From a virus, in the IMG/VR virus record IMGVR_UViG_3300012953_000015, positions 64,001 through 128,000 of that record: 64,000 nt of DNA; one strand, written 5' to 3'. Position numbers and translations under genes: made by a program. Below are positions 1 through 64,000 of this stretch, one piece after another. The stretch's first letter is position 1. Each line of letters begins with the position of its first letter. The notes beneath the pieces were generated by a model. The model had not been told where the DNA came from. It was given only the letters and a program-made list of their open reading frames with translations, and did no database searches.

Positions 1-1164
1 ATGGATGCTATGCTTCAAGGCCTCCAGTTCAATAAGCTAAACGAAATGCAACGGAAACTGATAAAAAAAGCATATCAGGAATTGCTTTCTGAAGCTTTGT
101 TGATGAAGAGGCTGCTCCTAAAGGAGGGAGCAGAAGACCAATTGACTACTTCTTATAAACAAATGATAAAGGAGATTAAGAACATGACAAGAAGAAGCAG
201 TACCATCTTCCGCCGACTATTTGAAATCGATGAAATGGCAGATGAGATGGACAAAGACGAATTAGACATGGCCGATGATGAAGGAGCCATGAGAGAAGAA
301 GATGAAGAGGGTGGAGACGAAGCTGGTGGAGACGTTGATGTCGATGCTGCTAGTTCTGCTCTTGAAGACCTAGGTTCAGCATTAGGGCTTGACGTTGAGA
401 TCGAAGAAGGTGGAGACGACGAGGGTGATGATGAAGGCGATGACGAAGAAGAAATCGACCTAGGTGAATACGATGAAACTTCGCATGATGAGGAAGACGA
501 AGGCGCTATGCGTGAGTCTGATGAAGATGACGAAGAAGATGAGATGAAAGAAGCTGATGAAGTTTTTGAAATTGACGAAGGTATCCTTCGACGCGAGATC
601 AAGAGACTTCGACGACTTCGAGAAGCTGAAGGCGTAGACGCAGCCGCACTTGATGATTTCGGTGGTGGTGATGCTGAAGGCGACATGTTCGTTGACGTTG
701 ATGAGGATGACCTGATTAATGCTCTTGCTGATGAACTTGGCGATGCACCAGTTCCAACAGTCGAATCACGCCGTCGCAGAAGGGCTACTCGCCGCGCAAC
801 AGCTCAGAACAGAAAATTACAGAATGAGAATAGAAAGTTGAAGAAGCAGCTTTCTGAGATGAACCTTTTTAACGCAAAGCTTTTATATGTGAATAAGTTG
901 ATGCAGAATCGTAATGTGACACAAAAGCAACAGCGTGCCATTGTCGAGGCGCTTGATAATGCCAAGACCATTAGAGAGGCCAAGTTCCTTTATCAGGGGC
1001 TAGCCAAGTCTTTAGTTAAGCGTACTACTCGTACTATGAACGAGTCAGCAAACAGTCGTAAATTGCTTTCTTCAGCTAGCAAGTCTACTCGAAGCGGCTC
1101 CGCCGCTATCAATGAGGATACAGTCGCTGCAAGATGGGCAACCTTGGCTGGCATTAGAAAATAA
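1..1164 (+). CDS. Prohead scaffold/core protein (T4 gp22-like), possibly 5'-truncated by the window edge
   Basis: Very acidic D/E-rich middle, C-terminal coiled coil (LSEMNLFNAKLLYVNKL), ends in RWATLAGI; directly upstream of the MCP; many (L/M/I)-x-E sites. Confidence 0.8.
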   Translation: MDAMLQGLQFNKLNEMQRKLIKKAYQELLSEALLMKRLLLKEGAEDQLTTSYKQMIKEIKNMTRRSSTIFRRLFEIDEMADEMDKDELDMADDEGAMREEDEEGGDEAGGDVDVDAASSALEDLGSALGLDVEIEEGGDDEGDDEGDDEEEIDLGEYDETSHDEEDEGAMRESDEDDEEDEMKEADEVFEIDEGILRREIKRLRRLREAEGVDAAALDDFGGGDAEGDMFVDVDEDDLINALADELGDAPVPTVESRRRRRATRRATAQNRKLQNENRKLKKQLSEMNLFNAKLLYVNKLMQNRNVTQKQQRAIVEALDNAKTIREAKFLYQGLAKSLVKRTTRTMNESANSRKLLSSASKSTRSGSAAINEDTVAARWATLAGIRK

Positions 1165-1194
1165 TCAACTAATTTATATTTAAGGAGAAAACAA

Positions 1195-3168
1195 ATGAGT
1201 TTTTCATTAAGTCAGTTGACGGAAGGTATCAAGGCACGTAATGTTGGCCAGGGTAACCGTCGACTGTTAGAAAAGTGGGGTCGTACTGGCCTCCTTCGCG
1301 GCCTCGAAGGCACACATCGCGAAAACATGGCCACCCTCCTGGAAAACCAGGCTGGGCAGGTCCTTCGAGAGGCTTCATCTCTCGGTGGTGACGGCGCTGG
1401 ATCTGATATCCGTGGTTTCACCAACATCGCATTCCCAATCGTTCGTCGTGTATTCGGTGGATTGATTGCTAACGAGCTTGTGTCAATCCAGCCGATGAGC
1501 CTTCCTTCTGGTCTGCTCTTCTACCTCGATTACACATACGGTACCGACGTCGGTGGTGACATCGGAACATCTGAGGCTGCATACAGCAAGGGTGATTCGA
1601 TCTACGGTTCACCTGTTAACCCGGGTCGTGGCAACGATGGCGCTGACGCTGTAGGCGGTCAGTATGACTTAGCTGGTACTGGTTATTCAAAGGCACGAGT
1701 TGAAAAGGAAGCAGTTCAGCTTCCAGAAACAGCTCTTAACGCGGGTGGTGGTACTCAGCAGGCTGCTGCATTACTCAAGCTTGGTGCTTTTGGAGCTAAT
1801 GATGCATGGTCAGGTAAGCCTACTGGTGCCAATAAGCCAGCTCTTTTGACGGCTTCTGGTCAGGACTTACGTCTCGTAGACTTCGATCCACAGATTATCG
1901 CTGAGATTGAAGCTGGCGAAGAGTATGCTGCTCTTTTTATCCCATGGTCAACAGGAAACTTTCCTAACTTTGACGCAAGACAGGTTAAAGAGATTACCAT
2001 CAACGCAACTCAGGTTACCGGTTTCGGTGCAGTTCCTGCAACAATCCAGGGTGGTTCTGCAGTTGCTAACGTTAAGCGTTTGAACAGGATTGTCAAGTCT
2101 GATGCAAATGCCGCTCCATTTTCTGGTAAGTCGAGTGCACCAGCAACTGAAGGTGCAGCCGGTCCTATCGATATGGCAGCCGCCGCAGCTACTCACTTCT
2201 TGCTCATGGTCGTTAAGATCAGCGGTACAGTTGCTAATAACCAGCTCACATCTGCTGATACAGCAGCAACTGTCTCGGTTATAGACGTCAGTGGTGTTAA
2301 GGGAGCTACTACAAGCGCTGATGACCTTTCAACAGTTGTTTCACCAGCTTTTGAGTCAGACTTCGCAATCGATGCTGGTGACATTCCAGAGATTGACATC
2401 AAGATTGAGTCAGTATCTGTTGTTGCTCAGACCCGTAAGTTACGCGCTAAGTGGTCACCAGAACTCGCACAGGACTTGAATGCATACCACAGCCTTGACG
2501 CTGAGGTTGAGCTTACTCAGATTCTTTCTGAGCAGGTTGCACTCGAGATTGACCGTGAGATTCTTGGAGACCTTCTCGGAGAGGCTGGCGCAGCTAACTT
2601 CTTCTGGAGCCGTTCACCTGGTAACTTCGTTAACAAGAGAACTGGTGCTGCTATTTCTCGTGGTTCTTCACTTCGCCCTGGACCAGCTTTCACTGGTACA
2701 GTTCGTGAGTGGTATGAGACTCTCGTTGAGACCATCATCGATGTTTCCAATGAGATTCACAGAAAGACGCTCCGTGGTTCTGGTAACTTCATGGTTGTTA
2801 GCCCTGAGGTTGCTACCGTTCTTGAAGCTAGCGTTCTTTACAAGCCAGCTCTTTCCCTCGATGGTGAAGGCCAGGTTGCAATGCCAATGGCTCTTGGAGC
2901 TGAGAAGGTTGGTACCCTTTCAAGCCGTTTCACGGTTTACAAGGACCCATACTTTCCTCGTAACAAGATCCTTGTTGGATTCAAGGGCAGCAGCTACTTA
3001 GAGACAGGATATGTTTACGCTCCGTACGTACCATTGATCGTCACTCCAACTATTTTTGCTCCAGAGGATTTCACCCCAAGAAAGGGTGTCATGACTCGTT
3101 ACGGTAAGAAGATGGTTCGTGCTGACTTCTACGGTACTGTTACATGCTTAGACATGGACATTATCTAA
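1195..3168 (+). CDS. gp23: Major capsid protein, T4 gp23 family, with a large Ala/Gly/Thr-rich insertion
   Basis: Motifs LLENQ, PIVRRVF..LIANELVSIQPM, TRKLRAKWSPELAQDLNAYH, EIDREI, YAPYVPL, FTPRKGVMTRYG; SD AAGGAG. Confidence 0.95.
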   Translation: MSFSLSQLTEGIKARNVGQGNRRLLEKWGRTGLLRGLEGTHRENMATLLENQAGQVLREASSLGGDGAGSDIRGFTNIAFPIVRRVFGGLIANELVSIQPMSLPSGLLFYLDYTYGTDVGGDIGTSEAAYSKGDSIYGSPVNPGRGNDGADAVGGQYDLAGTGYSKARVEKEAVQLPETALNAGGGTQQAAALLKLGAFGANDAWSGKPTGANKPALLTASGQDLRLVDFDPQIIAEIEAGEEYAALFIPWSTGNFPNFDARQVKEITINATQVTGFGAVPATIQGGSAVANVKRLNRIVKSDANAAPFSGKSSAPATEGAAGPIDMAAAAATHFLLMVVKISGTVANNQLTSADTAATVSVIDVSGVKGATTSADDLSTVVSPAFESDFAIDAGDIPEIDIKIESVSVVAQTRKLRAKWSPELAQDLNAYHSLDAEVELTQILSEQVALEIDREILGDLLGEAGAANFFWSRSPGNFVNKRTGAAISRGSSLRPGPAFTGTVREWYETLVETIIDVSNEIHRKTLRGSGNFMVVSPEVATVLEASVLYKPALSLDGEGQVAMPMALGAEKVGTLSSRFTVYKDPYFPRNKILVGFKGSSYLETGYVYAPYVPLIVTPTIFAPEDFTPRKGVMTRYGKKMVRADFYGTVTCLDMDII

Positions 3169-3191
3169 TAGAGTTATAATACTCTAAGATT

Positions 3192-3222
3192 AAAGGGAGG
3201 CCTTTGGCCTCCCTTTTTTTTT
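3192..3222 (+). terminator. Rho-independent terminator after the MCP gene
   Basis: AAAGGGAGGCC-TTT-GGCCTCCCTTT followed by a T-run. Confidence 0.9.
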
Positions 3223-3279
3223 ACTTTATTGATTCTCTAATATATTTAATAAATGATTTAGCCAATTTTGGGAGGATAA

Positions 3280-4842
3280 ATGAAACTCACTGAACTCTAC
3301 GGATACAAACCTCGAAAGAATAATAAGTTAAAAGAAAACAAAAAGCGCCTTAGCTTAGTTAATTTGCTATTTGAAGACGAATCTTTGAAGAAGCAAATCA
3401 AAGCTGTTGATGCTAAGCCAATTACGCTTGTTGTTCTTTACGGCCCTCCTGCTGCCGGTAAAGGAGCTGCTAAGAAAGCTATTGGCGACTTTATTGGATC
3501 AAATGACGAGCAAAATTTTGAAGACTATCTAGACACCCTCACCGATGACGGCGCTTCGCAATTTCAAGAAGAAGATGCCGCAATGACTGATGTCACTAGC
3601 AAAGCTTTAGCTCCCGCAGTTTATAATGAGATTGAAGCAAGAGTCGACAAAGGCGAGTCTTTCGAAGACGTTATTGGTGATTATTTCCATGTTAACGAAA
3701 AGGGAGTTAAGTTTGAACTTAGTTCTATTCTCAGTAAGTCAGCTTTCGAAAAGATCAAAGATGGAGGTGGTTCAGACGAGTTTGCTAAATTCCCAAACAC
3801 AAAAGCATTCTTTACGCAAGCTCGCGGGTTCTCAAAGACCATCGACGGTTTAAGCGATGACATCAATAAGATGCTCGGACCAAATGATGGTAACCCGACT
3901 TTAGGCTTGAGAGCTGGCGCTGCCGCTCGCTACCTTGGGGATATCAAGAAAGAAATGATGTCGATGATGTCTGGCGTTAAAGAAGTTGGTTCAACTGCTT
4001 ACGCTAGCGTCTATCTTGCTGATCAAGCAGGAGAGTCAACAGCAAATACAGATCGAATATCACAGCTTGGCAAATTAAAGGGTGATGAAGATTTTGCAGG
4101 TTTAAAGATCATTGGTATCTATATCCATCAACCAGCTGACAGAACTCGTATAGCAAACCTCCACAGAGCCTCAACAGGTGGCCGACGAGTAGCTCAATCA
4201 GAAGTTGACCGCATCTTTGCCGCTAGTCCTGAAATTGATGCTAATGGAAACATTACTAAAAAAGGCCCGGCACTTGAAGCCATGGAATCAGCTGGATTTG
4301 ATCAAATCCACTTATACTATCCACCTAATCCGTTTGATCCCGAAGGTGTTAAAGTTGATGGCCAAGAAATCGGTAACGCGATTTGCGAGCCACTTGGTTC
4401 TGGAAAAGGTCATTTAGACATTGAGGGCTGCGAAGATGAAGCGGATGGGCCAAAAACAGGCGCGCGGTCCCTTGCCGGTATGGAAAAATACGCAGCAAAG
4501 AGAGCTAACGTAGATGACGAACGAGTTGAGAAAGCTGGTGGTGGTTTACCTGATGATCTTTCTAACGAAGAAAAAGAGAAAGTTGTTGCCGCATTTGAGA
4601 AGATGAAGTTTAGTGGAGTATCTGTAGCCGATTTAGATAAATACATGAGCAAGATTAAACCACCAAAGATTCGTGGAGCAACGAAGCATGGTCAAGTCCC
4701 ATGGAAAGATGATCTTTTTGGTGATGGCACCAACCCAACCGAAAAAGTGACAATAAAAGATGAGTCAGCTAGAACTCGTAAGACAAAAGGCGATGTTCTC
4801 CTCGAACGTTGGTTGAAGAACGCTGGTCTATTAAACGATTAA
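3280..4842 (+). CDS. P-loop kinase-like (zeta-toxin-like) protein, probably virion-associated
   Basis: Walker A VVLYGPPAAGKG; RASTGGRRVAQSEV resembles the RxxxGGHxV motif of zeta-like kinases; C-terminal ERWLKNAGLL. Confidence 0.6.
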   Translation: MKLTELYGYKPRKNNKLKENKKRLSLVNLLFEDESLKKQIKAVDAKPITLVVLYGPPAAGKGAAKKAIGDFIGSNDEQNFEDYLDTLTDDGASQFQEEDAAMTDVTSKALAPAVYNEIEARVDKGESFEDVIGDYFHVNEKGVKFELSSILSKSAFEKIKDGGGSDEFAKFPNTKAFFTQARGFSKTIDGLSDDINKMLGPNDGNPTLGLRAGAAARYLGDIKKEMMSMMSGVKEVGSTAYASVYLADQAGESTANTDRISQLGKLKGDEDFAGLKIIGIYIHQPADRTRIANLHRASTGGRRVAQSEVDRIFAASPEIDANGNITKKGPALEAMESAGFDQIHLYYPPNPFDPEGVKVDGQEIGNAICEPLGSGKGHLDIEGCEDEADGPKTGARSLAGMEKYAAKRANVDDERVEKAGGGLPDDLSNEEKEKVVAAFEKMKFSGVSVADLDKYMSKIKPPKIRGATKHGQVPWKDDLFGDGTNPTEKVTIKDESARTRKTKGDVLLERWLKNAGLLND

Positions 4843-4899
4843 CACAAGTTTAATTACTATTATACTTCTAATTGAAAAGTCATCAGAGGAGTATTTAAT

Positions 4900-5196
4900 A
4901 TGGCTACAACAAGGACAAAAAAAACAGCTGGAGCTTCAAAGCCAGCTGCGACGAAGACTGCTGCTAAACCAGCCCCGGCAAAGAATGCTGAATTAGACAA
5001 ACTCTCAAAGAGGGTTACTCAACTTGAAAAGCAAGTTGCAGCCCTAGAATCAGCCCCAGCCCCAGTTGCAACCGACAAGGGTTTAAGGCAAGAATTAGTA
5101 AACTTGCGTAATCAATTTCAGCAAGTTGCCACTATATTGCATGAACAAACCGACTCAAGGGTTGTTTCGAAATTAATAAGGCGCCTTTTTCAGTAG
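4900..5196 (+). CDS. Hypothetical protein (basic Ala/Lys N-terminus plus coiled coil)
   Basis: ORF with SD GAGGAG in the structural module. Confidence 0.6.
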   Translation: MATTRTKKTAGASKPAATKTAAKPAPAKNAELDKLSKRVTQLEKQVAALESAPAPVATDKGLRQELVNLRNQFQQVATILHEQTDSRVVSKLIRRLFQ

Positions 5197-5224
5197 GTTT
5201 TTTTTGTAAATTCAATCTCTCTCT

Positions 5225-5231
5225 ATAATTA
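5225..5231 (+). promoter_or_regulatory. Putative phage late promoter ATANTTA (one of about 10 copies)
   Basis: The same motif precedes structural genes at 3242, 5964, 7650, 10800, 19256, 21011, 21305, and also occurs at 35264 and 43754. Confidence 0.6.
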
Positions 5232-5236
5232 TTAAC

Positions 5237-5311
5237 AGGCCCGGTCCATTATAATCACTTGACACCCACGAGGGATCGGAATCATTGGGAGCAAAGGAGA
5301 AAGATTATGCC
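5237..5311 (+). ncRNA. Structured cis-regulatory 5' leader RNA, copy 1 (double pseudoknot)
   Basis: P1 CCGGTCC/GGATCGG, P2 CTTG/CGAG, PK1 CCCA/TGGG, PK2 TAATC/GATTA, GGC/GCC; covaries with copy 2. Confidence 0.75.
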
Positions 5312-5885
5312 AAAAGTAACGCTTACTGCCGCGAAAGGACTTGTGCAAGAGACAGGTAGCGGCACAATTTCAACCCCTATGGGGATTATCGCACCGCAAC
5401 TAAATAAGACAGCTGTTGCCGGTGGAGGTGCTTTCGCCCCCTTGGCGCTTGTAGCAAATACTCACTACTTGGTAGGAGGCTCACTAAATAACTCAGCACT
5501 CACTGTACCCGCTGGTTCCCCAGGAGACGTTATTATTATTGAGCACACAACCGAAACCGCTGGTGAGCTTACAGTTGCTAACGGGCAAGCTGTTTCTATA
5601 ACTTGCGATGCATCTCAAGTTTCTTTTTCTGCGAACAGTTCTCTAAAAGCGATCGTAACCGCTGCGACAAACGGAGCTGCTCTTCTTGGCATGGCTCTTG
5701 ATGCTATCACTGCGAATGGCACCAACGACAATGTTTTAACCTTGACCGGTGCCACCAATGCCGGTCCTGGAATGGGTACTTACATTTGTTTGACAAGAGA
5801 GGCGACTCTTTGGCGTATTGAGGGTTGGATCTGGGGCTCAGGCGCTCAGACCGGTAACGCACTTGCAACGGCTGCATTTAGCTGA
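5307..5885 (+). CDS. Putative capsid decoration/fibre protein, paralogue A
   Basis: Start refined to the ATG after SD AAAGGAG; N-terminus MPKVTLTAAKGLVQETGSG is shared with the next two genes; Gly/Ala/Thr-rich, beta-type composition. Confidence 0.6.
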   Translation: MPKVTLTAAKGLVQETGSGTISTPMGIIAPQLNKTAVAGGGAFAPLALVANTHYLVGGSLNNSALTVPAGSPGDVIIIEHTTETAGELTVANGQAVSITCDASQVSFSANSSLKAIVTAATNGAALLGMALDAITANGTNDNVLTLTGATNAGPGMGTYICLTREATLWRIEGWIWGSGAQTGNALATAAFS

Positions 5886-5910
5886 TACCTAAAATAAGAC
5901 AAACTTTGTT

Positions 5911-5940
5911 AAACCGCGCCTAGACGGCGCGGTTTTTATT
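5911..5940 (+). terminator. Rho-independent terminator
   Basis: AAACCGCGCC-TAGAC-GGCGCGGTTT plus T-rich tail. Confidence 0.9.
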
Positions 5941-5975
5941 TATTGTAAATTCAATATTTATCTATAATTATTAGT

Positions 5976-6050
5976 AGGCCCGCATCATTTTGATCAGCTG
6001 ACCCTGCCAGCGATGTGGAATCTTGCAGACAAAAGGAGAAAGATCATGCC
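5976..6050 (+). ncRNA. Structured cis-regulatory 5' leader RNA, copy 2 (double pseudoknot)
   Basis: P1 CCGCATC/GATGTGG, P2 GCTG/CAGC, PK1 CTGC/GCAG, PK2 TGATC/GATCA, GGC/GCC; gap-free alignment to copy 1. Confidence 0.75.
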
Positions 6051-6441
6051 AAACGTAACTTATAGCGGTACACAGGGTATCGTTCAATCATCAGGTACTG
6101 GCGGTTTTACCGTTCAGGGAGTCGGGATCGCACTCGACGTTGAAACAATCACAGGCATTGCTGACGACAATACCACACTCAAGGCTTACGGAGTTTCTAA
6201 GGTTGCAACCGACAACAACGGTAACCGAGAAGTAACCGTTGAGAATCCAGTTGATGTAACTGGTGCAGCCGGCCAGACAAAGCTAATCGTTAAGACAGAC
6301 GGTAACAACGAGGTTGCAGTCAGGTCAGTTGCAACTAACGCAGCCGGCTTGGTTGGTGACAGCCTTAACAACGCTAACGATTATATCTTGTTGATGTGGA
6401 CTGGAACTGACTGGGTTTGCGTAGCGGATGCAACAGCATAA
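6046..6441 (+). CDS. Putative capsid decoration/fibre protein, paralogue B
   Basis: MPNVTYSGTQGIVQSSGTG N-terminus; C-terminal LLMWTGTDW; SD AAAGGAG. Confidence 0.6.
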   Translation: MPNVTYSGTQGIVQSSGTGGFTVQGVGIALDVETITGIADDNTTLKAYGVSKVATDNNGNREVTVENPVDVTGAAGQTKLIVKTDGNNEVAVRSVATNAAGLVGDSLNNANDYILLMWTGTDWVCVADATA

Positions 6442-6458
6442 TAGGAGGTAAAGATTAA

Positions 6459-7601
6459 ATGGCTATTCAAGCAAAATATACTCCTACAGCAGGACTACAA
6501 CAAAATAAAGTTGTTGGTAAAATGACAGGTACTTTAGATCTTACCGCTGATGTTGTTTTAACAAATACGGGATTTGGAGAGGAAGCAAAAACTTTTACTT
6601 TGGAAGTAATTGCAGATGCTGCTAACCCGGGTGCCACAGTATTGGCAGCTTTTACCGGTACTCAATCTGCTGTTATTTTAACCATTACCCCAAACAATGG
6701 CGATAACAACGGAAACACTGACGTTGATCTCACAACAGCCCAAATTGCTGAGCTTATTAACTACGGATCAGTTGATGGCGTGGATGTAACATTAACAGAT
6801 GACTTGGGATTGAGAACTTTGCAAAGTGCAGAGGGCGGTGGAGCTCAGCCGGTTGTAAATGCTGGTGAGGGCGATAGCGTAACTGCAACATTTTCTGGCA
6901 CTCACTTAACAGAATTTCATGTTTCAGGTGTTGGAGTCTCGTCAGACCTTGAGACAGTAACCGCGCAGCGAGTAACAATTCAAGCTGTTGCTTCTAATGA
7001 CAATGCTGCAGGAACTTCTTTTCGCCTTACTAACGGTGATGGAGTTGAAACAAGGTTTTTCGTACAGATAGCTGGCGCTCCTGCTCTACCATCTGGTCAT
7101 GTAGCTTTAAATGAGGATGCTGGTGAAAACGTAGCAAATACTGCCACAACTTTGGCGGGTCAAATTAATGCAGTATCAGGTTTCTCAGCTTCTGCTGATG
7201 GAGGCGGATTAATTACTGTTATAAATGATAAGACTGGAGTTTCAGCTCTACCTGTTCAAGGAACATCAACGCTAGTTATATCTGTAACAAAAGCAGGCTC
7301 TGGCACCAATGGTGGAGTTATTAAAACAACCGGCGTTACTATCATCGATGCTATCGCTAATACTGAAATGACTTTAGGGGATTTGACAGCTGCTCAAATT
7401 GGTACAATGAAGTTGATTAAGAGGGCTACTGCTGCTCAAGCAGGAGCTAACGCTGATGTAACGATTGCATCTCACGACGGTGGTGCCGCCGAAGAGAAGC
7501 GTTTTGGAGATGGTCAGCAAGCAACTTTGATCTGGCTAGGCACTCAATGGGCGGATATTGCTCGAGCTGGAGCAAATAGAAATTCTGCTACCGAACCTTA
7601 A
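6459..7601 (+). CDS. Putative decoration/fibre protein, paralogue C, with two inserted domains
   Basis: Blocks colinear with paralogue B (FHVSGVGVSSDLETVT vs FTVQGVGIALDVETIT; GTMKLIK vs GQTKLIV; LIWLGTQW vs LMWTGTDW). Confidence 0.6.
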   Translation: MAIQAKYTPTAGLQQNKVVGKMTGTLDLTADVVLTNTGFGEEAKTFTLEVIADAANPGATVLAAFTGTQSAVILTITPNNGDNNGNTDVDLTTAQIAELINYGSVDGVDVTLTDDLGLRTLQSAEGGGAQPVVNAGEGDSVTATFSGTHLTEFHVSGVGVSSDLETVTAQRVTIQAVASNDNAAGTSFRLTNGDGVETRFFVQIAGAPALPSGHVALNEDAGENVANTATTLAGQINAVSGFSASADGGGLITVINDKTGVSALPVQGTSTLVISVTKAGSGTNGGVIKTTGVTIIDAIANTEMTLGDLTAAQIGTMKLIKRATAAQAGANADVTIASHDGGAAEEKRFGDGQQATLIWLGTQWADIARAGANRNSATEP

Positions 7602-7627
7602 TTAGAAAATTTCTAATTTAATATCTT

Positions 7628-7678
7628 AAGACATTCTCACTTCTATTCCATATTTAGTTTAGGAGTGAGATATGTCTT
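7628..7678 (+). promoter_or_regulatory. RBS/start-codon-sequestering hairpin with the late promoter motif in its loop
   Basis: AAGACAT+TCTCACTTCTA pairs with TAGGAGTGAGA+ATGTCTT; ATATTTA at 7650-7656 lies in the loop. Confidence 0.7.
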
Positions 7679-8835
7679 CATTTAAAGAAACCCTCAGACC
7701 AACGCCGTTTGGATTTTTCGATGCAGATCCGATTTTTTCATCGGAAGCAGATTCAATGGTGACCTTTGTCAAACGTAAGCTTGGCGATGATATTTTATCA
7801 GTAGAATTAACAAAAAAACAAATTTGGTCGTGCTTTGAAGAATCTTTTTTAGAGTACGGTAGAATCGTTCTAGAAGCTCATGGAAAGTCTCAGTTGACTA
7901 ACTTATTAGGTATCCCAACTGGATCGCTTTCTGGTGCCGAAGCCTTACACCCAAGACAGAATCTAGAGTTTGCTTTAAGAGCAGCTGAGCCTTACGCTGG
8001 AGAAGCAGGCGTTGGAGGATCTTATTCGGTTTTTTCTGGTTCTATTGATATGAAGACAGAAGTTCAAGATTACGACATTTATGAAACCCTTAAAGATGGG
8101 AATGGCGACTTAGTCGTAAGCAGTAGTTTAAACTCTCCAAGAACTAAGTTAAAAATATTAGAAGTTTGCCATTTTTCTCCACAAAATGCATATAGATTCT
8201 TTGATACAACTTCCGCTATCAATTATTTGAATAACGAATTTAGTTTTGAATCTTTCACTCCGGAAACTGTCTTTTATGTTTTACCGGTTTTTGAAGATAT
8301 TTTGCGCGCCGGCCAAATGGATATATCTAACAGGATCAGAAGATCAAACTATTCTTATAAGATTATGGGAGGGAAGCTTAGGATATATCCTATTCCTCAA
8401 AAAGATAAAAAGCTTTGGATAAAATTTTCCTATGCGCCCGACCCTATAAATCCACAAGTTAAAGATGAAACTATATACGGAGTTTCAAATCTTTCAAACG
8501 TTCCTTTTGGAAATTTAAATTATTCTAAAGTTAATGAAATAGGAAGACAGTGGGTTAGGCAATATTCCTTAGCATTATCTAAAGAGCTTTTAGGATTAAT
8601 TCGTTCAAAGTTTTCTTCTGTTCCGCTTCCTGACGGAGATTTAAGCCTCAACGGCTCTGATTTGATATCGCAAGGAAGAGAAGATCAAAGTAGCTTAAGA
8701 GATAAAATGGTTGAACTATTAGATACCTTATCTTATGGTAATTTACTAAAGTCAGAAGCTGAATCTGCTGAAGCTATACAAACAGTTTTAAAATCAGTTC
8801 CTATACCACTTGGCAAAGCGATTACTCTAGGGTAA
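7672..8835 (+). CDS. Neck/head-tail adaptor protein (T4 gp13-like)
   Basis: RKLGDDILSVELT N-terminus; WVRQYSLALSKELLGLIRSKFS...LNG C-terminus as in gp13-like proteins; synteny. Confidence 0.75.
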   Translation: MSSFKETLRPTPFGFFDADPIFSSEADSMVTFVKRKLGDDILSVELTKKQIWSCFEESFLEYGRIVLEAHGKSQLTNLLGIPTGSLSGAEALHPRQNLEFALRAAEPYAGEAGVGGSYSVFSGSIDMKTEVQDYDIYETLKDGNGDLVVSSSLNSPRTKLKILEVCHFSPQNAYRFFDTTSAINYLNNEFSFESFTPETVFYVLPVFEDILRAGQMDISNRIRRSNYSYKIMGGKLRIYPIPQKDKKLWIKFSYAPDPINPQVKDETIYGVSNLSNVPFGNLNYSKVNEIGRQWVRQYSLALSKELLGLIRSKFSSVPLPDGDLSLNGSDLISQGREDQSSLRDKMVELLDTLSYGNLLKSEAESAEAIQTVLKSVPIPLGKAITLG

Positions 8836-8839
8836 AAAA

Positions 8840-9505
8840 ATGGCAAGACTTTTTATAACACCAAGAGAGATTGATTTTATATCAGATCTAACAAAAGAAA
8901 TCAATAAAGACGTTATTGGTCAAAAAGTTTTTTATTATAAAATAAGAACAGACCTTACAAATATTCATGAGGTTTACGAAGAAGCAGTTACGAAAGTTTT
9001 TGATCCCCCTGTCGAAGTAGAAGCTAGAGTTAAATGGGATCCAGCTGAAGTTAGAACAAACAAATTCGGAACTGAAACTTTTAGATCTGTTGAAGTCTAT
9101 ATTCACTATAGGGACATTTTGGATAGAGATTTAGAAATTAAAGAAGGTGATTACCTGAGTTACGGAGATATATTTTTTGAAGTGACATCTGCTACTTTTT
9201 CTAATTTAATTTTTGGTCAAATAGAGTATAAAACTGGAATTAAGTTAGTTTGCAAGCAAGCTAGAAAAGGGCAAATTGATGTGTTGCCGAATGGTCCAAC
9301 TGATGAATCTCTTAAAGAATTAGACGAAAAAGCAGTTCAGAAAACATTCGTTCAGCAACGAGGTAAAAGCGAAAATAAATTAGGTGAAACAGGAGATGTA
9401 AGAGCTCTTCAAAAACAAGGAAAAGTTGAGACTATAATTGAAAAAGCAGCAGAAGTTTCAGAAGACAATTCAGGTGTCAGTTCTTCTTTTTATGGAGATG
9501 AATAA
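8840..9505 (+). CDS. Neck/head-closure protein (gp14-like)
   Basis: Position between the gp13-like and gp15-like genes; VIGQKVFYY...YEEA...EGD pattern. Confidence 0.6.
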   Translation: MARLFITPREIDFISDLTKEINKDVIGQKVFYYKIRTDLTNIHEVYEEAVTKVFDPPVEVEARVKWDPAEVRTNKFGTETFRSVEVYIHYRDILDRDLEIKEGDYLSYGDIFFEVTSATFSNLIFGQIEYKTGIKLVCKQARKGQIDVLPNGPTDESLKELDEKAVQKTFVQQRGKSENKLGETGDVRALQKQGKVETIIEKAAEVSEDNSGVSSSFYGDE

Positions 9506-9507
9506 CA

Positions 9508-10764
9508 ATGTCTAGTAGATATAACGCGAAAGAGGGAGCTGGAGGAAAAGTTAATTTAGGTTACCAAGAAGGTGAAGAAGTATCAGGACTATTTATTCCT
9601 TCGTGTACTGTAGAAGACGTTGATAGATCTGTTTTTAATTTATTTGAAAAAGATCTCAATTTTACAGTAAAAGGAAACAAAAACCCGGTAAAGATGCCAG
9701 TCATATTTGCTACTGGCGAACGCTTCGCTATTTTGGCAAGAAAAAAGCCTTTAAGAGACTCTACTGATACATTAATATTGCCTCTTATATCAATAATGAG
9801 AACTGGAGTAGAACATCAACCTGGCGTAGCTGAGAATGTTCCTATCGTAATTAAAAAAAGGCTCTCCCCTGAAGATGCAAGGTTTCAAGAATACATTAAC
9901 AAGCAAGGCATTTTAAACGACGATAATTTAGCTAGAGGGAAAAGTTTAAATACCCCAAGCGGAGCTTCAGAAGAAGGTACAAAAAAACTTAAGTCGGGCA
10001 TCTCTTCTGCTGGGATTACTAATCCACTCATAGAAAATTCTCTTGGTACTAATGTTTTTGAAGTTTTTGAGATTCCCCCTATTAAACATTACTTAGCTAG
10101 TTACGAAATAACATTTTGGTGTCAATATACTCAGCAAATGAATCAAGTGATGACAATATTAATGGGAGGATATACTAATAATAATAGAGCTTCTTTTAAA
10201 CTAGAGACAGATAAAGGATATTATTTTAGTGCGTTTGTAGAAGATGGTTTAAATCCTGACGTAAATTTTGATGATTTTACTGAAAATGAAAGAATAGTTA
10301 AATGTACGATTAATATGAAAGTAAACGCTTATTTAGTTGCACCAAGAACTATTGGCCAACCAACTCCAGTAAGAAGATACGTTTCAGCTCCTCATATTAG
10401 TTTTACGATGCATACTACAATGGATCCGGTATCTAAAGATTCCGAATCCCCGGTAAATTCTGGGAACGTCAATGATTATGTGCTAGAAAATCTACAGGGT
10501 GAAAATGATTCTAACCCAAAACAATCGATTGGAGGATCTACGAAGATAAAAAATTCGCAGAACAAGGATTCTTTGGGTACAACTACATTAAATAATAATA
10601 TAGGCAGTTCTGGTGATTTAGTTGAAATCGAAAAAGTCGATCCAACCACCGGACAAAAAAGGGTAATACAAGTCAGAGTTATAGACCAGAATAATAAATC
10701 TGGAGAAACAGTGATTAAAGCTAAAGGTTTCGTAGTAACTCTCGAAGATTTGATTATGAAATAA
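9508..10764 (+). CDS. Tail terminator/sheath stabiliser (gp15-like)
   Basis: PVIFATGERF...LPLISIMRTG...YEITFW..YTQQMNQ; directly upstream of the sheath. Confidence 0.6.
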   Translation: MSSRYNAKEGAGGKVNLGYQEGEEVSGLFIPSCTVEDVDRSVFNLFEKDLNFTVKGNKNPVKMPVIFATGERFAILARKKPLRDSTDTLILPLISIMRTGVEHQPGVAENVPIVIKKRLSPEDARFQEYINKQGILNDDNLARGKSLNTPSGASEEGTKKLKSGISSAGITNPLIENSLGTNVFEVFEIPPIKHYLASYEITFWCQYTQQMNQVMTILMGGYTNNNRASFKLETDKGYYFSAFVEDGLNPDVNFDDFTENERIVKCTINMKVNAYLVAPRTIGQPTPVRRYVSAPHISFTMHTTMDPVSKDSESPVNSGNVNDYVLENLQGENDSNPKQSIGGSTKIKNSQNKDSLGTTTLNNNIGSSGDLVEIEKVDPTTGQKRVIQVRVIDQNNKSGETVIKAKGFVVTLEDLIMK

Positions 10765-10846
10765 ATTAGGTAATCACAAGCAACTAGCATTTTTGTAAAA
10801 TAATTATAATGTGGTTGCATAGTAAAAATACAGGAGAATCCACAAT

Positions 10847-13800
10847 ATGGCAGAGCAGACATTCAGATCACCAGGATTTTTTGAAAGAGAAATAGACCTA
10901 GCATCAAGGCAACAGGCAGTTTCAGGGGTACCTGGGGGATTAATTGGTACTTCACTCAAGGGACCAGCATTCGTACCTGTTACGATTGGGGATTTTGCGG
11001 ATTTCGTAAATCGCTTTGGTAGCTTAGATTCAACTCGACCGGCATCATACGCGGCATTTGAGTTCTTGAAGAAAAAAAGAGCCTTGACTTTTATGAGAGT
11101 TTTAGGCGCCGGCGCAAACCAGACGGCAGCTGATAGATCAGCCACTCTTTCAAAGGGAATTGTAAAAGGAGCTGGTTTTAGAGTTCATGGTAAGCAAACC
11201 ACGATTAACAGGAAGAATATCGCACATTCAGATGATTCAGAGACTTTTACATCTGTCTCTGTTTTAGATGGTGCTCCTTTCTTAATTACTGGTCAGCATA
11301 AAACAGATGTTCACGGCAAGTCTCTTTGGGCAGCAAACACTCACCCAGTTTTAAATGACAACCCAAGTTTCAATGCCGATGGATACGCTTCAATGTTACG
11401 TGGTGTTGTTTATACCGCAGCTGGATACAGACTCTCAGCTATGGGAGTTGGCGATACATATACATATGGTTCTCTTGATCCAGCTGGCGATGATGCTAAA
11501 GCAGCAACTCAAACTCCAGTCGCAGCTGATGCTAATGGCGGTTTAGTTTTTAACAACAACCTCGCTAACGTCAACGCCGGTATCTCGATGGGTGTAAACT
11601 ATACTGGCGCTGACGTTACTGTTTATACAGCAACGATATTCATGCCAGCTGCAGTTTCAGGCCACTCCGGCGGTGATACAACATATACGATAAATTTTCA
11701 AATCGGATCAGCTGCCGGAGACGAAGCTCCAGCCGTGGCAGGAAATGCAACGACGATAAACTTCGCCATGAATAATGGCGCAACAGCCGATCCTTTTGCA
11801 AAGACCCTTTCGACAGGTGCTCTAGCAGACCAATTAATCTCAATAATCAATGGTACTTTCGCTGGCGGTAGATTCACAGTCGCTGGTGGTTCACTAATTA
11901 CCGCCGGTGGAGATACAACTCTTAACGGTATTAAGAATTTAGTAGCTACAAAGACTAACGATACTGGCGTAAAGCTGGAGGTTCAAGTCAAGGGACAATC
12001 CGGTAACTCAGCAACCATAACGTTCACCAAGCCAGCTGGCGCTTTTAATGCCACTGCTCCAGCTTTGACAGCTTTCTTTGGTGCCGGTGCACCAGCCATG
12101 GCTTTTAGTGGTGGTGATGGTGATGCAGCTACGATGCTCCAGACCGATGGTCTAGTTAATTTGATGGATGCAGCAAACACAATCACAAGTCAGACATTTA
12201 AGTTGCTTCTTATTGGCAAAGATTCTCAGTCTAGCGTCCACCGAACAATTACAGCAAGTTTAGATCCTGAGCATCCCGCTTATATTTCAAAGGTTCTTAA
12301 CACCGATCCTAATCAGTTCACATCTCAAAAGCATCTTCTCTATTTAGATCTTCCAGTTGAAGATGAGGTTGCTCCAGCAGCAAAAGTTTTAGTTGCTCCA
12401 CCTTCTAATCAAGCTATTGGAGATTCTCCTTTCGCTGGAGAGTACGGAAAAGCTTGGTCGTTATTAGGCAGATTAGATACTAGATACAAAACAGCTAGAA
12501 CGCCTTCGATCATTAGCCAGCCTTTTGGTTCAAAAGAGTTTGATCTTTTCCATTTTGAAGCGCTTTCGGATGGTGAGTCTGGAAATGAAGAAGTTAAAGT
12601 CTCTATTGCTAACCTCAAAGCTAGTTTGGATCCAAAAAATAAATTTGGAACATTCGATGTACTAGTCAGAAGATTTAGAGATTTAGATCTTGAACCAGAA
12701 GTTCTAGAAGCTTATCCAGCATGTTCACTCGATCCGGATAGCGAGCAGTTTATTGCTCGAGTGATTGGTGATTATAAGGCACAATATAATTTTGATGCTG
12801 ATTTAGAAGAAGAAAGAAGAGTAGTTGTCAGTGGAAAATACCCAAATCGATCTCTCTACGTTAGAGTAAGGTTGAGCGGAATGTATGAAAGCGGAGAAGT
12901 TCCGGATTCTGCTCTTCCGTTCGGCTTCAGAGGAATTCCAGTTCTTAAGACTTCGGAATCTCTTACAGATTCTGCATTAGTTGCTCTAAAAGATGGTTCT
13001 GATATTTTAGGTAATGCATTTGGTTCAGCAGCTGATTTAATCACTGGAGATAAGACAAGAATCGACACTAGCATCTTAATTGATGAAACAAATCGAAGAG
13101 ATGCATCTTTAGCTTCTCCAGTCTTTCCTCCTCTTCCTTATAGATATAAGGTTACTCGTGGACAAATGATGTCAGGATCTCAAGTTCCTTCTGGGCATCC
13201 AGCTTTAACTGAAAAAGTTGAATCTAAACTTTATTGGGGATTGAAATCTGAAAGGGTTCCATTGACTGGTTCAACTTCTTATTCTATTCTTAACCCTAAT
13301 GCTGGTGGTGTATTTAACGAGCTCATTCATGGCTACACTAAATTTCAAGGTTTAGTTGAGTCTGGTGCTTTACTCACCGGTTCAGCAGTTGATGCTTTTA
13401 ATTCTAACAAATTTACTTTGGCGAAAGTTGCTCTGAACATTACTGGATCTGATCCACTCAATATTGCTAGCAACATAACTGGCTCAGCAAGAGATCACAT
13501 GCTCGAAGCTGTTTATTTAAGAGACGCTAAGGTAGAAGGAAGTAGTTACATTGTAACAGATCCCGCTGGTCCAGTTGGCCGAGTAACTATGGCAACCCTA
13601 GTTTCTTCTTCATCAATTAAGTTTAACAGGTTTACAGTATACAACAAATTTACTGTACCGTTGTACGGAGGTTTTGATGGAGTAAACATGCTAGATTCTG
13701 ATATGAGAAGGTTGAATGATAGAGCTAGCTCAGCCGATGCTCCTCCAGGATTTTTTGGTAAAGCATCAACGGAATTTGATACAAACTTTACGCAGTTAAC

Positions 13801-14755
13801 AGGACTGTACGAAGGTAAGCCAGGAATTGGCCAAAGAAATAGCACAGTTATAACATATAGAGAAGCTGCTAATATTATGACTGACCCAATGACAGTAAGT
13901 CACAACATTCTTGCAATCCCGGGGATAAAAGATTCCTTTGTTACAGATCATACAGCTGATTTAACAAAAGAATATTCGTTAGCAATTTATCTAATGGATA
14001 TTCCTTCTTTTTCTGAAGGAAACACACGATTATTTGGAACTGAAGACAGAACAGCTTTCGTATCTGGTTCAGTTTCATCTCCGGATGTTAGGGAAACAGC
14101 AGAACAATTTTCTTCAAGAGCAGTAGACAATAACTACTCAGCAGCTTATTTTCCAGATATAGTTATAGCTGACGAAGTTAACTCTACTCGAGTTAAAGTC
14201 CCAGCCTCAGTTGCTGCAATGAAGGCTTTATCATTTAGCGATTCTGTTTCTTTCCCATGGTTTGCACCAGCTGGATTTAATCGTGGCGCTTTAGATAACG
14301 TAACTAACGTCGATGTAAGATTGACCGCCGGAGACAGAGACGAACTTTATGATGCTCGAATCAATCCTATCGCAAATTTCCCTGATGGTGGAATTGTTAT
14401 CTTCGGCCAAAAGACGCTACAGATGGCTAAGTCTGCTCTTGATAGAGTAAACGTAAGAAGAATGCTTCTAGAAGTCAAGAGGCTGATTACAAGAATCGCG
14501 CAGAGATTACTATTTGAACCAAACAATTCTGAAACTAGAGCAAGGTTCATTAATTTAGTAACACCTCTCTTGACAACGGTACAAGCTCAAGCTGGTATCG
14601 ATAGTTTTAAGATTGTGATGGATGATACAAACAACTCAACAGAAGATGTTGAAAACAATCGCCTGAACGGTAGAATAGTTGTTGTACCAACTAGGGCAAT
14701 TGAGTTTATCGCGATAGATTTTATAATTACTAATAGCGGAATCTCATTTGAATAA
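10847..14755 (+). CDS. gp18: Tail sheath protein 1 (gp18 family)
   Basis: SPGFFEREIDL N-terminus; PWFAPAGFNRG, LYDARINPI, GQKTLQ, LDRVNVRR, PTRAIEFIAIDF. Confidence 0.93.
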   Translation: MAEQTFRSPGFFEREIDLASRQQAVSGVPGGLIGTSLKGPAFVPVTIGDFADFVNRFGSLDSTRPASYAAFEFLKKKRALTFMRVLGAGANQTAADRSATLSKGIVKGAGFRVHGKQTTINRKNIAHSDDSETFTSVSVLDGAPFLITGQHKTDVHGKSLWAANTHPVLNDNPSFNADGYASMLRGVVYTAAGYRLSAMGVGDTYTYGSLDPAGDDAKAATQTPVAADANGGLVFNNNLANVNAGISMGVNYTGADVTVYTATIFMPAAVSGHSGGDTTYTINFQIGSAAGDEAPAVAGNATTINFAMNNGATADPFAKTLSTGALADQLISIINGTFAGGRFTVAGGSLITAGGDTTLNGIKNLVATKTNDTGVKLEVQVKGQSGNSATITFTKPAGAFNATAPALTAFFGAGAPAMAFSGGDGDAATMLQTDGLVNLMDAANTITSQTFKLLLIGKDSQSSVHRTITASLDPEHPAYISKVLNTDPNQFTSQKHLLYLDLPVEDEVAPAAKVLVAPPSNQAIGDSPFAGEYGKAWSLLGRLDTRYKTARTPSIISQPFGSKEFDLFHFEALSDGESGNEEVKVSIANLKASLDPKNKFGTFDVLVRRFRDLDLEPEVLEAYPACSLDPDSEQFIARVIGDYKAQYNFDADLEEERRVVVSGKYPNRSLYVRVRLSGMYESGEVPDSALPFGFRGIPVLKTSESLTDSALVALKDGSDILGNAFGSAADLITGDKTRIDTSILIDETNRRDASLASPVFPPLPYRYKVTRGQMMSGSQVPSGHPALTEKVESKLYWGLKSERVPLTGSTSYSILNPNAGGVFNELIHGYTKFQGLVESGALLTGSAVDAFNSNKFTLAKVALNITGSDPLNIASNITGSARDHMLEAVYLRDAKVEGSSYIVTDPAGPVGRVTMATLVSSSSIKFNRFTVYNKFTVPLYGGFDGVNMLDSDMRRLNDRASSADAPPGFFGKASTEFDTNFTQLTGLYEGKPGIGQRNSTVITYREAANIMTDPMTVSHNILAIPGIKDSFVTDHTADLTKEYSLAIYLMDIPSFSEGNTRLFGTEDRTAFVSGSVSSPDVRETAEQFSSRAVDNNYSAAYFPDIVIADEVNSTRVKVPASVAAMKALSFSDSVSFPWFAPAGFNRGALDNVTNVDVRLTAGDRDELYDARINPIANFPDGGIVIFGQKTLQMAKSALDRVNVRRMLLEVKRLITRIAQRLLFEPNNSETRARFINLVTPLLTTVQAQAGIDSFKIVMDDTNNSTEDVENNRLNGRIVVVPTRAIEFIAIDFIITNSGISFE

Positions 14756-14780
14756 GGTAAAAAACAGGAGAAATTAACAG

Positions 14781-17700
14781 ATGGCAGAATTGACATTTAA
14801 AAGTCCAGGGGTAAGTACTCGAGAAATCGACCTTTCAGGCCCATCAAGAACCGGTCCGGTTGGGACTCCAGCCGGCGTAATCGGTACTGCAACAAAGGGT
14901 AGAGCTTTTGTACCCTTAGTTTTTGCTAACCTCTCAGAGTTCGTTGCTGAGTTTGGCTCAGTAGGTTCTGACAAGTTCGGCCCTATGGCATTGAGAGAAT
15001 GGTTTACGAATGCTCGAGCAGGTCTTTATCTTAAGGTCCTTGGGGCTGGAGACGGAAAAGCTAGGTTAGACTCTTTTACTTCTGCAAATGCTAAAGGTGA
15101 AAGACAGCAAGCCGGTTCAGTTTTGAATGCTGGTTTCATTGTTGGAGAAAGGCAAGTTGATCCAGGGACTGGTCGATTAGCTCATAACCCATATGCTGGT
15201 AGCAACGTCGCTCCTGTACAAGCTGTCGGTAAGATTACATTTGGTGGAGTCGGAACAGCTGGTCACATGATTACCCTTACTTCAACTGGCGGAGTCGTAA
15301 AGACATATAAGTTTGTTAATGAAGCAACTTCAGAGACGGGTAACTTAGATGGAACCGCAGTCAAAGTTTCGATCCAGGGAGGCGGCGATGCAGCCTCGAT
15401 GGCTGACCAACTCCAAGACGCGATCAATAATGCGACAAACGGACATGGTTCAGAAGCAGCTGCAACTCGCTTAGTAGCCTCTGCCGTTGATGGAGAAGAT
15501 GCTCAAGTTGCATTAACACAAGCCGCTGGTCAAGCTGGTAATATTAAAATTAGATCACATCAGGCCGCCGTTACTGGTACAGCAGCTGCTAATGTTACCA
15601 TAACTACAGATTTTACCGCTGGAGTTGATGGTCAAGGTGCTCCTGGACAAACTCATGTTCTTGGCTGCTTAATGAGGGAAGTTGCTCACGCTAAAGCGAA
15701 GACAACTATTACAGTTTCTACTCACGGCTCAGCTCTTGCTCCAGCTGGTGGTGACTTCACTAAAATCGTCGGTAAAGGAATTACCTTAACTTCTACTGAC
15801 GGAACAACGAAGCAGTATGTTATTGTTGATAACGCTACAGCCGATAAAGATCCAGTAGCTGGAGGAAATCAAGCTTTCGTTACAGGCGATTTAATTGAAG
15901 CAGCTGATGTTTTAGGAACAGCCGTTACAGTTACATCTACTGATTCGCGAATCGGCGCAGTTGCAGTTGCTATTCCAAACGTAACGTCATCCACCCAGCA
16001 GACTTTATTAGCTCAATTGCTTACTGCTATTAATAGTAGCAATGGCCATAATGCCGGTACAAGCGCAGCAAACTCTACTAAGATAAAAGCGCTTAATGCA
16101 GTAAACGGAACTCTTACTCTAGATCAAGTCAAGTTTGGTCGATCGGGAAACACTGATGTAGTTACCGATATTACATTGTCGGTAGTTACTGTTGGTACTG
16201 CTTTCACTGGTGGTCTCGGAGAGCTTATTTTCCAAGAATCAGGTGTTGGTCTAGATGCAGCAACTCCAGCGACAGGAGTTAAATTCGCTCCAGTTGCAAG
16301 AGGCATATTAATGTTTGCTTCAGGCGTTGTTCCTTCGATGTCGTCTTCAAGAGCTTCGGTATCAAATAACACTGCAATCGGTCAAAGAGCTTCTGAAGAT
16401 TCAAAGAAAGCTACTGCGACAATTACATTGAACGGCGAGATTGCTGCCGGTAAAAAATTCATCTTAGTCGATGCCGCTGGAGTGACTCAAACTTACACTG
16501 CTGGTGCTAACGATCCTGCAAACGGTGCCTTCGATAGAGATGGTGGCAATACCGTTAATGCGGCTTCGATTGCAGGGTGTATTAACCAGGGTGGCGGTCG
16601 AACAATTGGAATAACTGCAGTAGCCACCGGTGCTGTTATCAAGTTGACGCAAGATGCTGCAGGGGTCGCAGGAAATACTGTCATCTTAAGCGATTTAGAT
16701 ACAGCTACGGTATCAGGCGCTTCAGGAACTACTCTACCAGGATTCTTCTCTGGTGGCACAACATCAGTAGCAAGAGTTTCTGCAAATTCTTCTAGGACTT
16801 TCGGAACACTTGAAGGACTAGATAATGGTGGATCAGCTCTTGGTGCAATTGATGTAAAAGACAGCAAACAAGAATTTGTCATGCTTCTTAACGGCCACAA
16901 ACCAACTGGAGCGTATCCAAATGCCCTTACAGCTTCATTTGATCCGCAAGCAACAAATTACTTTGCTAATATACTCAATACAAACCCAGAAGCTTTACAG
17001 GAAGCTGGACACCTTCTTTATACTCACTATGATGTCTTCAGTTCTTATGCTATCCCAGCTGGTACAGACAATCCTTATTTATCTGCTGCAGAGCGAGCTG
17101 CGAATAGCGGAAAATCTGGGCTAACTAACAATACTCAAGAACTAAGAGAAGTTGGATTCTTGATGAGATCACAGTGGGATAGAAATGTTTCAGCTGTTGC
17201 ATATCCAAGCTTAGAAGATTTCTCAGACCGTTTCAGAACTGCAGTTTCTCCAACTATAAGATCACAGAAGTTCGGTGGAGAATCTCAAGATTTATTTAAG
17301 GTTCACTCTTTAGATGATGGATCAGGCGGAAATGCTGAATATAAGATTACTATAGAGAATATCAAGCGTTCTCAAAGCGAAAAAGATAGGTATGGACAGT
17401 TTGATTTGGTTGTTAGAGATTTCAATGACAACGATAGAGAACCAGTTGCTTTAGAAAGATTCTCAGCTCTTTCATTAAACCCTCAATCTGATCGATATAT
17501 CTGCAGGATTATTGGCGATTATAGATTGTTTTATGATTTTGATAAGCGCCCAGGTTCACAAAAGGTTTCATTGACAGGAAAGCACCCTAATGTATCTAAT
17601 TACATCAGGATTGAAGCCTCTACTGCTGTTGATGAGAAGACAATCGACCCGACTGCCCTTCCGTTTGGGTTTAGGGGAGTTCCTAGATTATCTATCAATG

Positions 17701-19247
17701 GAGAGGTTTCTGGTATGTCTCTCTTTTCCGATCCGGATACTTCTAGTGCTTCTTCTATCATTGATTCTACTAACAAAGCTCATGTCAACTTCAGGTTACC
17801 TCCAGTTCCTTTGAGAAGGCATGTAGGCGTTGGCGTTATACCAAAGAGAAGATCAAATTCAGCTTTCTGTTGGGGAATCCAGTTTGAAGCTGACGATGCG
17901 TACTCAGAATCAAATAAGAACTCTGGTCACGCTTCGATGATGCCTTCACTCACCAAATATCTTCCGGATTATGTAACTAACGCCATGAAGCTGCTTGTGA
18001 GAAATGATGCTACGTCTGATAGCAACAATAACAACGAATTTAGCCTCGAAAATATTCAAGTTATTACAAATGCTTCCGATAAGCCTGATTCAAAAGAGTG
18101 GGCAGCAGCTTTATACAGGAGAGGTGGAACTGTTTCGAAAGCTATTGTTGATGTTGATGGAAACCCAGCTGCTACGTCTAGGATGTTAAATTCTACTACT
18201 GATTTAGATTTAGGTTCTGTTAGAAGATTCCTTAAATTTACTACATATGTTCAGGGTGGATTTGATGGTGTCAATATTTTCGATAGACAAAAAGCAGCAC
18301 TTTCAGATGTAGCTGTTAAGAGAGAAATAGATTATCCTGAAGACCAAGGAGGCAAAGCTGGTTCCACTGCGGCAACTTATCTTAAAGCTATAGATGTTTT
18401 AGCTGAGAAGAGCGATGTAGACATTCAGCTTTTAGCGATACCGGGAATAAGACAAACTCTCGTAACTGATAAAGCTATTGAAGCGGTCGAAGACAGGTTC
18501 GATGCTATGTATCTAATGGATACTATAGTTTACGATTCTGATAACTTGCCAATCACTGGTTCAGATCAGAAAGTAAGCGTGACAAACACAGTTAGCAGAT
18601 TTAGCAACAGAGTCTTGGATACAAGTTTTGCAGCTGCGTATTTTCCAGACGTTATATTGCAAGATCCTAGTACAGGAACAAATGTTCAAGCTCCTCCCTC
18701 AGTAGCAGTTTTAGGAGCTTTTTCTCTTAATGACCAGCTAGCTCACCCATGGTTTGCTCCTGCTGGTTTTACAAGAGGCGCTATGGCTAATGTTTTAGAA
18801 ACTCAAGTTAAACTAAATCGAGACAACCTCGATGCTCTTTACGATGCAGATATAAATCCTATTACTTCTTTCCCACATTCTGAAGGAGTTATAGTTTTTG
18901 GTCAGAAAACTTTGCTGAGGACTCAAAGTTCTCTTGATAGAGTTAATGTTCGTAGGCTTCTTATAGAAATAAGAAGAAGAGTAAGGGCTGTTGCAAATAA
19001 TTTTATATTTGAGCCAAACAGAGAAGAAACTTTGGCGAGGTTCTCAGCGTCGGTCAACCCAATACTGCGACAGATTCAGCAGCAGCAGGGTGTCGATAGG
19101 TTCCTCGTTAGAATTGATACTTCTACAACGACTCAAACCGATGTAGAAAATAATACATTAAGGGGCAAGATATTCTTGCAACCAACACGTTCAGTTGAAT
19201 TTATTTCACTTGACTTTGTTATTACAAATGCAGGTGCAGAAATCTAA
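14781..19247 (+). CDS. gp18: Tail sheath protein 2 (gp18 family) with three inserted repeat modules
   Basis: SPGVSTREIDL; PWFAPAGFTRG, GQKTL, LDRVNVRR, PTRSVEFISLDF. Confidence 0.93.
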   Translation: MAELTFKSPGVSTREIDLSGPSRTGPVGTPAGVIGTATKGRAFVPLVFANLSEFVAEFGSVGSDKFGPMALREWFTNARAGLYLKVLGAGDGKARLDSFTSANAKGERQQAGSVLNAGFIVGERQVDPGTGRLAHNPYAGSNVAPVQAVGKITFGGVGTAGHMITLTSTGGVVKTYKFVNEATSETGNLDGTAVKVSIQGGGDAASMADQLQDAINNATNGHGSEAAATRLVASAVDGEDAQVALTQAAGQAGNIKIRSHQAAVTGTAAANVTITTDFTAGVDGQGAPGQTHVLGCLMREVAHAKAKTTITVSTHGSALAPAGGDFTKIVGKGITLTSTDGTTKQYVIVDNATADKDPVAGGNQAFVTGDLIEAADVLGTAVTVTSTDSRIGAVAVAIPNVTSSTQQTLLAQLLTAINSSNGHNAGTSAANSTKIKALNAVNGTLTLDQVKFGRSGNTDVVTDITLSVVTVGTAFTGGLGELIFQESGVGLDAATPATGVKFAPVARGILMFASGVVPSMSSSRASVSNNTAIGQRASEDSKKATATITLNGEIAAGKKFILVDAAGVTQTYTAGANDPANGAFDRDGGNTVNAASIAGCINQGGGRTIGITAVATGAVIKLTQDAAGVAGNTVILSDLDTATVSGASGTTLPGFFSGGTTSVARVSANSSRTFGTLEGLDNGGSALGAIDVKDSKQEFVMLLNGHKPTGAYPNALTASFDPQATNYFANILNTNPEALQEAGHLLYTHYDVFSSYAIPAGTDNPYLSAAERAANSGKSGLTNNTQELREVGFLMRSQWDRNVSAVAYPSLEDFSDRFRTAVSPTIRSQKFGGESQDLFKVHSLDDGSGGNAEYKITIENIKRSQSEKDRYGQFDLVVRDFNDNDREPVALERFSALSLNPQSDRYICRIIGDYRLFYDFDKRPGSQKVSLTGKHPNVSNYIRIEASTAVDEKTIDPTALPFGFRGVPRLSINGEVSGMSLFSDPDTSSASSIIDSTNKAHVNFRLPPVPLRRHVGVGVIPKRRSNSAFCWGIQFEADDAYSESNKNSGHASMMPSLTKYLPDYVTNAMKLLVRNDATSDSNNNNEFSLENIQVITNASDKPDSKEWAAALYRRGGTVSKAIVDVDGNPAATSRMLNSTTDLDLGSVRRFLKFTTYVQGGFDGVNIFDRQKAALSDVAVKREIDYPEDQGGKAGSTAATYLKAIDVLAEKSDVDIQLLAIPGIRQTLVTDKAIEAVEDRFDAMYLMDTIVYDSDNLPITGSDQKVSVTNTVSRFSNRVLDTSFAAAYFPDVILQDPSTGTNVQAPPSVAVLGAFSLNDQLAHPWFAPAGFTRGAMANVLETQVKLNRDNLDALYDADINPITSFPHSEGVIVFGQKTLLRTQSSLDRVNVRRLLIEIRRRVRAVANNFIFEPNREETLARFSASVNPILRQIQQQQGVDRFLVRIDTSTTTQTDVENNTLRGKIFLQPTRSVEFISLDFVITNAGAEI

Positions 19248-19283
19248 TATAGAGTATATTTAAAAGGAGATTAGGAGAAAAAA

Positions 19284-19772
19284 ATGGCCGAAACACTAAA
19301 TGTCTCAAGCATGTTACCGAACAAGTTCGAACCTAAAAGAAAGTTTAGATGGGTCTTCGCAATTGAAGGTGTCGATGCTTACTTAATCAAAACTGCCGCA
19401 AGGCCTACGATGAACACGACGGGTATTGAAATACCTTTTATGAATTCGCATAGGTATATTGCTGGTAAGACAAAGTTTGACCCGATCGCTGTAACTTTAC
19501 ACGATCCAATTGCACCGTCTGGAGCACAGCAAGTTATGGAATGGGTGAGAACACATTTCGAATCAGTATCAGGTAGAGCTGGTTATGCTGATTTCTATAA
19601 GCGAGATTGCCAACTCAAGCTTTTAGATCCTGTTGGGACTGTCGTTGAACTTTGGGATATCAAAGGTTGCTTCCTTGAATCAGCTGGGTTTGGTGACTTA
19701 GATTATGGAACTGAAGATCCTGCTGAGATTTCATTATCAATCAGATTTGATAATTGCGTACTGCAGTACTAG
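19284..19772 (+). CDS. gp19: Tail tube protein (gp19-like)
   Basis: FEPKRKFRW, L.DPIAPSGAQQVMEW, GYADFYK, LDPVGTVVELW; follows the sheath genes. Confidence 0.88.
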   Translation: MAETLNVSSMLPNKFEPKRKFRWVFAIEGVDAYLIKTAARPTMNTTGIEIPFMNSHRYIAGKTKFDPIAVTLHDPIAPSGAQQVMEWVRTHFESVSGRAGYADFYKRDCQLKLLDPVGTVVELWDIKGCFLESAGFGDLDYGTEDPAEISLSIRFDNCVLQY

Positions 19773-19800
19773 ATACTAAAATAAGATAATCTTCTTTTGC

Positions 19801-19837
19801 AAAAATCAAGAAGTCTTTTAGACTTCTTGATTTTTTT
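19801..19837 (+). terminator. Rho-independent (possibly bidirectional) terminator
   Basis: AAAAATCAAGAAGTC-TTTTA-GACTTCTTGATTTTT. Confidence 0.88.
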
Positions 19838-19900
19838 GTTTACTCTGCGAAAATATCAAATAAATTTTATTCTTAAGGCCATTTAATTAAGAGGTATTTT

Positions 19901-20758
19901 ATGAGCGAAAACGAAAACACCCGTGGAGAACTGTTCGGGCATGGTTCTAGTCATGCAAAATCTCAAGGGATTGCAACAAGCAATGTAATGAAAGATGATT
20001 TTGGTTTTGAAGTTCCAATTGAATCTGTCCCACTTCCATCTAAAGGACTAGTTTATGACGCTGACAGTCCTCTTCACGGACAAGAAACTTTAGAGATTAA
20101 AGCTATGACAGCTAAAGATGAAGATATCTTAACATCTAGGGCTCTTATTAAAAAAGGTACGGTTATAACTCACCTTCTCAAGTCATGTTTAATAGACAAA
20201 ACAATAAACCCCGAAGAAATGCTGTCGGGTGACAGAAACGCAATCATGACGGCTCTAAGGGTGACTGGTTACGGTCCGGAGTATGAAGTTGAAGTAGACT
20301 GCCCTGCTTGTGGCGAGAGATCTAAACAAGCTTTCGATCTTACCGACATGCCTATCAATTCTTTGATGGTAGATCCAGTCTCTTCAGGCGCTAACGTTTT
20401 TGAGTTCGTATTACCAACCACTGGTTTACCTGTAAGGTTTAAATTTCTAACCGGTGAAGACGAGCAAGAAATTATGACTTTAGCCGAAAGAAGAAAAAAG
20501 AAAGGTTTTACAGCTGATAACGTAGTTACTCAGAGGTTAAGTTACTCTATACAAGAGATTAATGGAATAAAAGACAAAAATAAGATAAACATGTTTATTA
20601 AAAACATGCCTGCTCGAGATTCTCTAGAATTAAGAAGGTTTATTGACAAAAACGAGCCAGGTATCGATCTTTCCGGTTGGTTAGAATGTCCTCACTGTCA
20701 AGAAACATCGGAGGTTAAGTTGCCCATTGGGGCCTCGTTTTTTTGGCCTGACACCTGA
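19901..20758 (+). CDS. Baseplate hub/tail assembly chaperone (gp26-like)
   Basis: PLPSKG, MTAKDEDIL, GDRNAI...R..GYG, two CxxC motifs, terminal FFWP; lies between tube and tape measure genes. Confidence 0.75.
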   Translation: MSENENTRGELFGHGSSHAKSQGIATSNVMKDDFGFEVPIESVPLPSKGLVYDADSPLHGQETLEIKAMTAKDEDILTSRALIKKGTVITHLLKSCLIDKTINPEEMLSGDRNAIMTALRVTGYGPEYEVEVDCPACGERSKQAFDLTDMPINSLMVDPVSSGANVFEFVLPTTGLPVRFKFLTGEDEQEIMTLAERRKKKGFTADNVVTQRLSYSIQEINGIKDKNKINMFIKNMPARDSLELRRFIDKNEPGIDLSGWLECPHCQETSEVKLPIGASFFWPDT

Positions 20759-21014
20759 TTATAAAGAAGTCTTTTTAGATCAAATATTTTTGTTAATGTA
20801 TTATATGGGATTCGGTTATAGAGAATGCTATATGTTACCAGTTTGGCAAAGGATATGGTTTATAAAAAGAATAAATAAAGAAATATCTAGGACCGCTGAC
20901 AATAATAATGGTAATGCCGCAACTAGAGGAGCTCATCATAACGATCCCTCCTCTAGGGCATTAATGGGACGCCAACGTGCACATGTTCCAGCAAAATTGA
21001 GAAGATTTACATAA
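20739..21014 (+). CDS. Probable frameshift extension of the tail chaperone (GT-like)
   Basis: +1-frame ORF overlapping the T7 run at 20738-20744; no SD-ATG start of its own. Confidence 0.6.
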   Translation, partial: FFGLTPDYKEVFLDQIFLLMYYMGFGYRECYMLPVWQRIWFIKRINKEISRTADNNNGNAATRGAHHNDPSSRALMGRQRAHVPAKLRRFT

Positions 21015-21022
21015 TTAATATT

Positions 21023-21280
21023 ATGCTTAACGAAATAAAATGGAAAGATTTTTTTGCTGATTGCGCTTTATACATCATGAGCGAGCAGGATACATTTAAA
21101 TTAAATGGCGAAAAAGAAATCGTAAATGTCATTGCAGAAAACATTTCAGTTTCTAGAAAGCTTTATAACTCTCTTTGTTCTGAGGCTACGGATATAGAGG
21201 AAATTAAGACTATTATAATTAAAAAGAAAAGAGCATCGAAGATGTTCTTTGAGTCTACCGGCATCCAGTGGCCTTTTTAA
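21023..21280 (+). CDS. Hypothetical protein, probably leaderless
   Basis: ATG 5 nt after ATAATTA, no SD. Confidence 0.55.
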   Translation: MLNEIKWKDFFADCALYIMSEQDTFKLNGEKEIVNVIAENISVSRKLYNSLCSEATDIEEIKTIIIKKKRASKMFFESTGIQWPF

Positions 21281-21340
21281 GCTGTTGAGAAATCCTCCAG
21301 CGTAATAATTATTGCTGATGGCTGACTTTGAGGTTTAATA

Positions 21341-24300
21341 ATGGCTGATACATCTGATTTAGGCAAGCAAGCCGAACTACTATCACAGATAAATAGCCTT
21401 CTTGCACAAAGGTGCGATCTTGAAGCTAAAATAGCCAACTCCTGTGGCAAGCAAGGCGCAATGGCCGGCGAAATGGCTGCTGCAACTAACGCTTCTGCTC
21501 AAGGACTTAAAGACCTCGGAGGAGGTTGGTCTGAAGTTAATAGCGCTTTAGATGAGGGTTCTAGAAAACAGAAAGATATCAACAAACAATCTAAAGGTTT
21601 TCTAAAAGGAATGCTTAGCAAATCCAAAGGAATCGTTGGAGCTGCTGCTGGTTTCGGTGTTTTCACTAAAGGTTTAAAGTTTGCAGCCCAAGGCCTTAAG
21701 GGCGTTGCTATGGCCGGCAAATCTATGATAAAAGGCGTTTTCAACATCTCGAAAGCGATATTGAAAATACCATTCAAGATATTTGGCGGGTTGATCGGCA
21801 TGGCGAATAAGAACGCCGGTGCCGGAACAGCATTAAGACAAGCATATGAAGACGTGCGCAAAGAGTTTGGATCTTTTTCGGAAGGTCCAGCTAAAAACGT
21901 TATCGCTGGTTTTAATGACATGCGAAGTTCAGCAGGCAATCTAGCTGGAACAGGTTTGTCAGCATCTAGAGTTTTTGGATACGGGCCTGAAGGCATGGCT
22001 AAGATGATGGGTGCTGTTGCAGACATCGCTAAAGGTCTGGGCCCAGCTATAAACTTACTTGGCGATGAGTTTGGCAAAGTTGCTGAACAAGCTGTCATGT
22101 TCTCCAAAGGGTTAGGTTTGTCCGGGGAACAAATGGGTAAGCTTATGAAGGATGCAAAACTTTCAGGTAAATCCCAAACTGACATGATGACTGAAGTTGG
22201 AAGCATGTCGCTTCAAATGGCTGACAAGTTTGGATTAAGTTCTAAAGACATCGGTCGTGATATAGCTGACATGAAATCAGATTTTGTGTCTTTCGGTAAC
22301 GTATCTACAGCAGAAATGGGAGCTGCTTCTGCTTATGCTAGATCTCTTGGCATGGATATGAAAGATCTCAAGGGCGTCGTCGATAAATTCGATGATTTTG
22401 AGGGAGCAGCTGAAAGCGTTGGACAATTGAATCAGGCTTTTGGTATTCAGCTAGACACTATGAAGATGATGAATGCTGAAAACCCTGCCGAAAGAATTGA
22501 CATGATGCGAAAAGCTTTCTTCGCGGCCGGCAAGTCTATTGAGAACATGACGCGCCAAGAAAAGAAGCTTATGATGCAACAAACCGGCTTGACTGAGTCT
22601 GCTCTCAAGAGCGCTTTTGCTGCTGAAAACCAAGGGGTAGCATACGAAGACTTCGCAGACGCTGCAGCTGAGTCTGAAGAAAATCAATTGTCGCAAGAAG
22701 AAGTCATGCTTAAGTTAGCAAAAGCGATTGAAAAAATCAGTGCTGCTGGCCCAGGGTTTACCGGCATGTTTGACGCATTCAGCAAGGGCTTTATGAAAGC
22801 CGTCATGTACGACGATGACATGAAAGATCTTTTCAGAACAATCAGACAGATGCTTAGAGCGGTTTTTAAGTTAGGAAAAGTTTTTGGAACCTTTTTTGTC
22901 GCGCTTTTAAAAGGCTCTGGGGTAATTAAAGCTCTTAAAGAATTTTTCAACCCCAAAATTATTTCAACTTTTACCAAGACAATAACTCCCATGTTGAAGG
23001 GTTTAGCGAATTTCTTAACTACTGGTAAAGGTAATCCAGAAAAGCTTTTTGATACATTTTTTGGCGCCTTAGATAAAATGTTCAGCGCTCGTGGAACAGC
23101 CGGCAAAAAAGTTGCTACTGCATTTGGAAGATTGATAGAGATGTTAGCAACTCTGTTTGCGAAGCTAGCTGAATGGGCAAAACCAAAAATTATTCCCTAT
23201 TTGAAAGGTTTGATTACAGGGGTTCAGAAATTCTTTTCCGGTTCTGGAATAGGTGCCGGAATAGCAGATGCCCTTGGAAAATTGATGGTTGGTGCATTTG
23301 TAAGCGCTTTTAAATTCGTATTTTCAGCAGCAGGCCAAGGCATAAAAGCTCTTAAGAAAACATTTAAAGCATGGTATGATAAAGACGCTCCTAACGCCAT
23401 CCGCGCAGCCTCGACCGGAGCTAACTTATTGGGCGTAGGTACTAGAATTATGGGTAAGTTCGGTATGGCCCTTAACCCATATGCTGCTCTGGCCATGGCA
23501 GCCTCATCCTTTTCCAAAGGCTTTGAAAACATGGACAAAGCTGTTGACAAAGGCATAACAGGAGTAAATAGAACCCTTTCAGTTGGGGCAGCTTCTTATT
23601 TAGAGTTGCTTACCTTTGGATTAATGCCCGATCACATATCTGCCAAACTAGGGAATTTTGTCGGACAGTTGCTCGATGTCCTAGACGGATTTTTTAAAAA
23701 AATTGGATTAGGGTCGTTTTTTGATGGGTTTAAGCAAGAAGTAGCTGGCGTCATCCAAATATTCAAAGGCATTGGAGATATAGTTAGAGGACTTTTTTCT
23801 GGAGACGCGGCAAAAGTTCAAGAAGGTTTAGAGAGCCTTATGAGCGGTATTTTCGATACGATCGTAGGTAGAGTAAAAATGATTGGTACTGTACTGTTAC
23901 AACTTGTAACTCGAGTACTTCCTTGGGTCGGTAAGCTTTTGATGAAAATACTCGGAACAGTGGTTAAATGGGTAGTCACTGAGTTACCAAAAGCTATAAT
24001 TGGGGCTTTTGTGTTTGTCGGGAAAAAATTGGTTAAAGGCGGCCAGAATTTGATGAGCTTTTTCACTGATAAGAAATTCCGCGGAAAGGTATGGAAACAA
24101 GCAAAAGACTTCGCGGGGTCTATAGTGATGGGTTTGATAAACGGAATAAAGGACTTTATTGTTTACCTTGCAGAGTGGTTGGCCGAGATATGGGTTACAT
24201 TTGCAGACTTTTGGGACATTAATTCCCCATCTGGAAAAATGATGCAAGCCGGGCAAGATCTTGTTGACGGAATAATGGAGACTTTTGCTGCCCTTCCCCA

Positions 24301-25885
24301 ATTGATTCTTAACGTCGCAAGGGAGGCTTGGGATTCTATCAAGGGCGCTTTCGCCGGAGTTGCAGCTTGGGGTGCAGGCTTAGTAAAGTCCATGTTTGCA
24401 CCGTTCGCGACTATGGCGTCAACAATCGGAGGCTATGCCGAGGATGCTTGGGCAGCCGTTAAAAATGCTTTTAATGGCGTTAAAAAGTTTTTTGATTCTG
24501 TCGGTAAGGCTATCATCAATGGCGTCATGGCACCGATCAGGGCTATCAAGCGCAAAATCAGACAGGTGTTTGACGCATTACCTGACGTAATAAAAGATAG
24601 ACTCGTCATGCGCTCACCATCGAAAGTGTTCGCGGAAATTGGTCAAGGCATGAGCGACGGAATGACTCAACAATTTGATAAAGAAGCAATTAGCGGTGTG
24701 GGTAAAACGATGGATGCAACGGTGAAGACAGCTCAAGATGGTTTAAAAGGAGGAAACTATAACACGGGCATCGGCGAAGCTATTGTTAGTGAGATAAAAT
24801 CTCTCGGTCCCATGTTGGCTGCTGCTTCTATGGCTGCTATAGTAGAGATGGGAGAGTCTTTTAAAGATGGCTCGAAGTATATCGGCGCACTTTTTACTGG
24901 TTTGTTCACCGGTGAAATAGGCAACCTCTTAGGCTCAGTTTTTGGAAGTATTCCTGGAAAGATAACCTCCCTGATCTCGGGTGTCTTCCCCATATTGAAA
25001 GATGCTTTTGCGACAATGGGCAAGCTTGTGTACAAGGGCATGAGTTTCTTTATGAAAATGTTCAAGGGAGATAGCATAGTTGACGTTTTCTCCAAGATAA
25101 TGAATACAGTCGGCGCAGTTGCTAAAAGGGTTTTACAGCTTGTCACAAAACAAATGATGAAGTTATCAAAAGTGATTGGAATCATGGGCAAAAAAGGCAT
25201 GGGAATGTCTAAACTCAGTATTTTCTCGAGGCAAAACAAAAACATTTTTAAGTCTCTTGCGATAATGTTTAGGGACATGGTGAAAGTTTTAAGGAGGATA
25301 AAATTCGCTGTTGTTCATGACCTTTTAGAGTCTACTCTTTACTCAGTTCAGATGATTGATAAAACTTTCAAGGTAGTTTCGAGACTTAAGCCATCAGACT
25401 TAAGTAAAGCCCCAATGTTTAAAGCAGATTTTAGACAGAAAGTCCTTGACGGTTACGATCGATTAGGAGAAATGCTGGCTGATATTGGATATATAACTGC
25501 GGAACATCTAGGCAATTTCGACAATCGTCCGACTGAAGCTATGTTTAAAGCAGTCATGGAGACGTCTAGACTTTCCAAGGTTATTAAACAACAATTTGCA
25601 GGTGGTTCCGGAACCGTTGTAAGGGTAGTTGAAGATTTAGTAGACACTTATAACAAAACGTATGAAGCTTTAGAAGATGCCGCGAATCAACCAGCAAACT
25701 TGGCAATAAAGTTGGATAACTTTGCTTCAAAGGTAGGCATCAACAGAGATACATTCACAGTTAAAAATGAAAAGCTTAATTTCGAAGTTAATGTAGCAGT
25801 AGTTCTGAACGTTGATGAGTTAGGAAAGACTTTGACGAATAGAAAGATTATGGGTGCTAGGACCTTGAAGAAAGCATTAGGATAG
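21341..25885 (+). CDS. Tape measure protein
   Basis: 1514 aa, helical Ala/Gly/Lys-rich with periodic W/F repeats, KFDDFEGAAE..GQLN motif; follows the tail chaperone. Confidence 0.85.
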   Translation: MADTSDLGKQAELLSQINSLLAQRCDLEAKIANSCGKQGAMAGEMAAATNASAQGLKDLGGGWSEVNSALDEGSRKQKDINKQSKGFLKGMLSKSKGIVGAAAGFGVFTKGLKFAAQGLKGVAMAGKSMIKGVFNISKAILKIPFKIFGGLIGMANKNAGAGTALRQAYEDVRKEFGSFSEGPAKNVIAGFNDMRSSAGNLAGTGLSASRVFGYGPEGMAKMMGAVADIAKGLGPAINLLGDEFGKVAEQAVMFSKGLGLSGEQMGKLMKDAKLSGKSQTDMMTEVGSMSLQMADKFGLSSKDIGRDIADMKSDFVSFGNVSTAEMGAASAYARSLGMDMKDLKGVVDKFDDFEGAAESVGQLNQAFGIQLDTMKMMNAENPAERIDMMRKAFFAAGKSIENMTRQEKKLMMQQTGLTESALKSAFAAENQGVAYEDFADAAAESEENQLSQEEVMLKLAKAIEKISAAGPGFTGMFDAFSKGFMKAVMYDDDMKDLFRTIRQMLRAVFKLGKVFGTFFVALLKGSGVIKALKEFFNPKIISTFTKTITPMLKGLANFLTTGKGNPEKLFDTFFGALDKMFSARGTAGKKVATAFGRLIEMLATLFAKLAEWAKPKIIPYLKGLITGVQKFFSGSGIGAGIADALGKLMVGAFVSAFKFVFSAAGQGIKALKKTFKAWYDKDAPNAIRAASTGANLLGVGTRIMGKFGMALNPYAALAMAASSFSKGFENMDKAVDKGITGVNRTLSVGAASYLELLTFGLMPDHISAKLGNFVGQLLDVLDGFFKKIGLGSFFDGFKQEVAGVIQIFKGIGDIVRGLFSGDAAKVQEGLESLMSGIFDTIVGRVKMIGTVLLQLVTRVLPWVGKLLMKILGTVVKWVVTELPKAIIGAFVFVGKKLVKGGQNLMSFFTDKKFRGKVWKQAKDFAGSIVMGLINGIKDFIVYLAEWLAEIWVTFADFWDINSPSGKMMQAGQDLVDGIMETFAALPQLILNVAREAWDSIKGAFAGVAAWGAGLVKSMFAPFATMASTIGGYAEDAWAAVKNAFNGVKKFFDSVGKAIINGVMAPIRAIKRKIRQVFDALPDVIKDRLVMRSPSKVFAEIGQGMSDGMTQQFDKEAISGVGKTMDATVKTAQDGLKGGNYNTGIGEAIVSEIKSLGPMLAAASMAAIVEMGESFKDGSKYIGALFTGLFTGEIGNLLGSVFGSIPGKITSLISGVFPILKDAFATMGKLVYKGMSFFMKMFKGDSIVDVFSKIMNTVGAVAKRVLQLVTKQMMKLSKVIGIMGKKGMGMSKLSIFSRQNKNIFKSLAIMFRDMVKVLRRIKFAVVHDLLESTLYSVQMIDKTFKVVSRLKPSDLSKAPMFKADFRQKVLDGYDRLGEMLADIGYITAEHLGNFDNRPTEAMFKAVMETSRLSKVIKQQFAGGSGTVVRVVEDLVDTYNKTYEALEDAANQPANLAIKLDNFASKVGINRDTFTVKNEKLNFEVNVAVVLNVDELGKTLTNRKIMGARTLKKALG

Positions 25886-25895
25886 GAGATTGATC

Positions 25896-26084
25896 ATGAG
25901 TGAAAACAACAAAAAAGATCTCGATGATCTAGATATCGATAAAGTTAAAGAGATATACAATAACATTGTAGAAGATTTTCCTTTTGAAAAATATGAAAAA
26001 TTAGTAGAAGCTTTAAAAGAAGTTATGTCAGACCCTAGAATGAAGAAAGAAGTGAAATTATATTTCAAGGAGAACCCTAAGTAA
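25896..26084 (+). CDS. Hypothetical small protein
   Basis: SD AGGAG, stop overlaps the next ATG. Confidence 0.5.
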   Translation: MSENNKKDLDDLDIDKVKEIYNNIVEDFPFEKYEKLVEALKEVMSDPRMKKEVKLYFKENPK

Positions 26085-29000
26085 TGTCTGATGAGAAAAA
26101 AATATACCCTAAAGGTTCTGGCGATTTCAATAATCACAATCCCCCTAACAACGGAAGGGTTTTAACTGATCAAGATGATATTGCTGATTCTACTAAAGCT
26201 ACCCTAAAACAATATTTGAGCAATTTAACAGAGAAGAACAATTATCCCGTTTCAGCCAAAATAGTTACCGACTCTTCAACAAACACTTTAAAAAGTCAAG
26301 ATTCAGAGGTAGATTATTCTGAAAATGTAGAAGAAAAAGTTAATGAATTACGATACGATACAAACGATTCTCAGTTTATTGATTTAAACGAAGATACAGA
26401 AGAAGCAAAGTATTTAAGGGAAATATCAGATTCTGGAAAATTTACTGATTTAAACAATCCTGAGACCACTTTAAAAAGCTTTTTCGACAAGAATCAAAGA
26501 GGTCAAGGACATAATTTATTAAGATCTTTTAAGCATTCTAGAGATTATTTAATTGAGACTTCTGGCGTCGCTCCTTTGACCGATCCTACAGGAAGAGATA
26601 AAGGGGAATTATACAAAACCCCTCCTAATGCTCCTGAAGTTCAAAAAAGGATTTCTGAAGTTTTGAAAACAAATCGATTCTCTCCTTCAGAAGAATCTCC
26701 TTATATAAGAGAAAATGCATATTCTAACCCATCCGCGGCTTTTGGTTCCATCCAGCCTAAATTGGGAGTTTATACTACAAATTCCCCGCTAGGAGATTTA
26801 GCTATAACAGATTTAAGAAAAGTTGCTGCTTCCTTAATGTTAAAACAAACCGGTCACGCTAATGGCAATTCTGATCCTTTCGACGAAAATATGTTTACTG
26901 TAATACCCGGTCCGGACCCCTTAGGCTTTGATCCACGAGTCGACGTTGATCAAATGTTAGCTAGGAACGCTTTTAAAGGTTCTTCTAGACGAGGCCGAAC
27001 TCAAGTAGATATAGGTCTAGATGATGAAGCCGGGGACGGTTTTATGGGAGGAAAAAATCCTCTAGACGGAGATGGAGAATTTATTTCAATAACTGATGGA
27101 AGATCTTTTGGCGCTGCAAACTCGTATCTTGAAACGTTTACTGGTAACCCTTTAGCAGCAATAACTTTTATCCTACAAGGACTCTTAACAGTTTTTGTAA
27201 CTGGAATTGTTATAGGGATATTCCTTAATTTATTGATGGACAATGTTAATCCAGAGAGGGCTGAAGGTCGTGATCCAAGCACGCTTCCTTTTTCAAGATA
27301 CACAGACTCTCCAGCTGCTATGTTATCTGGTCTAGGAGTCCCTCATCTAACTCATCCAATTATTACGTGCATCGCTTATGGATTAGCAGCATTTTTTCGT
27401 ATAGAACCTCCAGACGAAGATTTAGGAAACTTTGTAACTTTGACTGCTTGGTTTGCTAAATCAGCTGTCCTTAATATAGTTGAATTTGTTCCTAGGCTGA
27501 TGGAATCTCAAGGTTTCTTTGTTTCGATTATAAGAAGCGTCATGAGAGATAATTCATCTATTTTAGACATTGATCCTGTAGCTATTCTAGCCGATGTTGC
27601 TTTGTCAACGATTACTGGAGGAATTAGAGGATTATTAAAAAGTTTAGTTAGAGTGTTTTCAGGATTAGCATCATTCAGGTTTTTTATGGCCTGCGCGGTA
27701 GTTGGAGAAAAATGTTTGTTAGATGAGATAAGAGATTTTTCCGGAATAAGGCTTCTTGATAACATACCAGATAATGGCCCTTCAAGAGCGGTGAAATCAA
27801 GAGTGAATAAAACTACAAATGCTCTTGTTTGGAGACACCGAAGCGCTCCAGCTATGTTGAACTTACCAGCTTCCATTCTGGCCGCTAAAGCCGATACAAA
27901 AACCGGTAAAGATGCAATGATAGCTGCAGCTTCTTTGGTAGGGGACGCTGAAGGTGAGAATTTTAGAAGAAGCATGTCTATCAGGAGCAAGAATCGCTTC
28001 ACAGCCGAAGAAGTTAAAAAATTCGAAGACGATTTAGAATCAGAGTATATGCCGTTTTATTTTCATGATTTAAGAACAAACGAGATTATATCTTTCCACG
28101 CTTTTGTTGATAGCATAACGGACTCATTCACAGCCCAATATCAAGACACTCCAGCTTATGGAAGAGTAGATCCTGTGAAGATTTATAAGAGTACGACTCG
28201 AGCGATTAATCTTTCTTTTAATTTGATATCAACTTCACAAGAAGATTTTGATTCAATGTGGTTCAGCGTCAACAAACTTACACAAATGGTTTACCCTCAA
28301 TGGTCTAAAGGTAGAAAAGTATCTGATGCTACTAATAAATTTATTATGCCGTTTTCTCAAATACCAACTGCTAGTCCGATGATAAGGATAAGGTTAGGAG
28401 ACTTTGTTAGATCGAATGGTACGAAATTTGCTTTAGCTAGACTTTTTGGTGCAGGCCAAGGAACAGATATTTTTTCTTACGGTGAAGGCAAATCCGGAGC
28501 AGACATCGAGGAAAAGTCTCAAAAATCCTTAGACGATTTTAAGAAAATATCAGCGCAGTCTTTTAATACGAAAGATGAGAAGAAAGCTTTTGCTGAAAAA
28601 CAAGTGGTTATTTTAAAAAGATCTACTTCTCATGGTTATACTACTTACGAAGATTCTGATATGGGTTTTCTTGCTTCTTTAGTTAGCCCTACCTCACTTC
28701 CTACTCAAACATGGACCCGCGCAGATGCTCTAGTAAAAATTGAAGAAATTCAAGACCGTCCAGACTCTCCCCAAGGAAGAGAAGTAGACTTAGGAAAGTT
28801 AAAAGATGAATCTGCACTTTCTAAGAAACCATACCAATACAAGGTTTCATTTGTTAACGATAAAGATCCTGCTAACCCAAATCAGGACACCAAAAATTAT
28901 ATGCTTGTATTAGCTACAGATTTAAAAGTGATAAAAGAGCAAAAACCTAAGCAAGAAGATGTTCAACTTGACATGGATTTAGAAAAATCATCTCAAGCTT

Positions 29001-29380
29001 TTTTCGCATCTAAAAATAATTCTATAATGAAAGCTTTTGAATCTACTCGCGGTAGAGGGTTAGCCGGTTTTATTACCAGCATGAATTTTGATTATTCTCA
29101 ATCAACATATGAGGTCGGATCTTTGACGAGAAGAGCTCCCATGTTTTTGAAAGTTACCATGACTTTTGCTCCGATTCATGACATTCCACCAGGTATGGAT
29201 GCTGATGGTGGCAATAGAGCTCCTATATATCCAGTTGGAGCAATATCTGCGCATTTAGCTGGAGACGAGTTGGCTAACAGTCCGCAGTTTGGAACTTTGA
29301 ATAAACCAGACGGGGTAAAGGATAAATTTACAGCTGCTCATACAAAATTAGCAGAAATAAATAAGGATAAAAAGAAATGA
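26084..29380 (+). CDS. Large baseplate/tube-initiator-like protein (gp48/gp54-like domain) with hydrophobic segments
   Basis: FHAFVDSITDSF...YGRVDPVKIYKSTTRAINLSF...YPQW...PMIRIRLGD; follows the tape measure gene. Confidence 0.55.
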   Translation: MSDEKKIYPKGSGDFNNHNPPNNGRVLTDQDDIADSTKATLKQYLSNLTEKNNYPVSAKIVTDSSTNTLKSQDSEVDYSENVEEKVNELRYDTNDSQFIDLNEDTEEAKYLREISDSGKFTDLNNPETTLKSFFDKNQRGQGHNLLRSFKHSRDYLIETSGVAPLTDPTGRDKGELYKTPPNAPEVQKRISEVLKTNRFSPSEESPYIRENAYSNPSAAFGSIQPKLGVYTTNSPLGDLAITDLRKVAASLMLKQTGHANGNSDPFDENMFTVIPGPDPLGFDPRVDVDQMLARNAFKGSSRRGRTQVDIGLDDEAGDGFMGGKNPLDGDGEFISITDGRSFGAANSYLETFTGNPLAAITFILQGLLTVFVTGIVIGIFLNLLMDNVNPERAEGRDPSTLPFSRYTDSPAAMLSGLGVPHLTHPIITCIAYGLAAFFRIEPPDEDLGNFVTLTAWFAKSAVLNIVEFVPRLMESQGFFVSIIRSVMRDNSSILDIDPVAILADVALSTITGGIRGLLKSLVRVFSGLASFRFFMACAVVGEKCLLDEIRDFSGIRLLDNIPDNGPSRAVKSRVNKTTNALVWRHRSAPAMLNLPASILAAKADTKTGKDAMIAAASLVGDAEGENFRRSMSIRSKNRFTAEEVKKFEDDLESEYMPFYFHDLRTNEIISFHAFVDSITDSFTAQYQDTPAYGRVDPVKIYKSTTRAINLSFNLISTSQEDFDSMWFSVNKLTQMVYPQWSKGRKVSDATNKFIMPFSQIPTASPMIRIRLGDFVRSNGTKFALARLFGAGQGTDIFSYGEGKSGADIEEKSQKSLDDFKKISAQSFNTKDEKKAFAEKQVVILKRSTSHGYTTYEDSDMGFLASLVSPTSLPTQTWTRADALVKIEEIQDRPDSPQGREVDLGKLKDESALSKKPYQYKVSFVNDKDPANPNQDTKNYMLVLATDLKVIKEQKPKQEDVQLDMDLEKSSQAFFASKNNSIMKAFESTRGRGLAGFITSMNFDYSQSTYEVGSLTRRAPMFLKVTMTFAPIHDIPPGMDADGGNRAPIYPVGAISAHLAGDELANSPQFGTLNKPDGVKDKFTAAHTKLAEINKDKKK

Positions 29381-29664
29381 GAAGATACGCAACAGCGCCG
29401 CTTCTTTCAGGTGGAACTTTTTACGGAACTTTCGTTCCAGGTAAAATATTAAGAGAAGCAGCGCAATCCGGTCAGATCTCAGTTAGGCAAGATTTTCTGA
29501 GAGAAGGTGAGAGGCTGGACACTATTGCTGGTTCTATGTATGGAGATGCTAGATTATGGTGGGTAATAGCCGGTTGTAGCGGTATAGGTTGGTCTCTGCA
29601 AGTACCTGCAGGAACTTCTTTGTTAATACCTACTGATTTAGCTGAAGTAGCTACCTTGGTGTGA
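29377..29664 (+). CDS. LysM-like baseplate protein (gp53/tail X-like)
   Basis: EGERLDTIAGSMYGDARLWWVIA...G..L.IP. Confidence 0.8.
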   Translation: MRRYATAPLLSGGTFYGTFVPGKILREAAQSGQISVRQDFLREGERLDTIAGSMYGDARLWWVIAGCSGIGWSLQVPAGTSLLIPTDLAEVATLV

Positions 29665-29665
29665 T

Positions 29666-32600
29666 ATGACTAAAAGAATGGAACCAACGAAACTTGATCT
29701 AGCAATAGACGATTTAAAATCATATTTCGCAATAACAACCCAATCAGATTTTTTTAACGTAATGATTAGTGCTCAAGGAATTGAAGATCCAGCAGCTAAG
29801 ATGAAAACGCTTGGTGCAGCTCAAGAAAAGTTTCAAAAAAGCCAATTTAGTAATTTAACTAAACCAAACGAAAAAGAAAAAGATAGAGGAATTTCAAAGA
29901 TAATAAATATGCTTCAATCGCAGCAGGCTGCCTTTTTCGCGCATGAAATAATTTCAGAAATGAGTCAATATATGACGGGCGATAGCGCGGCTGCTAACGC
30001 TAAAGAATTAAAAAAAATAATAACTGTTGTTTATGAAAATACTGATAAAGAATTCTTAAAATTTGGTAAAGAAAACCCAGGTAGAAAGACATCTATTAAA
30101 GAATTAACGCGTAACCTTAATGTTCCTACAAAGAATAAAAACCCTGAAGAACTGTTGATAAATAAAGCGACAACTAAGCCCACTAAGAAACAGCCAGCTT
30201 TATCAGCTTTTGTAGTTAGGAGTAATTCTTTAAATCCAGCTACTAGAAATTCGTCTGCGCCTGAGTTATTTTTTAGTTCTATTCCTAATATCGAGATGTC
30301 TAGATGCGTTCCTTTTTTAGATATTACTGTTATACCTTCCTCCCCAGCTTTAGACGACAAAGGCCGGCCTCAAACAGTTTCTATTACTCAGTTTTTGTTA
30401 GGCAATGCTACTATCGACGGTTCAGCTAGCAAATCTATTGCTAAAGCTCACGACGTAAATGTAAGAAAAAACATATTCAAGTCACAATCAGAATCGGGAA
30501 AAGACACACGTTCTAAGGCATCTGCTGGCATGGAAATATTTACTTCACCTCAAACAATGGTTAATGCTGATGAATCTTATACTGTAGATTCACCAACCAA
30601 CAGGCAAACTTCCGTGATTGATAGGTTTCGGCCTCTAATGAGTATAAAAGGGTTTAAAGTAAATTTAGTTCCTTCTGCTGGTCTTATGACTTATAAGAAT
30701 GCAGAACTAACTGTTGTTCTGCATGATCGATCTAGACTAGCAGAAGTTACTGAATTGATAAAACCCGATCTTTATGGTAAAACTGAACTTTTGATTACTT
30801 ACGGATGGTCTCATCCAGACGGAAATGTTCCAGGTAACGTTTACGGGAGGTTTTTAGATTCTTTAAAATGCACAGAAAAATATGGAATAGTTAATTCAAA
30901 TTATACTTTCGATCCTGTAGGTCAGGTTAATATCAATATAAAGCTATCTTTAAAAGGTACACCAGCTCTAGATTTGTCAGATATAACTTCAGATTCTGAT
31001 GCTGATAACGCATTGAAAGGAGTTAAAAAATTAGCCACTGCAGTAAGAGCTGCAAGGAAAAAACTCGGCTCTGTAAAAAAGAAAAAAGGAGCTAAGTCAG
31101 TATCAAGCGCTTCAGTTCTAGGGAAGTTATCAGATACTTCTCGTGCTATGAGATTAACTCCAGAAGCTGAAGAGAATCTTGACGAATATATAACTAAGGC
31201 ATCAACTAGTACGAATCCAGATGTGAAATTGCTAGTAGCTGCTTTGAAAAAAATGAAGACTGCAGTATCTGAAGCACAGGAAACCATGGCAACATTATCT
31301 GCTAATAAAGTAGAAAAATTACAATTTAATAGAAAAAATGAGCCTGATACTTTCTCGATGGTTTCTGTAAGGAAAAAAGGCCAAAAGAAGAAGAAGAACG
31401 CTAGCAAGCTATCAAAAACTGAACAAGAAGCTATAATCGATCCTTTTATGGTAGGCTTAAATGGTACTAAGGGAGAAAATTCATACCTCAAAATTGAAAA
31501 AGATGATTCTCGTTATGTATCTCTTGGAAGCTTGCTTCTTCAGTATGTTGGGTATCCTCTTACTAGGACTGGACAGTTTGATGAAGTCCAATTTATTTTT
31601 TATTCTTTCAATGAATATGCTTCGTATGTTAGAGGCATACCAATTTGCTCTTTTCCTATATACTTTCCAGACTTTGAAAAAGAGTTTAAAGCAGTCACAA
31701 AAACTTCTACAAAAATGTCTTTGAATCAGTTTCTTAAGTTTCTAACTTCAAAGTTCGTCTCGAGCCAATCCTCTAGGGCTTATGGCCTTAGAGACGAACT
31801 TTATGAAGAAGATAAAAAAACTGGAAAGCAAGTGCTTAAAGAAAAATATAAAGAAGCAACTATAGTAAAAGGAGAAAAAGATTTAAGGCTAGAAGACGCT
31901 TATGGCGAAGTTGCAGTTTTAAACTTTAAAGTTCCTAGAATACAAATGCACGCTGAGTGTTTAGATGGTAAAACAGGAGATCAGTCGATATACAGAGTTC
32001 ATATTTTTGATTCTAACGCTTCTTCGCATGCTACCTTTGCTGAGATATTAAAAGCTAGCGAAGATGACAAGATAACTCCTTTAACCGCTGGGCTAGGAAA
32101 AGCTTGCGTAAATGATAAAGAGCATAAGTCAGAAGCAGAAGCTAATTCAGGTTTTCAAGATGAATTTATGAAGGTTATAAACCAAGCTATTAAATCAGGT
32201 GTCATACAAACTATGCCAACTCAAAAAACAGAATTAACCAAAGCAGACTTAGAAGCTGTGGGAGACAAGAAGCTGCACTTTAGGGTTGTTCAAAATTTCG
32301 ATAAAGTAAAACAGATGATTACGAGAAATATGCCTTCCATTACTTACGGTACGCAAAATTCAAACTTGATTCAAGCTAATCTAGGTTCAATGAATGTTGC
32401 AGCTTTAACGAATATTAACTTAAGAAGATCAGGCATGGGGGCTGGAAACACTGCGCTAGGCTTAAGAGACTCAGGCCTTCCTCTTCAAATAGCTCCAATG
32501 AAGCTTGATGTAATGGCTATGGGCATGCCACTGATCGTAATAGGACAACAATTTTTTATTGACTTTGGAACTGGTACCAGCGCTGATAACATATATGTAG

Positions 32601-32737
32601 TCTCTAAAGTATCTCACGATATTGCTGATGGTAAATTCCAGTCTCAGTTCTCTTTTACCCCGCTAAATTCTTATGGTCAATATACCAATATTGGTAACGT
32701 CATCGATCAAGCAGTAGCAGAACTTACAAGCGATTGA
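29666..32737 (+). CDS. Putative baseplate hub protein
   Basis: YGWSHP motif; C-terminal MGMP..IGQQFFIDFGTGT..DNIYVV..VSH.I..GKF typical of hub proteins; synteny. Confidence 0.55.
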   Translation: MTKRMEPTKLDLAIDDLKSYFAITTQSDFFNVMISAQGIEDPAAKMKTLGAAQEKFQKSQFSNLTKPNEKEKDRGISKIINMLQSQQAAFFAHEIISEMSQYMTGDSAAANAKELKKIITVVYENTDKEFLKFGKENPGRKTSIKELTRNLNVPTKNKNPEELLINKATTKPTKKQPALSAFVVRSNSLNPATRNSSAPELFFSSIPNIEMSRCVPFLDITVIPSSPALDDKGRPQTVSITQFLLGNATIDGSASKSIAKAHDVNVRKNIFKSQSESGKDTRSKASAGMEIFTSPQTMVNADESYTVDSPTNRQTSVIDRFRPLMSIKGFKVNLVPSAGLMTYKNAELTVVLHDRSRLAEVTELIKPDLYGKTELLITYGWSHPDGNVPGNVYGRFLDSLKCTEKYGIVNSNYTFDPVGQVNINIKLSLKGTPALDLSDITSDSDADNALKGVKKLATAVRAARKKLGSVKKKKGAKSVSSASVLGKLSDTSRAMRLTPEAEENLDEYITKASTSTNPDVKLLVAALKKMKTAVSEAQETMATLSANKVEKLQFNRKNEPDTFSMVSVRKKGQKKKKNASKLSKTEQEAIIDPFMVGLNGTKGENSYLKIEKDDSRYVSLGSLLLQYVGYPLTRTGQFDEVQFIFYSFNEYASYVRGIPICSFPIYFPDFEKEFKAVTKTSTKMSLNQFLKFLTSKFVSSQSSRAYGLRDELYEEDKKTGKQVLKEKYKEATIVKGEKDLRLEDAYGEVAVLNFKVPRIQMHAECLDGKTGDQSIYRVHIFDSNASSHATFAEILKASEDDKITPLTAGLGKACVNDKEHKSEAEANSGFQDEFMKVINQAIKSGVIQTMPTQKTELTKADLEAVGDKKLHFRVVQNFDKVKQMITRNMPSITYGTQNSNLIQANLGSMNVAALTNINLRRSGMGAGNTALGLRDSGLPLQIAPMKLDVMAMGMPLIVIGQQFFIDFGTGTSADNIYVVSKVSHDIADGKFQSQFSFTPLNSYGQYTNIGNVIDQAVAELTSD

Positions 32738-32765
32738 TGAAAAATCAAAATATCTTTTTTAAGAT
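32737..32765 (+). promoter_or_regulatory. Sigma70-like promoter, leaderless start of the replication module
   Basis: ATGAAA-N17-TAAGAT with the ATG 5 nt downstream. Confidence 0.45.
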
Positions 32766-32770
32766 TAATA

Positions 32771-33952
32771 ATGAAGATATTTTTTGACAAATTACATCTC
32801 CCTGTTCAAAGAAACATGGTAGTGAGCAATAATCAAATAGTTTTTACAGATGAAAAATCAAAAAAATGTGATCTATACTTTGGCCAGCAAGAACACAATC
32901 ACCTGAATTCTTATTTAAGCCTTTTTGAAGAAAATTCTTTTGAAGTCATAACAAAGAAATATTTTAACATCATAAAAGAGCTTAAGATTAAAAACCCAAA
33001 CTGGAAATTTCTTTTAAAAGAAAGTGAATATGCTGAAATAAAAAGTAGTTTTAAGAAAAAATTATCTAGTTTGATTGAAACTATGTCTAATATAGAGTAT
33101 AGCCAATATTTTTCTGAAGGTAATTATGTTCTGAATAATTTAGAAAATATCGTTGTTGATGTTGATCTTTTAAAACAAAAGATAAAAAAAGAAGAAAATC
33201 CTACTTTAAGAAGTATAATATCTAGTTTTTTACCAAAATCGGGGAATACATGCTCAGAGATAGAATTTAATCGATTAAAAACGACAACTGGAAGATTAGT
33301 TGTTTCTAAAGGGCCCCAGATTTTACTTCTGCCAAAAGATATGCGAAGAACAATAGTTTCAAGATACGGAAAAGAAGGAAGTGTTCTATGGGTTGATTTC
33401 GTTTCTCTAGAACCTAGGTTTACGAAACTGTTATCATCTAATTCTTCCGAGGTAGATATATATTCTGACATTCTAAAAAAATCAGGTTTAAATTGTTCAA
33501 GAAAGAAAATAAAATTAGCAGTGTTAGCGACTCTTTTTGGCGCAGGGATGAAGAAATTAATTGAAATACTAGACGAAGATGCTTTTGAAGTAAGAAAGTC
33601 AATCAAGAAATATTTTAATTTAGATGAAGTTCTAGGCAGGGTTGGGGATTTTAAAAGAGGAAAAATAAAAAATTACTTTGGCAGAAATATTTTCTTAAAG
33701 AATTCTACTTCTAATGTAGCTTTAAATAATTACATACAAAGCTCTTGCGTTGATATTTCGCTGATAGGTTTTTCTTCTCTTTTGAAGGATTCTAATTTAC
33801 CAAAATCGGTAAAACCTATCGCTGTAGTTCATGATGCTCTTGTTGTTGATATCAAAAATAGTGATTTACAAGCGTTAGAAGAGATAATTAATAAAGGAAT
33901 CAACATTAACAAGTTGGGTAAATTTTATTTGGGGTTTGAATCTTATGAATAG
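32771..33952 (+). CDS. Minimal family A DNA polymerase (polymerase domain only)
   Basis: TTTGRL; motif A WVDFVSLEPR; motif B RKKIKLAVLATLFG; NNYIQSS; motif C VVHDALVVD. Confidence 0.75.
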   Translation: MKIFFDKLHLPVQRNMVVSNNQIVFTDEKSKKCDLYFGQQEHNHLNSYLSLFEENSFEVITKKYFNIIKELKIKNPNWKFLLKESEYAEIKSSFKKKLSSLIETMSNIEYSQYFSEGNYVLNNLENIVVDVDLLKQKIKKEENPTLRSIISSFLPKSGNTCSEIEFNRLKTTTGRLVVSKGPQILLLPKDMRRTIVSRYGKEGSVLWVDFVSLEPRFTKLLSSNSSEVDIYSDILKKSGLNCSRKKIKLAVLATLFGAGMKKLIEILDEDAFEVRKSIKKYFNLDEVLGRVGDFKRGKIKNYFGRNIFLKNSTSNVALNNYIQSSCVDISLIGFSSLLKDSNLPKSVKPIAVVHDALVVDIKNSDLQALEEIINKGININKLGKFYLGFESYE

Positions 33953-34448
33953 CGTATTTCAAGAAATAGTTTTAGATATTTTATCTGAAGAAAAAACTGA
34001 TAGAAAAGAAAGAAAAAGAAAAAAATCAGTAGGTATAGAAGCTTCGACAGGATCGGGTAGGTTTTCCGCCGGTGTTACTGAAGCTGGAGCTTTAGCTAGT
34101 GATGATCCTGGGAAGCTTATGGACAATTTAAAAATCACTAGCGCAGGTGGAAAAGACGATATAGAAAAAATAGAGTCTGTTCTAAGGCAAGCATTTACTG
34201 GTGCAGATGCGATGAAACAAGTTTATACTTCTTTGTCTAGAGCTAGCAGTGGTGGTAAGTCAGGTTTAAGGGTTGGGATAAGCGTTATAAAAATGAGAGA
34301 AGGCATAAAGTATCTTTATCATACTTTGACTGGTGCTAATAACGCTGGCGTCCTAAACTTAAAAACTTTGGTTCAAATTGAAAATGCTGGAGATTCTATT
34401 ATAATATATAGTGGTAAAAAAAATACCTGGGAGAAATATGAAGCTTAA
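33945..34448 (+). CDS. Hypothetical protein, possible internal head protein
   Basis: N-terminal IVLDILSE; ATAATTA upstream at 33884. Confidence 0.5.
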   Translation: MNSVFQEIVLDILSEEKTDRKERKRKKSVGIEASTGSGRFSAGVTEAGALASDDPGKLMDNLKITSAGGKDDIEKIESVLRQAFTGADAMKQVYTSLSRASSGGKSGLRVGISVIKMREGIKYLYHTLTGANNAGVLNLKTLVQIENAGDSIIIYSGKKNTWEKYEA

Positions 34449-35250
34449 ATTTGATTCTCAAGATAAAGAAATAAAAATCAAAAGATTAGAAAACAATATT
34501 GATTTAGATGAATCTAAAAAGGATATGTCAGTAATCTTTTGTAATTTGATTACAACATCTATATCGCCAGAAGGTGGAGATTTAATTAGGCTTAACTTGA
34601 AATTATGTTATGTCAATGAGAGAGGTAATTTTTCAAAAATTAGAAAGACTATTTCTTTTTTCCAAGATCCAAAAAGAAATTTGACTGAAGAAGAATCTAA
34701 ATTTGTAGATTTTGAATTAAGAGAAATAGAAGGAAAAGAAATCGATTGGGGTTTAGTAGAGAATCTTTTCTCTCAAACTGATGTAATTATTTCTCACAAT
34801 TCTTCTTTCGTCCGGCCTTGGATTAGAAAGTACATAGAAGACGATGAAAATATATGGGCTTGCACTTTAGAGAACATAGATTGGAATCGATTAAATTTTC
34901 CAGGAAGAAGCCTAGAGGTACTTTCCATTTTTTCTGGTTTCTTTTATGATTTTTCATCCTCGCAAAACTCTTTAGACGCTGCAATTAAATGCATCTACGA
35001 AAATGATCAAGTTTCTAGCATATTAGAAAAATCTCTTAAACCAGATTTACAACTATATGCTGCTAACGCACCAATAGAATACAAAGATAGCCTAAAGCAA
35101 AACAACTATCGCTGGAATCCAGAGTTTAAGTGCTGGTGGAAGCCTGTTGATCCTGAACAATCTGAAGAAGAAAAACTATGGTTGATAAACAATATTCCCT
35201 CAGTAGAGCCTCAAATATTTGAGGTAGATCCTAAATTTAGGTTTATCTAA
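34438..35250 (+). CDS. DnaQ/DEDDh exonuclease homologue with catalytic residues lost
   Basis: Layout FQDP, ISHNSSF.RP, WACT, IDW, GFFYD, AP...KD.LK..YRWN matches DnaQ-like proteins; acidic and His catalytic positions are replaced. Confidence 0.7.
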   Translation: MKLKFDSQDKEIKIKRLENNIDLDESKKDMSVIFCNLITTSISPEGGDLIRLNLKLCYVNERGNFSKIRKTISFFQDPKRNLTEEESKFVDFELREIEGKEIDWGLVENLFSQTDVIISHNSSFVRPWIRKYIEDDENIWACTLENIDWNRLNFPGRSLEVLSIFSGFFYDFSSSQNSLDAAIKCIYENDQVSSILEKSLKPDLQLYAANAPIEYKDSLKQNNYRWNPEFKCWWKPVDPEQSEEEKLWLINNIPSVEPQIFEVDPKFRFI

Positions 35251-35275
35251 TAAAATTTACGTAATAATTATTATT

Positions 35276-35524
35276 ATGAAGAATTTTGCAACATTAAGAA
35301 AATATATCCGAATAATCCTTGAAAATAAAGATGTCATTGGCGAACCAGACTTGACTAACAAGGAAGAGAGAGACAAAGAAATCCAAAACAAGAAGAAAAA
35401 ACAAAAGCCAGACGAAGCTTCTGTCGCCGCTGGCATGCCTGGAGTATCTACCCCTTTGGGCACTGGTTCAACATATCCTTCCAAGATTATTAAGAAAAAT
35501 AAGAAAAGAAGAAAAACTAAGTAA
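35276..35524 (+). CDS. Small basic protein, possible internal head protein
   Basis: LRKYIRIILE N-terminus; ATG 5 nt after ATAATTA. Confidence 0.55.
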   Translation: MKNFATLRKYIRIILENKDVIGEPDLTNKEERDKEIQNKKKKQKPDEASVAAGMPGVSTPLGTGSTYPSKIIKKNKKRRKTK

Positions 35525-35527
35525 TAC

Positions 35528-35556
35528 CTGAAAATCGCATCATAGATCCATATAAT
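35528..35556 (+). promoter_or_regulatory. Sigma70-like promoter for the SSB operon
   Basis: CTGAAA-N17-TATAAT. Confidence 0.55.
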
Positions 35557-35603
35557 CATAATACAGTTAGCAAGTTGCCAATTTAAAAAATATGGAGGTA
35601 AAT

Positions 35604-36389
35604 ATGGCAGTCGATTTTGATGCAATCCGACGCAAGCTTAACCAGCTTAGCGGTCAAGGAAATAAGAGAAATGCAATGTGGCGTCCTCAAGAGGGCGAAG
35701 AAGTAACCGTAAGACTTCTATCGTTTAAGAACGAAGATGGTCTTCCTTTTGTTGAGAGGTGGTTCTATTACAATATTGGAAATAATCCAGGTCTATTAGC
35801 ACCTTACCAGTTCGGGAAGGAAGATCCAATTCAAGATTTAATTAACAAGCTTAGAGATGAAGCAACTAAAGAATCTTATGAATTGGCGAAGAAGCTTTAC
35901 CCTAAGCCCCGTTATTATGCCCCAGTAGTTGTCAGGGGAGAAGAAGATAAAGGTGTTAGGGTCTGGTCCTTTGGGAAGATGGTGTACCAATCTCTATTGA
36001 ATATTATGCTTGATGAAGATTATGGAGATATTACAGACGTTTCAGAGGGTCGAGATGTTAAGGTGATTTGTACAAAAGCCCCGGGCAGAATGTGGGCAAC
36101 AACTGAGGTCCGCCCGAGAGGTAAAAACAGTAAACTAACAGAAGACTCTAATCGAGCTAAAGAATGGACATCAAGCATCCCAAGTTTAGATGATATGTAC
36201 TCTCTAAAGTCTAGCGAAGAATTAGAGAAGATTGTTAACGACTGGTTGAGCGGAGACCTTGAAGAATCGAACGAAGAATCAGTAACTACTAGTAGAAACT
36301 TCGAAAAAGAAACGTCAACGCCAAAATCTACAGACAAGAAATTTTCAAGTCTAGATGATGCATTTGCAGATTTAGAAAACGATTTCTAG
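35604..36389 (+). CDS. gp32: Single-stranded DNA-binding protein (T4 gp32-like)
   Basis: WRPQEG..VRLL, GV.VWSFGK.VY, DYGDITD..EGRD, acidic tail LDDAFADLENDF; SD GGAGG. Confidence 0.85.
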   Translation: MAVDFDAIRRKLNQLSGQGNKRNAMWRPQEGEEVTVRLLSFKNEDGLPFVERWFYYNIGNNPGLLAPYQFGKEDPIQDLINKLRDEATKESYELAKKLYPKPRYYAPVVVRGEEDKGVRVWSFGKMVYQSLLNIMLDEDYGDITDVSEGRDVKVICTKAPGRMWATTEVRPRGKNSKLTEDSNRAKEWTSSIPSLDDMYSLKSSEELEKIVNDWLSGDLEESNEESVTTSRNFEKETSTPKSTDKKFSSLDDAFADLENDF

Positions 36390-36404
36390 AGGAGTTTAGT
36401 ATTA

Positions 36405-37598
36405 ATGGCAAAAAGAAAATCAAAAAATCAGACCGATGATTTTACTAGCGATCTAATATCATCTTTGAATAAAGAGCATGGTTCTAAGGTTGCTTATAAT
36501 TTGCATACTGATTCATCACCAACACATGTAAAGAGGTGGGTCAGTACCGGTTCTAAGCAGCTTGATTATCTTATTTCTAATAAGAGAGATGGCGGTTTGC
36601 CAGAGGGGAGGATCGTTGAAATATTCGGTCCTCCCTCTATCGGAAAATCTCACATAGCTATTCAAATTGCTAGATCAACCCAGCAACTTGGTGGCATTGT
36701 TGTTTACATTGATACTGAAAATGCAACTAGTGTTGAGAATTTAGCTTTACTTGGAGTAGACATTACTAAAAGATTTGTCTACGTTGATACGCATTGTACA
36801 GAAGAAGTTCTTTCTATTGCTGAATCTACTATTTTAAAAGCTAAAGCAATGGATAAAGATGTTCCTATCACGATAATCTGGGATTCTGTCGCTGCTTCTT
36901 CGCCAAAGGCAGAGTTGGTAGGCGATTATGATCAGAATTCTATCGGCCTACAGGCTAGGGCAATCTCGAAAGGTATGAGAAAAATCACTGGAGTTATAGG
37001 ACAGACTAACACTCTGTTGATTTGTCTAAACCAGATTAGGACAAATATCGGCGTCATGTATGGAGATCCAACAACGACTCCTGGCGGCAAGGCGATACCT
37101 TTTCATTCTTCTGTAAGAATAAAGCTTGGTGCTGGTCAAAAGATTGAAAATAAAAAGAAAGAAGTCATAGGAATCAATGTTTCTGCGAAAACTATAAAAA
37201 ACAAAGTAGCTCCACCTTTCAGGTCGTGTAATTTTGAAATACATTTTGGAAAAGGAATACAAGAGTTTGAGCAAGTTTTTGATGAATTAAGAAAATTTGG
37301 TTCTGCTGAAATTTCTGGAAATAAAGTTGAGCTAGCTGGAACTGGAGCTTGGAAAACTCTTTTAGTTTCAAGCTTGAAAACAGGCGAAGTAACTATAGAG
37401 AAGAAATTCTATAAAGCAGATTTCGGTGACGTTTGGTCTAACCCTGAATACAGAACTTATATTGACGATCTTTTAGAAGCTGCTATGGTAAGAAAAATGT
37501 CTAATCCTGAAAATTTAGATATTGATGCTGAATCTTATGAAGAAGTTAGATCTATTTCTATGGAAATGTCTGACGAGTTTATGGAACTTGATACGTGA
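36405..37598 (+). CDS. recA: RecA/UvsX recombinase
   Basis: GGLPEGRIVEIFGPPSIGKS, YIDTE, WDSVAA, NQIR, TTPGGKA, KNKVAPPF. Confidence 0.95.
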   Translation: MAKRKSKNQTDDFTSDLISSLNKEHGSKVAYNLHTDSSPTHVKRWVSTGSKQLDYLISNKRDGGLPEGRIVEIFGPPSIGKSHIAIQIARSTQQLGGIVVYIDTENATSVENLALLGVDITKRFVYVDTHCTEEVLSIAESTILKAKAMDKDVPITIIWDSVAASSPKAELVGDYDQNSIGLQARAISKGMRKITGVIGQTNTLLICLNQIRTNIGVMYGDPTTTPGGKAIPFHSSVRIKLGAGQKIENKKKEVIGINVSAKTIKNKVAPPFRSCNFEIHFGKGIQEFEQVFDELRKFGSAEISGNKVELAGTGAWKTLLVSSLKTGEVTIEKKFYKADFGDVWSNPEYRTYIDDLLEAAMVRKMSNPENLDIDAESYEEVRSISMEMSDEFMELDT

Positions 37599-38548
37599 AA
37601 CAAGAAGAGAAGCCTTTCCTTTTAATTGACTCTCTAAATCTTTTTACAAGACATTTTATTGCAAACCCGACGATGTCAATCAATGGAGACCATATTGGTG
37701 GTATCGTCGGGTTTTTAAAAGCTATACAGCTTCTTTGCGAACGTTTTTACCCAGAAGATGTTTTTGTTGTTTGGGAAGGAGGAGGTTCCCCTAGAAGAAG
37801 AAATATAGAATCTTCTTACAAAGATTCTCGTCGTCCTAAAAAACTTAATCGTTACTACGAAGATGATATACCCGACACTAAAGAAAATAGAAATTGGCAA
37901 ATATCAAAACTTATAAAACTTTTAAACTATGCAGGAATTAAGCAATTATATGTAGCTGATTGCGAAGCCGATGACGTGATAGGATACTTATGTAATGATG
38001 TCTTTAAAGAAAAGAAAAAGATCATAATATCATCTGATAAAGATCTATATCAACTGATAAATAAAAAAACGTTGCAGTGGTCTCCCGGGCAAAAGAAGAT
38101 AATATCAAGAGAGAAAGTTAAAGAAAAATTTGGAGTGTATCCAGAAAATTTTTGTTTAGTTAGAAGTTTTGTTGGAGATCCTTCTGATAACATCCGAGGA
38201 ATAAAAGGAGCTGGTTTCAAAAGCATCGTTAAAAGATTTCCGGAAATTAATGATAACAATTTAGTTATCGATGAATTAATTAAACTAGCAGAAGAAAAAA
38301 ATAAGTCAAGCAAACTTAAAATTTACGAGGAAATCAGCAAAAATCCTGATGTTCCTAAAAAGAATTGGAAACTTATGTACCTAGGCTTGAGGAATATTTC
38401 TGCTTTCCAAATTAGTAAAATAGACTCTTTTTTAGAGTCGAAAAAAAATAAAAAAAATAAATTATCATTTATGAGAGAACAATTACACATCGGCGTAAAT
38501 AATTTTGATATTGAGAGATTCTTTTTATCAATTAGGAATTTGAAATAA
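37595..38548 (+). CDS. 5'-3' exonuclease/flap endonuclease (T4 RNase H or Pol I N-terminal type)
   Basis: LIDSLN, YKDSR, EADDVIG, SSDKDLYQL, GDPSDNIRGIKGAG. Confidence 0.92.
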   Translation: MKQEEKPFLLIDSLNLFTRHFIANPTMSINGDHIGGIVGFLKAIQLLCERFYPEDVFVVWEGGGSPRRRNIESSYKDSRRPKKLNRYYEDDIPDTKENRNWQISKLIKLLNYAGIKQLYVADCEADDVIGYLCNDVFKEKKKIIISSDKDLYQLINKKTLQWSPGQKKIISREKVKEKFGVYPENFCLVRSFVGDPSDNIRGIKGAGFKSIVKRFPEINDNNLVIDELIKLAEEKNKSSKLKIYEEISKNPDVPKKNWKLMYLGLRNISAFQISKIDSFLESKKNKKNKLSFMREQLHIGVNNFDIERFFLSIRNLK

Positions 38549-39954
38549 TGGAAGAAACAAAATACGAAGGCAATGTTCTAGGTAACATTCCATCTGGTCA
38601 GTTTTCAAAGTACAACAAACAATTTCAAGAAAAAATATTTCAATCTTTAATGTCTGACAATGCATGGGCATGTCAGATGATCGAAGTGATGAGGGCTGAT
38701 TTTTTTGAAATTGTTTATTTAAAATTTCTGTGTGAAAAGTATTTCAACTACTACTTTAAATACAAATGTTTTCCAACCTCTCAACTTTTAGTTTCGATCA
38801 TTAAAGAATCATTCGAGGAAGAAAGTGATGATTTATTAAAGAATCAAGTAATAGAGTTTTTACATAGGGTGAAGAAAAATCCCCACCCTGGAGATTTAGC
38901 TTATGTTAAAGAAAAAATTTTAGATTTTTGTAAGAGGCAAGCATTTAAAGAAGCTTTAGAAAAATCCGTTGAGCTTATTTCAGAGGATAAATTTGATCAT
39001 GTTTTAACCCTTATGAAGAATGCAGTATCTATAGGATTACCAAACACTGCAGGCCATGATTTTTTTGAAGATATTGAAGCTAGATTTATTAAAATAAACA
39101 GAGCAGTATGCCCTTCGGGTATACCTCAGCTAGATGCACCGGATATTTTAAATGGTGGACTTGGTCGAGGAGAAATCGGAATTGTTACAGCGAATACCGG
39201 CGTTGGTAAGTCTCATTGGCTAGTTGCCATGGGCGCAAACGCAATGAGGGTTGGTAAGAATGTTCTTCATTATACTTTTGAATTAACTGAACAAGCTGTT
39301 GGTTTAAGGTACGATTCAAATCTTTGCAACATTAATTCTTCCGAAGTGATTAACCAAAAAGATAGAGTTATTGATTTTTATGAAAAAAATTCTGATTTAG
39401 GAAGATTGATTATAAAAGAATATCCTACCAATTCTGCTTCTGTAGTGACAATTCGGAATCATATTGACAAATTGCTGTTACGAGGATTCAAACCAAATGT
39501 TTTAATAATTGATTATGCTGATATAATGAGATCTACAAGAGCTTATGATTCGCTGAGGCATGAACTTAAATTGATATATGAAGAATTAAGAAATTTAGCG
39601 ATGGAAATGAATATTCCTATTTGGACTGCTTCCCAAGCAAATCGCGATTCTTCAAATTCAGAAATTGTTGGATTAGAAAACATGTCTGAAGCTTATGGCA
39701 AAGCTATGGTAGCCGATTTCGTTGTAACTTTATCAAGAAAGCCGATGGAAAAAGCTACAGGTTCTGGCAGACTATTTGTCGCTAAAAATCGTGCTGGAAA
39801 AGACGGAATTGTTTTTCCAATTCAAATTGATACTAGCATGTCTAAGATAGAAGTTTTAAACGAAGAAGTACAAACGCTAGCTGAAGCTAATCAGAGCGAT
39901 CAAAAAGAGCTGAAAGAGACTCTTAAGAAAAAGTGGGATGAACTGAAAAGGTAA
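38548..39954 (+). CDS. Replicative DNA helicase (gp41/DnaB family)
   Basis: GGLGRGE..ANTGVGKS, IKEYPT, IDYADIM, WTASQANR, KNRAG. Confidence 0.92.
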   Translation: MEETKYEGNVLGNIPSGQFSKYNKQFQEKIFQSLMSDNAWACQMIEVMRADFFEIVYLKFLCEKYFNYYFKYKCFPTSQLLVSIIKESFEEESDDLLKNQVIEFLHRVKKNPHPGDLAYVKEKILDFCKRQAFKEALEKSVELISEDKFDHVLTLMKNAVSIGLPNTAGHDFFEDIEARFIKINRAVCPSGIPQLDAPDILNGGLGRGEIGIVTANTGVGKSHWLVAMGANAMRVGKNVLHYTFELTEQAVGLRYDSNLCNINSSEVINQKDRVIDFYEKNSDLGRLIIKEYPTNSASVVTIRNHIDKLLLRGFKPNVLIIDYADIMRSTRAYDSLRHELKLIYEELRNLAMEMNIPIWTASQANRDSSNSEIVGLENMSEAYGKAMVADFVVTLSRKPMEKATGSGRLFVAKNRAGKDGIVFPIQIDTSMSKIEVLNEEVQTLAEANQSDQKELKETLKKKWDELKR

Positions 39955-39959
39955 TTAAA

Positions 39960-42425
39960 ATGTATACGTTTGATCAAGTAATGAAAGCAAGCACCAAGTA
40001 TTTTGGTGGAGATGAATTAGCAGCCAGCGTATTTGCGACTAAATATGCTTTAGTTTCTAAGAACGGAAGTTATCTAGAGCAAACTCCAGATGATATGCAC
40101 AAGAGAATTGCATCAGAATTTGCTAGAATTGAATCAAAGTATGACAATCCAATGAGTGAAGAAGAGATTTATTCTCTGCTTAAGGACTTTAAATTTGTAG
40201 TCCCTCAAGGTTCTCCTATGTCGGGAATCGGAAACAATGGCCAAATTCAATCTTTGTCCAACTGTTTTGTTGTAGAATCTCCCCACGATTCTTACGGTGG
40301 TATTTTAAAGACCGATCAAGAGCAAGTACAGATTATGAAGAGAAGAGGGGGCGTAGGTTTTGATATTTCTTCTATTCGCCCGAAAGGTTTAAACACATCA
40401 AATGCAGCTAAAACCACCGACGGCATCGGTGTTTTTATGGAGAGGTTTTCGAACAGTTGCAGAGAGGTAGCTCAAGGTGGCAGAAGAGGGGCTTTGATGT
40501 TAACGATCAGTGTTCATCATCCAGACATCGAAACGTTTGTTAACATCAAAAGAGACCTCTCAAAAGTAACCGGAGCTAACATATCAATAAGGCTGTCAGA
40601 TGAATTTATGACGGCAGTGGAAAAGAGCGAAGATTTTGAATTAAGGTTTCCCGTAGAGGGAAATGGAGAGAAGATAGTTTCTAAATTAGTTGATGCTTCT
40701 GAACTTTGGGACCAGATTATAGAATCTGCTCACAGTTCTGCTGAGCCTGGATTACTTTTTTGGGATAATGTTTTAAATTTCACTCCAGCTCAAGCTTATG
40801 AAGATGATGGCTTTAATACAGTCAGTACAAACCCTTGCAGCGAAATTACTCTGTCAGCATACGACAGTTGTCGACTTTTACTTTTGAATTTAACTTCTTT
40901 TGTTAAAAATCCATTTTCCGAAAAGCCATCTTTTGATTACGAACTTTTTAATATTTACACTCAAAAAGCTCAGCGTTTGATGGATGATTTGATTGATTTA
41001 GAAATGGAGTGTGTCGACAAAATTATTTCTAAAGTAGAGTCTGATCCAGAGCCAGAACCCGTTAAAAGAAGCGAGCTCGAACTCTGGAAAAAGATTAAAA
41101 AAGCTGCTCAGAATGGCAGAAGGACTGGTTTAGGAGTAACTGGTTTAGGAGATACTTTAGCTATGATGAACTTGATTTACGGTAGTCAAGAAAGCGTTTC
41201 TGAAACCGAAAAGATTTACCAAACTCTTTGTTTGTCTTCTTACGAATCTTCCTGCAAGCTAGCGAAAGAGAGAGGTTCTTTTCCAGTTTATGATTTCGAT
41301 AAAGAAAAAAATCACCCATTTATTCAAAGAATATTTGAAGCCAGTCCAGAAATTAGAGAAATGCATTCTAAATTTGGTCGAAGAAATATAGCTATAACAA
41401 CTACTGCACCATGCGGAAGTGTTTCTATGCTGACCCAGACAACTTCTGGAATCGAGCCGGCTTTCATGTTGAAATACACTAGAAGAAAGAAAGTTAATCC
41501 TAACGACCCTACAGCTACGATAGACTTTATTGATGATCTCGGAGATAAGTGGCAAGAATTTATAGTTTATCATCACGGTTTTGAAAGTTGGATGAATAAA
41601 ACTGGGTTGAATGAAGCAGAAGATAGTCCATATCATTTAGCAACTGCTAATGAGATCAACTGGGAATCAGCTGTAGACGTTCAAGCGGCTGCTCAACGAT
41701 GGGTTTGCCATGCGATAAGTAAAACAATCAACCTGCCTAACGATGTCTCAATAGAAGATGTTAAAAAAGTATATTGGAGAGGGTGGAAGCAAGGATTAAA
41801 AGGAGTAACTGTATATCGCGATGGATGCAGGTCTGGAGTTTTAGTAAGCACTGAACAAAAACAGAACGATTCTTTTGATACAGTCAATGCTCCAAAGCGT
41901 CCAGAAACTCTTGTTTGCGAAATTCACAGGGCTCAAATCAAAGGAGAAGCTTGGACAATTCTCGTTGGCATGATGGATGGTCGTCCTTATGAAGTTCTAG
42001 GCGGAAAGTCGGAATTCATTGAGATACCTTCAACTTACAATGAAGGAAAAATATCTAAAAGAAAAAGAAAAACTATGCCTTCTAAATATGACTTGCATTT
42101 TGGAGAAAATGGAAGTGAAGTGGTCGTGAAAGACATAGTGAAAGTTTTTGACAATCCAGATTATGCCGGTTTTACTAGGGTGATATCTCTGGCTCTGAGG
42201 CACGGAGCCCCAATACAATATATCGTAGAACAATTGCAAAAAGATAGAGATGCTCATTTGTTTTCTTTTGCAAGAGTTGTATCTAGGGTGTTAAAAAAAT
42301 ATATAAATGATGGAACAATTCCAGGTGGTAGTAAAGTTTGCCCCGAATGTGGAGCTGAAGATTCTCTAAAATATCAAGAGGGTTGTGTAGCGTGTACGGC
42401 TTGCGGATATTCCAAATGTTCTTAA
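39960..42425 (+). CDS. nrdJ: Class II (B12-dependent) ribonucleotide reductase
   Basis: SLSNCFV, RRGGVG, QGGRRGALM, TNPCSEI, RRTGLG, SGIEP, KGVTVYRDG; C-terminal CPEC..EGC..C..CG.SKC; no beta-subunit gene adjacent. Confidence 0.88.
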   Translation: MYTFDQVMKASTKYFGGDELAASVFATKYALVSKNGSYLEQTPDDMHKRIASEFARIESKYDNPMSEEEIYSLLKDFKFVVPQGSPMSGIGNNGQIQSLSNCFVVESPHDSYGGILKTDQEQVQIMKRRGGVGFDISSIRPKGLNTSNAAKTTDGIGVFMERFSNSCREVAQGGRRGALMLTISVHHPDIETFVNIKRDLSKVTGANISIRLSDEFMTAVEKSEDFELRFPVEGNGEKIVSKLVDASELWDQIIESAHSSAEPGLLFWDNVLNFTPAQAYEDDGFNTVSTNPCSEITLSAYDSCRLLLLNLTSFVKNPFSEKPSFDYELFNIYTQKAQRLMDDLIDLEMECVDKIISKVESDPEPEPVKRSELELWKKIKKAAQNGRRTGLGVTGLGDTLAMMNLIYGSQESVSETEKIYQTLCLSSYESSCKLAKERGSFPVYDFDKEKNHPFIQRIFEASPEIREMHSKFGRRNIAITTTAPCGSVSMLTQTTSGIEPAFMLKYTRRKKVNPNDPTATIDFIDDLGDKWQEFIVYHHGFESWMNKTGLNEAEDSPYHLATANEINWESAVDVQAAAQRWVCHAISKTINLPNDVSIEDVKKVYWRGWKQGLKGVTVYRDGCRSGVLVSTEQKQNDSFDTVNAPKRPETLVCEIHRAQIKGEAWTILVGMMDGRPYEVLGGKSEFIEIPSTYNEGKISKRKRKTMPSKYDLHFGENGSEVVVKDIVKVFDNPDYAGFTRVISLALRHGAPIQYIVEQLQKDRDAHLFSFARVVSRVLKKYINDGTIPGGSKVCPECGAEDSLKYQEGCVACTACGYSKCS

Positions 42426-42438
42426 GGAGAAAACAAAA

Positions 42439-43041
42439 TTGAAATGGACAACAAAAGTATCGCCTTTGATCAAAGAAGTAGAAATGAGAAACAACCCAGT
42501 TATTGTGAGGGTTAATAAATTTGATGAAGAATCGGCCAAAAAGTTTGATCAAGACATTGCTCGTGCTCATAATTCTGGCCAAAAAGTAATCCCTGTTGTG
42601 ATCGATTCCTATGGGGGTCAAGTTTATAGTTTAATGTCAATGATTTCAGCTATCAAACATTCAGAGATTCCTATCGCAACTATCGTAGAAGGAAAAGCTA
42701 TGAGTTGCGGCGCGATTTTATTCTCTTTTGGAGAAGAAGGTCTTAGATTTATGGACCCATATGCAACTGTTATGATACATGATGTTAGCTCTATGGATTT
42801 TGGTAAAGTAGAAGAGTTGAAAGCTGGAGCAGCAGAAGCGGATAGATTAAACAAAAAGATCTATACAATGATGGCTAGAAACTGTGGAAAAAAAGATGAT
42901 TATTTTATGAAGATTGTCGATAAGAAAAAGCACGCAGACTGGTTTTTAGAAGCAGATGAAGCAAAAAAGCATGGTCTAGCTAATCAATTAAGAGTTCCTA
43001 AGATCACTATAGAAGTAAAGGTTGACATAGAGCTAGAATAA
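42439..43041 (+). CDS. clpP: ClpP-like serine protease
   Basis: IDSYGG, GKAMSCG (Ser), VMIH (His), DWF.EA.EA...GL; TTG start with SD AAGGAG. Confidence 0.85.
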   Translation: MKWTTKVSPLIKEVEMRNNPVIVRVNKFDEESAKKFDQDIARAHNSGQKVIPVVIDSYGGQVYSLMSMISAIKHSEIPIATIVEGKAMSCGAILFSFGEEGLRFMDPYATVMIHDVSSMDFGKVEELKAGAAEADRLNKKIYTMMARNCGKKDDYFMKIVDKKKHADWFLEADEAKKHGLANQLRVPKITIEVKVDIELE

Positions 43042-43757
43042 TGTGGGTTTGCTATTTCAAAAACGCAGGTGACAGTAGCAGTATTTATCGCTACAGAACA
43101 GAGTATATTTCTCCCTCTTATATTAAAGAAAAAAAGAGTTACAATATAGAATCGATTGATTTTGAAGGAGAGAAATTTAACCCTTTGAAAATATATCAAC
43201 AAAGCGATAAAGAAATAATTTGTATAGTTGGAGAAAATTTTAAAGATAACTTTTTAGTAGATAATTTTTTATTTCCAACAATTGAGATTACTTTAAGACT
43301 CTGCTTAGATTCTGAAGAAGAAATTGATAGTAAATATTCAGAAGAAGGATACCCTCTTTGCGATTCAACGCATTATCAAATCTCAAGGGATCTAGCTAAT
43401 TCTTTGAGGCAAGTGGGAATAAAAGTAGTCGGATATAAACAAATGCAAGAAAAATATCTTCAAATTAAAATATCGGCAGATACTATGCAAGAGTGCATCA
43501 TCGATGCTGAGTTTTGTAGATTTTTTTCAACAGCTATTTTTAGAAATGTTCTTGGAAAATTTGTTACGCCAAGAAAGAAATTGAATGGTTCAATAAAAGT
43601 TACTTTTGGAAAGAAAGATAAATTAGAAAAAATTAAAAATGAAAATTTAGTAGAAAAAATAAGCTACAGCGAAGATAGTATTGAGTTATCTTTTGACAAG
43701 CCAGACTTGAATATTTTAAGGAAAATACCCGAAGTTTTATCTCTTGAAAATGCATAG
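43041..43757 (+). CDS. Hypothetical protein
   Basis: Translationally coupled ORF, no recognised motif. Confidence 0.5.
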   Translation: MWVCYFKNAGDSSSIYRYRTEYISPSYIKEKKSYNIESIDFEGEKFNPLKIYQQSDKEIICIVGENFKDNFLVDNFLFPTIEITLRLCLDSEEEIDSKYSEEGYPLCDSTHYQISRDLANSLRQVGIKVVGYKQMQEKYLQIKISADTMQECIIDAEFCRFFSTAIFRNVLGKFVTPRKKLNGSIKVTFGKKDKLEKIKNENLVEKISYSEDSIELSFDKPDLNILRKIPEVLSLENA

Positions 43758-43765
43758 TTATTATC

Positions 43766-43981
43766 ATGGGAAAATACGATCATTTAGAAGCTATGAGAAC
43801 TAAACTTGCAGCTAGGATGCGTAGCAAGAAAATAGGATCAGCTTTAGCTAATCTTTGGGTTGAATTTGACCAATGCTTAAAAGATTTTAAGCCTGACTGT
43901 AAAGAGAATGAAGAAGTAATTGCCAAGTTAAAAAGCATTCAGGCTAAAATCAGAGAAACTATGGGGGTTGAAGGAAATTAG
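43766..43981 (+). CDS. Hypothetical protein, probably a leaderless late gene
   Basis: ATG 5 nt after ATAGTTA. Confidence 0.5.
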   Translation: MGKYDHLEAMRTKLAARMRSKKIGSALANLWVEFDQCLKDFKPDCKENEEVIAKLKSIQAKIRETMGVEGN

Positions 43982-43982
43982 T

Positions 43983-44303
43983 ATGTCTGAGAATGGTTGG
44001 GCAGAATACTCAAAACTAGTCCTAAAAGAGCTAGAAACTCTTTCAACAGGGATTGAGTCTCTTAAGGATGAGATGCATGATATCAAGCAGGATATCGCTC
44101 TTCTCCGAGATAGAGAGGATAGAGTGACAGAGCTAAGGCAATGGAAAGAAAAAATAGATGAAATTGCTTCCCCAACTCAGCTTCAAACTCTTACAAACGA
44201 AGTTAAAGAATTAAAGATCTTTAAGACAAAAGCAATCACAATATTCGCAGTAGTTCAATTTTTCATGGTTTTCATTTCATGGGCAATGAAATTTGTAAGA
44301 TAA
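43983..44303 (+). CDS. Coiled-coil protein with a C-terminal transmembrane segment
   Basis: Heptad repeats, then AITIFAVVQFFMVFISW. Confidence 0.55.
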   Translation: MSENGWAEYSKLVLKELETLSTGIESLKDEMHDIKQDIALLRDREDRVTELRQWKEKIDEIASPTQLQTLTNEVKELKIFKTKAITIFAVVQFFMVFISWAMKFVR

Positions 44304-44304
44304 A

Positions 44305-45057
44305 ATGAAAAAATTTACAACTAGGTACATTAGTTACGCCGATGGAAATTATTCTGATTGGCAAAAACAAATGGTAATTCATATCAAAAAAAATAAGATA
44401 TTTGACTCAACTGTTACTTATAATAGGGAATGGTTGACAAGCACAGATTTCTATAAAAATAATCAAAAAATACTTGATATGAAAAGAGGCGCTGGTTACT
44501 GGCTTTGGAAACCTTACATCATTTTAGAGAACTTAAAACTTCTCGGAGATAATGAAATATTAGTTTATATGGACGTTGGCGATCGTCCAGAAAAAGGTTT
44601 TTATAACTTTCTAGAAAATTGGTTTAGTGAAAAAGATATTCTTTTAACTACGGGCGGAAATAACAGTCGTAGAATGTGTAAAAGAGACGCTTTAGTTTTA
44701 ATGAATTGTGATGAAGAAAAATATTGGGATGCTCCGCAAGTTGAAGCCGGCTTTGTAGCTTTAAGAAAAACAGACTTTAACCTGAAGTTTGTTGAACTTT
44801 GGTTAGAATTATGTAAAGATGAAAGGATTCTAACCGATATACCTAACGTTTGTGGAAAAGATAATTTTCCAGATTTTATAGAGCATCGTCACGATCAAAG
44901 TGTTCTCTCTTTACTGAAAACACGATTTGATATTTCTACAACTAATGATTTTGCTAGAAGCGATAAACCTAGGTTTGTTTTTTGGAATGTTAACGAACCA
45001 ACCAAAAATATTAAAGTTGGTGTCTCTATGTTAGGTGCAGCTAGAAAATTAAGTTAA
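44305..45057 (+). CDS. Putative glycosyltransferase-like protein
   Basis: RGAGYWLWKPYII, YMDVG, HRHDQSVLSLL motifs of GT-A-like proteins. Confidence 0.55.
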   Translation: MKKFTTRYISYADGNYSDWQKQMVIHIKKNKIFDSTVTYNREWLTSTDFYKNNQKILDMKRGAGYWLWKPYIILENLKLLGDNEILVYMDVGDRPEKGFYNFLENWFSEKDILLTTGGNNSRRMCKRDALVLMNCDEEKYWDAPQVEAGFVALRKTDFNLKFVELWLELCKDERILTDIPNVCGKDNFPDFIEHRHDQSVLSLLKTRFDISTTNDFARSDKPRFVFWNVNEPTKNIKVGVSMLGAARKLS

Positions 45058-45353
45058 TGATATATTGTTTTGATCTAGACAACACCCTCTGCAATACAAA
45101 AGAAAATTTTTATGAAGATTCTACTCCAATTGTTGAAAGAATTGAAGCTGTCAATAAGTTGCATGAAGCTGGTCACATAATAGTAATAGACACAGCAAGA
45201 GGAAGCGTCAGCGGAAAAAAATGGTGGAGATTCACTATTGAACAACTGAATTCCTGGGGTTTAAAATTTCACACCTTAAGAACTGGGGTAAAATTTCCTG
45301 CTGACATCTTTGTCGACGACAAAGGCTTTAACGATAAAGTCTTCTTTCCATAA
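45057..45353 (+). CDS. Small HAD phosphatase (capsule biosynthesis phosphatase type)
   Basis: FDLDNTL, TARG, K..ADIFVDDK. Confidence 0.8.
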   Translation: MIYCFDLDNTLCNTKENFYEDSTPIVERIEAVNKLHEAGHIIVIDTARGSVSGKKWWRFTIEQLNSWGLKFHTLRTGVKFPADIFVDDKGFNDKVFFP

Positions 45354-45378
45354 TTTCAACATTAGAAAAGGTAACTGA

Positions 45379-45855
45379 ATGTCTGACGATATCAAGAAAA
45401 AAGAGTATGAAAAAGCTATAAATCAAAAATTGTCTAAGTACGATATAAACCCGTTTATTTTAAACGACAAAAATCAAGTTTTACTTCAACAAAGGATATC
45501 CACTGTTATATTTGGCGGAAAATGGATAATGCCGGGTGGCAAAGTTTTTGATTTAGAGAGAATAGAATCAGCTTTAAAGAGAATGACAAAATTAAAAACT
45601 AATGCTGATATAATTTTTTACAACAAAGAATTAAACAGTTCTTTGATCGGGGTTTACGACGATCCATATAGAGACCCTAGAGAACATGTTGTTGGAATTA
45701 CTTTTGCATGTAAATATGTTGGGGGTGATTTAATCCCAGGCGGAAATAGTTCAAAAGTTCAATTTTTTGATATGGAAGATGCTTTAAAACTAGATTTAGG
45801 TTTTGGTCATGATTACATGATTAAGCACGCATATGAAAAGCTAGGAATCTCATGA
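45379..45855 (+). CDS. NUDIX hydrolase (degenerate Nudix box)
   Basis: W.MPGGKV...E.IESALKR, GVYDDP.RDPR.H, L.FGH; RE..EE replaced by RMTKLK. Confidence 0.7.
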   Translation: MSDDIKKKEYEKAINQKLSKYDINPFILNDKNQVLLQQRISTVIFGGKWIMPGGKVFDLERIESALKRMTKLKTNADIIFYNKELNSSLIGVYDDPYRDPREHVVGITFACKYVGGDLIPGGNSSKVQFFDMEDALKLDLGFGHDYMIKHAYEKLGIS

Positions 45856-47036
45856 TATCTGAATTTTTTAAAAATGTTATTGCTAGGACAATTGACAAAT
45901 TTTGGCTAAATTCATATAAGCATTACGATTTTTTTGAAAAGTCTCAATGGTGGTCTGAAGAAGAATTTAGAAAATTTCAGCTAGATTCATTAAAAAAACT
46001 AGGAAGCAAAATAGATCTTCAAATTGAATCTTGGGATGATTTTGAAAGACTTCCGTTTATGTCAAAAACAGAATTAAGAAATTTCGAAAAGCCTACTGAT
46101 AAACCTTACCACGTTCATAATACTTCTGGCTCGACCGGTTATCCACTTTCTATTTATCTTACTCATGAAAATTGGGGAATGAAGGAGGGAATGTTTCTTC
46201 GTCATTGGGAATGGATGGGAAGAAAGAAAGAAGATCTAGTTTTAAGATTAATTTCAGGAGAACCAAAATTTTCTAAATTTGATCGGTTAAGGAATGTAAA
46301 ACCGATGAATTTTAGAGACTTAAATGATGATAAGATAGACTGGATAATTGATAATCAACCGAAGTTTATACATTGTACTGTATTTACCGCTAGGCAAGTT
46401 GTTCAATTACTAAAAAACAGAGATAGATTAGAAGTTCTAAAAGATATTACTCTTTGGTGGACAAACGAAAACACAGGACCACATTATGAAGAGATGTCTA
46501 AATATTTTAAGGATATCTATCATGGATATGGTTTAGCTGAATTGACTCCAGTCGCAACTCAATGCGAATTTGGTGAACTTCATATTATTGAAGAGATGGC
46601 TATTGTAGAAGAAATTGATGGCAAAATAGTCGTCACTAACCCATTCAACGAAGCAATGCCAATTATCAGGTATCAAACAGGCGATACTGGTAAAATTGTT
46701 AGTTCATCTTGCCGTTGCGGTAGAAAATCAAGAATCATAAAAGATCTCAAGGGTAAAGGCGTAGATTTTTATGCTGGTCCTGAATTTAAAATTCCGATCG
46801 ATTGGTTAGTTGTAAGTCCGATTTCTAAAAAATATATAGATTTTATCGACACCTGGAGAGCAGAAGTAAAAGTTAGCAAAAAGATCTTAGAGCTTTCTGT
46901 AAAATGGAAATCTAAAGAAGTTTCCAAAATGGAGTGGTATGCTGATTGGCTAAAAGAAGAATACGATCTCAATCTTATAATTAAAGATTATACCGGCGAT
47001 TTTCCGGATAAACAATTATTAAGGGTTTTAGATTGA
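45852..47036 (+). CDS. Adenylate-forming enzyme, CapK/phenylacetate-CoA ligase (PaaK) family
   Basis: LPFMSK, TSGSTG.P, YGLAE, MPIIRYQTGD, C.CGR. Confidence 0.82.
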   Translation: MISEFFKNVIARTIDKFWLNSYKHYDFFEKSQWWSEEEFRKFQLDSLKKLGSKIDLQIESWDDFERLPFMSKTELRNFEKPTDKPYHVHNTSGSTGYPLSIYLTHENWGMKEGMFLRHWEWMGRKKEDLVLRLISGEPKFSKFDRLRNVKPMNFRDLNDDKIDWIIDNQPKFIHCTVFTARQVVQLLKNRDRLEVLKDITLWWTNENTGPHYEEMSKYFKDIYHGYGLAELTPVATQCEFGELHIIEEMAIVEEIDGKIVVTNPFNEAMPIIRYQTGDTGKIVSSSCRCGRKSRIIKDLKGKGVDFYAGPEFKIPIDWLVVSPISKKYIDFIDTWRAEVKVSKKILELSVKWKSKEVSKMEWYADWLKEEYDLNLIIKDYTGDFPDKQLLRVLD

Positions 47037-47668
47037 AAAAAGAAGACTGCTTGTTTGAGATAACTTATTTAAGACATGAAGAGGAAATAGTTAAAAGTCG
47101 AGCAAAATCAATTGCTCAAACCCGGATTGATATCGGGAAGAGACTAGGGAAAAAATTTCCAATCGACGCTGATTATGTTATCCCAATGCCCGAAACAGCA
47201 GTCTTCAATGCAATCGGATATCATCTAGAAACAGGAATACCTTATTGTTTGGGAGTGTATAAAACTCGACCAAAGATAAAAACTCTCTTTATCGATGATA
47301 GAGAAGTTACTTTAAAAGAGACTATGATAACAGTACCTCAAATCATAGAGGGAAAAAGAATTGTTATAGTAGATGAAACAGTTATCAGCGGTCTTACTTT
47401 AAAAGTTAATATTGAAAAAATAAGAAAGCACAACCCAAAAGAAATTCACTTAAGGCTAGTGATAGCTCCAATGACTAGGACATGTCCATCTTCAGATTTT
47501 GGCGAAGATTGGGTTTTTGCTATAAATGAAAACAATAATTTAGCCGAATTTTTTGGAGTTGACTCTATAGAGTGGCTGTCTCCTGAAGATTACGAAGATT
47601 TTGTAAATTGCTCTTATTGCTTTGGGGGAAAGTGTGACAACAGTAAAATGGTTAAAACTAAATTTTGA
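47033..47668 (+). CDS. Stand-alone PurF-type phosphoribosyltransferase domain (no glutaminase domain)
   Basis: CLFEITY, ADYVIPMPETA...AIGY, GKRIVIVDETVISGLT, KEIHLR, GVDSIEWLS, CSYCFGG. Confidence 0.78.
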   Translation: MKKEDCLFEITYLRHEEEIVKSRAKSIAQTRIDIGKRLGKKFPIDADYVIPMPETAVFNAIGYHLETGIPYCLGVYKTRPKIKTLFIDDREVTLKETMITVPQIIEGKRIVIVDETVISGLTLKVNIEKIRKHNPKEIHLRLVIAPMTRTCPSSDFGEDWVFAINENNNLAEFFGVDSIEWLSPEDYEDFVNCSYCFGGKCDNSKMVKTKF

Positions 47669-48722
47669 TGAAGAGGATGTCTCTTCTGTTACTGATTTAT
47701 TAAATTCTCAATCTACGATTTGTGGATTTTCCGAAGTAGTAGATCAATTCGAAGAAGCATGCAGCGCTTATTTCGGTGTTAAACATGCGCTAGCTTGTGC
47801 TAATGGCACTGTAGCTATATTCATAGCATGCGAAGCTTTACAACGATTTTATGATAAAAAGTTCAATTACGGAGTTCCAACTTGGAGTTATATAGCTCCA
47901 GCTAATGTCGCTGACTACGTTGGGGAGTTAACGTTAATAGATTCTGAAATAAACTCTCACAATGTAGAAGTTAACAACGTAGATCTCGGTGTTGTAGATG
48001 CTTTAATTCCTGTTGACATGGCAGGCATTCCTGTTGATTATGATTCTATAAAAAAATTAAACATTCCCGTAGTAGCTGATTGCGCTGAGTCACTTGGATC
48101 TAAGTACAAAGGGGAACATTCATGTTCGTTAAGTTTAGTGTCGACAACAAGCTTTCAGGATGCTAAGATAATAACAACTGGCGAAGGTGGGATGGTTTTC
48201 ACAAATAACGATGAAATTGCTAAAATTTGTAAACTTTTAATCAACCAAGGATATGGACCAAGCGGTTACGATATGCATGATCATATTGCTAAAGGTTTTA
48301 ACTTCAGGATGTCAGCGCTACAAGCTGCTTTAGGAATATCACAACTGAAAAAGATAGAAAAGTTTTTATCACTTAGAGAAAATACTGCTTCTATCTATAG
48401 GGAAAAACTCAACAAGTTAGTTGAGTTTCCAATCATTAGTGAAGATGTTATTTCAAACAATTACTCTTTCTTAATAATGTTGGACAGTAAGACAGAACGA
48501 GATAAGTTAAAAAACTTTCTTGCAAGCAAAAACATTCAAAGCAAATTATGGAAGCCAATCCATCTGTATGGTCTTTTCAAAGATCAGGGGAGTTTCACAA
48601 ATGCAGAGTATATTTTCGACCACCATTTGAGATTACCAATTCATAACAATATGAGAGATGAAGAAACTGAGTTAGTTTGTAGAGAGATAAAAAAATGTTT
48701 GGAGGTAATTAGAAATGATTGA
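47634..48722 (+). CDS. DegT/DnrJ/EryC1/StrS PLP-dependent sugar aminotransferase
   Basis: ANGTVA, DCAESLG, SFQDAKIITTGEGG (catalytic Lys), GFNFRMS.LQAALG, LRLPIH. Confidence 0.9.
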   Translation: MTTVKWLKLNFDEEDVSSVTDLLNSQSTICGFSEVVDQFEEACSAYFGVKHALACANGTVAIFIACEALQRFYDKKFNYGVPTWSYIAPANVADYVGELTLIDSEINSHNVEVNNVDLGVVDALIPVDMAGIPVDYDSIKKLNIPVVADCAESLGSKYKGEHSCSLSLVSTTSFQDAKIITTGEGGMVFTNNDEIAKICKLLINQGYGPSGYDMHDHIAKGFNFRMSALQAALGISQLKKIEKFLSLRENTASIYREKLNKLVEFPIISEDVISNNYSFLIMLDSKTERDKLKNFLASKNIQSKLWKPIHLYGLFKDQGSFTNAEYIFDHHLRLPIHNNMRDEETELVCREIKKCLEVIRND

Positions 48723-49092
48723 TCGAGATAATGATATCGAAGTTGTCTGTGATTTAGATCACACCCTATATCGCCACCCATTGATAACTAGAACACTTTT
48801 TAAGATTTCTTCTTTTTTTCATAAATTAGCTTTAAAATTTGTTGTTATAGACGAATCTGTTCTAGAACAAATAAGAGGTAAGAAAATAGTGATCATGACC
48901 GGGCGAGACGCTGTTCATGATAAAAAAACTATAACTAAAAACTTAGAAAGAGATGGTATACACTACGAGCAGTTACGTATGTGCCCTCGTTTTGACTTAG
49001 TTTTAGATTGGAAAATAGATTATATTAAAAAAATGAAAGAAAAAAATCAAGACCTTGTTTGGTTAGATGATGATAAACCTGCAAGCTTTTAG
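48715..49092 (+). CDS. HAD-family phosphatase
   Basis: CDLDHTL, MTGR, K, LDDD. Confidence 0.7.
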   Translation: MIDRDNDIEVVCDLDHTLYRHPLITRTLFKISSFFHKLALKFVVIDESVLEQIRGKKIVIMTGRDAVHDKKTITKNLERDGIHYEQLRMCPRFDLVLDWKIDYIKKMKEKNQDLVWLDDDKPASF

Positions 49093-49102
49093 TGGAGAAA
49101 AA

Positions 49103-50332
49103 ATGAAAATATCATTTATTGGTTTAGGAAAATTAGGATTACCTTTAGCATGCTGTTTAGCTGCATCTGGTAGAAAGATCCTCTGTGTTGATAAGAATGA
49201 GCACGTTTTAGATACTTTAAAAAGGGGACAGCTCCCATTTTTTGAACCAGGTTTAGAAGACTTATTAAAGAAAGCTGATAAAAATTTAATAGGATTTACA
49301 GATTCTTACTCTAAAGCTATCGAAGAGACAGATGTTAGTTTAATACTGGTAAATACTCAGCTAGGCGATGATGGATATGCTTCAGATTTTGTAGAAGCAG
49401 CATTATCAGATATTGCAATTAATCTTAGAGATAGTGATAAGCCTTACCATACAATTGTTTTATCTTCCACTGTTTTACCAGGAACTATAAAAGATAAACT
49501 TATCCCTTTGGTAGAAAATATATCTAACCGAAAGTATAAAGAAGGTTTTGGTTTTTCTTACGTTCCAGATTTTGTCAGATTAGGGATGGTTATAGAAGAT
49601 TTTAAAAATCCGGAGTTTTTTTTGATAGGTTCTAATTGCAAAAAAGATTATAAGATTACTAAGAAAATTTTTAAAGATCTTCACGAAAACAAGCCTCCAC
49701 ATTACAGTCTAACTTTAGAAGAAGTAGAAGTTGCAAAGGTAGCTTTAAACGCTTTCATAGTTAATAAAATTACTTTTGCAAATTTCTTAGGCCAACTTTG
49801 CGATGAGCTTGAAAATGTAAATGTTCATAATATAACAGAAACTATAGGTAATGACAAAAGGATATCTCCTTTCTTTTTTAGCTCTGGAGCTCCTTATGGA
49901 GGTACTTGCTTTCCTCGGGACACTTGGGCGTTTATACGCTTCGCAAAAGATAGAGGTAAAGAAGCGAAAAACTTAATCTTCGCAGAAGAAGTTAATGAAA
50001 TGGTTTATCAAGATATCTTTAAAAAAGTTTCAAAGTATAAAAAAGTTGGCATTTTAGGAGTATCTTTTAAACCAAATTCTCCAGTAACAATTGGATCTCC
50101 ATCTGCTAGACTAATCAAAGAGCTTAAGAGGGATGGAAAAGAGGTTTATACGTATGATCCAATCCCGGAAGTTTACAGCAATCTTCGATTAGACGTCAAT
50201 GAATGTTCTTCAATCGAAGATTGTTTAGAGAAATCTGAAGTAGTTGCCATAATGCATTATGACGAAAGGTATAAAAAAGTATCAGATTCGAGTTCGAAAA
50301 TTATTGATGTTTGGGGAAATGGAAGAAAGTAG
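49103..50332 (+). CDS. UDP-glucose/GDP-mannose 6-dehydrogenase family
   Basis: IGLGKLGLP, STVLPGT, YGGTCFPRD, LGVSFKPN. Confidence 0.92.
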   Translation: MKISFIGLGKLGLPLACCLAASGRKILCVDKNEHVLDTLKRGQLPFFEPGLEDLLKKADKNLIGFTDSYSKAIEETDVSLILVNTQLGDDGYASDFVEAALSDIAINLRDSDKPYHTIVLSSTVLPGTIKDKLIPLVENISNRKYKEGFGFSYVPDFVRLGMVIEDFKNPEFFLIGSNCKKDYKITKKIFKDLHENKPPHYSLTLEEVEVAKVALNAFIVNKITFANFLGQLCDELENVNVHNITETIGNDKRISPFFFSSGAPYGGTCFPRDTWAFIRFAKDRGKEAKNLIFAEEVNEMVYQDIFKKVSKYKKVGILGVSFKPNSPVTIGSPSARLIKELKRDGKEVYTYDPIPEVYSNLRLDVNECSSIEDCLEKSEVVAIMHYDERYKKVSDSSSKIIDVWGNGRK

Positions 50333-50338
50333 GAGAGT

Positions 50339-51184
50339 ATGCACAGTATTATTTTAACTATTCACAATGGAGAAAGATGCCCGTTTGGAGGAAAATTTCT
50401 GTTAGAAAGAGTTTTAGAAGGAATCATAGAAAATACAGTTGGTGATTACGAGCTATTATGTATGCTAGACGGCTGTACAGATAATTCGAAAAAAATTGTT
50501 GAAAGATATATTCAGGATTTCAATCATCTAAAAATTCGTCCAATTGTAACTCCTGATATATTTGAACTGCGGACTAATAACGTGGGTTTTAAAGCGTCTA
50601 AAGGAAAATATGTAATTGTCGTTCAGGATGACCAGATCGTTACTGAGAAGGGATGGAACGCTAGAATGCAAGAACCATTTGATTTCTTTGATGACGTATT
50701 TGCAGTGACTGCTAGGACTGCTCATAATTGGATAATTAATCCAAGTAGCATAGATTTGGGAAATGATAACGTAGACGAGACAAGGTTTTGTGATATTTTC
50801 GAATCTGCGGATGTTACTAGCGGATATCCAGCAAGCAATATCAACATCGATAGGAATACATTTGCAGTAAGGGGAACTGTTAACCGTGGACCTCTGATGA
50901 TGGATTTAGAAGACTTAAAGGCTGTAAATTATTTAGATGATAAATTTGCTCCTTGCGATATGGATGATCATGATCTAATGTTTAGAGTTCATAAGCAGCT
51001 TGGAAAAGTTTGTGGCTTATATCGCGTTGGAGTTGAGTCTGATCATAGATGGAGTGGTTCAATGCAAAAAGGTCCACCGACCTGGGGATATCGTTCTCAT
51101 TTTAAAAATTGCCGAATATTTTACGATAGAAATAAAGATATTCTTTTACAAAGAAGAATAGTAGAAAACAGGAGATTAAAATGA
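50339..51184 (+). CDS. Glycosyltransferase family 2
   Basis: LDGCTDNS, KGKYVIVVQDD, YLDDKF...DDHDL. Confidence 0.8.
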   Translation: MHSIILTIHNGERCPFGGKFLLERVLEGIIENTVGDYELLCMLDGCTDNSKKIVERYIQDFNHLKIRPIVTPDIFELRTNNVGFKASKGKYVIVVQDDQIVTEKGWNARMQEPFDFFDDVFAVTARTAHNWIINPSSIDLGNDNVDETRFCDIFESADVTSGYPASNINIDRNTFAVRGTVNRGPLMMDLEDLKAVNYLDDKFAPCDMDDHDLMFRVHKQLGKVCGLYRVGVESDHRWSGSMQKGPPTWGYRSHFKNCRIFYDRNKDILLQRRIVENRRLK

Positions 51185-51876
51185 TTGATTTAGAACGTAA
51201 GTTTTTATTCATTCACATAGGAAATTCTGCCGGCACTAGCATAGAGAAATCTTTATCTAATGAAACCACTTACTTTACCCCTTTTGGCAAACGACCTGGC
51301 GGAGCTCATTGGACTTATTGGAAGAAAAAAGAGTGGTTTAAAGAATCCGAAAATACCTACACCAAGAATTTGGATTTTACTTTTGAAGATTTATATAAAT
51401 TTGTAATTGTTAGAAACCCTTGGGATAGGATGGTTTCTAAATACATGCATGAATCGCAAAACGTTGAAGTTTTCACCCAACATGTTTCTGATGGTTTGAA
51501 AGGTGGTCCGGATTTTATTAGTTTCTTAATGCATATTAAGGAAAATAACGTGCAAGATCAAGATCTTCATCTTTCGCCAAGTTTAGATTGGTTTCCACCA
51601 GAAGAAATGGATAAAATAATTATTTTTGACAATCTTCAAAAAGGTTTTCAAGAAGCAACGAAAGAGATTGGTTTAGAAAAAGCGTTAGAAGATATTCACC
51701 CAGGACTTACTAATGGCTCTTGGAAAAAACCTGATAGAAATCTTGATAGTTTTGGAAACCCAAGAAAACATTACAGTCTTTATTATAACGATGAATGTAT
51801 AGAGTACGTCAGGGAACGTTTTAAGAAAGACATTGATTATTTCAACTTTGAATTTGATGATAAGAGGCAGAGATGA
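51181..51876 (+). CDS. Sulfotransferase family 2-like protein
   Basis: FIHIGNSAGTSI, VRNPWDRMVSKY, YY......V...F..DI.YF.F. Confidence 0.75.
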   Translation: MIDLERKFLFIHIGNSAGTSIEKSLSNETTYFTPFGKRPGGAHWTYWKKKEWFKESENTYTKNLDFTFEDLYKFVIVRNPWDRMVSKYMHESQNVEVFTQHVSDGLKGGPDFISFLMHIKENNVQDQDLHLSPSLDWFPPEEMDKIIIFDNLQKGFQEATKEIGLEKALEDIHPGLTNGSWKKPDRNLDSFGNPRKHYSLYYNDECIEYVRERFKKDIDYFNFEFDDKRQR

Positions 51877-52238
51877 AAAATACTACAGAAATACCCATAA
51901 AATTTGTTCCTAAAGGGTGGGGCTTTGAAAAGTGGATAGTAAACTGCGAAGAATACTGCGGTAAACTGTTATATTTTGCTAAAGGTAAAATGTGTTCTTG
52001 GCATTATCATGAATTAAAAGATGAAGTTTTCTACATCCAGAGTGGAAAAATTCTAGTAAAGTATTCTGATGAAGACGACATTACGAAAGCAAAAGAGAAA
52101 ATACTCGGTCCAGGAGATAACTTTCACGTGTATAGGGGGTTGAGGCATAGAATGATAGCATTGCAAGATACAGAGCTTTTTGAGTTTTCTACTCAGCACT
52201 TCGATTCAGATAGCTATAGAATCGAGAAAGGAGATTAA
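51873..52238 (+). CDS. Cupin sugar isomerase-like protein
   Basis: KGWGFE, SWHYH..KDE.FYI.SG, H, EFST.H. Confidence 0.75.
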   Translation: MKNTTEIPIKFVPKGWGFEKWIVNCEEYCGKLLYFAKGKMCSWHYHELKDEVFYIQSGKILVKYSDEDDITKAKEKILGPGDNFHVYRGLRHRMIALQDTELFEFSTQHFDSDSYRIEKGD

Positions 52239-52239
52239 T

Positions 52240-52992
52240 TTGAGTCACATATGTATATCTTCGTATTTTGGAGGATTAGGAGATTCCTTACAGTTTTCAA
52301 CTTTACCTGAACTTTTTACAGAAGCTGGAAGAGACGTTTTCGTCTGGGATAAAGCGTACTTTAGAAATCCCGAAGTAAAAGAGTTAGTCTGGGATTGTAA
52401 CCCTTTTATAAAAGGAACTGCTCCAGGGGTTTGGAATGCTGGCGATCTTCCCGGATTACACAAGCCTGTACATGAAAATTGTATATCTAATTGGGAAATT
52501 CTTCATGGTTTTGAACCCACAAATATCTATCCTAAAATATACTATGATATAGAATATCAAAGTGGTTACGAAGATGTTGTGTTAGTAGATTTCTCAAGTA
52601 TAACTCACAAATATGATAAAGAAAAAATAGAAAATGCTTTCAAAAAAATAAGAGAAAGTGAATTTTCTGGTAAAAAAGTTGTACAAGTTGCTTTTAAGAA
52701 AGATTTAAATAAAAAAGGAGCTCCCCCGGGAAGATCTAACGATGGAAATTTTCATTTCTACGATATTTGCAAAGATAAAATAGAGATCAACTCTCTTTTC
52801 GAGTACTGCAACTTAATTGGTTCTTGTCACGGGATGATAACTACTTATAGCGGCGCTAGCCCTTTAAGCTCTGCTTTAAAGAGGCAAAATAAAAATTTAA
52901 GAAGTATTTGTATAATACCAGAAGAGCAATATGAAAATGATAAGAAAAGATCTATTTTCATATTTGATAATATTGAATACAATTTAATTTAA
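52240..52992 (+). CDS. Putative glycosyltransferase (GT-B-like)
   Basis: GGLGDSL.FS.LP, NPFI, SGA; TTG start after SD AAGGAG; glycan-island context. Confidence 0.5.
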   Translation: MSHICISSYFGGLGDSLQFSTLPELFTEAGRDVFVWDKAYFRNPEVKELVWDCNPFIKGTAPGVWNAGDLPGLHKPVHENCISNWEILHGFEPTNIYPKIYYDIEYQSGYEDVVLVDFSSITHKYDKEKIENAFKKIRESEFSGKKVVQVAFKKDLNKKGAPPGRSNDGNFHFYDICKDKIEINSLFEYCNLIGSCHGMITTYSGASPLSSALKRQNKNLRSICIIPEEQYENDKKRSIFIFDNIEYNLI

Positions 52993-53003
52993 AAGGGAGT
53001 TAA

Positions 53004-53978
53004 ATGAAATATCTAATAACTGGAATAACTGGTTTTGCTGGGCCTCATCTTGCTAACCTTCTTCATTCTCATGGCCATGAGGTGTATGGTTTAGTTAGGT
53101 GTAGCAACGGAACAGAAAACGATATAAGAGATGTAGTACCAGATGAAGTTTTTAACGAAATTGGTTTCTTATACGCTGATCTTCAAAACTTTAGAGCAAT
53201 CAGCAACGTAATGAGGAATAATCGTTTTGATGGTGTTTTTCATTTAGCTGCGCAATCTCACCCACCGACAAGCTTTCTAGACCCGGTAGGTACCTTTGAG
53301 TGTAACGTTATGGGAAGTATAAACCTTATACAAGCTATAGAAGATAATCAACCAGATTGTCGATTAATGTTTTGTTCTACTTCTGAAGTTTATGGTAACG
53401 TTGGAGCTGATGGAAGAAAGATAGTTGAAGATGACGTTATTTTTCCAGCTAACCCTTATGGAGCTTCTAAAGCAGCGATAGACCTTTATATGCAGGAAAG
53501 AATGCACAATGGAAAAATCAAAGGTTTTGTAACAAGAGCTTTCTCTCACACGGGAACCCGAAGGGGAAAAAACTTTTCTATATCTTCAGATGCATATCAA
53601 GTAGCTAGAATGATCAAAGGATATCAAGATAAAGTTTTGTTAGTTGGAAACTTGGATTCTGTAAGAGTCGTAATTGATGTTAAAGATACAGTTAATTCTT
53701 ATTATCTTGCTATGATAAATGAAGACTGCATGGGTAAAGTTTTTAACGTTTGTGGCGACGATCCAAAAAGAATGCAGTTTTTTAGTGATAAACTGATTGA
53801 ACTTTCCGGGTTAAAAGGGGTGACCAAGAAAGTTCATCCTCCTTTTTATCGACCAATTGATATACATTATCAACACGGAGATTCTAGTAAGATCTCAAAT
53901 TTAACTGGTTGGAAAGTCAAAAGAGATATTGAAGACACTCTATCAGACTTGATAAAGTATTGGGTAGACAAAATCTAA
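53004..53978 (+). CDS. GDP-mannose 4,6-dehydratase/NDP-sugar reductase (extended SDR)
   Basis: ITGITGFAG.HL, HLAAQS, STSEVYG, PYGASK, GNLDSVR. Confidence 0.88.
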   Translation: MKYLITGITGFAGPHLANLLHSHGHEVYGLVRCSNGTENDIRDVVPDEVFNEIGFLYADLQNFRAISNVMRNNRFDGVFHLAAQSHPPTSFLDPVGTFECNVMGSINLIQAIEDNQPDCRLMFCSTSEVYGNVGADGRKIVEDDVIFPANPYGASKAAIDLYMQERMHNGKIKGFVTRAFSHTGTRRGKNFSISSDAYQVARMIKGYQDKVLLVGNLDSVRVVIDVKDTVNSYYLAMINEDCMGKVFNVCGDDPKRMQFFSDKLIELSGLKGVTKKVHPPFYRPIDIHYQHGDSSKISNLTGWKVKRDIEDTLSDLIKYWVDKI

Positions 53979-54370
53979 TGATCACGGTTTTTACTCCTGG
54001 TTGTTTTGATATACTTCACCATGGTCATATAGAACTTTTTAAATATTGTCGTTCGATTGGTGATGAAGTTATAGTTGGTTTAAATAGTGATGATAGCATA
54101 AGAAAGATTAAAGGTTCTAACAGGCCCATTAACAACTTAAAAAGCAGAATTTCTGTTTTAAACTCTATAAAATATATTGACAAAGTGATTGTTTTTGAAG
54201 AAGAAGATCCATATAATTTGATAAAAAATATCAACCCAGATATTATGGTTAAAGGTGGAGACTACAAAGCAGAAGACGTCATTGGAAAAGATTTATGCGA
54301 AGTTAGGATATTTAGTTACATCGATGGCTACTCAACAACAAAATCAATACAACGTTTTAATTCTAGGTGA
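53978..54370 (+). CDS. Heptose-1-phosphate adenylyltransferase (HldE domain II/HldC-like)
   Basis: GCFDILHHGH, GLNSD.S..IKG..RPIN, KGGDY, GYSTT. Confidence 0.88.
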   Translation: MITVFTPGCFDILHHGHIELFKYCRSIGDEVIVGLNSDDSIRKIKGSNRPINNLKSRISVLNSIKYIDKVIVFEEEDPYNLIKNINPDIMVKGGDYKAEDVIGKDLCEVRIFSYIDGYSTTKSIQRFNSR

Positions 54371-55094
54371 TGTTTGTAAAGACATATACATTTTCGGAGA
54401 ATGTTTAAGACTAAGTCCGGAAGCTCCAGTTCCCGTCTTAGATCAGAAGTTAGTAGAAGAACGTTTCGGTATGGTTGCTAATGTAAGAAGCAACTTTGAA
54501 AATATGTCTCCAAATTCAGAAATATCTTATTTAACTCACGATTCGAACTTATCCGTGAAAACAAGATTTGTAGATTCGAGATCGGGTCAACAAATTATGC
54601 GTCACGACGTTTCTCAAAAGATACCAGAATTAGGTTTAGAAAAGATTAAAAATAAAAAGTATGACGCTATCATTATATCAGACTACAATAAAGGTTTTAT
54701 AAGTAATAAAACTGTTGAATTTTTAAAAGATCTTAAGTCTCCAATATTCGTAGATACGAAGAAAAGAAATTTAAGTAGCTACTCAGGTTGCTATGTTAAA
54801 GTCAACGAATTTGAAGATAAAAAAGCTTACAATAAAAAAGGGTGTGAATTAATTGTGACCCTAGGATCAAAAGGCGCTCTATACAATGGGGTTAAGTACC
54901 CAACCGATATAGTTGAGGTTCACGATGCATGTGGAGCTGGTGATGTTTTTTTAGCTAGCTTAGTATCTCGTTGGTTAGAAACTAGAGATTTAGACGTTTC
55001 TATAAAAACTGCGAATAAATGTGCTAGTTATAGCGTTACCAAAGTTGGTTCTTACTCTTTGACTTTAGAAGAATATGAAAAACTAAAAGTTTAA
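54324..55094 (+). CDS. Heptose-7-phosphate kinase (HldE domain I/HldA-like, PfkB family)
   Basis: RLSPEAPVPV, KTRF, ISDYNKG, VDTK, DACGAGD. Confidence 0.85.
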   Translation: MATQQQNQYNVLILGDVCKDIYIFGECLRLSPEAPVPVLDQKLVEERFGMVANVRSNFENMSPNSEISYLTHDSNLSVKTRFVDSRSGQQIMRHDVSQKIPELGLEKIKNKKYDAIIISDYNKGFISNKTVEFLKDLKSPIFVDTKKRNLSSYSGCYVKVNEFEDKKAYNKKGCELIVTLGSKGALYNGVKYPTDIVEVHDACGAGDVFLASLVSRWLETRDLDVSIKTANKCASYSVTKVGSYSLTLEEYEKLKV

Positions 55095-55097
55095 ATT

Positions 55098-55126
55098 TTG
55101 TAGTTTTCTTAAAACACTCATATTAT
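55098..55126 (+). promoter_or_regulatory. Sigma70-like promoter
   Basis: TTGTAG-N17-TATTAT upstream of the Fpg gene. Confidence 0.45.
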
Positions 55127-55154
55127 TAATAAATAATGAAATAGGAGTGTCAAA

Positions 55155-55961
55155 ATGCCTGAAGGGCCAGAATGCAGAAGGTGTGCTCTCTCCTTTGGAG
55201 ATTATGCTGGAGGCGAGAAATTAACTGAAATAAACATAATATCAGGTCGTTATCTTAAAAAGCCCCTCTCGGGTCTCAAAGATCTGAAAAGAGATTTACC
55301 CTTGATTCTACAAGGAGTAGGAGTACACGGCAAGTTTATATATGCTATCTTCGAAAATAAGTTTAACTTATGGTCAACTCTAGGAATGACCGGTGCTTGG
55401 CAAAAAGTTAAAACAGACCATTCGAGGGTTGAGTTAGTTTTTGAGAGTGGTAAAGTTATTTATTTTAACGATATGAGAAACTTTGGCACTTTAAAATATT
55501 GTAGAGATCCAAAGCTTTTAGCTTCTAAGTTAGAATCTCTCGGTCCTGACATGTTAGCTGAAGATATTGATAATAGCTCTTTTATATCTCAGATGAGAAA
55601 AAATAATCAACATAACATAACTAAAATCCTCATGGATCAATCAGTAATTTCAGGCGTTGGAAACTACATAAAAGCAGAAGCTCTCTGGTTGGCTAGGTTA
55701 AGCCCGCATAGAAAAGTTTCAGATATATCTGATTCTAGCTTGAAAATTTTAAATAAAGCGATAAAATCTGTTATGAGAGAATCATTCACATCTGGAGGAG
55801 CTACGATAAGATCTTATAAAGATTTTTTCGGAGAATCTGGAGATTACAGTAACAGGTTTATGGTTTATAATCAAAAATCAGATCCAGATGGTAATGAAGT
55901 AATTAAAGAGAAAACTCCAGATGGAAGAACTACCCACTGGGTACCAGAAATACAGAGGTAA
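55155..55961 (+). CDS. mutM: Fpg/Nei DNA glycosylase with a zincless finger
   Basis: MPEGPE, GKF, LGMTG, D.RNFG, LGPD, LMDQ..ISGVGNY; C-terminal GRTTHWVP without CxxC. Confidence 0.9.
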   Translation: MPEGPECRRCALSFGDYAGGEKLTEINIISGRYLKKPLSGLKDLKRDLPLILQGVGVHGKFIYAIFENKFNLWSTLGMTGAWQKVKTDHSRVELVFESGKVIYFNDMRNFGTLKYCRDPKLLASKLESLGPDMLAEDIDNSSFISQMRKNNQHNITKILMDQSVISGVGNYIKAEALWLARLSPHRKVSDISDSSLKILNKAIKSVMRESFTSGGATIRSYKDFFGESGDYSNRFMVYNQKSDPDGNEVIKEKTPDGRTTHWVPEIQR

Positions 55962-55963
55962 CT

Positions 55964-56185
55964 ATGAATGAATTTAGGCTTAGTGATGAAGTCATCGGTA
56001 ATGTTGCAAAGCTAGTGCAAATTGCAATTTTAACTGGAACAGATATTGTAGACAATATGAGGATGATGAAGTTGACAGATGATGGAGATGGAAACTTAAT
56101 TTTAGAAGAAAATTTTAAAGCTAGTTTTGATAGTAATATCAAAGGTATGCTAGAAGCTGCAGAAAATTCACAAGAAGAGTCTTAG
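55964..56185 (+). CDS. Hypothetical protein
   Basis: SD GAGG; LVQIAILTGTDIVD. Confidence 0.55.
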   Translation: MNEFRLSDEVIGNVAKLVQIAILTGTDIVDNMRMMKLTDDGDGNLILEENFKASFDSNIKGMLEAAENSQEES

Positions 56186-56210
56186 AAGTTTTTAATTTCC
56201 TATTTATTAC

Positions 56211-56852
56211 ATGGGAAAAAACAATCAAATAAGAACTGTAAAAAGAGAACTTAGAAGAGCGAAAGCCGATCTTGCTTCTCTTTCTGCTTATCTAGGTGAG
56301 TGCGAGGAAATTTTAATTGAATATGAAAGAGACTGGGCAAAAGTTTTGTCTGCTTTCGTTCACAAAAAAGATTCTTCGAACGATTCAAGTGGGGTAGTTG
56401 ACTCAAATAGATTTTCAGCTTCAGGGCTAAGCGATGAAGAAAATGAAGCTATAAAAAATGTTCCTGAATGGTTAAAGAAAATATTCAGAAAAATTGCTCA
56501 AAAAACACACCCGGATAAAACTAGCGATGATGTTTTAAACGAAATGTATCAAGAAGCTTTAGAATGTATAGAAAAAGAAGATATTCAAGAGATTTTCAAT
56601 ATGTGCGATATTTTAAACATCGATTATGATATAGATCCTGAATACGAACTGAAAATAAATAGAGAAAAACAAGAAAATATAAAAGGTCGGCTTTCTGAAA
56701 TAGATAAGTCTCCAGCTTGGATATGGGGCGAGTCTTATAGCAGCTTAGCTTTTAGAACAAATTTTTTAATGAGTTTGCTTCCTCATTACGGGGTGAAAAT
56801 TACAAAAGAAGAAATTGAAAAGACCGTAATTGATTTGAGTGAAAATGAATGA
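56211..56852 (+). CDS. J-domain (DnaJ-like) protein
   Basis: LKKIFRKIAQKTHPDK. Confidence 0.7.
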   Translation: MGKNNQIRTVKRELRRAKADLASLSAYLGECEEILIEYERDWAKVLSAFVHKKDSSNDSSGVVDSNRFSASGLSDEENEAIKNVPEWLKKIFRKIAQKTHPDKTSDDVLNEMYQEALECIEKEDIQEIFNMCDILNIDYDIDPEYELKINREKQENIKGRLSEIDKSPAWIWGESYSSLAFRTNFLMSLLPHYGVKITKEEIEKTVIDLSENE

Positions 56853-57747
56853 AATAGATATCTACATCCCTGTTTTTAATAATTTATTTTGCGTAGAATA
56901 TCAAATAAAAACCTTAAAAGCTTTTTGTAAGCATGATAATTTCAACATAATTATCGTCGATAATAACTTAGAGTTTCATCCAGAAAATTCTAGAAAAGTT
57001 AAAGAAATTTGCTTAGAAAATAATGTTGAATATTTTTTTAATGATGACCAAATTATTAGAAATATGAGATCTATAGAAGGCAGGTGGTCATCACTTCAAC
57101 ACGGCCAAACCTTCAATTACATTTTCGATAAAATGATAAAAAAGAGAAAACCAACTTATTTCGGTTTTTTAGATGCTGATTGCTTTGCTTCGAAGCCCTT
57201 TCATTTAGAAGAGTATCTAGACAATCTAGGCATGTACGGAAAAGTAGTTCCCACACACATTGATGAAGGGCAGCACTTGACAAAAGCCGGGAATTACGCT
57301 TGGAACATTCACGTAGTTTGTAATTTTTTTAGATTTGATTTTGTTGCTAACAAGAGTTTAAATTTTATGGCTGGAGGAGATTATTTACTTCAAAAGCTTG
57401 GGATAAGGTTAGACACCGGTGGGATGAACTATGAGGTTCTGTACAAGCATTTAGACAAAAGGGAATACATTCTCCCGGAAGAGCATTTTTATTATTACAA
57501 AGACTTATCTTTGCTTGATCCAAATTCAGATAGCCCTACTAATGTTTTATATGAGTTAATAGATAGCAATTGGTTCCACATGGTTCATTCTCCAGGCGGA
57601 GACACTCCGCACTTAAACCCAAAAGTATCTTACGCTAAAGGATTTTTAGATCACGCTATGATTTCGTACGGAGAATCAGGCGCTGATGTAAGAAAAGATT
57701 TTGTTCCAACCTATAGAGATCCAAACAGGCATTTTACTTTTAATTGA
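56845..57747 (+). CDS. Putative GT-A glycosyltransferase
   Basis: IIIVDN, S.QHG, GFLDADCF, LDTGG. Confidence 0.55.
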   Translation: MNEIDIYIPVFNNLFCVEYQIKTLKAFCKHDNFNIIIVDNNLEFHPENSRKVKEICLENNVEYFFNDDQIIRNMRSIEGRWSSLQHGQTFNYIFDKMIKKRKPTYFGFLDADCFASKPFHLEEYLDNLGMYGKVVPTHIDEGQHLTKAGNYAWNIHVVCNFFRFDFVANKSLNFMAGGDYLLQKLGIRLDTGGMNYEVLYKHLDKREYILPEEHFYYYKDLSLLDPNSDSPTNVLYELIDSNWFHMVHSPGGDTPHLNPKVSYAKGFLDHAMISYGESGADVRKDFVPTYRDPNRHFTFN

Positions 57748-57755
57748 TTAAAATC

Positions 57756-57784
57756 ATGAATTTTCACTGATATTTTGTTAAGAT
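57756..57784 (+). promoter_or_regulatory. Sigma70-like promoter
   Basis: ATGAAT-N17-TAAGAT upstream of dnaE. Confidence 0.4.
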
Positions 57785-57815
57785 TATATAGCGTCAAATA
57801 ACAAGGTGTCTTTTA

Positions 57816-60800
57816 ATGAGTTCAATAATTACCCCTCCAAAGAAATTTGTATCACTTCATTCCCACGATGGATTTAGCACTTTCGATGGCCTAGGATATC
57901 CTCAGGAACATATCGATTTCGTAATCGAGAATGGAATGGACAGTTGGTGTCTGACTAATCACGGCCACATGAACAGCTTTGCCCATGCTTTTCTTCATGC
58001 CGAAAAGATCAACAAACGTGGAGGAAACTTTAAATTTGTTCCAGGTTGCGAAATGTATGTTCATCCGGATTTAGATATATGGAATCTTGATTATGAACTA
58101 GCAAAAGCAGCAAAAAAAGGCGATAAAGAATCTATTTCTAAACTTAGGGAACAAAGAGAAAGAATCAGAACTCCTTTATTCGCTAAAGTTGACGGCGACG
58201 ATGAAACAGTCGAATTATCCACGGATCAAGGAAACCTGACTATAGAAAACGAAGAAGAATCTAAGTCAGCTAAGTTCTATGATCCAGTTAAAAGAAGACA
58301 TCATTTAGTGGTTTTACCGAAGACTTCAATTGGCCTTCAGCGCCTCTTTCAATTAGTTTCTAGAGGATACTTAGAAGGTTTTTATAGGTTTCCTAGAGTT
58401 GATTACAAAATGCTTAGAGAAGCCGCTGAAGGCGGTCATCTAATGATTTCTTCTGCGTGCTTAGGAGGACCTTTAAGCTACGAGGTTTTCAAGCATCTCC
58501 AAGAGGTGGAGTTTGATAATTTAAGCTACAAACTTCTAAATGATCCTTCAATAATGAAGAAAGTTCAAGAAGGCATATCTAACTCTTTTGATGCAATGGC
58601 TTATGCGGTCGGAACTAAGAATGTTAAACTAGAATTGCAGTTTAATAAACTTCCAGCCCAACACTTAGTCAATCGTGCTATAATGAAGTTTGCTGATGAT
58701 CATAACCTTAGAGAGCAATTGGTAGTGACTTGTGATTCTCATTATGCTCACCCTGAACACTGGCGCGAAAGAGAAATTTACAAGAAGCTTGGTTGGCTTA
58801 ACTTTAAAGACTTCGACCCAGATTCTTTACCTAAATCTAGGGAAGAATTATCTTGTGAACTTTATCCTAAGAATTCAGAACAAGTCTGGGATTCTTTTGA
58901 GAAAACAACAGAGGGCATGGATTTTTACGATCCTCAAATAATTTCAGATGCTATCAACCGGACTTATGATATAGTCCATGAAGAAATTGGAGAAATCAAT
59001 CCAGACCGAGAAATGAAGCTTCCCTCATATGTCATACCAAAGGGGAAGACAGCAAGCCGAGCTCTTTTAGATTTTTGTAAAAAAGGAATGATTGAAAGAA
59101 ATCTCCACGAAGATTCTGAATATATTGAAAGGCTTAAGGCTGAATTTACTGTCATTAAAGACAAAAACTTTGCTGAATATTTCTTGACAATGAAAGCGAT
59201 ACTAGATATCGCGCGCGAAAAAATGCTTATTGGTCCAGGTCGTGGCTCAGGTGCAGGTAGTTTAGTTAATTATGTTTTAGGAATAACTGACGTTGATCCA
59301 GTAAAGAATGGCCTCTTATTTGAAAGGTTTTTATCCCCAGAAAGAAATGAGATGCCTGACATCGATTCTGACGTTTCCGATAGAGATGAATTGATAACTC
59401 TTTTGAGGGATAATTTTGGTGAATCTAATGTAGTGCCAATTTCCAACTACAATACTTTCAAATTAAAGTCTTTAGTCAAAGATGTTTCTAGGTTTTATCG
59501 AGTTCCTTTTGAAGAGGCTAATAAGGCTTTAGCTCCTTTAGAGGTAGACGTCAAGCGTGGTAGAAAGAATGATGCTGAGTCTGACGACTCGTTTGATATC
59601 AAAATTGGAGAAGCTATAAAATATTCAGAATCTTTAAGGAATTATCTTAAGAAGTATCCTGAAATTTTTGAACCTCTAAAAGTTTTGTTTAAGCAGAACA
59701 AAGCGCTAGGAAGACACGCAGGTGGCGTGATTATTTCTGAAAGAATCGCGGAAAGAATGCCGATCATTCTAGCTCGTGGAGAACCACAAACTCCATGGGT
59801 CGAAGGGATGAATTACAAGCACTTAGAAGAGTTCGGTTGGATTAAGTTTGATTTGCTTGGTTTAGAAACATTAAGAATTATAGAAAAAACTATCAACCTT
59901 ATCTTAACTAAGCAGGGAGCAGAAAACCCAAGCTTCTCTCAAATAAAAGAATGGTTTGATAGAAACATGTCTACGAACACTATTGATTTTAACGATCAAA
60001 AAGTTTATAAAAATGTTTATCACGCCGGTAAGTGGGCTGCAATCTTCCAATGTACTCAAAGAGGTGCTCAAGCCCTTTTCAAACGCGCAAAGCCAGAATC
60101 TATAGTTGATATAGCTACCTTGACGTCTATATACCGTCCTGGTCCTCTAAGCGCAAAAGTTGATAAGCTTTATATTGGAGCAAAGAAAAATCCTGAATCT
60201 GTTGTTTATGGTCATCCGCTCATCAAAGAGTGTTTAGAAGAGACTTATGGATGTATCATCTTTCAAGAGCAAGTCATGAACCTGTGTCATGTCGTTGCTG
60301 GCATTCCAAAAGACGAATGCAACGCGATGAGAAAGATGATGAAGCCAGTAGGTTCAGGTAACGAAAATATAGACAAAGCTAGAGCTCTAAAGGAAAAGTT
60401 CATTTCAGGTTCTATCGCCAATGGCGTTGAAAAGCATGTTGCTGAAGACTTATACGAAAAGATTCTATATTTTGCTGGTTATGGTTTTAATAAGTCTCAT
60501 GCTGTTTCTTATGCTATCAACTCTTATTATTGCGCATGGCTAATGACTTACTACGAGCAAGAGTGGATCACAGCTTATTTAGAAGCTGTTTCTTCTAACC
60601 CTAATAAACTTTCTAAAGCTTTAAGCGAAGTCAAAAAGATGGGATATACAACAACTAAAGTTGATATTAACAAGGCTGGAAAAAACTGGACAGCTGTTAG
60701 TGAAAAAGTTTTGATGCCGTCTTTCTTTTCTTGCAAAGGTATTGGCGAAGCTGCGATAGAAGAGATACTATCCAATAGACCATATACAAGCATCGATAAT

Positions 60801-61406
60801 TTGCTCTGGCATGAAGACGGAAAATGGAAGCATTCTAAACTTAACAAAAAGACTTTGGAATCTCTTTTGAAAATTAGAGCTTTGGACTCTCTTGATTGGC
60901 AAAATTACTTTCAATCTTACAAACAGTTCTTTGACTGTGTAAGTGAAAACTGGCCGGCCTTAAGAAAGAGCACAAAAAAGAATCCGTATCAGGGCAAAGA
61001 TAATCTCTTAGAGTTGATATTGGATTATCCAGAAGATGATTGGAACATTAAGGAAAATATGGAGTTTGAGGAATCTCTGCTAGGAACTATAAACATTAAT
61101 AACTTGATTCCAGCTAAACTCTCTGAAAGGTTTGAGAAATTAGAAATTCAACCAATGGAAGAATGGAACTCAAAAAACCTTTATTGGTTTGTTGCTGTCA
61201 AGGTTAACAAAAAGAAGACTAAGAATGGCAAGCCTTATTTCTTACTAGATGCTTTAGGATCTAATGGGGAGAAAAACAGAATGTTCTGTTGGGGCACTAA
61301 GGAAGATTCTGTTCTAAACCCATATTCTCTTTGTGTTGCTGAGTTAGATAAATCTGATTTTGGATTTTCTACTACTTTTAGAAAAGTCAAAGTGTTTGAG
61401 GTATAA
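57816..61406 (+). CDS. dnaE: DNA polymerase III alpha subunit
   Basis: PHP SLHSH..FS..DG, TNHG, DSHY; GPGRGSGAGSLV; PDIDSD; HAGGV; KFDLLGL; YGFNKSHA. Confidence 0.96.
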   Translation: MSSIITPPKKFVSLHSHDGFSTFDGLGYPQEHIDFVIENGMDSWCLTNHGHMNSFAHAFLHAEKINKRGGNFKFVPGCEMYVHPDLDIWNLDYELAKAAKKGDKESISKLREQRERIRTPLFAKVDGDDETVELSTDQGNLTIENEEESKSAKFYDPVKRRHHLVVLPKTSIGLQRLFQLVSRGYLEGFYRFPRVDYKMLREAAEGGHLMISSACLGGPLSYEVFKHLQEVEFDNLSYKLLNDPSIMKKVQEGISNSFDAMAYAVGTKNVKLELQFNKLPAQHLVNRAIMKFADDHNLREQLVVTCDSHYAHPEHWREREIYKKLGWLNFKDFDPDSLPKSREELSCELYPKNSEQVWDSFEKTTEGMDFYDPQIISDAINRTYDIVHEEIGEINPDREMKLPSYVIPKGKTASRALLDFCKKGMIERNLHEDSEYIERLKAEFTVIKDKNFAEYFLTMKAILDIAREKMLIGPGRGSGAGSLVNYVLGITDVDPVKNGLLFERFLSPERNEMPDIDSDVSDRDELITLLRDNFGESNVVPISNYNTFKLKSLVKDVSRFYRVPFEEANKALAPLEVDVKRGRKNDAESDDSFDIKIGEAIKYSESLRNYLKKYPEIFEPLKVLFKQNKALGRHAGGVIISERIAERMPIILARGEPQTPWVEGMNYKHLEEFGWIKFDLLGLETLRIIEKTINLILTKQGAENPSFSQIKEWFDRNMSTNTIDFNDQKVYKNVYHAGKWAAIFQCTQRGAQALFKRAKPESIVDIATLTSIYRPGPLSAKVDKLYIGAKKNPESVVYGHPLIKECLEETYGCIIFQEQVMNLCHVVAGIPKDECNAMRKMMKPVGSGNENIDKARALKEKFISGSIANGVEKHVAEDLYEKILYFAGYGFNKSHAVSYAINSYYCAWLMTYYEQEWITAYLEAVSSNPNKLSKALSEVKKMGYTTTKVDINKAGKNWTAVSEKVLMPSFFSCKGIGEAAIEEILSNRPYTSIDNLLWHEDGKWKHSKLNKKTLESLLKIRALDSLDWQNYFQSYKQFFDCVSENWPALRKSTKKNPYQGKDNLLELILDYPEDDWNIKENMEFEESLLGTININNLIPAKLSERFEKLEIQPMEEWNSKNLYWFVAVKVNKKKTKNGKPYFLLDALGSNGEKNRMFCWGTKEDSVLNPYSLCVAELDKSDFGFSTTFRKVKVFEV

Positions 61407-61412
61407 TATATC

Positions 61413-62234
61413 ATGAAAAAATTTAACTCTATGAACGAACTTTTAGTTCACTACTGCGAAACGCTTCTTTCTGCAAAAGAAGTTTCTGCAAGAAATTCTA
61501 AACAGAAAGAAATTATTTTTGAAAATTTTGAACTAACTAACCCTGCTAACATTGAAATAAGCTTAACGGGAAGAAAATTTAATAAAAACTACGCAATAGC
61601 GGAATGGCTATGGTACATTTCTGCTAACCCATCTTCTAGAAATATTGGAAAATTAGCTAAGATTTGGAATATCATTTCAGACAACAATCAAGAAGTTGAA
61701 TCTAACTACGGCGTTTATTTAAAACCGCAGTGGAATTGGGTTAAGAATGAAATTATCAAAGATTTAGACACCCGACGTGCTACTTTCGTAATCAATCAAC
61801 CACATCATAAGTACAAAAACTCAAGTGATTATCCGTGCACTCAGTATATACAATTTTTTGTTAGAGAAAACAAGCTTCATATTGGCATAAACATGAGATC
61901 TAATGATTTAATCTATGGATTGTGTAATGATGTTTTTACTTTTTCTTTATTCCAACAAATGATGTTGAACGAATTAAATCAATCTGGGTTGAATTTAGAG
62001 CTTGGTAGCTACTTTCATTTTGCCGGAAGTTTACACATTTATGAGCATCACTACGAAATGGCAAAAAATATCTGTAATTCTATTGACAAACCAATAAATT
62101 CTTGTAGATTAAATCAGGCAATAAATTGGTGTTTTATTGATGAAAATTTTCCATTCCCTGTTGCAGATATTGAAAAAAACGAAATATACGAATATGTTGA
62201 AAGACATTCAGGAGAAATTTTTAATAATGGATGA
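61413..62234 (+). CDS. Thymidylate synthase superfamily protein, dCMP hydroxymethylase-type
   Basis: DTRRA, PCT..IQF, MRSNDLIYGLCND, GSLHIY; Asp rather than Asn at the base-specificity position. Confidence 0.75.
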   Translation: MKKFNSMNELLVHYCETLLSAKEVSARNSKQKEIIFENFELTNPANIEISLTGRKFNKNYAIAEWLWYISANPSSRNIGKLAKIWNIISDNNQEVESNYGVYLKPQWNWVKNEIIKDLDTRRATFVINQPHHKYKNSSDYPCTQYIQFFVRENKLHIGINMRSNDLIYGLCNDVFTFSLFQQMMLNELNQSGLNLELGSYFHFAGSLHIYEHHYEMAKNICNSIDKPINSCRLNQAINWCFIDENFPFPVADIEKNEIYEYVERHSGEIFNNG

Positions 62235-62505
62235 AAGAAGTATACTCGAGCGCGCTAATGAAATTGTGAATCAACGCTCAGAAGAGAAAGAAAGAGAATA
62301 TGGCCCTTTTAGCGAAGGTATGAAAAGGGCTGCTAGCATAGCGTCTGGAATGACTGGTAAAGACTTTACTGCTCACGATATGTACGTTGCTTTAGTATCC
62401 TTGAAGCTCAGTCGCCAAAGTTATCATTTTAAGGATGATAATTTGTTAGATGCAGTCGCTTATTTGGGAGCTTGGCATAACTACATTAAGGAAGGTGGGC
62501 AATGA
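62227..62505 (+). CDS. Small all-alpha phage protein (DUF6378-like, possible dNTP pyrophosphatase)
   Basis: SIL..A..IV..R...YG, LKLSR, DN..D..AY. Confidence 0.55.
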   Translation: MDERSILERANEIVNQRSEEKEREYGPFSEGMKRAASIASGMTGKDFTAHDMYVALVSLKLSRQSYHFKDDNLLDAVAYLGAWHNYIKEGGQ

Positions 62506-62939
62506 AAATTTCTAAAGTTAGAGACGTGAAAACCCCCACACGTGGAACTGATAAGTCTGCCGGTATAGATTTTTTTGTTCCTGATGATTTTGAGGAAACT
62601 CCTCTTTCTCCTGGTCAAAGCGCCTGTATACCTAGCGGTATCAAAGCTAACGTACCTGAAGGATATGCTCTAGTTGTTTTCAATAAGAGTGGAGTTGCTT
62701 TAAAAAGAAATCTTTCTGTTGGTGCTTGCGTAATAGATGAAGATTATCAAGGCGAAATACATCTCCATGTTTATAATTTTGGTAATAAGGTAGAAACAGT
62801 TTCTAGCGGAGAAAAACTAGTTCAAATGATTCTTTTGCCAGTGTTTTACGACGTATTAGATGTGGTAGATGTTCAAGATTTGTTTTCTGAAGAAACTTCT
62901 AGAGGAGAAGGTGGTTTTGGAAGTACGGGAGTTTCGTAA
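62502..62939 (+). CDS. dut: Trimeric dUTPase
   Basis: SAGIDF, KSGVA, VIDEDYQGEI, KLVQ, RGEGGFGSTG. Confidence 0.93.
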   Translation: MKISKVRDVKTPTRGTDKSAGIDFFVPDDFEETPLSPGQSACIPSGIKANVPEGYALVVFNKSGVALKRNLSVGACVIDEDYQGEIHLHVYNFGNKVETVSSGEKLVQMILLPVFYDVLDVVDVQDLFSEETSRGEGGFGSTGVS

Positions 62940-64000
62940 TGGTAGAGACTAGAACTTTAGTTGTAGATGTCGACGACACTATTTCTACCCATGTTAATCG
63001 TGATTACGAAAACGCAATCCCGCACACGAAAATTATAAATAAGATAAACAAAATGTACGATTCAGGTTGGAAGATTGTATATTTTACAGCGCGCGGACAA
63101 GTTTCTTGTAACGGGGATTTAGAACTAATTAATCAGCTTAGAAGGCCGGTTCTTGAATCTTGGATGGAGAAGCATGGAGTGAAGTATCACGAGCTAATGT
63201 TTGGAAAACCTATAGGTGTCTATTACATCGATGATAAAGCGATGCGTCCTGAAGAATTTATGGACTTGGAATATGAAGTTTTGAAAGGCGGCTCCGGAGG
63301 ATCTATAGAGAAAGTTGGCGATCGGATTATTAAAAAAGCTAATAACGCTAAAGACCAATTTCGGTGGTATAAGTCGGCCGCTAGTTTATGCCACGTTCCT
63401 AAAATTAACACCTATTACGGTGATACTTTAGATATGGAATACCTTGAAGGATCTAATTTAAACGACGTTTGTGCTAAGGAACACATAGATTATTTAGTCG
63501 ATTTGTTGACGAGGTTTAGTGATATAAAAGTTTCTAATAATAGCTGGCAAACCATGATAGATAGAGTTAAAGATCACATCTCTTTAAACGCTGTAAGAAA
63601 TGAAAGAGAAATTATAAAACTTTTAGAAAGTCAGCAAGTTAGAGATTTTATGGATAGTCAAGCTAGTTTTTCACACGGCGATCTTACATTAGAAAACTGC
63701 ATCCTTATGGATGATAAGGTCTATCTTATAGATCCTAATTGCCCCGACAACATTTACAGTTCTTGGGTAATGGATATCGGAAAACTGTATCAATCTTTGC
63801 ATTATTCTTATGAAGAGAATTTCTCTGGATTCAAAACAAACGTTGATAAAGAAGAGCTTTTCGGTCATTTATATAGAAAATTTAACGAGAATTTTTCTAG
63901 ATATTTTTTACTTTGTGAAATGATTCACTACATTCGAATGATTAAATACAAGCCAGATGATCAAAAAAGTCTTGTAAGGAAAAGAATTCAAGACATTTTT
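62939..64000 (+). CDS. HAD phosphatase fused to an APH/choline-kinase-like domain (runs off the window end; absent from the ORF track)
   Basis: Manual translation: MVETRTLVVDVDDTI...FTARG...GKP..YYIDDKA, then LKGGSG...MEYLEG...HGDLTLEN...LIDPN. Confidence 0.8.
   Translation, partial: MVETRTLVVDVDDTISTHVNRDYENAIPHTKIINKINKMYDSGWKIVYFTARGQVSCNGDLELINQLRRPVLESWMEKHGVKYHELMFGKPIGVYYIDDKAMRPEEFMDLEYEVLKGGSGGSIEKVGDRIIKKANNAKDQFRWYKSAASLCHVPKINTYYGDTLDMEYLEGSNLNDVCAKEHIDYLVDLLTRFSDIKVSNNSWQTMIDRVKDHISLNAVRNEREIIKLLESQQVRDFMDSQASFSHGDLTLENCILMDDKVYLIDPNCPDNIYSSWVMDIGKLYQSLHYSYEENFSGFKTNVDKEELFGHLYRKFNENFSRYFLLCEMIHYIRMIKYKPDDQKSLVRKRIQDIF

Follow-up and report, generated by a model that had tools for sequence, protein, structure and literature searches.

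A conserved double-pseudoknot leader RNA over the translation start region of virion-type genes in uncultured large phages

Introduction

The preQ1-II/III and SAM-II riboswitches are pseudoknots that sequester the ribosome-binding site. In phage T4, gene 32 has one H-type pseudoknot upstream of its ribosome-binding site, and the early/late hairpins masking the ribosome-binding sites of genes e, soc and 49 contain the late start, which removes the hairpin from the late mRNA. HDV-like ribozymes have a P1.1 helix of 1-2 bp located directly after the 3' strand of P1. To our knowledge, few conserved structured RNAs with a regulatory role are specific to DNA phages, and hardly any of them control virion structural genes.

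The S4 and S15 pseudoknot operators act by entrapment; in the E. coli alpha-operon (rpsM)/uS4 and rpsO/uS15 operators, the ribosome-binding region of the first cistron is part of a 5'-leader pseudoknot, and the Shine-Dalgarno (SD) sequence may stay accessible while initiation is blocked (PMC10931766). Translational feedback in phages is represented by T4 gp32 with its pseudoknot operator (PMC10690425) and by the P22 scaffolding protein, the N-terminus of which is implicated in translational autoregulation (10.1101/2022.12.13.520362). In HDV-like ribozymes, G1 is the first base of P1 at the cleavage site (PMC10879173).

Here we analyze a leader RNA found twice in a 64,000-nt stretch of a virus record (IMG/VR IMGVR_UViG_3300012953_000015, positions 64,001 to 128,000; hereafter, the window). 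By analogy, it would work most like the alpha-operon and rpsO operators: it too is a pseudoknot in a 5' leader, extends into the ribosome-binding region of the first cistron and leaves the SD mostly free. It differs from them in having no shared sequence family or Rfam match, in preceding genes of phage virion proteins rather than of RNA-binding ribosomal proteins, and in a masking helix that slides from -11 to +14 among variants. With preQ1-II/III and SAM-II it shares a compact 5' leader, an invariant core and a pseudoknot helix that covers the initiation region, but it masks the AUG or the spacer more often than the SD, has no metabolic gene context and is so far confined to phages. The T4 gene 32 operator and P22 scaffolding autoregulation are cases of phage translational feedback, as proposed here for the leader, yet neither has its fold or gene context. 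The T4 early/late hairpins likewise place structure over the initiation region beside a late promoter, whereas the promoter motif and putative start of the leader lie upstream of the whole fold.

Results

The locus and the two leader copies

The window belongs to a linear virus record of 143 kb with an estimated completeness of 52%. A Gp23-type major capsid protein is encoded at positions 1195-3168 of the window, and since its nearest relatives in GenBank are less than 50% identical, the source is an uncultured large T4-like phage. Both leader copies are located 3' of the capsid gene, each with its own promoter-like motif upstream, and a covariance-model search of the whole record found these two copies only. 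Directly after the capsid gene, positions 3280-4842 encode a 520-aa P-loop protein with no match in Pfam or PHROG. Immediately 5' of the first copy, positions 4900-5196 encode a 98-aa K/A-rich protein, half of which is coiled-coil-like; small genes of similar make-up frequently flank the leader in relatives. At 10847-19247, two long tail-sheath-like genes, of 1302 and 1488 aa, stand in tandem, and their ribosome-binding regions resemble each other.

The ungapped alignment of 5237-5311 with 5976-6050 noted in the original prediction was reproduced when both copies were rechecked. Copy 1 (5237-5311, plus strand; covariance-model score 84.9 bits) begins with the putative +1 A of an ARGC motif (5237-5240), followed by helices P1 (5241-5247/5273-5279), P2 (5250-5256/5303-5309; pseudoknot 2, PK2, of the original prediction), P3 (5258-5261/5269-5272; the 4-bp stem previously named P2) and pseudoknot 1 (PK1, 5265-5268/5286-5289), with an invariant linker at 5280-5285, the SD at 5295-5299 and the AUG at 5307-5309. 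In copy 2 (5976-6050, plus strand; 83.8 bits) the respective elements are P1 (5980-5986/6012-6018), P2 (5991-5995/6042-6046), P3 (5997-6000/6008-6011), PK1 (6004-6007/6025-6028), the linker (6019-6024), the SD (6034-6038) and the AUG (6046-6048). A recount from the sequence gave the same totals of compensatory changes between the copies as had been claimed, nine double and two single ones: three double and one single in P1, two double and one single in P3, three double in PK1 and one double in P2.

The duplicated unit extends about 37 nt into the promoter region (repeat D6, 5200-5263/5939-6002, 80% identical), and the two units are separated by an intrinsic-terminator-like hairpin with a 10-bp stem and a T run (5911-5935, plus strand). 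One strong copy was found in 26 of 44 related phage records and two strong copies in none of the 44, which indicates that the duplication is local. Nested folding recovers P1 and P3, and the z-scores of the nested-only minimum free energy (MFE), +1.07 and +0.60, are not significant, as expected since pseudoknots are not modelled, which makes this measure uninformative for such folds. A very stable hairpin at 7620-7690 buries the SD and AUG of a 387-aa neck-type gene (MFE -23.2 kcal/mol, z -5.7); it carries a promoter-like motif in its loop, which is the T4 early/late design, unlike the double-pseudoknot leader.

The late-promoter-like motifs (family consensus ATAnnTA) are located on the plus strand at 5225-5231, assigned by the position in homologues and the ATG offset of SD-less genes, and at 5964-5970, assigned by repeat comparison and the position in homologues. 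In agreement with the original prediction, ATAATTA ends 5 nt before the first A of both copies, the same offset as that of the ATG in three SD-less genes. Two of these are short ORFs at 21023 and 35276 of the window, with the ATG 5 nt after ATAATTA and no SD, and are candidate leaderless late genes; the third is located outside the window in the same genome. Among 136 homologues found without the motif as a query, 123 have an ATAnnTA-type motif at -12 to -6; position -1 is always a pyrimidine and position +1 is A in 99% (a Y-1/A+1 initiator). The motif offset and this signature support the proposal that the fold begins at the transcript +1, which would place the transcription start at the first A. 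Four related large phages (L403-L406) each encode a sigma70-like factor of about 240-260 aa, a candidate reader of ATAnnTA.

Homologues of the leader

The first loci were fetched around related capsid genes without reference to the RNA, and about 30 copies were already present there. Pattern scans of viral and metagenome contigs together with two covariance models yielded the variant set. This search, which the original prediction had proposed for phage metagenomes, identified a family of at least 184 distinct variants. A subtype represented by L001:4908-5005, L057:14062-14158 and about 20 similar loci has a G.A pair closing P3 and two bulged nucleotides ahead of P1; its leaders are always long, and its P2 is always on the AUG.

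A pattern scan of GTDB genomes, which covers the short-leader subtype only, gave four pattern matches, none of which scored with the covariance model. Among cultured phages there was no match at the DNA or the protein level. The window has no match in Rfam 15 at the gathering score, in keeping with the earlier impression that the element fits no familiar consensus; there was none over the element itself at E<=10 and none for 11 diverse homologues at E<=1, with riboswitches, ribozymes, Alpha_RBS, the S15 leader and orphan motifs all within the scope of the search. We found no description of the family in the literature; it may be among the 8,495 unnamed candidate RNAs mined from IMG/VR by Fremin et al. 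(PMC10690425). The leader is a conserved RNA family without an Rfam entry and is so far restricted to phages.

Covariation and the core fold

In 55 aligned sequences, 99.2% of the cells in P1, P3 and PK1 were paired, and 13 of the 15 pairs were doubly changed. None of 500 shuffles reached the observed pairing, and slid controls were 24-48% paired, which rules out chance as an explanation of the fold. When 102 sequences were tested against a null that takes the tree into account, proposed pairs made up 11 of the 12 best-scoring column pairs; they came from all four helices (E<=0.03), and each had undergone several independent double changes. The original prediction had staked the structure on covariation in homologues, and this covariation is significant in all four helices under our null, which approximates R-scape with 60 simulations. 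Because the search descriptor itself demanded pairing, PK1 was counted separately in matches from a sequence-only pattern and was fully Watson-Crick in 97 of 98 of them.

Across the 184 variants, the invariant or nearly invariant positions are A1, G3, C4, the two basal C-G pairs of P1, the G and A with which the loop opens, and AA-C-U of the linker. The GC-rich core holds about ten invariant bases that are unpaired, and these converge at the P1/PK1/L3 junction; the GC content of P1, P3 and PK1 is 68-82%, compared with 31% for P2. A fifth helix between the 5' GGC and the GCC of ATGCC, also part of the original prediction, did not hold up: it has no covariation, 49 of 184 variants carry an A.C mismatch in it, and it is lost if codon 2 is not Pro; the complementarity is explained by the Met-Pro codons. 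An irregular extension pairing A1 and G3 with the U and C of the linker is possible; these bases are invariant, and the flanking positions are mostly mismatched.

The masking helix and the start of translation

In nearly all variants a single base separates the 5' strand of P2 from P3. The partner of this strand lies between -11 and +14 in all 184 variants, always inside the ribosome footprint: it covers the AUG in 140, the end of the SD or the spacer in 37 and early codons (2-5) in seven, including short variants without AGGAG. Between PK1 and the AUG the leader measures 11 to 42 nt, depending on the variant, and the distance of the P2 partner follows this length with a slope of 1.09 (r 0.95). 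As the P2 register was picked by pairing, P2 rests also on a control with swapped strands, in which 5-bp pairing was found in 13% of non-cognate combinations, compared with 93% of cognate ones. The stacking strength of P2 is moderate, about -7.8 +/- 1.9 kcal/mol, and correlates with SD strength (r 0.56).

That the 3' strand of P2 tracks the AUG and not the core is the strongest evidence for action on translation initiation. What selection maintains is the placement of P2 on the region of initiation, not a constant site within the fold. The original prediction, a translational control element that pairs over the start of translation, is supported by the position of P2 in every variant. By analogy with the entrapment by S4 and S15, it is quite probable that P2 lowers initiation while leaving the SD mostly open.

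Genes downstream of the leader

The gene after copy 1 (5307-5885, plus strand) encodes a 192-aa protein predicted to consist of an N-terminal anchor hairpin and a beta-sandwich of the type found in T4 gp9/gp10, TSP4 and capsid spikes (AlphaFold pLDDT 76.8). Its model is similar to a phage baseplate protein (9f4a; VIA Z 9.1, rmsd 2.5, 105 aligned), to TSP4 (VIA Z 7.8) and to the Pa223 capsid spike (VIA Z 6.8). The 131-aa protein encoded after copy 2 (6046-6441, plus strand; pLDDT 84.8) has the same anchor and a diverged body with the same predicted beta-sandwich fold; its model resembles tailspike domains (VIA Z 10.7 and 10.4, rmsd 3.0 and 2.5, about 90 aligned) and the Pa223 capsid spike (VIA Z 8.1), and its Atlas neighbours carry T4_gp9_10_N. 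A third gene (380 aa, 6459-7601, plus strand), which has a degenerate anchor and no leader of its own, begins 17 nt after the second one; a terminator was looked for between them and not found, and the third gene is probably co-transcribed from copy 2. The proteins downstream of the leaders have no match in Pfam or PHROG. The spike/baseplate beta-sandwich fold of both modelled proteins agrees with the prediction that virion genes stand downstream. By fold, the products would be virion surface proteins; their location on the capsid is suggested by gene position, and the earlier term 'decoration proteins' likewise reflects the predicted fold and the position after the capsid gene.

The anchor is an N-terminal 20-aa beta-hairpin, MPK..GL.Q..G.G. 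It begins the protein directly downstream in 173 of 184 variants, two of these being truncated; each of the remaining 11 leaders is followed by a K/R-rich low-complexity gene and then by an anchor gene. An anchor-family gene is present in the leader-headed operon in every case with readable sequence, and no RNA-binding domain was recognised in the family. The bodies behind the constant anchor fall into 28 similarity clusters, and all genes downstream of leaders encode virion-type or low-complexity proteins, which suggest no ligand. Anchor genes without the RNA are mostly operon-internal paralogues, common in relatives. Nine phage records without the RNA also lack the anchor, one of them being 93% complete; fragmentary records are weak evidence of absence. 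In two phages, L052 (4165-4250) and L063 (13140-13215), anchor genes follow the promoter motif and ARGC with the knot missing, consistent with decayed or simplified leaders; the L052 leader keeps plain hairpins, one of them closing over the SD region. The presence of the leader is patchy on the capsid tree, a quick version from which negative loci with less than 3.5 kb downstream were excluded, with at least eight forced changes. The leader and the anchor thus appear to travel together as an accessory module, a linkage that plain adjacency of promoter, leader and N-terminus would also produce.

Discussion

It is very probable that the leader, conserved among large aquatic phages that are uncultured, is a new element of translation control. 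Our leading explanation, to which we give somewhat less than an even chance, is a translational OFF switch triggered by feedback from an unassembled virion protein. Transcription would start at the A of ARGC, so that the leader forms the 5' end of the late mRNA. P1, P3 and PK1 form, as covariation and conservation support, a stable GC-rich core presenting the invariant unpaired bases, and the AU-rich P2, which would stack on P3, pairs with the start codon, the spacer between it and the SD, or the first codons. With the SD usually free, the 30S subunit could dock without an initiation complex being formed. The core is most likely a binding site, and its occupancy would stabilise P2; the likeliest binder would be an unassembled virion protein, either the anchor-bearing spike-like product or its head partner, and such assembly-coupled feedback might match spike output to head number. 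We favour virion-protein feedback because the anchor family is the only constant partner of the RNA and because of the P22 scaffolding precedent. Against it, the anchor hairpin more plausibly docks on the virion and has no recognised RNA-binding domain, the linkage of RNA and anchor is also expected from physical adjacency, and L052 and L063 keep the promoter and the anchor gene with a decayed leader only. Where another gene is inserted ahead of the anchor gene (11 cases), the latter is preceded by an SD of its own, which would make its control by the leader indirect. A neighbouring basic protein was considered as a general regulator and rejected, being present within 1.5 kb in only 32 of 125 loci.

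The same core could instead bind a small molecule or ion, such as a nucleotide signal or a cation, and lock P2 over the start codon. A compact fold of 60-75 nt at +1, with the invariant unpaired bases gathered at one junction and a labile P2 beside a stable core, has the layout of a riboswitch with its expression platform. The regulated genes are virion genes with no metabolite link, none of the 27 phage records that have a match contains a copy in front of a gene for metabolism or transport, the GTDB pattern scan of the short-leader subtype gave no copy and Rfam no match, so that we consider a phage riboswitch unlikely. We regard as equally unlikely a fixed attenuator and 5'-end stabiliser that keeps translation of a low-copy virion protein constantly low from a strong late promoter, with invariant bases that are purely structural. 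No alternative ON structure is evident, P2 is only moderately strong and correlates with SD strength, and the decayed L052 leader retains a plain hairpin over the SD-AUG region, all of which fit such a device; however, a simple hairpin would suffice for it, and that four knotted helices and an invariant core have been kept throughout a deep phage clade of patchy distribution points to a surface that is recognised. It is improbable, to a greater degree, that a host or phage factor other than a virion protein, such as ribosomal protein S1 or another RNA-binding protein, opens P2 and activates late translation. S1 binds and unfolds pseudoknots (PMC10931766), the SD is mostly free and an A-rich stretch lies between PK1 and the SD, but no candidate regulator was identified; a search for RegA is uninformative here, since its control gave no match.

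A small ribozyme was among the functions originally considered, and the four covarying helices have the HDV-like order P1, P2, P3, P1.1 as a nested double pseudoknot (P1-P2-P3-P1'-P1.1'-P2'). The 7-bp P1, the 7-nt L3, the small size and the occurrence in phages are also shared with minimal and theta HDV-like ribozymes (PMC10879173). The catalytic features are absent, however. The first P1 pair is C-G in 184 of 184 variants and not G1; an invariant 6-nt linker separates P1 from the 4-bp P1.1-like PK1, which is therefore not adjacent; and there is no J4/2 catalytic cytosine, the purine-rich SD and spacer standing where P4 and J4/2 would be, with no invariant C before P2 and five variants lacking any C in the 4 nt after PK1. 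The leader is also situated at its putative transcription start, not behind a tRNA. The missing G1, adjacent P1.1 and J4/2 cytosine show that the leader does not belong to the HDV-like ribozymes. Self-cleavage by another active site, processing the mRNA 5' end, is very improbable, given that the promoter and the Y-1/A+1 signature already account for this end and that P2 tracks the AUG. We consider it somewhat doubtful, though conceivable, that the HDV-shaped scaffold without catalytic bases uses the 5'-terminal invariant bases and the junction as a pocket gating an interchangeable spike, either as a new, phage-only riboswitch class or as a virion-protein sensor.

In summary, the leader is a real and conserved RNA of the pseudoknot translational-control type that is absent from Rfam. 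It is small, has a well-resolved four-helix model from at least 184 natural variants and provides an unusual natural experiment, in which the masking helix moves with the start codon over 25 nt of register. If it is ligand-gated, it would represent a new riboswitch class; if protein-gated, a clear instance of feedback that couples the translation of accessory virion proteins to assembly; and in either case also an example of the HDV topology used without catalysis. If the invariant bases indeed form a pocket, large phages could tune the particle surface to the state of assembly or the condition of the host.
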